NCBI RefSeq assembly: GCF_000025685.1
Contig: NC_013966.1
Span: 240,001 to 272,000, forward strand
DNA: 32,000 nucleotides
Reading direction: 5' to 3'
DNA from: Haloferax volcanii DS2
GTDB taxonomy: Archaea > Halobacteriota > Halobacteria > Halobacteriales > Haloferacaceae
The position numbers were made by a program, and so were the translations under genes. Under the pieces are notes generated by a model. That model was not told the DNA's origin, did not search any database, and saw only the letters and a list, made by a program, of their open reading frames with translations. Positions 1-32,000 of the stretch are shown one piece after another (within the stretch, counting starts at the first letter, position 1; the number at the start of each line of letters is the position of its first letter).

Positions 1-1617
1 TCCTCCCAGTTTGTGGTTTCCAGATGTTCTTTCGCGTCGCTGTAGAGCCACTGGTCTTGGCTACACAGATTGAAGTACTCGCGCGCTTCGCTTTCTGTGT
101 CTGTAGCAAGTAGCTGTCTGACTTTCTGTTTCTGGCGTTCCGGGGTGAGTGAGATAGCGAATTCGTTGTGCGTGGTTACGATACCGGGTGCGGGGTCGCC
201 GTATTCTGAGAAAATTTGTGGCACTTTCACCCAGTCGTGATAGGAACTTGCGAGTTCCTCGTCCCGAGGTACGAAGAGGTAGTGCGGCTCACGCGGAGTC
301 ACCTCTTCCCACTCGATATCGTTCATGTCGTTGCCGCTCAGTGCTTCGTACTTCTCCTCTCTCGTTCCCCACAGGTCGCTGTGGTAGATATCAGCGTATT
401 CGCCGTCATCCACGTTGTCGGTTTTTACAAAGATACTGATGGCGACACCCTGTTGGATGTCGAACACGTTCTCGTCAGTACCGCCTTCCGGGGGTTCCTC
501 CAGCCTGTTCGAGTTCCCGTGTAGGTCAAGCACGTAAATTTCGTCGAACTCCAACAGCAACTGCTCACGCATCCCCATGAACGTCGGATTGTCGATGTAC
601 GCATGATTCGTGATGTACCCCAGCGTACCTTCAGCGGCGTCAGCGAGTTTCCACTGTGCCCAGCGGATGAACTTCACATAGTCGTCGTGCAGCCACTTCG
701 CCTGCCCACGCTTCTGTAACTCCGGATATCCCTCTTTGTAGTCCTCGACGAGGGATTCAATCCACTCCCCCTGATTTTCTGAGTGCCCTGAGTATGGCGG
801 ATTCCCTAAAATAGCCAAAATTGGGGTGTCCTCCTTCACTTCGTGGGCCATCTCCGCTTCCTCGGCGAGCGACGCCGCGAACGGCAGGTGCGTCTGTTCC
901 GCTTCCTCTGGCTCTAACGTATTAGTCAGGAATAACTTCACGCGGTCATCGTCGTCGAGTTCATAGCCCTGTTCTTCGAACAGAATCGCCATTTTCAGAT
1001 GGCCGATAGTGTACGCCGCGACGAGTAGCTCGAACGAATAGAAGTCCTTCAAGACGTGGTCGGACAGCAGTGCTGACACCCCACCACGACCGTATTTCTC
1101 CGCGTACTCCTCGACCGCCAGTCGCGTCGCCGCAGCTGTGAACGTCATCGTACCTGCGGCAGGGTCAAGAATAGTAACATCTTCGTCCGCAAGACCGTCT
1201 CCGCGCCCAAGGTCGGTTTTCAGCACAGAGTTCACTGACTTCGTAATCCACTCTACCACCGGCTCTGGCGTGTAGTACACGCCTTTCTGCTGGCGAGTTT
1301 CCGGGTCGTACTCTTCGAGGAACGTCTCGTAGAAGTGAACAAGCGGTGTGGATTCGGCTCTATCCGCGTAGAACTCGCTCAGAATATCGTCTACGTTCGT
1401 ACCGGAGAGTACGTCTGCGACGTCATCAACAATCCATTCGATTTCTGTTGGCGGGTCGGACGTGGAGATGAAGTCAAAGATATCTTTCAGAATACCGATA
1501 GTGGACGGGATAGCGTCGGCAGCATCAGTGCGGCTGAACTCGCCTGATACCCGCGTTCGAGCGGTGAGTAAACCGTACGTGATGGTTTGGCTGTAGATAT
1601 CAGCGAACTCTCGCCGG
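1..1617 (-). pseudogene. N6-adenine DNA methyltransferase of the type IIG / type ISP / BREX PglX-like class. The 5' end is truncated by an IS and the 3' end runs off the window.
   Basis: Open minus-strand frame from 1616 to the window edge. It is absent from the ORF track because it has no start or stop inside the window. The translation contains FADIYSQTITYGLLTAR, YYTPEPVVEWI, ILDPAAGTMTF (AdoMet motif I), ILGNPPYSGHS (NPPY motif IV, nt 792-803) and LHGNS..DENVFDIQQGVAI. The frame is cut at 1617/1618 by the IS terminal repeat. Confidence 0.8.
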
Positions 1618-3062
1618 CATGCGTTCTAGTTTAGTAGCGATCAAAGCCGAACTCACCTCGTTCAACCTGCTCACGTAACCGTTGCCTGTGTGGATTTGGA
1701 TTACGCGACGCCCACAGCAACAGCTCGTCCAAATCCGGCAGTTCGTAGCCCAACTCGATCATGAGATACAACTGGATTAGATGACCGTGGCGTTCCACGG
1801 CGAGCGAACAGCGACGCCGAGGGAGCCGCGACGCCGACGAGTCGGCGTCTGCGGCGGCTTCGCCCTCTCGCTGTCTTGCCTCGAGCGACCGTAACTCATC
1901 CACGATTACACGACTCATCATCAACGAAATTGCGGCCATGATGATCAGCGCCTCGATGATGTAGCCGTCGGTCGTCTTGATCTCGTCCAAGCCGAACCGC
2001 GACTTCAACTCCTTGAACAGCAGTTCGACCTCCCAGCGCGCCCGATAGAGCTGCGCGATATCGGGCGCGCTGTAGCTTTCTCTCGCCAGATTCGTCAGAT
2101 ACAGATGGTACTCTTCGCTCTCCTTGTTACGCAGGCCGACCAATCGGAACGACCGGGTCGCGCTGGCGCCCGACCCTCGTTTGCGCTCGAATGAAAGCGT
2201 GATGCGTACGTCGATTTCCTGTCGCTGCAGGTCCTCAAGGACGGCCTGCAGCGACTCTCCTTCCAGCGGAATGCTGTTGCCTCGCCACGTTCGCAGTTCT
2301 TCGACGATCTCGAAGTTCGCGTTGTCCTTCACCCGGGAGACGAACCACCCGCCGTTCTGGTCGATTCGGTCGAACAACCAGAAGTCGTAGAAGCCTAAAT
2401 CGAGCAAGATGAGGGCGTCAGCTACCCACTCGCCGGTGGGTAGCTGACTCCGTTCATGAGTCGTCCCATCGGTTGTCCGGAATCGTGTCGGGAGCCCAGT
2501 CGAGAGAGATTCGGTGAGGTGAAGTTTCAGTTCGGCTTGATGGTCGCCGGTTGCTGTGTAGATATCAGCGGCGTCCTGGTACAGCGAAACGATGGTTGCG
2601 TCAGCAATGAGGACGTCTCGAAAGCGTTCGAGACGGCCGTTCAAATCTTCTCGTCCGGTATCGAGATTCTCGATTGCGTCATCGAGAATCTCTCGAAGGA
2701 GTGCAACGAATCCTGGTTCGAACCAGTCGTGGAACGATGCGTAGGAGAGTTCGTCACAGTCAGCCATCTCGACGTAGCGTTCGAGAAATGCTTGGAGAGA
2801 GCGGTCTGAGCCAGCAGCGAAGCCAAACGAGAGTGTGTAGAACAGCGCAACGATGTCGAATTTCCGCTCTCGTTGGACGAGATTCGTTGCGCGAGCGCGC
2901 TCGCGCAACTCATCAGAGGGAAACGCTCTTTGAATCCGGTCAACTATGACCGAATCCGGTGGGCTGTAGGTCATACTTCCCACCGGGTTTCTCAATCAGG
3001 TAGTTGCGACGATATCAAATCAACAGACAGCAACTGGATTCTTCGTTAAACTAGAACGGATG
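1618..3062 (-). mobile_element. IS4-family (ISH8-like) insertion sequence, copy A, 1445 bp, no target-site duplication
   Basis: Terminal inverted repeats CAT[G/C]CGTTCTAGTTTA at 1618-1633 and 3047-3062. Near-identical to copy B at 21219-22663. The flanking 10-mers differ (ctctcgccgg versus gttgcatcac). Confidence 0.9.
1631..2995 (-). CDS. IS4-family DDE transposase (454 aa)
   Basis: Full-length ORF inside the IR-bounded element. It has 11 aa differences from the copy at 21232..22596. The C-terminal YRARWEVELLFKELK motif is typical of IS4-type transposases. Confidence 0.9.
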   Translation of the reverse strand: MRNPVGSMTYSPPDSVIVDRIQRAFPSDELRERARATNLVQRERKFDIVALFYTLSFGFAAGSDRSLQAFLERYVEMADCDELSYASFHDWFEPGFVALLREILDDAIENLDTGREDLNGRLERFRDVLIADATIVSLYQDAADIYTATGDHQAELKLHLTESLSTGLPTRFRTTDGTTHERSQLPTGEWVADALILLDLGFYDFWLFDRIDQNGGWFVSRVKDNANFEIVEELRTWRGNSIPLEGESLQAVLEDLQRQEIDVRITLSFERKRGSGASATRSFRLVGLRNKESEEYHLYLTNLARESYSAPDIAQLYRARWEVELLFKELKSRFGLDEIKTTDGYIIEALIIMAAISLMMSRVIVDELRSLEARQREGEAAADADSSASRLPRRRCSLAVERHGHLIQLYLMIELGYELPDLDELLLWASRNPNPHRQRLREQVERGEFGFDRY

Positions 3063-3068
3063 GTTGCA

Positions 3069-3368
3069 TCACTCTTCTCCCTCGTCGGTGTCGCGAGCGG
3101 CGGTCCAGCCTCGATGGAAGACCGCGAGTTGGAGAATCGAATCGAATGCCTCGTCGCTTGGCTCGTGGACGAGGACGCGTTCGTCGGGGATGGGAGTGAC
3201 GACGTCGTCGTCGACGAGGTCATTGACCAGAGAATGGGCTCCCCTCTCGTCGATATCCGCTACCACCACGCGGGCAGCATCTTGATCCTGTGCGACGAGT
3301 TCCGCTTCAAACCGTTCGTGGTCGGCTGATGCATCGTCGAGTGCGTCTGTACCGGGCATGGGAATCAC
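3069..3368 (-). CDS. hypothetical acidic protein (99 aa)
   Basis: ORF with halophile-like acidic composition. Its stop lies 7 nt from the IS end, so the C-terminus may not be native. No recognisable motif. Confidence 0.35.
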   Translation of the reverse strand: MIPMPGTDALDDASADHERFEAELVAQDQDAARVVVADIDERGAHSLVNDLVDDDVVTPIPDERVLVHEPSDEAFDSILQLAVFHRGWTAARDTDEGEE

Positions 3369-3373
3369 GTCGG

Positions 3374-3414
3374 CGCGTATTGACGCCCCTCGGCCTCTCA
3401 GGCGCGGACAAACT
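3374..3414. repeat. 41 bp direct repeat, copy 1 (partner at 6523-6563)
   Basis: cgcgtattgacgcccctcggcctctcaggcgcggacaaact versus cgcgtattgacgcgcctcggcctctcaggtgcggacaaact, 39/41 identical, same orientation. Confidence 0.85.
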
Positions 3415-3696
3415 GTTCTATATCATTCGTGTTGGACACCGCTAACGCAGTGTCGCTCCCCTCTTCGATCCCAGAGTGACAGCTGGACGCTATCAACGAA
3501 CGTCTACAGAAGAGCGATGTCTGAAAATGCAAGTAAATGTTATATATCCTGAATGAAACAAGATTAACTGGTGACAGGATGTCTGAGAAAAGAAGAAAGT
3601 TGACTCGAATGGGTCGGCGTAGGTTCCTGAATACTCTCAGCAGTTTGGGCGTAGGAGGCGCAGCGATTTCGTTCATGTCCCAGGATGCGTTTGCAG

Positions 3697-4637
3697 GGCT
3701 GTGTTGAATCGCCATACGGCGTAGGTTTTTCACTGTTTCACGGCACGCTTAATGTTGTAAACGACACACATCAGAGCTATTTCCCGGAACTCACGGAACC
3801 AAGTACGCGCTCGCACGGCGAAGCCGAGCGAGCGCTTGACCGCCGAGTTCACGGTCTCAGACATAGAGCGCTGATTGTAGCGCTGTTCGTCGATTCTGGC
3901 GTTGTGCGCGTGATCATAGGGAGCGAAGATGCGATGTTTGATGAGTGGGCGAATCCCGAGGTTACGAAGGGATTCGCGGAGCGATTTCTTGTCGTATCCC
4001 TTGTCGGCGGCAAGAGACCGCAGATCGCCCGCGTTCCGGCGGGCGATCTGCTCGGCAAGGTCGGCGTCACTTCCTTTCCGGTTCGTCGAACAGTGTACGT
4101 CAAGAACGGCTTGAGAGTCTGTATCGACGAGCTTCGTCACTTTGAGCTTCTGGACGCGGTAGCTTGTTCGCTGGCAGTAGTGACGGCTCGCAGCTGATCG
4201 TTCGTAGAACGTGGCGTCGATTGCACCGTGTTTCGAGGGGTCGTGCAGCTGCGCCGACTGGCGCAGCAGCACTCGGCAGACGCTCATGCTGATCCGGTCG
4301 AACGCTTTACACAACGTGGATGGCGAGGGGAGATCGGCCGTGTCGAGGCCGATCTCCCCGGTTATTTGTGGCATCTCCTTCAGTAGGTCAATCGTCATCC
4401 GGTAGGACGTGTTGAGGTAAATCCGTAGACAATGGAGGGAAACGAGCGCGTAGTCAGCGAATCCGCCGCCACCTTGTGGGGCGGCGGATTCGTCTCCATC
4501 ACCAGTAACTCTTTGAGAAATCGGGACAATCTCGCTAGTGAAGCGAGAGATTTGCGTCATGTACATTCGCAGTCTCCCGCTTCAATTCCTTTGATTTAGC
4601 GACCCATCCCGACGCTGTCTAGTGATTCAACAGAGCC
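3697..4637 (-). mobile_element. IS5-family (ISH1-group-like) insertion sequence, 941 bp, 8 bp TSD
   Basis: IRs GGCT[G/C]TGTTGAATC at 3697-3710 and 4624-4637. Perfect direct duplication GTTTGCAG at 3689-3696 and 4638-4645. Confidence 0.9.
3730..4566 (-). CDS. IS5-family DDE transposase (278 aa)
   Basis: ORF inside the IR-bounded element. The C-terminal YNQRSMSETVNSAVKRSLG motif (Y-x2-R-x3-E) is typical of IS5-family enzymes. Confidence 0.9.
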   Translation of the reverse strand: MYMTQISRFTSEIVPISQRVTGDGDESAAPQGGGGFADYALVSLHCLRIYLNTSYRMTIDLLKEMPQITGEIGLDTADLPSPSTLCKAFDRISMSVCRVLLRQSAQLHDPSKHGAIDATFYERSAASRHYCQRTSYRVQKLKVTKLVDTDSQAVLDVHCSTNRKGSDADLAEQIARRNAGDLRSLAADKGYDKKSLRESLRNLGIRPLIKHRIFAPYDHAHNARIDEQRYNQRSMSETVNSAVKRSLGFAVRARTWFREFREIALMCVVYNIKRAVKQ

Positions 4638-5807
4638 GTTTGCAGAGTTAGATGTGAACCTCGACGACGAAGTCCCTCGCCTTGGTAGACTAGTCCATAC
4701 GAACCACGACGCAGTGGTAAACCAAGCAGTAAAACCAAATCGAGAGCCCAAATACTACAAGATCAGCCGAGAGAAATGGGCTATCGTTGAGAGTGCTCAT
4801 GATGTACGCAAACAAGTAGAAGAACAACTTTCATCACTCCCAGTTCCGGTACGAGTGGGAGTAACGACTGATACCTCCGGCCATCGTCGACGGAAGGTGG
4901 TCTCCGTTCAATACCTTATTCAGGAAACATCAAGTGGAGACGAGATTCGCCCCGACATGGCGTTCACTCAGTTTGAAGATCATCTCCCAGCCTCGGCTAC
5001 CGGTGTCGCTGGTAGAGGAACCGAGGAAGAACGTGCAGTTGAAGATATCCCGGTGAAGGCAGAGAAGGTAACTGTTAAGCCGGACTTCCCCTGCGATACT
5101 GATCCAGACACCCAGTACTACGACACGGAATACTTCCCTGATATCCCCGGTGGATGTTATTATATACCTGAGTCGGGATACTGTACGACTGGAACGCCTG
5201 CACACGACGACTTGAATGACGAGTTGGTAATCGTTGGTGCAGGTCACTGCCTAGACGAAGGGGTTGATAAGTGTTACCAGAACGACGAAGTTGAAGAAGA
5301 CCGCTTTGGCACCCCGGACGACACTCGTGTTGATCCGGGATTGCCGGTTGATGCTGGTGTGATACAGATGCGGAACGGTGCGAACGTTGATTACAGTCTC
5401 GCCGAGAATACGGATTCTGCGCCGTATGGACCAAACGTATTCGGGATCATCTCGGGTACCAAGATCAAAGACCGTGAAGGCGATACGAGCTGGGAGGTGA
5501 AAAAGCAGGGTGCTAATACAGGCATCTGCTCTGGTCATGTGACGTATGCATACGGTTCTACGTTCGACACCGATGCAATTAGTCGCGGTGGGGACTCTGG
5601 TGGACCCCACTACAGAGAAGACGATTATGGACGACCACTTATCGCTGGAATCAATTACGGACACCGAACTGATGGTAGCGATGACGCCATTGGTACATTA
5701 ATGTCTGCTATTGAATCACAGTTTAATGTGACTGTCTAATATCCAGTAACTAAAATCGATACTTAACCCACCGGAGTGCCTTTTATTATATGAGACAGAT
5801 ATCGTGT

Positions 5808-6359
5808 ATGAACCGACGAAAGTTACTACTGTCACTCGGAGCAACTTCACTAGCATTCCCCGGCTGTCTTGGGAAGCAGACGTTAAACGGAACTGACGAT
5901 GAATCATCTTCAGACCCAAATAATACGTCCAAATCAATGTGTGACGATTTAAACCGACTTCAAATTACGTGTGAGGGCCCAGAGAATTCGGCGTTCGATC
6001 TTTCGATTCCTCGCTCTCCTAGTTCGATCGGTGAGGAACTTCAAGTCCAGATGACGAATAGCACCGAGAAAACGAAGTATTCCGGAAACCGTTTTAAGTA
6101 CGATATCCAAAAAAAGACAGACCAAAGGTGGCAATCGATATTCTGGGTCCATGCCAGACCAGCGTGGTCGGACGAAGCGGTAGAGCATAAACCAGGTGCC
6201 GGATTTACTTGGGAATTTGAGTTTACTCAAGGAGGGCTCTCACGGCAAAACGACACGAATCCAGATTACTATGTCTGTAATTCCCTGTCAGAAGGCAGAT
6301 ATCGGTTTGTTTACTTCGGTTACGATACTCGTTGTATCGCCGCCGAGTTCATGATTTGA
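5808..6359 (+). CDS. predicted Tat-dependent lipoprotein, function unknown (183 aa)
   Basis: MNRRKLLLSLGATSLAFPGC has a twin-arginine motif, a hydrophobic stretch and a lipobox-like Cys. It lies 69 nt downstream of the protease gene on the same strand. The start is chosen at the internal ATG 5808 rather than 5790. Confidence 0.6.
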   Translation: MNRRKLLLSLGATSLAFPGCLGKQTLNGTDDESSSDPNNTSKSMCDDLNRLQITCEGPENSAFDLSIPRSPSSIGEELQVQMTNSTEKTKYSGNRFKYDIQKKTDQRWQSIFWVHARPAWSDEAVEHKPGAGFTWEFEFTQGGLSRQNDTNPDYYVCNSLSEGRYRFVYFGYDTRCIAAEFMI

Positions 6360-6522
6360 ACCCAGCATCTTTCCAAATATTCTCACACAGTCATACCTGT
6401 CCACTCATGAGGTATGATGCAGTCTATGGAGTTTCCAAGAAACAACTTCGGACGACTGTTTCGTTCGTTCTCACATCGAAATCAACCGAGCCAACAATCC
6501 TCTCGAGATGGAGGTACGTTGA

Positions 6523-6563
6523 CGCGTATTGACGCGCCTCGGCCTCTCAGGTGCGGACAAACT
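6523..6563. repeat. 41 bp direct repeat, copy 2 (partner at 3374-3414)
   Basis: See copy 1. 39/41 identity. Confidence 0.85.
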
Positions 6564-6578
6564 ACTCGCTGCCACGTT

Positions 6579-6621
6579 GTTAACCAACACTGAGGAGGGC
6601 CATGGTTCTGTGTTGGTTAAC
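6579..6621. promoter_or_regulatory. palindromic operator-like site GTTAACCAACAC-N19-GTGTTGGTTAAC
   Basis: Perfect 12 bp inverted arms at 6579-6590 and 6610-6621. The same TTAACCAAC/GTTGGTTAA arms recur at 8101-8141 and 16732-16771. Confidence 0.5.
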
Positions 6622-6815
6622 CTTCGGCGGAGTGATAAAACCGTTCGCGATACAGGCTCACCTTTGGGACATCCCTTACTCACTCCACAGGGCCGCTATC
6701 CGGTCTTCAATTTCGTCGAGGACGAGCCGAAGCACGTCGCGATGGTCGGTCGGCCACGAAGCGTCGTCGCCGGGGGTGGGGGCAGTCGGCGGGGAGTCAG
6801 AAGAATTCTGTTGGC

Positions 6816-7001
6816 TTACTCGTCTTCGAGTGCGGCGTATATCTCTGCGTGGCGGCGTCCGTCAAGTTTCCCCATCTCAAGGGCGATCGCATGACGTTCC
6901 TCGTCGCTATCGGCCGCCTGATACCGTTCGTATAATCGGCGAACTTCTTCATCGACCGTCGCCGAGGAATCGGTGCTGGACGCCATCTCTGTGTCGAACA
7001 T
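6816..7001 (-). CDS. small acidic protein (61 aa), third gene of the Doc operon
   Basis: The ORF starts 18 nt downstream of the doc stop on the same strand. It is acidic and predicted helical (EEVRRLYERYQAADSDEERHAIALEMG). Confidence 0.5.
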   Translation of the reverse strand: MFDTEMASSTDSSATVDEEVRRLYERYQAADSDEERHAIALEMGKLDGRRHAEIYAALEDE

Positions 7002-7019
7002 ACTCTGTGTGTCCCTTTA

Positions 7020-7418
7020 TCAGTTGCGACGAGCGCACGCTCGGAAGTAGATCACTGCGGTCTCAGTGTCGACGGCGGATTCATCGGTCGCAAAGCGGTG
7101 CAGTAAGGCGCGAATTTCGTCACCGTAGTCGAACGTGTACCCGTTCAGCATGTAGAAGACGACTACCGTTCGGAGCGCCGTTCGCTTGTTCCCGTCGACG
7201 AACGGATGATCCGCAACAAGAAGCCGCATCAGATGTACCGCTTTTTCATGCAGTGTCTGTGGAACCTCCCCAAAGTATCCTTCAGAGACGTACTGCACTG
7301 CAGATTCGATTGCATCCTCCGATCGAATTCCGGGTTCTGTGGCGTCGCCCTCGTCAACGATCTGCTCGTGGAGATCGAGAATGAGCTCGACCGAAGGATA
7401 CGCGACGTCGTCAGTCAC
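7020..7418 (-). CDS. doc: Fic/Doc-family toxin (death-on-curing type, 132 aa)
   Basis: Contains the Fic/Doc core motif HPFVDGNKRTA. Size and layout are typical of Doc toxins. Confidence 0.9.
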   Translation of the reverse strand: MTDDVAYPSVELILDLHEQIVDEGDATEPGIRSEDAIESAVQYVSEGYFGEVPQTLHEKAVHLMRLLVADHPFVDGNKRTALRTVVVFYMLNGYTFDYGDEIRALLHRFATDESAVDTETAVIYFRACARRN

Positions 7419-7480
7419 AATTGCGACTCTCTCGCGCTAGCCAATAGTCGTTTCTTCCGTGTTGTAACACTCGACGTCCG

Positions 7481-8008
7481 TCATTTCTCTTGGCAGTCGC
7501 TACGGGCGCGTTGCTGACGGGCACGTTCGTAGCGTGTTCGCTCGTTCCGAGCGGTCGCCCAGTCGCCGAGGTCACCGTACACGTCATCGATCGTCCGGTC
7601 GTCGCTCGATTGGGCAGCGGCGACGGCGTCGACGGCCGCTGGCGTCGGAGCACCATACGTGTCCTCGTACCCCTCGATCCGCGAGCTCAGTTCCCGAACG
7701 CGCTGCTGGAGGTCTTCGACGGAGTGGTCGGCCGCGAGTTGGTTGATTCGCCGCCACTCGAAGTAGGCGTCGTTGCGCTCGTACGTGGCCGGATGGCTAT
7801 TGTGGCGCGTGACGATACCGAGTTCACTGAACCAGCCCAGATATTTCCGAGCCGTTTTCGGGTCACAGTCGGCGGCGTTGGCGATAGCGCTTGCTGTCGT
7901 CGGCTCGCGAGTCTGGAGAACCGTCCCGTAGATGCGTTGCTCAACGTCGTCGCCACGAAACGCATCCTCGAAAGAGGGCGGGCCATCTGGAGACTCGCTG
8001 TTGGACAT
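7481..8008 (-). CDS. winged-helix DNA-binding protein (175 aa), first gene of the Doc operon
   Basis: N-terminal wHTH-like segment TTASAIANAADCDPKTARKYLGWFSELGIVTR followed by a long helical C-terminus. It ends 62 nt upstream of doc. Confidence 0.7.
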   Translation of the reverse strand: MSNSESPDGPPSFEDAFRGDDVEQRIYGTVLQTREPTTASAIANAADCDPKTARKYLGWFSELGIVTRHNSHPATYERNDAYFEWRRINQLAADHSVEDLQQRVRELSSRIEGYEDTYGAPTPAAVDAVAAAQSSDDRTIDDVYGDLGDWATARNERTRYERARQQRARSDCQEK

Positions 8009-8100
8009 ACTCGTTCTTGCGCGGCACAGGATATAGTTCTTACTTCGAGGAATAGTTTCCTGTCTTTGTGCGGGGTGGAATTCACCAACTTACCACAATC

Positions 8101-8141
8101 TTAACCAACGTGCGTTATTCTCTTGTGCTATTGTTGGTTAA
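8101..8141. promoter_or_regulatory. palindromic operator-like site TTAACCAAC-N23-GTTGGTTAA
   Basis: Arms at 8101-8109 and 8133-8141 (10 bp if the flanking C/G is included). Located in the 150 nt gap upstream of the wHTH-Doc operon start at 8008. Confidence 0.5.
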
Positions 8142-8157
8142 GGCGTCAGTCCTGAAC

Positions 8158-8589
8158 TCAAAGCTCCCGAACGGGCACCACCTGGAACTTGTCGGGGCCA
8201 CCAACGACGCCATTCTGACCCACATCACTGCCCAGTGACGACCGCTGTGTGAGTCGGTTGACCAACTCCTCACGAACCGCTTCACGGCTGACTGTCGTTT
8301 CGTGCCAGCCGAGACGCTCGTCGAAATGCCGCTTCTGGAACCGTTGCCCGACGTCGTCGACAGCAATGAACTGTGTCCGCTTTACGCCCGCAACACTCGT
8401 TGAGACGAACTCGGCTCCGACATCTCCGTGAGTGAGTTCGACGAGTACATGCTCGACAACTGAGACGATGCCAGTCGGACTTCTGCCGTGCGGGAGCGTC
8501 AGTTCGAGATCTGTCCACGGTTCGTCGCTCGGTTGTTCAGTATGCTCGCTATGAAGTCGTAATCGCTGTTGCTCGTAGTCGGAAGACAT
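8158..8589 (-). CDS. hypothetical protein (143 aa from ATG 8589; the ORF is open to 8667)
   Basis: Acidic ORF with no recognisable motif. The start is ambiguous between 8667 (a non-ATG codon in the track) and ATG 8589. Confidence 0.5.
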   Translation of the reverse strand: MSSDYEQQRLRLHSEHTEQPSDEPWTDLELTLPHGRSPTGIVSVVEHVLVELTHGDVGAEFVSTSVAGVKRTQFIAVDDVGQRFQKRHFDERLGWHETTVSREAVREELVNRLTQRSSLGSDVGQNGVVGGPDKFQVVPVREL

Positions 8590-9135
8590 GGTTGTTGAGT
8601 AGGTGCCTACGACAGCCCCCTCACCCCTCTCGGGGGTGACAAACTCCACCGCGGATCGCACCCTCATCTAATGAGTGGATTCTGATATGTTTACGAGAGA
8701 CGCTCGTCGTTTGATGGCCCTTCGGCCGGAGAGAGCCAGCGGCGTTTGCACCCGTGTACCCTAGCCTTCCTTTGGATGATTTTGGAGGTGCAGAGAGAGT
8801 TGAAACGCCCTTAGATTTAGCAAGAGGTCCGTCGGGCAGTTTTCAGGCGTTACTAATGTCCTCGACGGGTTCCGAAAGATGGTGATTCAGCGAGATTGTG
8901 CTTGACGAGGTGTTGAAAGCCCCGTATTCGGGAGGGTTGGAGTCAAATTAGAATCAAGCCCTAGCAGAACTGACCGACCCCAGCTGATGAGTTGCGAGAC
9001 TATCCTTCCAGCACGATACCCATTCTTGCCCGAATTGGTCGACTGAAAGCCTGAAAAGTGCATGACGGGTTTTCAATCTCCGTCACATCGCTGTCCGCTG
9101 AGAATAGTAATCTAACTGATGGTTGGCTATCTGCG

Positions 9136-9726
9136 TCAGAACTCGTTTCCGTTACCCTCCGCTCCACTTAGTTGGTCATACATCTCGTCTGGGAATGGGA
9201 GACTTCCCCAGATCGAGTAGGGGCACTGCTCCTGGCCGATGCAGTACCGCTGCATATCGTCGTTGTCACAGTTCATCGGAAGCGGGGTGTCGCCTCCAAT
9301 GGTGTTCGAGAACTCGTAGCGAATCTGGTAATCGGTGACCTGTTCGTCGTACCAGGGCCACCGCGAGAAGACGTCCTTGAGGTCTGCGACAATCGTCTCG
9401 AGGTCACTATCCTGGTACTGGGGAAGCCACATCACCATCCGGGCGAAGTTGTACAGGTCCTTTCGGACAGGCTTCTTCTCGTGGAGGCGCTCGGCCATAT
9501 TCGCCATACAGGGAAGCTCGAACAGGTCTTCGATTGCCTCGACGTCGATGGACTGGACGCCACGAGAAGACTCCTGAATCCGATAGTGGTTCGTATTTCC
9601 GTGCTCTCGAATGGTCAGACTCCGGTGGTCGCGCTGGGATGCGAGAAGGTTCCCGAGACTTCGAGGACTCGAGATGCGATTACATACGTCTCGCTTCCAG
9701 CCTGCTTCCGGGTCGTAGGACTCCAC
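9136..9726 (-). CDS. hypothetical Cys-containing protein. The frame stays open and protein-like upstream to about 9900 with no canonical start.
   Basis: The GTG-started ORF includes WPWYDEQVTDYQIRYEFS and C-x8-C-x6-C (MNCDNDDMQRYCIGQEQCPYS). The in-frame upstream extension reads ESAITERIDRFIETGHHERIWRDWNPGERTIRVLRDAIRDAPDEVVSLGEFHSAKELFEAV. Confidence 0.55.
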   Translation of the reverse strand: MESYDPEAGWKRDVCNRISSPRSLGNLLASQRDHRSLTIREHGNTNHYRIQESSRGVQSIDVEAIEDLFELPCMANMAERLHEKKPVRKDLYNFARMVMWLPQYQDSDLETIVADLKDVFSRWPWYDEQVTDYQIRYEFSNTIGGDTPLPMNCDNDDMQRYCIGQEQCPYSIWGSLPFPDEMYDQLSGAEGNGNEF

Positions 9727-9904
9727 TGCTTCAAACAGCTCCTTCGCCGAGTGGAACTCCCCCAGTGAGACGACCTCGTCTGGAGCGTCTCGAATCGCAT
9801 CCCGGAGTACACGGATGGTCCGTTCACCGGGGTTCCAATCTCGCCAGATCCGTTCGTGGTGTCCCGTCTCGATGAAGCGGTCGATACGCTCTGTGATGGC
9901 TGAC

Positions 9905-10330
9905 TCATTCGTCGTTAGGTTTGTCGGTCGTCAAGAGAACGACGTGATCCGCCTGCTCTGTATCGAGTACCTGAGCAGCAAGCTCCACGAGTGCCGTGTC
10001 CGCTTTCTCGGTGATATCTTCGTCACGGCCAGTCTCGTTAGCGATAAACCGGCGGGCTTCGTCCATCACCGTCGAGACAAGCGGGTTGGTGTAGTCAAGT
10101 TCGTCGGCAACCACGATCCAGCCCTCCTCGAATCCATCGGGATAGGGAATATTTCCCGAGGGATACGCGTCCGCTGCCGGATCGCCACCGAGTTCTTCGT
10201 AGACGCGTTGGGGGACACGCAATGAGACACCAGCCTGTTAGAGTGCTCGACGGAGCCGTTGAAATTTGTCTTTGTCGGGCCCACCACACCGAACGAAGAC
10301 ACCGGTATCGGCGATATACACCGTCGTCAT
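9905..10330 (-). pseudogene. PIN-domain nuclease (VapC-like) with an in-frame TAA at 10238-10240
   Basis: ATG 10330 gives MTTVYIADTGVFVRCGGPDKDKFQRLRRAL*QAGVSLRVPQRVYEELGG...VVLLTTDK. Conserved PIN acidic positions are present (IADTG, YEEL, TTD). The ATG overlaps the upstream stop in an ATGA. Confidence 0.7.
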
Positions 10331-10863
10331 GCACCGGAATCGGCGTACTCAGTGGCAACTGGTTCCAGCGCCTGGAGAATGATCTCGGCTTCAAGCGGTG
10401 AAAGGTCAAGTTCCCGGGACGCAATCCGATGATTGACCGTACCGTCGACGTACTCGGAAGCGTACTCGAGGGCGACAGCAAGCCCGTCGAGACCATGTCG
10501 CTCGATGTAGATGTCGATATCTTCGTCCTGGTCGCGGCGGGCAACAGCGGCGATAAGTGCTGGTGTGATTGTTTGGGTTTCACCGTCTGTCGAGAGCGTA
10601 AGTGCGATGGACTCGGCATCGTATTCGTACGGGCGCTGCTCACGGACTTTCTCTACTAACCCAGCTGTTTCGAGGTTCTGCATATAGTCGTAAGCAGTTC
10701 CCTGTGGGATATCGAGTTCGTCGACCAACTCGGACACGGTGACCGGTCCGTGTTGTAAGGTATGGGCATACAGCCGAGCAAGTGTGGGTGTGTCGAGGAG
10801 GTTGGCCACCGTCTGAAGCTGCTGAATCGGTGGGCGGCCTGACCGTGGAGGTGACTGCGCCAT
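10327..10863 (-). CDS. winged-helix transcriptional regulator (178 aa), candidate antitoxin/regulator of the PIN gene
   Basis: wHTH segment VTVSELVDELDIPQGTAYDYMQNLETAGLVEKV. Its stop overlaps the PIN start (ATGA at 10327-10330). Confidence 0.75.
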   Translation of the reverse strand: MAQSPPRSGRPPIQQLQTVANLLDTPTLARLYAHTLQHGPVTVSELVDELDIPQGTAYDYMQNLETAGLVEKVREQRPYEYDAESIALTLSTDGETQTITPALIAAVARRDQDEDIDIYIERHGLDGLAVALEYASEYVDGTVNHRIASRELDLSPLEAEIILQALEPVATEYADSGA

Positions 10864-10981
10864 CTTACTTACGAATTATCCATAATTCGTGATAAGACAT
10901 TCGGGGAAGGACCAAACTCACAATCGATTTGCCACTCGCCGAGAGGCAGTCGCTCGCTGCGGTTCTACAGGCGGAGAAGGC

Positions 10982-11016
10982 CGAGTGCCTCGGGGCTTGA
11001 CCCCGAAGCAGTTCAC
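10982..11016. repeat. 35 bp hairpin-containing repeat, copy 1 (partner at 12920-12954)
   Basis: cgagtgcctcggggcttgaccccgaagcagttcac versus cgagtgcctcggagcttgaccccgaggtggttcac (31/35). It contains the stem CCTCGG(G/A)G...CCCCGA(A/G)GG. Confidence 0.7.
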
Positions 11017-11378
11017 GCGGAGCAACACGAAGAACTCTGGACAGAGTTCGTTGAGGAGGCTGTCGAACGCGCAGACTATCCGGAGCTGAAGGAAACGCCA
11101 GGTCGATTGAAAACAGCGTTCGCTGAAAAGATTCGGAACCTCAACTAAACGGTTCTGTTAGTCTTGGAGCGTGGCGACTGCTCGGCCTGTTTCCTCGGCC
11201 TCTTCGCTGCGCGACATGTTGTACGTCGCGAGTGCTTCGTCAACCGCTTCATCAAGACTCATTGGTCAATCTAATCTTGATTCTTCTGTCGTATAAATAC
11301 TTGCCTGGCTAAAACGTCAGCCCTCTCGGTGGGAAGATCACAACCCAAACCACGCACAATCTGCTCGCTTTTCAAACT

Positions 11379-12776
11379 CAGTACCTCACAAAGCATCCTC
11401 GCCTAGCTGTCTCTGAAGCCTGAATTCTGTGGCCGAGCGGTTGCATTGGCGGTCTCGACGACAGAATCATGGACGGATCGGCGGAGAGCCGTCGCTGTCG
11501 GCGGCGGCTGCCGCCGACGCGACAGCGTCGCCACTCCCACTGTTGGCTAGCCCGGTCGGGAGTTACCGGTGGAACCGGTCGTCTGGTGGTCGGTTCGCGG
11601 GGACGGCCCGACGCACCGCGAGGGCCGTCCACGCTGCTCGACGGACCATATTGATGAACTCCTTGAACGACCACTCCCAGAGGCGACGCCCCCCACGGCG
11701 GGGCGTCGCCACGTACTCCCAGTGCAAATACCGCCAGACGTTCTGTAACAGCAGGCTCACCACGACGTACAACAGCCGTACGACCGGATTTTGTGTCGAG
11801 GTCGTCGCGATACTTTGCTCGGAGAGTCGATAGCTTGCCTCGATACCGAAGCGTTTCGCGTAGTGGTATCGAGCGTCCCGTGGTGAGTCGATGAACGGCG
11901 CGTCAGCGGCGTAGCCGTGACGCGCCACGCCATGTTCGTCGTACCGTCCGTTCTGGTAGGTACAGTCGATGTAGACGGGAAACTCGACGGTCCAGCTGTG
12001 ACCGTCGAGTTTCGCTGTCAGACTGTGCTGAATCACGCGACTCCACCCTTCTGAGAGTTCTCGCTTGATCGTCCGTCCCCAGCGGACGATCGGCATGACG
12101 TAGGCGTGGTTGTGCGCCTGAAGCAGCGTCAAACACTTGCTGTCGTAGAATTCGCGGTCAAGATAGACGGCCTTGACACCGAGGTCAAGGCCGTCGAGAA
12201 TACCGAGGAACTCTGCGAGGACACTGCTGGCGGTGTCGCCGTCTTCGAGACGGCGCACCGCCAGCGTGTAGCGTTTGTTCTTCACGCGTGCGTACAGTGT
12301 CGCGTACGCGTGAAACGCGGTGGTTCCACGCTTCGCTTGTGAGTGATACAGGCCGTCTGTATCGTCTTCGTCGCCGTAGTAGGGCCGCAGGTGGAGGTCT
12401 GCGCAGACCTCCACCTGCTGGGGAAGGACGTCGAGAACGTCTTTCTGGAGGAGCGTGTTCCCGATTTGTTCGAGCGTCTCGAGGTCGAACTTGGTGCGGA
12501 GATGGTAGAGAACCGAGTTTTCGTGAGGTGCATCTTCGCTTCTCTTGCAGAGTGTAGAGACCGAGGTCCCGTCGGCGCAGGCGCCGACGAGGACCTCGTA
12601 GATGTCTTCAGCATCGAGTTCAGCGTTTTCAGCGAGTGAGAGAGCAACTTCCTCGTCAAGAGAGTTGACGAGGAAGTTAAGGAGCTGGTCCTCGTGGATT
12701 TCATCGTCTGTTTGCTGGTTGTTGGACACATCTTCAGCAAGCAGACCTTCTAACTAAACGGCTTTGTGAGGTACTG
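11379..12776 (-). mobile_element. ISH3-family insertion sequence, copy A, 1398 bp, 5 bp TSD
   Basis: Perfect 16 bp IRs CAGTACCTCACAAAGC at both ends. Direct duplication AAACT at 11374-11378 and 12777-12781. Confidence 0.9.
11563..12729 (-). CDS. ISH3-family transposase (388 aa)
   Basis: Full-length ORF inside the IR-bounded element. It has 9 aa differences from the copy at 24290..25456. Confidence 0.9.
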   Translation of the reverse strand: MSNNQQTDDEIHEDQLLNFLVNSLDEEVALSLAENAELDAEDIYEVLVGACADGTSVSTLCKRSEDAPHENSVLYHLRTKFDLETLEQIGNTLLQKDVLDVLPQQVEVCADLHLRPYYGDEDDTDGLYHSQAKRGTTAFHAYATLYARVKNKRYTLAVRRLEDGDTASSVLAEFLGILDGLDLGVKAVYLDREFYDSKCLTLLQAHNHAYVMPIVRWGRTIKRELSEGWSRVIQHSLTAKLDGHSWTVEFPVYIDCTYQNGRYDEHGVARHGYAADAPFIDSPRDARYHYAKRFGIEASYRLSEQSIATTSTQNPVVRLLYVVVSLLLQNVWRYLHWEYVATPRRGGRRLWEWSFKEFINMVRRAAWTALAVRRAVPANRPPDDRFHR

Positions 12777-12919
12777 AAACTGGACCAAGCAGACAGTAGC
12801 TCTCGTGTTGTACACACCGGTTCGTTGTTAGTGATCCCAACTGGACCCGTGGGGCTTGTCAGTAGACTCGAGCCGTCGTAACGAAGGGCGGCAGCGCAAT
12901 CGCAGTTCAGGTATCAACC

Positions 12920-12954
12920 CGAGTGCCTCGGAGCTTGACCCCGAGGTGGTTCAC
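12920..12954. repeat. 35 bp hairpin-containing repeat, copy 2
   Basis: See 10982-11016. This copy overlaps the stop codon of the gene at 12951..13325. Confidence 0.7.
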
Positions 12955-13325
12955 TCTGTACCAGAGTCTGCATCTTCAGACTCATCGAGATCAGGGAGAT
13001 TTGCATCCCAGTCCGGATTCTCGTCGTAGTAGTCGCCCTCAAACTGCTCGCTCACGGCAGCCAAGCCAATCAAGCTCGCAGTATGTGCATCGTAGGCGTC
13101 GGGATTGATCGCCCAATACTCGCCCTTGTGACGCACAAACCCCTGGTTATGGAGTCTGCTGAGCGTCGTTCCAACACTTCCTCGTGGGATGTCGAGCGCC
13201 TCAACAATCTCACCCGCTCGATAGCCTGTTTCTGGAGTCGCTGCGAGGAAGCGAAGAATGGTCCGTCCATTCGTATTCGGTCCTGGAAGATCCGATGGCT
13301 GGTAGTTTTCGAAATCAACGGGCAT
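12951..13325 (-). CDS. MarR-like winged-helix regulator (124 aa)
   Basis: From ATG 13325 the sequence reads MPVDFENYQ...GRTILRFLAATPETGYRAGEIVEALDIPRGSVGTTLSRLHNQGFVRHKGEYWAI. The tail is acidic. The longer track ORF reaching 13475 has a basic, non-halophilic N-terminus. Confidence 0.7.
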   Translation of the reverse strand: MPVDFENYQPSDLPGPNTNGRTILRFLAATPETGYRAGEIVEALDIPRGSVGTTLSRLHNQGFVRHKGEYWAINPDAYDAHTASLIGLAAVSEQFEGDYYDENPDWDANLPDLDESEDADSGTE

Positions 13326-13461
13326 ATGTAACAGTATGTAACGGAAAGTAATAGACTTGCCGGAGTAGTTGTTCCAAAGTACTCTTTGGACGCTGGAACG
13401 TCTCGATCGACGCGTTCTCCCAATAGAAGTGCGATGAATCTGAGGTCGTTGAGGGATACTA

Positions 13462-13497
13462 GTTTTTACTGGCAAAAGTGGTGTGTCTGACAGAGTA
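13462..13497. repeat. 35 bp intergenic repeat, copy 1 (partner at 14769-14804)
   Basis: tttttactggcaaaagtggtgtgtctgacagagta versus gttttactggcaagagtggtgtgtctgatagggta (31/35). Both copies lie in divergent promoter regions. Confidence 0.75.
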
Positions 13498-13728
13498 TCC
13501 GCAGAGTGGCGAGTTATCTAGCGAGGGACTGTTGAAAGCCAGAGACGGCACAGTATCCGCATCAATGGGCGTTGTCAGGGGGGAGTCGCCTACTCTTGGC
13601 CTAAAGTTCTCTGCGAGTTTCTCGGGGAGATTCAAGATGCAGCGGAACTCAATTTCACAGAACGGTTGGGCTGCTCTGCCTGTAGAAATGCACTGGAATA
13701 CCAATAGGAATCATCTCCACCACAAACC

Positions 13729-14132
13729 ATGACTAGAAACACACTCACCGTCCGTGTCGAATCGAACGACGAGTTCTTCGACCGTGCACTTGAAGCCGCA
13801 GCGAAAGCCGACGCTGGTGAACTGACTGATGACCACACTGGCGTCTCACTTCCAGACGAGGCTGCACTTGCACGTGTTCTGAGCGAAAAGATCTCGAACT
13901 GATCCGGACTACTGCCCGCGAAGAACCGAAGAGTCTCCGCGAACTCGCACGACTCGTTAATCGTGACATCAAGAACGTCTCGACCGCGGTCAACGACCTC
14001 GCAGAACTCGGACTTGTCGAATTTGAACAGGATGGCCGATCAAAGCGGCCGGTCGTCTGGTACAGCGACATCCACGTTGAGTACGACCTTGGCGTTGAGG
14101 CGGATGATACCGAGGTCGCTGCACAGAATTAG
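13729..14132 (+). pseudogene. HTH DNA-binding protein with a -1 frameshift near 13891
   Basis: Frame 1 reads MTRNTLTVRVESNDEFFDRALEAAAKADAGELTDDHTGVSLPDEAALARVLSEKISN* (stop at 13900-13902). The next frame continues ELIRTTAREEPKSLRELARLVNRDIKNVSTAVNDLAELGLVEFEQDGRSKRPVVWY... to 14132. Total length is 404 nt, which is 3n-1. Confidence 0.7.
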
Positions 14133-14137
14133 CTTGA

Positions 14138-14551
14138 CTACTGCTGTTCTGGACGGGGTGCGTTCTCGTACTTGACCATCTTCTCGGGCTTGTCGGAGAT
14201 AGTCTCGTAGATTTGCTGGAGCGTCTCCTCAGCGGCGAGCAGATTGTGTTCCTCAAGGAATGTTCGACCGTCCTCAGTCAGGCCGTAGAACTTCCAAGGA
14301 TAGCCTTGTCGGCGCTGGTCGTCGTCAAGTGCGACTTCTTTGACGATGCCGGCGTCGATCAACTTCTGGATGTGCTTGTAGACGGTGGCATCGCTGACGC
14401 TGGGGTTGAACTCCTCAAGTTCGTACATTGAAGGCAGCTGCTTGGGGTGCTGGAGGATGTTATTGACGAGCGCGAACCGCGTCTGCTGGGTGACGAAATG
14501 GATGAGTTCACGGGACCTCTCTCCACCAGCGGTTCCCAGATCGGTACTCAT
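14138..14551 (-). CDS. winged-helix transcriptional regulator (137 aa)
   Basis: wHTH segment LPSMYELEEFNPSVSDATVYKHIQKLIDAGIVKEV followed by a wing (GYPWKFYGLTEDG). Confidence 0.75.
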   Translation of the reverse strand: MSTDLGTAGGERSRELIHFVTQQTRFALVNNILQHPKQLPSMYELEEFNPSVSDATVYKHIQKLIDAGIVKEVALDDDQRRQGYPWKFYGLTEDGRTFLEEHNLLAAEETLQQIYETISDKPEKMVKYENAPRPEQQ

Positions 14552-14768
14552 ACATCACAGTTCGCACTCTGACGCAAAGTAGTTTACCCTTGGGTAAATC
14601 ACTCTGGGATAAACCAAAATGAATCTGAATGGGTGACTTAGTTGATGTGTCCGGAGAACTCCCGTGACGAGGAACGGAATCGCCATTCTCGACCGAATTA
14701 CTACTGTGTGAGTGCCGGGTCACTATCGGTTCCAAATCACGTCTTCATAGCGGCTGTTGATGGGTGCT

Positions 14769-14804
14769 GGTTTTACTGGCAAGAGTGGTGTGTCTGATAG
14801 GGTA
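14769..14804. repeat. 35 bp intergenic repeat, copy 2
   Basis: See 13462-13497. It lies 85 nt upstream of the ATPase ATG at 14889 and is followed by the tandem TAGCCTATT-N6-TAGCCTATT (14813-14836). Confidence 0.75.
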
Positions 14805-14888
14805 ATTGAAGATAGCCTATTTCAGAATAGCCTATTCTGTATTTGGTTATTCGGCATGATTAACTTCTTGCGAGAATATATGTGGTTC

Positions 14889-16274
14889 ATGGAACGCTTT
14901 GTGGATCGGGAAATCGAATTATCTCGGCTGCGAGAGTCCTACGCGTCCGACAGCCCAGAGATGATTGTTATCTTTGGACGGCGTCGCCTCGGAAAGACAC
15001 AACTCGTTCAACACTCACTCACGCAGCGAGATGATGCCGTCGTATACCAAGCGACGCAGACGACACCACAGGTGCAACTCGACGAATTCGTTGACGTCGC
15101 TTCAGGTTCCTTCCCTGGAATCGAACACATCAAACAGAATTGGGAGTCACTACTCGGATATCTTGTCGAACAAGGCGGAATTGTCGTACTCGACGAATTT
15201 CCATATCTCATCGACGCCGACAAGAGCATCCCTTCGGTGATTCAGCGATTGTGGGACCAACGCCTCCAGAACACGAGTGGAACACTCATCCTCGTTGGAT
15301 CATCGATTAGCATGATGGAGGAAGCAACCCTGTTAGGAAACAGCCCACTTTACGGGCGATTCACCGAGAAAATCGATCTCCGACAACTCGGATTTGCTGC
15401 TGCCCAGGAGTTCTTCCCGGACAGCTACAAGCCTGAAGACCGAATTTTTGCATGGGGCATCTTCGGTGGTGTTCCATACTATCTCGATGGCATTGACCTT
15501 GAGCACGACCTTGGAACCGTGATTTCTGACTCCCTCCTCTCACAGCGGGGATATCTCCATAACGAACCGGAGTACGTCCTCCGAACTGAGTTAACTGAGC
15601 CGAATCGATACTTTGCGATTCTCAAGGCCATCGCTGCAGGGAATACCACGTCAAACGAGATTGCACAGATGGTTGGGATCGACGGAAAACAGATTTCGAC
15701 CTACACCCAGAAGCTAGAGCGCCTTCGGCTCATCGAACGTGAAGTCCCACTCACAGAAGAGAAAGCTCGCTCTCGCCGTGGCCGGTACCGTATTCTCGAC
15801 CCGCTATTTCGGTTTTGGTTCCGATTTGTCTACGGGAACGAAGATCGATACGAGCGATTGGGCGACGAAGCGTATGAGGCAGTCATCGAGCCTGAGCTCC
15901 CTGACTTCGTGAGTTCACAGTTTGAAGTCCTCTGCCAGGATGCGCTTCCTGGATTGTACCCGGATAAAACGTTCTTAGATATCGGCCGGTGGTGGTACAA
16001 AGAACACGAAGTCGACGTCGTCGGTTTCACTACGGAGGGAACGATGGTCGTCGGCGAGTGTAAATTCACGAACGCCCCGCTCGACTATAGTGCGCTTGCG
16101 TCACTCGAAGAACACACAGAAGAGATCAGATGGACCCCTGACAGTGGCGGAGATATCGACAAAGAGTATGCACTGTTTACTCGGAGCGGGGCGACCCAAA
16201 CTGTCCGAGAAGCAGTTGCAAAGCGGGATAACTTGCAGTTGTTTGGGTTAAATGATATAACCAACAACGTGTGA
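14889..16274 (+). CDS. Arch_ATPase/DUF234-type NTPase with an internal wHTH and a C-terminal PD-(D/E)xK-like motif (461 aa)
   Basis: Walker A GRRRLGKT (14976-14999) and Walker B IVVLDEFPYL. wHTH RYFAILKAIAAGNTTSNEIAQMVGIDGKQISTYTQKLERLRLIE. The DUF234-type segment is RYRILDPLFRFWFRFV. The C-terminus reads HEVDVVGF...VVGECKF (about 16008-16064). The start is chosen at ATG 14889 (MERFVDRE). Confidence 0.85.
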   Translation: MERFVDREIELSRLRESYASDSPEMIVIFGRRRLGKTQLVQHSLTQRDDAVVYQATQTTPQVQLDEFVDVASGSFPGIEHIKQNWESLLGYLVEQGGIVVLDEFPYLIDADKSIPSVIQRLWDQRLQNTSGTLILVGSSISMMEEATLLGNSPLYGRFTEKIDLRQLGFAAAQEFFPDSYKPEDRIFAWGIFGGVPYYLDGIDLEHDLGTVISDSLLSQRGYLHNEPEYVLRTELTEPNRYFAILKAIAAGNTTSNEIAQMVGIDGKQISTYTQKLERLRLIEREVPLTEEKARSRRGRYRILDPLFRFWFRFVYGNEDRYERLGDEAYEAVIEPELPDFVSSQFEVLCQDALPGLYPDKTFLDIGRWWYKEHEVDVVGFTTEGTMVVGECKFTNAPLDYSALASLEEHTEEIRWTPDSGGDIDKEYALFTRSGATQTVREAVAKRDNLQLFGLNDITNNV

Positions 16275-16423
16275 CTCACAGCTCTTGGAAGTCTGAGGTG
16301 CAAACATCCCGATGGTTCACCAATTATTCTCGGCGGCACTTGAGTCGACCAAACAACTTTGCTGTGGCATCGTGTGGACACTACTGGAGACAGACTGTGT
16401 CACATGCGTCTCCAGAATCCCCC

Positions 16424-16576
16424 ATGACGAGTGATTCGACGGCGCTTGGTCGATGTCCTGATTGCAGCGAAGTGATTGAAGCATACCAGTCACTCATTGA
16501 GTTCGAAGATGGCGATGGGTCAACTGGCGTGTTCGCTGAGTGCTATTCCTGCGACGAAGTTGTTCGTCCAGAGTGA
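16424..16576 (+). CDS. small zinc-ribbon protein (50 aa)
   Basis: MTSDSTALGRCPDCSEVIEAYQSLIEFEDGDGSTGVFAECYSCDEVVRPE has two CxxC pairs and is acidic. It starts 150 nt downstream of the ATPase stop on the same strand. Confidence 0.5.
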   Translation: MTSDSTALGRCPDCSEVIEAYQSLIEFEDGDGSTGVFAECYSCDEVVRPE

Positions 16577-16646
16577 CGAACTGGTGGTACTTGTCCACGA
16601 GGAAGTCTAGGCTTGCGTCCGAATGTTAGTTGACTCATCGAAGCGC

Positions 16647-16700
16647 GTTGTAACGTAGCGCGAAACTTGTTGATATACCAGTTTCGAGTAGCGTTACAAC
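16647..16700. repeat. imperfect 20 nt-arm inverted repeat (hairpin)
   Basis: GTTGTAACGtagcgCGAAAC (16647-16666), a 14 nt loop, then GTTTCGagtagCGTTACAAC (16681-16700). The outer 9 bp and inner 6 bp are complementary. Confidence 0.5.
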
Positions 16701-16731
16701 CAGAGGAAAACCGGAAGTTGGTATCAGCAGA

Positions 16732-16771
16732 TTAACCAACAAAATTTTTGATTAGCCCTTGTGTTGGTTAA
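16732..16771. promoter_or_regulatory. palindromic operator-like site TTAACCAACA-N20-TGTTGGTTAA over a promoter
   Basis: Arms at 16732-16741 and 16762-16771. The spacer contains the AT-rich aaaatttttgatta (TATA-like). The site ends 17 nt before ATG 16788. Confidence 0.55.
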
Positions 16772-16787
16772 CACGAGGCAGCAGCCG

Positions 16788-17111
16788 ATGTCCGACGAAC
16801 CACCGACGCCGCCGACGAGCCTCTCCACAGAAGTCGTCGACGCCCTGAATAACTTATCGCCGAACAGTCTCCGAGACGTTGCCCGCTATGCCGAAGAGTT
16901 GGCCGAACACAAGGAGCGTGAGGTTCGTCGCGAGGAAGAGCCACCGGAAGGGGAACTCGAAGAACGGTCGGATGACCTTCCAGATGATGTCCCCACGAAG
17001 GCGACGATTACGATCAAAGAGATCAACGACAAACGCTACTACTACTGGCAGTGGCGAGAGGGTGACAAAATCAAGTCTAAGTATAAAGGACCAGTCAATT
17101 CCGGTGAATAG
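16788..17111 (+). CDS. hypothetical protein (107 aa) with an acidic, disordered N-terminal half and a YYYWQWREGDKIKSKYKGPV C-terminus
   Basis: ATG 16788 gives MSDEPPTPPTSL.... The ORF is convergent with the 3' end of orc1 and is followed directly by an ORB-like repeat cluster. Confidence 0.6.
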   Translation: MSDEPPTPPTSLSTEVVDALNNLSPNSLRDVARYAEELAEHKEREVRREEEPPEGELEERSDDLPDDVPTKATITIKEINDKRYYYWQWREGDKIKSKYKGPVNSGE

Positions 17112-17143
17112 GAAGGGCAACTTCCATGAGATCGAGGGCCACC

Positions 17144-17372
17144 ACACCCCGTGTGCGAAGTGAATTTTCTGATTACCCGTGGACCCCGTGTGAGAGATGA
17201 ATCGAATGACAAGTTGAGAGGTGACACACCCCGTGTACAAGATGAATAATCAAAGACTCAACTGTTCCTTAAGCGCTCTCGCGCATGAATAGCGCATATT
17301 TACACTTTGCACACGGGGTGTGGGTTACCAGACTGAACAAGTCAGAACTTACATTCGTGACCAGGGGTGTGT
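17144..17372. repeat. ORB-like repeat cluster (dialect 2), consensus CACACCCCGTGTnnnAGnTGAAT
   Basis: Direct copies at 17144-17166, 17182-17202 and 17225-17247. Inverted copies at 17298-17322 and, degenerate, at 17353-17372. The cluster lies immediately 3' of orc1. Confidence 0.6.
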
Positions 17373-17390
17373 AGTCGGGGAAAACGGAGA

Positions 17391-18668
17391 TTACGCGAGA
17401 TCTTCCAGTCGGCTATCACGGAGCACAGATTTCAGCACAATACCAGTATCCTGAACCAGTCGATGCTCAAGGTAGCTCCCTTCTCCCCGTCCACCGCCAG
17501 TTCGGGTCGATTCCACCACGCCGAGGAACGCCTGCTCCTTCAGCAGTTCATAGACGCGGTGTTCGCTCAGAACCTTCGCATCGACCGTCTCAGCAGTGTT
17601 CTGGTAGCGCTTGTAAATACGGCTTGTCGAGAATTCGTCTTCGTTCGAGCTCTCCTCGGTCAACAATGCAAGTGAGTAGAGAATGAACTTGACCTGAGTC
17701 GTCGATCCACGAAGTAACTCCTCGAATCGGTCAACCTCTGCCCATTCTTGAGCATCGCGAACGTGCTCTGCGACGACCTGGTCAGCGTTTTCTCGCTCAG
17801 CGAGTTCGCCCGCGTGTCGGAGAATCTCGATCGCCTTCCTGGCGTCGCCATGTTCCTGTGCGGCGAGTGCCGCAGTTAGCGGGATGACGTCGTCAGAGAG
17901 AACGTCGTCGTGGAACGCGTCACGGCGGTGCTTCATTATCCCACGGAGTTGATTCGCGTCGTAGGGCTGGAAGACGAACTCTTCTTCACGAAGGCTTGAC
18001 TTGACGCGCTCGTTCAACTGGTCCCGATACTCGATTTTGTTACTCACCGCGATAACGCCCAGGTGACAATCGGCTTTCCCAGATTCACGGGCTCGTGAGA
18101 GCTGCATCAGAATATCATCGTCGTTCAGGCGGTCAACCTCATCGAGAATGATGACAACAGCATCGTAGGCGAGATTCAGAATCTCCCAGAGGTAGTCGTA
18201 ATATTCCCCACTGCCAATCCCTGCTCGTGGGACGTCGAAGTCAGTTTTTTCGGTCTTGTTGAGCTCCCGTGTCACTGTTCGGGCAACACGGGTCTGTGTA
18301 TTGTGCTGTGCACAGTCGACGTAGACAGTCCCGACCGAAACCCCATTTGACTCTGCGGCTCGACGGGCACGTTCTGTGACATGGCGAGCAACCAGCGACT
18401 TGCCCGTCCCTGTCTTGCCGTAGATCATGACGTTGTTAGGCGGGTCATTTTGAACGATCGGCCTGAGTTCAGCAGCGATGTCTTTGATTTCTTCGTCACG
18501 GCCGACGATTCGGGCACTTTCCGGGACGTGACCAACCTTCAGGAGTTCCTTGCGAGTAAAAATGTCGACCCGGTCAGGGTCGTCTCCATCAATATTGAAC
18601 AGCGGATCCTCAGCCGGGTCTTCGTACCGGTCGTTGAAGTCAGAGAGTTGCGACGGGTCATCAGCCAT
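17391..18668 (-). CDS. orc1: Orc1/Cdc6 replication initiator (425 aa)
   Basis: AAA+ Walker A GKTGTGKS, Walker B VVIILDEVD, and a C-terminal winged helix (HRVYELLKEQAFLGVVES). Flanked by ORB-like repeats. Confidence 0.95.
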   Translation of the reverse strand: MADDPSQLSDFNDRYEDPAEDPLFNIDGDDPDRVDIFTRKELLKVGHVPESARIVGRDEEIKDIAAELRPIVQNDPPNNVMIYGKTGTGKSLVARHVTERARRAAESNGVSVGTVYVDCAQHNTQTRVARTVTRELNKTEKTDFDVPRAGIGSGEYYDYLWEILNLAYDAVVIILDEVDRLNDDDILMQLSRARESGKADCHLGVIAVSNKIEYRDQLNERVKSSLREEEFVFQPYDANQLRGIMKHRRDAFHDDVLSDDVIPLTAALAAQEHGDARKAIEILRHAGELAERENADQVVAEHVRDAQEWAEVDRFEELLRGSTTQVKFILYSLALLTEESSNEDEFSTSRIYKRYQNTAETVDAKVLSEHRVYELLKEQAFLGVVESTRTGGGRGEGSYLEHRLVQDTGIVLKSVLRDSRLEDLA

Positions 18669-18786
18669 CGATACCAGATACCGCGCAACCTGGCTACTTA
18701 ATTATTCTCCCACCTCGACAAGAGTGTAAATTAGCCCATAACTAGGACCTACTGCCTAGAGCGTCCAATGTCAGTCGGTAAAAGAG

Positions 18787-19632
18787 ACGAGGTAATCCAG
18801 AGTGAAAGGCGTCCTTCCCGTGCAAGTGATTTGGACGATGAAACACCCCTCACCAAGACTGTATAGCGGACAGAAACCAATATTTGACCACCCCTCGTCC
18901 CGAGTGAATTACCACTAATCTTCCACTGGGCTCGAAAATGCACACCCCCCATCAAGAGTATAACTCAATCAGAGCAAAGATGTCAAACATTGAGCAGACA
19001 CAAAGACGCCTGACGCACGGCATACACCCCTCGTCCAGAGTGAAAACAGTCGCGAGGTTCGTTATTCGGTTGAACAGAAGTTCGAGGAGATGCTTCCTGT
19101 TTTCAGTCGTAGCCATCGATACAAAACACAGCTGTTGACCTGTATTCTGCACCAATCTTGAGGGTATCGAGAGAATAATCACATAAAAGTCACGACGTAA
19201 AGACACCCACCCACCCCTCGTCCAGAGTGAAACAGCACGAGAAGATCCGGGTAGCAAGATGAGAATTGCACGACTGTATCGCGTGCAAACGACACGAATC
19301 ACAGGAAGAGAGACGGAAACACACGCATCGAGCTTCCGGGGAATCAACCAGAACGCACATTTATCAGAATTCTTAGTAATGTCTAGAAGATTTATATTTT
19401 ATTGGTTCGAATAGCCCACTAGCTACATTCTCCACAACAAAAAAAGACGAATTAGTATTCGTCTGGATCTCGTGAAGAACTACTCATCTACTTTCCTCTT
19501 ATTTCGCCGTCAATCTCTGTCTTAGCGACTCTCTCCGTGGGTTCGTCCGTGTTCTGTCTCTTTGACCTCTGTTTCTTGTGGATAACACCCCTCACCCTTT
19601 CAATCGTTTTCACTCTTGACGAGGGGTGTGTG
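18787..19632. other. Orc1-dependent replication origin: ORB repeats (dialect 1) flanking an AT-rich unwinding element
   Basis: Copies of CACCCCTCGTCCAGAGTGAAA lie at 18888-18908, 19024-19045 and 19204-19233. Degenerate copies lie at 18787-18808, 18843-18863, 18941-18962 and 19585-19604. An inverted copy TTTCACTCTTGACGAGGGGTGTG lies at 19607-19632. An AT-rich stretch at 19358-19461 sits between the opposed copies. Confidence 0.75.
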
Positions 19633-19685
19633 TTCCCACAATTTTCTCCTTCCGGTTCAGAAATTCGAGTTAAACTCTCGATTCC

Positions 19686-20734
19686 TCGCTCTTATGTAGA
19701 ACTGTGGAGTGACCCCGTAGCAAGGCAATCGACGACGATTTCGAGGGATGCGCCGACCAAGTTCAATGAGCGAACGATACCGAAGGTGTGAGCGGCCTGT
19801 TCCAAGCCCTGCTTGGACAGGCCGCGAAACTTCCGCAGCCACGGTTTGACTAGTGAGAAGAGGCACTCGACCTGGTTGATGTGGACGCCGTCGGCCGAAA
19901 CGTACCGTTCGTCGTGGATAACGGTTCGGTGATCGTACTCCATCTCTCGATACGCTTGGAGTCCATCAGTCCAGACCTCTCCCAGCCGCTGGGAGAGGTC
20001 TTCAGCCTCTTGCAGTACCGGTTCGAGGTCTCCCTGGTAGCTGATTCCAAGGTGACCGCGAATCACCCGAAGCACGTCGCGGCACGCCGCGACGAGCGTT
20101 ATCTGGTCTCCGTGACGGCCCTTCCATCGTGAGCGCCCCGATCGGGACGACCCGCCGCGGTACCGACTGGTCCGCGGCGGGTCTTGGCCTTTGTAGCCTG
20201 AACAGACCGTGCTTGATTCGTCGATTTGTGTTGGGCCCGAGATGGAGTGTTGGAATTGCTCCCAGACGAGGGGGAAGCCGCGCGTGACCGCGGCTTCCAC
20301 CTCTCGAATGGCGTAATAGACGGTCTTGTACGCCCTGTCGAGCACAACCGCGATTTGTGAGATACTGAGCAACGTGTCTGCATAGAGGAGGTACGCGAGA
20401 AGCACCTCTCCGGTGGTGAGGTGCTTCTCGTGGAAGGGCGTGCCATAGGTGTAGACCGGTTTAAAATTGCAATCTCGGCAGATAACGCGGTCGGACGAGT
20501 CCCACGTGTGAATGCTGGGGTGGCCGCAGCGAGGACACGTGGTATACTCCCAGAACTGCTTGAGTCGCCGCTCGATGAGGGCATCGAGCGGCTCGGTGTC
20601 CAACTCGAACAATCCAAGATCAACGAGCTGGCGAAGCATTCCACCGAACGCTGGCTGAGTCTGAGACATAACCTCCTGATTTCGGCTCGCTCACCGTAAC
20701 TACACGGTCGTTCCTCAGCTCTACATAAGAGCGA
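19686..20734 (-). mobile_element. IS1595-family (ISH4-like) insertion sequence, 1049 bp, no obvious TSD
   Basis: IRs TCGCTCTTATGTAGA[A/G]CTG at 19686-19704 and 20716-20734. The flanking 8-mers differ (tcgattcc versus cgtctgaa). Confidence 0.85.
19692..20669 (-). CDS. IS1595-family transposase (325 aa)
   Basis: N-terminal zinc finger CPRCGH...CRDC followed by a DDE-type core. The ORF fills the IR-bounded element. Confidence 0.85.
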   Translation of the reverse strand: MSQTQPAFGGMLRQLVDLGLFELDTEPLDALIERRLKQFWEYTTCPRCGHPSIHTWDSSDRVICRDCNFKPVYTYGTPFHEKHLTTGEVLLAYLLYADTLLSISQIAVVLDRAYKTVYYAIREVEAAVTRGFPLVWEQFQHSISGPTQIDESSTVCSGYKGQDPPRTSRYRGGSSRSGRSRWKGRHGDQITLVAACRDVLRVIRGHLGISYQGDLEPVLQEAEDLSQRLGEVWTDGLQAYREMEYDHRTVIHDERYVSADGVHINQVECLFSLVKPWLRKFRGLSKQGLEQAAHTFGIVRSLNLVGASLEIVVDCLATGSLHSST

Positions 20735-20770
20735 CGTCTGAATCAATCACAAAATGTCGATTGGCCACCG

Positions 20771-21040
20771 TTATCGAGTCGAAAGTGAAGTTGTGACCTG
20801 ATATAGATTCGACACTCCGTGAATCAGTGATTCACTGATTGGCGTCTTGCTTTGCGAGTCCCGAATCTTCTCTTTCGTTTCCTCTTGGTGTTCGCCAAAC
20901 GCCACCTCGAAGATCCCACGATAGAAGTGTTTGTTCTTCTCCAGCGTGACACCCTCGCGTTTCAGCTGCTTTTTCAGGCGAGTAAATGTAATCTCGATAT
21001 CCTCGCTCTGCTCCGGTTCTACGTATATCGTGGCTGAGTC
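20771..21040 (-). CDS. hypothetical small protein; open frame without a canonical start
   Basis: Protein-like translation TIYVEPEQSEDIEITFTRLKKQLKREGVTLEKNKHFYRGIFEVAFGEHQEETKEKIRDS.... There is no ATG/GTG/TTG after the upstream stop at 21041-21043. It is in frame with the upstream IS-disrupted ORF. Confidence 0.3.
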   Translation of the reverse strand, partial: DSATIYVEPEQSEDIEITFTRLKKQLKREGVTLEKNKHFYRGIFEVAFGEHQEETKEKIRDSQSKTPISESLIHGVSNLYQVTTSLSTR

Positions 21041-21218
21041 TCAGTCCTCACGGATATTCTACGGCTCGTCGTCTGTCTCTCTCACTTCACTTGCGGACGA
21101 TTCGGTGGTACCCGCGGTCGAGCCCTGTTGCTGGTTCGACTGGTTACCCGTGGCCTTCCCTGACCCTCGAGTTTCTGCTTCTGTTTTTGACGACGTCGCT
21201 GCAGTTTCCTCTTCGGCC

Positions 21219-22663
21219 CATGCGTTCTAGTTTAGTAGCGATCAAAGCCGAACTCACCTCGTTCAACCTGCTCACGTAACCGATCTCTGTGTGGATTTGG
21301 ATTTCGTGACGCCCACAGCAACAGCTCGTCCAAATCCGGCAGTTCGTAGCCCAGCTCAACCATGAGATACAGTTGGATCAGATGACCGTGGCGTTCCACG
21401 GCGAGCGAACAGCGACGCCGAGGGAGCCGCGACGCCGACGAGTCGGCGTCTGCGGCGGCTTCGCCCTCTCGCTGTCTTGCCTCAAGTGACCGCAACTCAT
21501 CCACGATTACACGACTCATCATCAACGAAATTGCGGCCATGATGATCAGCGCCTCGATGATGTAGCCGTCGGTCGTCTTGATCTCGTCCAAGCCGAACCG
21601 CGACTTCAACTCCTTGAACAGCAGTTCGACCTCCCAGCGCGCCCGATAGAGCTGCGCGATATCGGGCGCGCTGTAGCTTTCTCTCGCCAGATTCGTCAGA
21701 TACAGATGATACTCGTCGGTCTTCTCGTTACGTAGTCCGACCAGTCGAAACGTCCGGGTCGCGCTGGCGCCCGACCCTCGTTTGCGCTCGAACGAGAGCG
21801 TGATGCGGACGTCGATCTCCTGTCGCTGCAGGTCGTCGAGGACGGCCTGCAGCGACTCTCCTTCCAGCGGAATGCTGTTGCCTCGCCACGTTCGCAGTTC
21901 TTCGACAATCTCGAAGTTCGCGTCGTCTTTGACACGAGAGACGAACCAACCGTCGTTCTTGTCGATGCGGTCGAACAGCCAGAAGTCGTAAAAGCCCAAA
22001 TCAAGGAGAATGAGGGCGTCAGCTACCCACTCGCCGGTGGGTAGCTGACTCCGTTCATGAGTCGTCCCATCGGTTGTCCGGAATCGTGTCGGGAGCCCAG
22101 TCGAGAGAGATTCGGTGAGGTGAAGTTTCAGTTCGGCTTGATGGTCGCCGGTTGCTGTGTAGATATCAGCGGCGTCCTGGTACAGCGAAACGATGGTTGC
22201 GTCAGCAATGAGGACGTCTCGAAAGCGTTCGAGACGGCCGTTCAAATCTTCTCGTCCGGTATCGAGATTCTCGATTGCGTCATCGAGAATCTCTCGAAGG
22301 AGTGCAACGAATCCTGGTTCGAACCAGTCGTGGAACGATGCGTAGGAGAGTTCGTCACAGTCAGCCATCTCGACGTAGCGTTCGAGAAATGCTTGGAGAG
22401 AGCGGTCTGAGCCAGCAGCGAAGCCAAACGAGAGTGTGTAGAACAGCGCAACGATGTCGAATTTCCGCTCTCGTTGGACGAGATTCGTTGCGCGAGCGCG
22501 CTCGCGCAACTCATCAGAGGGAAACGCTCTTTGAATCCGGTCAACTATGACCGAATCCGGTGGGCTGTAGGTCATACTTCCCACCGGGTTTCTCAATCAG
22601 GTAGTTGCGACGATATCAAATCAACAGACAGCAACTGGATTCTTCGTTAAACTAGAACGGATG
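21219..22663 (-). mobile_element. IS4-family (ISH8-like) insertion sequence, copy B, 1445 bp, 10 bp TSD
   Basis: Same IRs as copy A. Perfect direct duplication CTCTTCGGCC at 21209-21218 and 22664-22673. Confidence 0.9.
21232..22596 (-). CDS. IS4-family DDE transposase (454 aa)
   Basis: Full-length ORF with 11 aa differences from 1631..2995. Confidence 0.9.
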   Translation of the reverse strand: MRNPVGSMTYSPPDSVIVDRIQRAFPSDELRERARATNLVQRERKFDIVALFYTLSFGFAAGSDRSLQAFLERYVEMADCDELSYASFHDWFEPGFVALLREILDDAIENLDTGREDLNGRLERFRDVLIADATIVSLYQDAADIYTATGDHQAELKLHLTESLSTGLPTRFRTTDGTTHERSQLPTGEWVADALILLDLGFYDFWLFDRIDKNDGWFVSRVKDDANFEIVEELRTWRGNSIPLEGESLQAVLDDLQRQEIDVRITLSFERKRGSGASATRTFRLVGLRNEKTDEYHLYLTNLARESYSAPDIAQLYRARWEVELLFKELKSRFGLDEIKTTDGYIIEALIIMAAISLMMSRVIVDELRSLEARQREGEAAADADSSASRLPRRRCSLAVERHGHLIQLYLMVELGYELPDLDELLLWASRNPNPHRDRLREQVERGEFGFDRY

Positions 22664-22880
22664 CTCTTCGGCCTTAGTGTTCTCATCGTCCCCTTCGTCT
22701 GATGGATTCTCGAACCGCTCAACCATTCCTCGTGGCATACTTACGCCTCCACTTGAGCCTTGTCGAATGCCCGCTCCATCGTCTTTGCAACTTCTAGGAA
22801 GAGGTCACGCTCTCTAGCGGCAGTGAATGAAGTGACTGAGAGTGGAAACTGTTCTTCCCCTGCAGATGGTTTCGATGGTG

Positions 22881-22905
22881 ACACACCCCTCGTCCAGACT
22901 GTAAA
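22881..22905. repeat. orphan ORB-like element (dialect 1)
   Basis: acacacccctcgtccagactgtaaa matches the CACCCCTCGTCCAGA core of the origin repeats. It is separated from the origin by the IS1595 and IS4 insertions. Confidence 0.5.
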
Positions 22906-23261
22906 TCGGCTGGCTTTCCGTGACCTCTCCCGAACTGACAAGATCAGACGCTAACGGGTTGCTTACCGAGATTGAAGACTGCTATGTCGGCAGTATCGAG
23001 ACAGCAGAGTGTATGAGATTGTTACCGCGCTGTGCTAGTGAAATCGAGGAGACACCCAGAAGGCGTTCGATCAGTCCGGACCGTTCCGTCACATCCGCAA
23101 TCTGACTGCGTTCGACACGGCACTATGGAATGTCCAATAGGCTATCTTTCTTCGAGGAGAGCATCCCGCCGTTTACGGCGGGAGTGAATCCGACACTTCC
23201 TACGCAGTCCACCGTCGATGGCAGGCTGGATATTCCACGCTAATCCGTAGGATTAACTAAA

Positions 23262-23358
23262 TCTTCCATACAATTTGTGCAATACTACAATTTTCAGAGA
23301 CCGCATCAAGCGCTCGATGGGAACACCGATTGAGGAGGTCACTAACTAGACAGTGCCC
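23262..23358 (+). mobile_element. IS6-family remnant (3' end of the transposase gene plus the terminal IR)
   Basis: The translation SSIQFVQYYNFQRPHQALDGNT, then out of frame PIEEVTN*, parallels the C-terminus of the IS6 copy at 28959-29650 (FIHYCNFQRPHQSLDGRTPAQEVN*). The remnant ends with TAACTAGACAGTGCCC at 23343-23358, which matches the IR GGGCACTGTCTAGTTA at 28950-28965. Confidence 0.65.
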
Positions 23359-23454
23359 TATTGAGCAATGAAAATCACACATTCAGAATTATACCAATAC
23401 GGAGCGAGAAGGTTATTCACCGTGGGTTTCGGTGGTGGCGCCGCCGTGGCCCAC

Positions 23455-24216
23455 TTAGCTTAGTCGCTCGCCGCGCTCACGGTGGGTTTCGAAGACGTCG
23501 CAAGCCCAGTCGACGGCTGCAGAGCTGTCGGTCATGGCGACGGCCGCCAGCGTCCCCCGGTCGGTGTCGAACCCTGTGAGCACGAGCGTGTCGTCGTACA
23601 ACGAGAGGTCAACCACGTCCTCGGTGACGTAGACGGAAGCGTTGTCGTGGGCTCGTACTGTTTCATGCAGCTCGCCGTGTTGGCATTCGAGGCGTTCTAG
23701 GACCGCCTGCGGGAGAGCCCACTCGAAGTCAACGCCTCCCTCAACGCAGTCAACGGTCCGAGCGAGCGTCACCGGTGAGCCGAAACTCGTTGCAGCCCCG
23801 TAGATTCGCTCGTCGACATCGCTGATGACGGATTCGAGGCGTTGCTCAATGGCATAGGGTGACTCAGAGTCGACTGCCATCACCGTCGCGTCGGCGAAAA
23901 GATGGAGGTTTTCGGTGAGGACGGACGGCGAGAGGTGTTCGAGCAGCGGCTTCAGTCGGTCTGCCGCCGCCAGCGAGCGCTCGAAACGTTCGGCAGCGTC
24001 GAGAACAGCCGTTCCCGCGCCAGTCGTCCGGTACCCTCGGTTGGTCCGTTTGAGCAGTCCCTCGTCGACCAGCGCGGAGGTCTGGCGGTAGACGGTCGCT
24101 CTTGACACGTCAAGTTCAGTCTCTAATGTCGACCGGTCGACCGACCGAGCACGGGCCACAGCCAATAGTGGCTGGTGGTTCAACAGTCGGGTGGGATCAC
24201 GACTGTAGCGATTCAT
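23455..24216 (-). CDS. archaeal wHTH transcriptional regulator with a C-terminal sensor-like domain (253 aa)
   Basis: N-terminal wHTH STLETELDVSRATVYRQTSALVDEGLLKR followed by an acidic C-terminal domain of about 170 aa. Confidence 0.8.
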   Translation of the reverse strand: MNRYSRDPTRLLNHQPLLAVARARSVDRSTLETELDVSRATVYRQTSALVDEGLLKRTNRGYRTTGAGTAVLDAAERFERSLAAADRLKPLLEHLSPSVLTENLHLFADATVMAVDSESPYAIEQRLESVISDVDERIYGAATSFGSPVTLARTVDCVEGGVDFEWALPQAVLERLECQHGELHETVRAHDNASVYVTEDVVDLSLYDDTLVLTGFDTDRGTLAAVAMTDSSAAVDWACDVFETHRERGERLS

Positions 24217-24242
24217 ACGACTATCATGAGGCTATGAATGAT

Positions 24243-25640
24243 CAGTACTTCACAAAGCCGTTTAGTTAGAAGGTCTGCTTGCTGAAGATGTGTCCAACAA
24301 CCAGCAAACAGACGATGAAATCCACGAGGACCAGCTCCTTAACTTCCTCGTCAACTCTCTTGACGAGGAAGTTGCTCTCTCACTCGCTGAAAACGCTGAA
24401 CTCGATGCTGAAGACATCTACGAGGTCCTCGTCGGCGCCTGCGCCGACGGGACCTCAGTCTCAACGCTCTGTGAGAGAAGCGAAGATGCACCCCACGAAA
24501 ACTCCGTTCTCTACCATCTCCGCACTAAATTCGATCTAGAAACGCTCGAACAGGTTGGCAACATGCTCCTCCAGAAAGACGTTCTCGACGTCCTTCCCCA
24601 GCAGGTGGAGGTCTGCGCAGACCTCCACCTGCGGCCCTACTATGGTGACGAAGACGACACGGACGGCCTGTATCACTCACAAGCGAAGCGTGGAACCACC
24701 GCGTTCCACGCCTACGCGACGCTGTACGCACGCGTGAAGAACAAACGCTACACGCTGGCGGTGCGCCGTCTCGAAGACGGCGACACCGCCAGCAGTGTCC
24801 TCGCAGAGTTCCTCGGTATTCTCGACGGCCTTGACCTCGGTGTCAAGGCCGTCTATCTTGACCGCGAATTCTACGACAGCAAGTGTTTGACGCTGCTTCA
24901 GGCGCACAACCACGCCTACGTCATGCCGATCGTCCGCTGGGGACGGACGATCAAGCGAGAACTCTCAGAAGGGTGGAGTCGCGTGATTCAGCACAGTCTG
25001 ACGGCGAGACTCGACGGTCACAGCTGGACCGTCGAGTTCCCCGTCTACATCGACTGTACCTACCAGAACGGACGGTACGACGAACATGGGGTGGCGCGTC
25101 ACGGCTACGCCGCTGACGCGCCGTTCATCAACTCACCACGAGACGCTCGATACCACTACGCGAAACGCTTCGGTATCGAGGCGAGCTACCGACTCTCCGA
25201 GCAAAGTATTGCGACGACCTCGACACAAAATCCGGTTGTACGGCTGCTGTACGTCGTGGTGAGCTTGCTGTTACAGAACGTGTGGCGGTATCTGCACTGG
25301 GAGTACGTGGCGACGCCCCGCCGAGGCGGGCGTCGCCTCTGGCAGTGGCCATTCAAGGAGTTCATCAACATGATCCGACGGGCAGCGTGGACGGCCCTCG
25401 CGACGCGTCGGGCCGTCCCCGCGAACCGGCCACCGGACGACCGGTTCCACCGGTAACTCCCGACCGGGCTAGCCAACGGTGGGAGTGGCGACGCTGTCGC
25501 GTCGGCGGCAGCCGCCGCCGACAGCGACGGCTCTCCGCCGATCCGTCCATGATTCTCTCGTCGAAACCGCCAGTCCAACCGCTCCGCCACAGAACTCAGG
25601 CTTCAGAAACAGCTAGCCGAGGACGCTTTGTGAAGTACTG
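24243..25640 (+). mobile_element. ISH3-family insertion sequence, copy B, 1398 bp, 5 bp TSD
   Basis: Perfect 16 bp IRs CAGTACTTCACAAAGC. Direct duplication ATGAT at 24238-24242 and 25641-25645. Inverted relative to copy A. Confidence 0.9.
24290..25456 (+). CDS. ISH3-family transposase (388 aa)
   Basis: Full-length ORF with 9 aa differences from 11563..12729. Confidence 0.9.
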   Translation: MSNNQQTDDEIHEDQLLNFLVNSLDEEVALSLAENAELDAEDIYEVLVGACADGTSVSTLCERSEDAPHENSVLYHLRTKFDLETLEQVGNMLLQKDVLDVLPQQVEVCADLHLRPYYGDEDDTDGLYHSQAKRGTTAFHAYATLYARVKNKRYTLAVRRLEDGDTASSVLAEFLGILDGLDLGVKAVYLDREFYDSKCLTLLQAHNHAYVMPIVRWGRTIKRELSEGWSRVIQHSLTARLDGHSWTVEFPVYIDCTYQNGRYDEHGVARHGYAADAPFINSPRDARYHYAKRFGIEASYRLSEQSIATTSTQNPVVRLLYVVVSLLLQNVWRYLHWEYVATPRRGGRRLWQWPFKEFINMIRRAAWTALATRRAVPANRPPDDRFHR

Positions 25641-25884
25641 ATGATACGTATTTTGTCTCCTCCAATATATCACGCCACGCAGTCGGAGTGTCGGCGTCAC
25701 CGTCACACAGCTGTGGTTGCGGTTCTTGTTGTCTGAATGACTGATGTCTCATGCCGTGAAACACCGTCTCAGCCAATGACTATACTTGCGGTTGAATTCG
25801 TACTGAATATATGAATAAAACCGCATTACGGGCGACCGTGGACCGCGATCGACGCAACCGAAGGTTGGACGGAGTAAGTGTCTG

Positions 25885-28800
25885 ATGGGTGCGAGGGTCA
25901 GTCGGTGGCTACTCGTGGTAATAACACTCCTCGTCGTTTCGTTGGGTGTCGGTGTCACCGCCTTTTCGGGGGTGGCAGCCGCCGATATGCCGGACACATC
26001 GCAGTGTAGCGCCGTTTCATGGACCAATCAGACTATCTCGGGGCAAACGTACTACGAGGTCGATACGCTGGACAAACTCCAGTGTATCGATGACAAGGGA
26101 CTGGGGAATAACTACGTTCTAACCCGAGATATCAACGCGAGCGAGACATCGACGTGGGACAGCAACAATGGGTTTGACCCGATCGGGGACAAAAACAACG
26201 AGTTTACGGGCACCTTCGATGGCGACGACCACACGATTTCTGGCCTGACTATCAACCGAGGAGGGACATACTCCGTTGGCCTGTTTAGTGAGGTTGCGTC
26301 GGGAGGAACGATCACCAACATCGGTCTCGAGGGCGGATCCGTCACCGGCGCGAGAAGAACCGGACAGCTCGCCGGGTATAACGATGGGACCGTCGAGAAC
26401 TCTCACGTCACTGGTGAGGTTACCGGGACTTATCGAGTTGGCGGCCTAGTCGGCCGTAACGATGGGACGGTTCGTCGCTCCTACGCGATTGGAGAACCGA
26501 CTCGTGGAAGCGATTGGTTTGGCGGACTGGTCGGTTTCAACCAGGGGACGGTCAATCGCTCCTTCGCTGCAAGAGCCGTCGACGGAGGGGGAGGCAGCAC
26601 GTCTGCTGGCGGACTGGTCGGCGTCTCCACGGGAACGATAGCGGATTCCTACGCTACTGGCACGGTTACTGCGAGCTGGTACGCCGGTGGAGTACTCGGG
26701 TCGTTCCAAGCGGACCCTGGAGGAACGGTTCAGCGTTCGTACGCCACTGGGTCTCTCAGTATCGACGACGAGACGCAGGGGATTGGTGGCCTCGTCGGTG
26801 GCTCCGCTGTTGAACCGACTACCGTGGAGCAGGCTTACTGGGACGTAGGAACGACGAACGAGGACAGTGTGAGTACGGGAGATGGGTGGGAGCCGATAAC
26901 CTTCACCGACGTCAGCGGCTTCGGAGCGACGGCCGACACCGCTCCCGCTCCCGAGATGCAGGGGGCGAGTGCGGAGACGAACATGACCGGTCTCGACTTC
27001 ACCAACACGTGGGGAATGGTCGAACGCGAGGATACGGACGCGGCGATGGACGGTTATCCGATACTGCGGGGAATCGACCGGACGGAACAGCTTCAAGCGC
27101 AGGGTATTGCAAAGCCAGTCGTCGAGTCTATTACCCGGAATGACCCAGACGTTCAGGCAACCACCGCCGAACGCGTGAACCTCACCGTGACATTCTCGGA
27201 GCCGGTCACCGGCGTGGACGCTGACGATTTCACGCTTGCAACGACTGGTACTGCGACAACAGCCAATGGAGACGACGACATCTCGGTTACCGGTGCTGAC
27301 AGCCGGTACATCGTCACCGTCGACACCGTCTCGGGCACGGGCGACCTCGGAGTCGACCTCGTCGACGACGACAGTATTACCGACGCCGACGGTAACGCGC
27401 TGGTCGAATCCGGAGCAGCCGGGAGTACCGACGGGAGCTATACGGGCGGCGAGTCGTTCACCGTCGACAACACAGGGCCGACGTTCACCACTAGTGAGAA
27501 CTGGGCCGTCGCGGAAAACACCGTCATTGTAGCCGACGTGAACGCTACCGACGGAAACGGCAACGATACCAACATCACCTACTCGCTTGTCGGTGGGGTG
27601 GATCGATCAGCATTCAGCACCAACGCAACCACCGGCACCCTCTCGTTCGACAGCGCACCGGACTTCGAGAACGCGACCGATGCCGACGGGGACAACGAGT
27701 ATGTGGTCGACGTGCAGGCGGCTGATGAGTTCGGCATCAACACCACCGAGACAATCACCGTTACCGTGATCGATGCTGCCGAACCCCGGGTCGCACCCGA
27801 CAACAGCTCACAAACAACTCGCGAGGACACCGTGCTTTCCATCGCCGACGGCGAGAGCGTCAACCTCATACAACTAGGGACCGCTACCAGCGCTGGCGAC
27901 TCACTGACGGCGGTCAACGGCACGATGTTCAGCGGCGGTAGAGTCCTCACCCTCGGCTCGGGGGCGAACCTCACCGTCTATGGGAACGGAAGTTGGACGT
28001 ACGACCCGAACGGGCAGTTCGAGTCCCTTGAGGATGGGGAAAATACGACAGACAACTTTACCTACACTGTTTCGGATGTCGACGGTGATACTGCACGTGG
28101 GACGATTACGGTAACGATCATCGGCGTTGACGAACCAACGCCCCATGATTTGGGGTCATCTTCGTCGTCCAGTAATGATCCCGAAGTTCGTGTAACCGCC
28201 GGAGATAAGGGAGAGGGTACGTGGCGCGTCGACGTCTCGGACCCCTCGACTGACGAACCAGTCGAGATCCTACTCAGCGACACCAGTTCTGACGATACCG
28301 AACGCAATCTGTCACTCACCGGCCTGCAGATGAATATCGACGACGATTCGGATTTCGAACTCGACATCACGACCAGTGACGCCGGAAGTGGCGAAACCGA
28401 GCCGTCGTTTACCTCTGGGACGGAAGCGCAGTCGATGGGGACGATTACCGTCGACCATACGATTGCCGACGAGGATATCGAAGACGTGATATTCACCGTT
28501 AGTCTCCGCAAGTCACAGTTCGCCGACTCGGGCCTCAATTCCGACTCCGTCGCGCTTTACCGCGCCGAGACGACTCAGTGGAATCGACTACCAACCACTA
28601 TCGTTGAGGAGACTGATGCGCGGTATACGCTGGAAGCCACATCGCCAGGACTGTCGACGTTCGTAATCGGCTCGACTCCAGTTGCAAACACGACCGACAC
28701 GACAATCACAACTGACGAGTCAGCCGCGACAACCGAATCGGACATAACGGACACGATAGACACAACTGACGAGCCAGCCACGACGGCTAGTGACTCACCG

Positions 28801-28899
28801 GGATTCGGCGTTGTACTTACAGTAATCGCTATGTTGGTTGGTACATTCGTCGTTCGACGAGCTAGGTGTCGGTCGAAACAGGAGTCTGACTCACCGTGA
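25885..28899 (+). CDS. secreted cell-surface protein (1004 aa): signal peptide, GLUG-motif repeats, cadherin/VCBS-like domains, PGF-pre-PGF domain, Thr-rich linker, PGF-CTERM anchor
   Basis: N-terminal hydrophobic signal (WLLVVITLLVVSLGVGVTAFSGVAAA). Repeated GGLVG-x-N-x-GT-x-x-x-SYA units span about 26270-26880. Cadherin-like segments include ITYSLVGGVDRSAFSTNATTGTLSF and FTYTVSDVDGDTARGTITVTI. The C-terminus is TTDEPATTASDSPGFGVVLTVIAMLVGTFVVRRAR (PGF at 28798-28806). Confidence 0.85.
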   Translation: MGARVSRWLLVVITLLVVSLGVGVTAFSGVAAADMPDTSQCSAVSWTNQTISGQTYYEVDTLDKLQCIDDKGLGNNYVLTRDINASETSTWDSNNGFDPIGDKNNEFTGTFDGDDHTISGLTINRGGTYSVGLFSEVASGGTITNIGLEGGSVTGARRTGQLAGYNDGTVENSHVTGEVTGTYRVGGLVGRNDGTVRRSYAIGEPTRGSDWFGGLVGFNQGTVNRSFAARAVDGGGGSTSAGGLVGVSTGTIADSYATGTVTASWYAGGVLGSFQADPGGTVQRSYATGSLSIDDETQGIGGLVGGSAVEPTTVEQAYWDVGTTNEDSVSTGDGWEPITFTDVSGFGATADTAPAPEMQGASAETNMTGLDFTNTWGMVEREDTDAAMDGYPILRGIDRTEQLQAQGIAKPVVESITRNDPDVQATTAERVNLTVTFSEPVTGVDADDFTLATTGTATTANGDDDISVTGADSRYIVTVDTVSGTGDLGVDLVDDDSITDADGNALVESGAAGSTDGSYTGGESFTVDNTGPTFTTSENWAVAENTVIVADVNATDGNGNDTNITYSLVGGVDRSAFSTNATTGTLSFDSAPDFENATDADGDNEYVVDVQAADEFGINTTETITVTVIDAAEPRVAPDNSSQTTREDTVLSIADGESVNLIQLGTATSAGDSLTAVNGTMFSGGRVLTLGSGANLTVYGNGSWTYDPNGQFESLEDGENTTDNFTYTVSDVDGDTARGTITVTIIGVDEPTPHDLGSSSSSSNDPEVRVTAGDKGEGTWRVDVSDPSTDEPVEILLSDTSSDDTERNLSLTGLQMNIDDDSDFELDITTSDAGSGETEPSFTSGTEAQSMGTITVDHTIADEDIEDVIFTVSLRKSQFADSGLNSDSVALYRAETTQWNRLPTTIVEETDARYTLEATSPGLSTFVIGSTPVANTTDTTITTDESAATTESDITDTIDTTDEPATTASDSPGFGVVLTVIAMLVGTFVVRRARCRSKQESDSP

Positions 28900-28949
28900 G
28901 GCCGGTGGTTTGTTGTTCCTAACTTAGGTTGTGGACTCAATCTGAGCCA

Positions 28950-29690
28950 GGGCACTGTCTAGTTAACCTCCTGAGCTGGCGTTCTTCCGTCGAGCGACTG
29001 ATGCGGTCGCTGAAAATTACAGTAATGGATGAACACTGCAAGCCATTGGCGGACGCTCAGCCGACTTCCACCCATGAATTGTGGAAACGGTCAACTCTCA
29101 TTTTGAATGTGTGAAACCATTTTTCAATCAGGTTTCGGTCTGTGTAATCAACCCGACTGTTCAACCCTAATCGAGAGAAGGCAGTCTGATATCCGAAGAC
29201 ATCAGCCAGAAACACCGTCTCTGAACCGTCGTGTTTCTTACAGACTCCGTGGAGAAACGCAACCGCCGGATCGGTTCCATGACGCTTGAACAGCGCAACG
29301 TCAAGAATCACTTTTATGTCGAAGTATATTGCAGCGTACAACCAAGAACACTCACCGTTGATTGTGACAGCAGTCTCGTCGACCGCAACCCGCTTCGGTT
29401 TCGCCTCAGGCGGGTTGTGACAGCTATCAGAAATACGATATATTCACTGCTAAACAGCTTGGTGAGAGCGTTCAATGCCGAGATATCGAAGAATCTGTTT
29501 TATCTCTCTGAGTGAACAACCGGTCGTGTGGAGCTGGACGGCGAACGACCTGACGAGTATCGCCGTCCGCTCACGCTCCCACGTTTCTTTTAAATCTGTC
29601 GCAAAGTACTCACTGAGCAGGTCTGCGGGCTTCATCCCAAACATACTCAACGACCTGCTCGTGCCTCAAACTGGCTTAACTAGACTTCCT
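28950..29690 (-). mobile_element. IS6-family insertion sequence, decayed copy
   Basis: The inner end is GGGCACTGTCTAGTTA at 28950-28965. The outer end retains only GTCTAGTTAA (the complement of 29677-29686), and its terminal 6 nt differ from the expected GGCACT. Confidence 0.8.
28959..29650 (-). pseudogene. IS6-family transposase with two in-frame stops and one frameshift
   Basis: The translation reads ...LGIERSHQAV*Q*IYRISDSC..VAVDETAVTINGECSWLYAAIYFDIKVILDVALFKRHGTDPAVAFLHG...RVDYTDRNLIEKWFHTFKMRVDRFHNSWV. A -1 shift in a G run near 29063-29068 then leads to GSRLSVRQWLAVFIHYCNFQRPHQSLDGRTPAQEVN*. Confidence 0.85.
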
Positions 29691-30415
29691 GTTGATTGAG
29701 TATCTGAATAAGTCATATAATTCACACATCTCCATTCATTCTACGATATACAGTAGTTTCATTCAATCTCTCTAAAATTAGTGGCTCACAAAACTGAACA
29801 CTCTTATGACTCTCTTGGTGGTAAGTAGAGTTGTGGCCCACACGGGCAGACCCCCTTCTTGACTGGCGACCTAATGACCGTTCGCTCCACGCCTCGTAAC
29901 AGTGGATGAGGTGGTCCTCAATTACACATGTACATCTGTAATTTATAACGTTACAGCGGTGCGTCTGTCATGTATGGACGATCTACGAGTCGCACACCGA
30001 CTCAAAGCGACACCGCCCTCGTGATTGTATATTCTATTTTTGACATGAACATCCAGTTGAGGGTCCTCCCACCCAGTCGTCGGGGCGACTGTCTGGTGCC
30101 GGGGCTGAGACCGTGCGCTTACCACCTCCGATCGAGGTATGAACAAATGATACAGTCACCAATCCTTATCGTATCGCTACTGTGCGGCATGAGACGGATG
30201 TCTTGACCGACGGTGAAGACACGTAATGACACAGGCACGACAGTAATGGGTGTCCCAACGCAGTATTCGGATATAGTGAACACAATTCGAAGGGGACGAG
30301 TCGTCCACTAATGCTCCGTGTAGGGTGCGCACTCGCTCGGTGGTCGAAGCTGCTATCGGACGAAGAGAGAACAGAAGTAGGCGTTGAGCGGCCGCGAGGC
30401 ACGGAGCGCCGCGAC

Positions 30416-31183
30416 TCAGACCGACTCGCGGAGCGCCTTCCGAATCTGGTTGGCGGAACTGATGATGAGTCCGGGCACGTCCTGTTGGAAACGCTTTCCG
30501 GACATGCTCTCCGAGGAACTCAACACGAATATCGACCCGACCCGACCGTCCTCGGGGTCGACGACGCCAGCGGCGAGACCGCGGAGGTCGGTCTGCCACT
30601 CCTCGCGGTCCGACAAGAGGCCGCGAGTCTCCGCGGTGTCGAGTTCCTTACGGAGTGCGGCCGCGCTCGTAATCGTCTGGTCCGTGTGGCGGTCAAGTGA
30701 CGTCGCATCGACGGCGTCGCGGCGGTCGTCCGCCGGGAGTTGTGCGAGCATCGCCTTCCCCGGGGCCGTGCAGTAGAGTGGGACCGTCTGTCCTTCGGTC
30801 ACGGGCGGGGCCTCAACGTTCTGGCCGGTCCGCTCGTAGATGCAGACGCCCCGTCCGCGCTCGAATACGGTGAGGCCCGCGGCGAGTCCCGAAATCCGCG
30901 CGAGTCGGTCGACCTCCGACTTCCCGACCCCGTAGAAGGGGGCTTCGGACCGGACCGAACAGCCGAGTTCGAAAAACCGAAGACTGCGTCGATACCGTTG
31001 GTTCTCCTTGACGACGAACCCCAGTTGTCGGAGCGTTTCGAGATGGTTGTGCACCGAACTCTTCGAGAGGCCGACCTCCGTCTCGACCTCGGTCAGGTTG
31101 GCGTCGCCGAGTTTCGAGAGCGCGTCCAGCACGCGCCCGCTCGTCGTCGTCGCCTTCACCGGTGGGTCTCCGCGCTCGTTCAT
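30416..31183 (-). CDS. IclR-family transcriptional regulator
   Basis: N-terminal wHTH GRVLDALSKLGDANLTEVETEVGLSKSSVHNHLETLRQLGFV plus an IclR-type effector domain. The start is taken at ATG 31183; the ORF is open to 31222. Confidence 0.85.
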   Translation of the reverse strand: MNERGDPPVKATTTSGRVLDALSKLGDANLTEVETEVGLSKSSVHNHLETLRQLGFVVKENQRYRRSLRFFELGCSVRSEAPFYGVGKSEVDRLARISGLAAGLTVFERGRGVCIYERTGQNVEAPPVTEGQTVPLYCTAPGKAMLAQLPADDRRDAVDATSLDRHTDQTITSAAALRKELDTAETRGLLSDREEWQTDLRGLAAGVVDPEDGRVGSIFVLSSSESMSGKRFQQDVPGLIISSANQIRKALRESV

Positions 31184-31249
31184 GGCCAAACGAAGAACGG
31201 AGTTTACCATAAAAGTATTCACTATCGCCGAATCGGCCGCGTCGGTGGT

Positions 31250-32000
31250 TCACCACTCGGCGACGCTCCCGTCCTCATGGTACCATATCGGGCTCTGCCA
31301 GTCGACGCGGGACTGCGCGTGCTCGCGGACGGCCTCCTCATCTATCTTCACGCCGAGGCCGGGGGCGTCGGGAGCGGAGACGAAGCCGTCGTCGAACCCG
31401 AAGACGGCGGGGTCGTCGAGGTACCCGAGGAGGTCGTTCCCGTCGGCGCGGTGGATTTCGAGGTTCTGCGCCTGTGCGATGGCGTTCGGGAGCACCATAT
31501 CGAGGTGGAGACAGGAGGCGAACGAAATCGGCCCCAGCGGGCAGTGAAGCGAGACGAGCATATCTTTCGCCTCGGCCGCCGTGGCTATCTTGCGGACCTC
31601 CGAGATACCCCCGGCGTGGGACGGGGAGGGTTGAAGCACGTCGATGGCGTCGAGTTCCAGCGTCCGCTCGAAGTCCCAGCGGGAGTACAGGCGTTCGCCG
31701 GTCGCGAGAGGGACCTTGGTTCGGTTCTCGATGCGCGGCAGGGAGCGCGCGTGTTCGGGGAGGACAGGCTCCTCGTAGAACATCGGATCGAGCGGGTCGA
31801 GTTCGTCGGCGACCCATTTCGCCATCCCGGTCGTGATGCGCCCACGGAAGTCGACGACGATGTCCACGTCGTCCCCGACCTCGGATCGGACGGCTTCGAG
31901 GCGCTCGCGGACCCGGGCCACCGCGGCCGGGGAGTCGATGCGGTCTAACTGCGAGACGGCGGAGAGCTTCAGGCAGTCGTAGCCGCGGTCGACCTCCTCG
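31250..32000 (-). CDS. enolase-superfamily sugar-acid dehydratase (DgoD/galactonate dehydratase-like), N-terminus beyond the window
   Basis: The C-terminal ...DWQSPIWYHEDGSVAEW*, together with VLQPSPSHAGGISEVRKIATAAEAKDMLVSLHCPLGPI, closely parallels the D-galactonate dehydratase family. The frame stays open to nt 32000. Confidence 0.85.
   Translation of the reverse strand, partial: EEVDRGYDCLKLSAVSQLDRIDSPAAVARVRERLEAVRSEVGDDVDIVVDFRGRITTGMAKWVADELDPLDPMFYEEPVLPEHARSLPRIENRTKVPLATGERLYSRWDFERTLELDAIDVLQPSPSHAGGISEVRKIATAAEAKDMLVSLHCPLGPISFASCLHLDMVLPNAIAQAQNLEIHRADGNDLLGYLDDPAVFGFDDGFVSAPDAPGLGVKIDEEAVREHAQSRVDWQSPIWYHEDGSVAEW

What the first reader, a model, noticed from the sequence alone, without database searches (positions are those of the whole stretch)
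12951..16576. Candidate conflict system: NTPase-wHTH-nuclease-like protein with a zinc-ribbon partner, embedded among three wHTH regulators
The 461 aa protein combines an Arch_ATPase-type P-loop (GRRRLGKT, VVLDEF), an internal winged helix, the DUF234-type segment, and a C-terminal D...E-x-K arrangement (EVDVVGF...VVGECKF). That arrangement matches the PD-(D/E)xK nuclease signature. NTPase, DNA-binding and nuclease fusions are a recurrent design of prokaryotic immune and abortive-infection proteins. This family has no assigned function that I know of. Here it sits in an IS-rich island beside TA modules and a broken methyltransferase. A 50 aa double-CxxC protein follows it. Three small wHTH genes precede it, one of them frameshifted. 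It is the most plausible undescribed system in the window, though it may equally be a plasmid maintenance factor.
Basis: partly seen in the sequence, partly recalled or inferred. Interest (0 to 1): 0.7.

Follow-up and report, generated by a model that had tools for sequence, protein, structure and literature searches.

The report
Self-regulated ATPase-nuclease gene, catalogued defence candidate
The 461-residue protein is a real ATPase, DNA-binding and nuclease fusion, but it belongs to a family already listed as an untested anti-virus candidate (PDC-S27). It is a stand-alone gene that carries its own control site, not a multi-gene system with the zinc-ribbon and regulator genes next to it.

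Summary
The window is Haloferax volcanii DS2 plasmid pHV4, about 240-272 kb. The ATPase is ADE01671.1, by position probably HVO_A0254. The zinc ribbon is HVO_A0254A, and the Orc1 gene is orc7.

There is an ATPase_2 P-loop, an internal winged helix, and DUF234 with a conserved E...D...ExK motif. The models are very confident (pLDDT 96-97). The C-terminal domain matches PD-(D/E)xK nucleases (MspJI, NucS/EndoMS, AF1548).

- **Family already catalogued.** DUF234 has been classed as PD-(D/E)xK since 2005-2012. The whole architecture is PADLOC candidate PDC-S27, reported in 71% of Halobacteria genomes. It is unvalidated, and the one heterologous test was not among the protective systems.
- **Neighbours are not partners.** In about 55 haloarchaeal loci encoding 74-88% identical proteins, none of the neighbours is conserved. 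The PadR-like regulator, the DUF6788 ORF and orc7 form a plasmid replication module that occurs elsewhere without the ATPase.

New here: the gene travels as a sharply bounded cassette with about 55 bp of conserved upstream DNA. That DNA holds three 10-bp boxes (two forming a palindrome in the consensus) abutting a TATA-like element. Diverged subfamilies, including bacterial ones, carry different palindromes and different recognition helices. This points to autoregulation by the protein's own winged helix.

The most likely function is an ATP-switched, DNA-binding nuclease used in genetic conflict. That function is unproven.

The parts
14811..14866 (+). Conserved 5' control region of the cassette. 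Box 1 ATAGCCTATT is at 14812-14821 and box 2 ATAGCCTATT at 14827-14836. A diverged box 3 (ATTTGGTTATT) lies at about 14841-14851. A BRE/TATA-like CGGCATGATTAAC lies about 30 nt before the ATG, which fits a leaderless transcript.
   Evidence: Information content across 56 loci is about 0.05 bits upstream of -85. It rises to 0.8-1.4 bits (10-nt block means) from about -78 to -21 (sequences). The boxes keep a fixed 15-bp spacing at -75, -60 and -45.
14889..16274 (+). Gene for the 461-aa ATPase_2, winged-helix, DUF234 protein (ADE01671.1; by position probably HVO_A0254). It belongs to the PADLOC PDC-S27 family.
   Evidence: Pfam. PADLOC E 1.1e-40. Exact-sequence look-up. AlphaFold2 pLDDT 96.9, pTM 0.93.
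14976..14999 (+). Walker A GRRRLGKT (residues 30-37).
   Evidence: G30, R32, R33, G35 and K36 are invariant in 85 sequences.
15183..15200 (+). Walker B VVLDEF (residues 99-104).
   Evidence: D102 and E103 are invariant.
15600..15794 (+). Winged helix (residues 238-302). The recognition helix is GKQISTYTQKLER (266-278) and the wing is SRRGRYRI.
   Evidence: DSSP elements of the model. The helix is nearly invariant in all loci that carry the TAGCCTA-type boxes. It differs in subfamilies that carry other palindromes.
15795..16271 (+). C-terminal PD-(D/E)xK nuclease domain (residues 303-461). Candidate catalytic residues are E346 (15924-15926), D376 (16014-16016), E390 (16056-16058) and K392 (16062-16064).
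   Evidence: Domain model pLDDT 96.0. Foldseek hits: MspJI E 1.5e-4 (TM 0.55), NucS/EndoMS, AF1548 and the LlaBIII nuclease. Profile hit to AF1548 at E 0.0012. Residue conservation.
16424..16576 (+). Context, not part of the unit. This is HVO_A0254A, a 50-aa DUF7837 C(P)XCG micro-protein.
   Evidence: Pfam. Identity with D4GQT4. The purified protein binds no zinc but another metal (PMC11241148). The deletion mutant had no phenotype (PMC6562870). The family also occurs without the ATPase.
14138..14551 (-). Context, not part of the unit. A PadR/MarR-like winged-helix gene that belongs to a plasmid replication module together with the DUF6788 ORF (16761-17111) and orc7 (17391-18668).
   Evidence: Homologues at 91%, 69% and 89% identity lie contiguously in Hrr. 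trapanicum pCBA1232-01, with no ATPase or zinc ribbon between them.

Best explanation
HVO_A0254 is a single-gene, self-contained cassette of the ATPase_2/DUF234 family (COG1672, PADLOC PDC-S27).

**Architecture.** The protein has three parts:
- an ORC/Cdc6- and TnsC-like AAA+ ATPase with a lid;
- a winged helix;
- a C-terminal PD-(D/E)xK nuclease with an intact E...D...ExK site.

**Proposed mechanism.**
1. The winged helix binds the subfamily-specific repeat or palindrome that abuts the gene's own BRE/TATA. This represses the gene and keeps the nuclease level low. This step is inferred from co-variation.
2. ATP binding and hydrolysis, with the conserved R157 as a probable arginine finger, drive oligomer assembly on DNA, as in ORC and TnsC. 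This step is inferred from homology.
3. Assembly positions or activates the nuclease to cut DNA. This step is inferred from conserved catalytic residues.

**Proposed role.** The most likely biological role is genetic conflict, either defence against viruses and plasmids or competition between mobile elements. This is inferred only from the architecture and from the published guilt-by-embedding candidacy.

**Neighbours.** The zinc ribbon, the three wHTH genes and orc7 are plasmid backbone into which the cassette is inserted.
For: **Architecture and fold**.
- Profile hits: 2qen (E 1.8e-20), 2fna (E 2.5e-16), VchTnsC (E 3e-9), AF1548 (E 0.0012-0.0022).
- Structural hits: 2fna, ORC/Cdc6 and NLR NB-ARC for the N-terminal three quarters; MspJI, NucS and AF1548 for the C-terminus.
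- The motifs are conserved in 85 diverse sequences.
- PADLOC PDC-S27 at E 1e-40.

**Single-gene nature.**
- No neighbour is conserved in 70 loci. The next most frequent gene clusters occur in 10 or fewer loci.
- The flanking genes are heterogeneous.

**Cassette with its own control region.**
- DNA conservation starts abruptly at about -78 and ends at the stop codon.

**Autoregulation.**
- The recognition helix is nearly invariant wherever the TAGCCTA boxes occur. It changes together with the palindrome in L053, L055, L056 and the bacterial groups.
- Upstream palindromes exceed dinucleotide shuffles at p<=0.01 in 27% of 63 distant homologues, and at p<=0.05 in 38%.

**Horizontal spread.**
- Identity does not follow taxonomy: 83% to Natrinema against 80% to Halorubrum.
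- Some genomes hold several copies.
- An occupied and an empty site are seen in Haloferax plasmids.
Against: - No experiment shows nuclease, ATPase or DNA-binding activity for any full-length member that I found.
- The defence label rests on guilt-by-embedding only (bioRxiv 10.1101/2024.01.29.577857).
- One PDC-S27 representative was tested in E. coli B against T4, T5 and T7. It was not among the four of eight candidates that protected (PMC12881386).
- Most neighbours are ordinary genes such as SecY, metabolic enzymes and transporters. Only roughly a tenth of the 102 flanking genes hit any PADLOC model, several of them only candidate models, and no control set was run.
- 74-88% identity across haloarchaeal orders is unusually high for a defence gene.
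- In the window itself, box 3 has diverged from the consensus.
- No transcription start data could be retrieved.
Confidence: 0.55

Rival explanations
1. The cassette is mainly a selfish mobile gene. On this reading the autoregulated nuclease-ATPase spreads and persists for its own sake, through homing-like or site-specific insertion or through addiction, and any benefit to the host is incidental.
For: - The unit is sharply bounded and has its own promoter.
- Sequence identity is inconsistent with taxonomy, some genomes hold several copies, and insertion contexts vary.
- There is an occupied-versus-empty site polymorphism between ParA and DUF7837.
- Direct repeats of 24-27 bp flank the cassette in L025, L082, L100 and L108, and a 311-bp duplication flanks it in L012.
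- The AAA+ domain is related to the transposition protein TnsC.
- Distant family members lie on 74 IMG/VR contigs.
Against: - There are no terminal inverted repeats.
- Most of the 93 loci show no flanking repeat. Only four or five do, and each repeat has a different sequence.
- The unit encodes no recombinase or transposase.
- The window copy has no flanking repeat.
- The repeats could come from accretion at island integration sites by an unrelated integrase. One example is the repeated secY 3' end in L029.
Confidence: 0.2
2. One reading: a multi-gene conflict system. In it the ATPase-nuclease works with the DUF7837 zinc-ribbon protein and is controlled by the three neighbouring wHTH regulators.
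For: - The ATPase and DUF7837 are adjacent in several Haloferax loci.
- A paralogous ATPase, only 38% identical, also sits directly before DUF7837 in Hfx. larsenii pHl5678-1.
Against: - About 50 non-Haloferax loci whose ATPase is 74-88% identical lack an adjacent DUF7837 and all three wHTH genes.
- DUF7837 occurs without the ATPase in L084, L086 and L087.
- L084 looks like the empty version of the L082 site.
- The PadR-like gene, the DUF6788 ORF and orc7 are a separate conserved module.
- One of the wHTH genes is a pseudogene.
- The HVO_A0254A deletion had no phenotype. Its proteome change concerned motility proteins.
Confidence: 0.07
3. The protein is a housekeeping or plasmid-maintenance DNA enzyme. 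It could be a replication or partition accessory of the orc7 replicon, or a NucS-like repair nuclease.
For: - It lies 1.1 kb from orc7 and next to ORB-like repeats.
- It has an ORC/Cdc6-like fold and a NucS/EndoMS-like nuclease fold.
- Sequence conservation is high.
- The family is reported in 71% of Halobacteria genomes.
Against: - An Orc1 gene lies within 6 kb in only 10 of 70 loci.
- The same replication module exists without the ATPase.
- Copy number is variable and there is no synteny.
- The gene is absent from many genomes.
Confidence: 0.1

Closest known systems
PADLOC phage defence candidate PDC-S27 (ATPase_2 + DUF234; COG1672)
   Same: The whole protein matches the two PDC-S27 HMMs at E 1.1e-40 and 1.5e-31. 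The domain order is the same as described in the literature: an ATPase fused to a PD-(D/E)xK domain. It is a single-gene unit, as the 'S' class implies.
   Different: Nothing in the architecture differs. The literature I could read does not mention the conserved self-operator or the cassette boundary found here. The family is an untested candidate, and one heterologous test did not protect.
Archaeal Walker-type ATPases with solved structures: SSO1545 (2fna) and the P. abyssi ATPase (2qen)
   Same: They share the AAA+, lid and winged-helix module. Profile E-values are 2.5e-16 and 1.8e-20. 2fna is the best Foldseek hit, with TM 0.50/0.64.
   Different: The chains are 350-357 residues, and the matches end near query residue 285. 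They therefore show no counterpart of the C-terminal nuclease domain.
ORC/Cdc6 initiators and TnsC/TniB-type AAA+ proteins
   Same: The fold of the ATPase plus winged helix is shared. There is a profile hit to VchTnsC at E 3e-9. Both groups assemble on DNA in an ATP-dependent way, which is established knowledge of those families.
   Different: Neither group carries a nuclease domain. HVO_A0254 shows no conserved linkage to origins or to transposase genes.
PD-(D/E)xK nucleases MspJI, NucS/EndoMS, AF1548 and the Shedu SduA nuclease
   Same: They share the core fold and the D...ExK site.
   Different: Sequence identity is only 10-21%. The partner domains differ: an SRA-like reader in MspJI and a ssDNA/PCNA-binding domain in NucS (my knowledge). 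None of them has an N-terminal AAA+ ATPase.
PDC-S01 (AAA_14 + DUF4143)
   Same: It is an analogous ATPase plus PD-(D/E)xK single-gene candidate (PMC12988326). HVO_A0254 gives weak hits to it, at E 4e-8.
   Different: It uses different Pfam families, and HVO_A0254 matches PDC-S27 far better.

Membership tests
Pfam ATPase_2 + DUF234 architecture / PADLOC PDC-S27 | ATPase_2 (PF01637) domain above the gathering score | tested here: met
   83 bits against a cut-off of 33.2, residues 4-199.
Pfam ATPase_2 + DUF234 architecture / PADLOC PDC-S27 | DUF234 (PF03008) domain above the gathering score, C-terminal to the ATPase | tested here: met
   67.3 bits against a cut-off of 22.5, residues 310-395.
Pfam ATPase_2 + DUF234 architecture / PADLOC PDC-S27 | Match to the PDC-S27 HMMs over most of the protein | tested here: met
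   PDLC04984 at E 1.1e-40 (residues 1-352). PDLC04985 at E 1.5e-31 (residues 4-412 against profile positions 6-434 of 484).
Pfam ATPase_2 + DUF234 architecture / PADLOC PDC-S27 | Protection against viruses | not testable with these tools
   The family is only a candidate. One representative did not protect E. coli B against T4, T5 or T7.
PD-(D/E)xK nuclease superfamily | Alpha-beta-beta-beta-alpha-beta core fold | tested here: met
   Model pLDDT 96. The secondary-structure order is helix, three strands, helix, strand. Foldseek hits are MspJI, NucS/EndoMS, AF1548 and LlaBIII.
PD-(D/E)xK nuclease superfamily | Conserved catalytic D...(D/E)xK, with an upstream E | tested here: met
   E346 85/85, D376 84/85, E390 84/85, K392 81/85.
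PD-(D/E)xK nuclease superfamily | Metal-dependent phosphodiester cleavage | not testable with these tools
   Needs an in vitro assay.
AAA+ ATPases of the ORC/Cdc6-TnsC kind | Walker A, Walker B and a conserved arginine after sensor 1, followed by a lid and a winged helix | tested here: met
   GRRRxGK(T/S), DE and R157 are invariant. Structural and profile matches.
Multi-gene system: ATPase-nuclease + DUF7837 zinc ribbon + wHTH regulators | Conserved co-occurrence of the component genes across lineages | tested here: not met
   The genes are adjacent only in Haloferax loci. They are absent next to the ATPase in about 50 other loci. DUF7837 is found without the ATPase.
Transposon or homing element | Terminal inverted repeats, or consistent target-site duplications or flanking half-sites | tested here: not met
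   No inverted-repeat signal exceeds the control. Direct repeats are significant in only 4-5 of 93 loci, and their sequences are unrelated.

The most novel reading that the evidence does not exclude
PDC-S27/DUF234 genes may be autonomous, self-repressed nuclease cassettes. On this reading the winged helix marks 'self' by sitting on a private palindrome in the gene's own promoter. The cassettes would move between genomes by a so far undescribed insertion route that sometimes leaves 24-27-bp direct repeats. They would then be a new kind of single-gene selfish or defence element, not a conventional host immune gene.
Probability: 0.12. Interest if true: 0.65.

Novelty: already known. Interest (0 to 1): 0.33.

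Why it matters
PDC-S27 is reported as the second most prevalent candidate defence in Halobacteria (71% of genomes), and 43% of its detected occurrences are archaeal. No member has a demonstrated activity. H. volcanii DS2 is a genetically tractable model, so HVO_A0254 is a convenient place to test the family.

The conserved self-operator found here gives concrete handles for experiments: the box DNA, the recognition helix, K36, and D376/E390/K392. It also warns that the candidate may be a self-regulated mobile cassette and not a host defence gene.

As a discovery it adds little. The architecture, the nuclease assignment and the defence hypothesis are all already in the literature.

Tried and rejected
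- **Zinc ribbon as partner.** Tested from both sides, rejected as an obligate partner. From the ATPase side I used tblastn of the window's neighbour proteins against 78 loci and ORF clustering. From the DUF7837 side I used.
- **Three wHTH genes as regulators of the ATPase.** Rejected. They are not co-inherited with it, and the PadR-like one belongs to an orc-linked module.
- **The 34-nt direct repeat (13464 and 14771) as a shared operator.** It has one copy in Hfx. alexandrinus and no exact core match in any other fetched locus, so I left it unexplained.
- **Terminal inverted repeats and general target duplications around the cassette.** Not found.
- **Close relatives on IMG/VR viral contigs.** None were found. 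Only relatives at 21-36% identity appear.
- **Transcription start data for HVO_A0254.** Not in the held supplements.
- **Rfam and tRNA scans of the window.** Both empty.
- **Defence enrichment of neighbours.** I could only estimate this roughly, because no matched control set was available.

Full report
**Source and observation.**
The window is Haloferax volcanii DS2 plasmid pHV4, roughly 240,001-272,000.
- The 461-aa protein is an exact match to ADE01671.1 on a 635,786-bp contig.
- The Orc1/Cdc6 gene at 17391-18668 has the coordinates of orc7, HVO_A0257 (pHV4 257391-258668; PMC2841640).

- The ORF at 14889-16274 (+) carries ATPase_2 (83 bits), DUF234 (67 bits) and sub-threshold MarR/HTH hits at residues 241-285.
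- The 50-aa ORF at 16424-16576 is a DUF7837 protein (E 2.9e-20).
- Three winged-helix genes lie upstream. The middle one (13729-14132) has a 1-nt frameshift near 13888.

**The protein.**
- Homologues. A search of 1.84 billion representatives found 6,656 homologues, 1,172 of them at E<=1e-30.
- Conservation. In an alignment of 85 sequences that are 30-54% identical to the query, several positions are invariant: the Walker A G-R-R-R-x-G-K, the Walker B D102-E103, R157 and E346. D376, E390 and K392 are kept in 81-84 of 85.
- Models. AlphaFold2 gives a very confident model (pLDDT 96.9, pTM 0.93).
- N-terminal fold. The N-terminal three quarters resemble the archaeal ATPase SSO1545 (2fna), ORC/Cdc6 and NB-ARC modules.
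- Profile search. A profile search also finds the P. abyssi Walker-type ATPase 2qen (E 1.8e-20) and the transposition AAA+ protein TnsC (E 3e-9).
- C-terminal fold. The C-terminal domain, modelled alone (pLDDT 96.0), matches PD-(D/E)xK nucleases. These include MspJI (E 1.5e-4), NucS/EndoMS, AF1548, the LlaBIII nuclease, and further down SduA, Card1/Cdn1 and a Hachiman entry. AF1548 is also the only sequence-profile hit (E 0.0012).

**What is already known.**
- DUF234/COG1672 is family 76 in the PD-(D/E)xK survey of Steczkiewicz et al. 2012 (PMC3424549).
- The full protein matches PADLOC's PDC-S27 models at E 1e-40.
- PDCs are 145 untested candidates. They were nominated because family members were found embedded in BREX, DISARM or type I RM loci. 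As a group they associate less with other defences than systems found by enrichment (bioRxiv 10.1101/2024.01.29.577857).
- PDC-S27 is described as an ATPase fused to a PD-(D/E)xK domain. There were 3,503 archaeal and 4,562 bacterial calls (PMC12988326). It is present in 71.2% of Halobacteria genomes (bioRxiv 10.1101/2025.11.08.687337).
- One representative was tested in E. coli B against T4, T5 and T7. It was not among the four of eight candidates that protected (PMC12881386).

The defence idea is therefore published and still unproven.

**Neighbours.**
I fetched 78 genomic loci that encode relatives. About 55 of them are haloarchaeal and encode full-length proteins 74-88% identical to the query.
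- Window neighbours. tblastn with the window's neighbour proteins shows that the zinc ribbon, the three wHTH genes and orc7 accompany the ATPase only in Haloferax.
- ORF clustering. The ATPase occurs in 70 loci. The next real gene families occur in 10 (Orc1-like), 8 (the DUF6788 ORF), 7 (SecY) and 6 (ParA, TnpB) loci.
- Flanking genes. The 102 immediately flanking genes of 51 loci are heterogeneous. They include SecY, aldo-keto reductase, peptidases, transporters, transposases, Fic and a second DUF234 ATPase. Only roughly a tenth hit any PADLOC model, among them SoFic, Csx1-like, PDC-S04/S09/S24/S27, and TnpB matching Cas12f models.
- Replication module. In Hrr. trapanicum pCBA1232-01, orc1 (89% identical to orc7), a 107-aa ORF (69% identical to ORF 16761-17111, a DUF6788 protein) and the PadR-like gene (91%) lie side by side, with no ATPase or zinc ribbon. 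A Haladaptatus plasmid shows the same pairing next to ParA.
- DUF7837. It is a C(P)XCG micro-protein family, essentially restricted to Haloferax in the search I ran. It also occurs beside ParA/DUF7970 or an acyl-CoA dehydrogenase without any ATPase.
- HVO_A0254A. It has been purified (no zinc, but a metal with the mass of Co or Ni) and deleted (no phenotype).
- The one point in favour of a link. In Hfx. larsenii, a paralogous ATPase only 38% identical sits at the same place before DUF7837. A related contig has the same ParA...DUF7837 arrangement with no ATPase. That reads as presence or absence of a cassette in a plasmid backbone, not as a conserved pair.

**The cassette and its control region (new here).**
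- Boundary. I anchored 56 loci on the ATG. Upstream DNA is unrelated beyond -85 (0.05 bits per position). From about -78 to -21 it is roughly as conserved as the coding sequence (block means 0.8-1.4 bits). Similarity generally ends at the stop codon.
- Consensus. The consensus reads AAAATAGCCAATTCTAAATTAGCCTATTTTGAAATAGGCTATTCGGAAGTATTATTC. It contains three 10-bp boxes at -75, -60 and -45. Boxes 2 and 3 form a palindrome with 12-nt arms that abuts a BRE/TATA-like element about 30 nt from the ATG. That distance fits a leaderless haloarchaeal transcript (inference). In the window these elements lie at 14811-14866, and box 3 is diverged there.
- Co-variation. More distant members carry different palindromes at the same place. 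Examples are TTAGGGTATT/AATACCCTA (L053), TTCGGAAATC/GATTTCCGAA (L055) and TTACTGTAA/TTACGGTAA (L056). Lachnospiraceae homologues have perfect arms of at least 14 nt between a sigma-70-like promoter and the start codon. The recognition helix GKQISTYTQKLERLRL is nearly invariant in every locus with the TAGCCTA boxes and differs in each group with another palindrome.
- Statistics. Against dinucleotide shuffles, 27% of 63 distinct upstream regions of distant homologues reach p<=0.01 and 38% reach p<=0.05.
- Inference. No other gene is co-inherited, so the simplest reading is that the protein's own winged helix binds its own promoter. This is an inference. I could not retrieve transcription start data.

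**Mobility.**
- Taxonomy. Identity does not follow taxonomy: 83% to Natrinema, 82% to Halarchaeum, 80% to Halorubrum.
- Copy number. Some genomes hold several copies, for example three in Halosimplex salinum.
- Viral contigs. No close relative is on IMG/VR contigs. Distant ones are on 74.
- Flanking repeats. There are no terminal inverted repeats and no general target duplication. A few loci do have significant flanking direct repeats: 27 bp in L025 (derived from the secY 3' end), 24 bp in L082, 27 bp in L100, 25 bp in L108 and 311 bp in L012. How the cassette moves is unexplained.

**Verdict.**
The architecture and the nuclease call are right. The 'system' is a single gene that belongs to a family already catalogued as an untested candidate, and the neighbours are plasmid backbone.

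The best-supported mechanism is a self-repressed, ATP-switched, DNA-binding nuclease. A defence role is plausible but unproven, and several observations count against it:
- the negative heterologous test;
- the ordinary neighbourhoods;
- the unusually high sequence conservation.

Interest is modest. The value lies in a tractable model gene and a concrete regulatory hypothesis.

Noticed in passing
window 17142-17323: There are four copies of a roughly 21-23-nt repeat (CCACACCCCGTGTGCGAAGTGAAT). Three are direct and one is inverted, between the DUF6788 ORF and the 3' end of orc7. The same motif recurs next to the homologous orc genes in other Haloferax loci and once in a Natrialba locus. It looks like origin-recognition boxes of an orc7-type replicon.
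   Followed up: partly
window 13464-13497 and 14771-14804: A 34-nt direct repeat, 91% identical (TTTTACTGGCAARAGTGGTGTGTCTGAYAGRGTA), lies upstream of the frameshifted wHTH gene and upstream of the ATPase cassette. The Hfx. alexandrinus locus has one copy. No exact match to the 23-nt core was found in the other loci fetched at that point. Its meaning is unknown.
   Followed up: partly
window 11378-12777 and 24242-25641: Two ISH3-family copies in inverted orientation (1400-nt arms, 96% complementary) bracket an 11.5-kb segment. That segment contains the whole finding and orc7. This is a composite-transposon-like or invertible arrangement.
   Followed up: no
window 14138-14551, 16761-17111, 17391-18668; L080 2178-4404; L081 1067-4416: The PadR-like wHTH gene, the DUF6788 ORF and an orc1/cdc6 gene form a module on haloarchaeal plasmids. 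The wHTH gene alone matches 60 plasmid records at the DNA level, with 82-87% identity across many genera. In pHV4 the module is split by the ATPase cassette and the zinc-ribbon gene.
   Followed up: partly
L025 about 7798-7824 and 9523-9549; L082 about 1905-1928 and 3497-3520; L100, L108, L012: Direct repeats of 24-27 bp (311 bp in L012), each with a different sequence, flank the ATPase cassette in a few loci. In L029 the secY 3'-end sequence occurs again between the ATPase and secY, with another gene between the copies. This suggests accretion of cassettes at an integration site.
   Followed up: partly
L082 1600-1900 and L084 3660-3920: Dense GTTCATGAA / ATGAACA-type repeats lie between parA and DUF7837 in Haloferax plasmids. 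They may be centromere-like partition sites.
   Followed up: no
L043 8001-9392 and about 16063 onward: Halovenus salina carries two diverged DUF234 ATPase genes, 76% and 47% identical to the query, within 8 kb. Each has a different upstream region.
   Followed up: no
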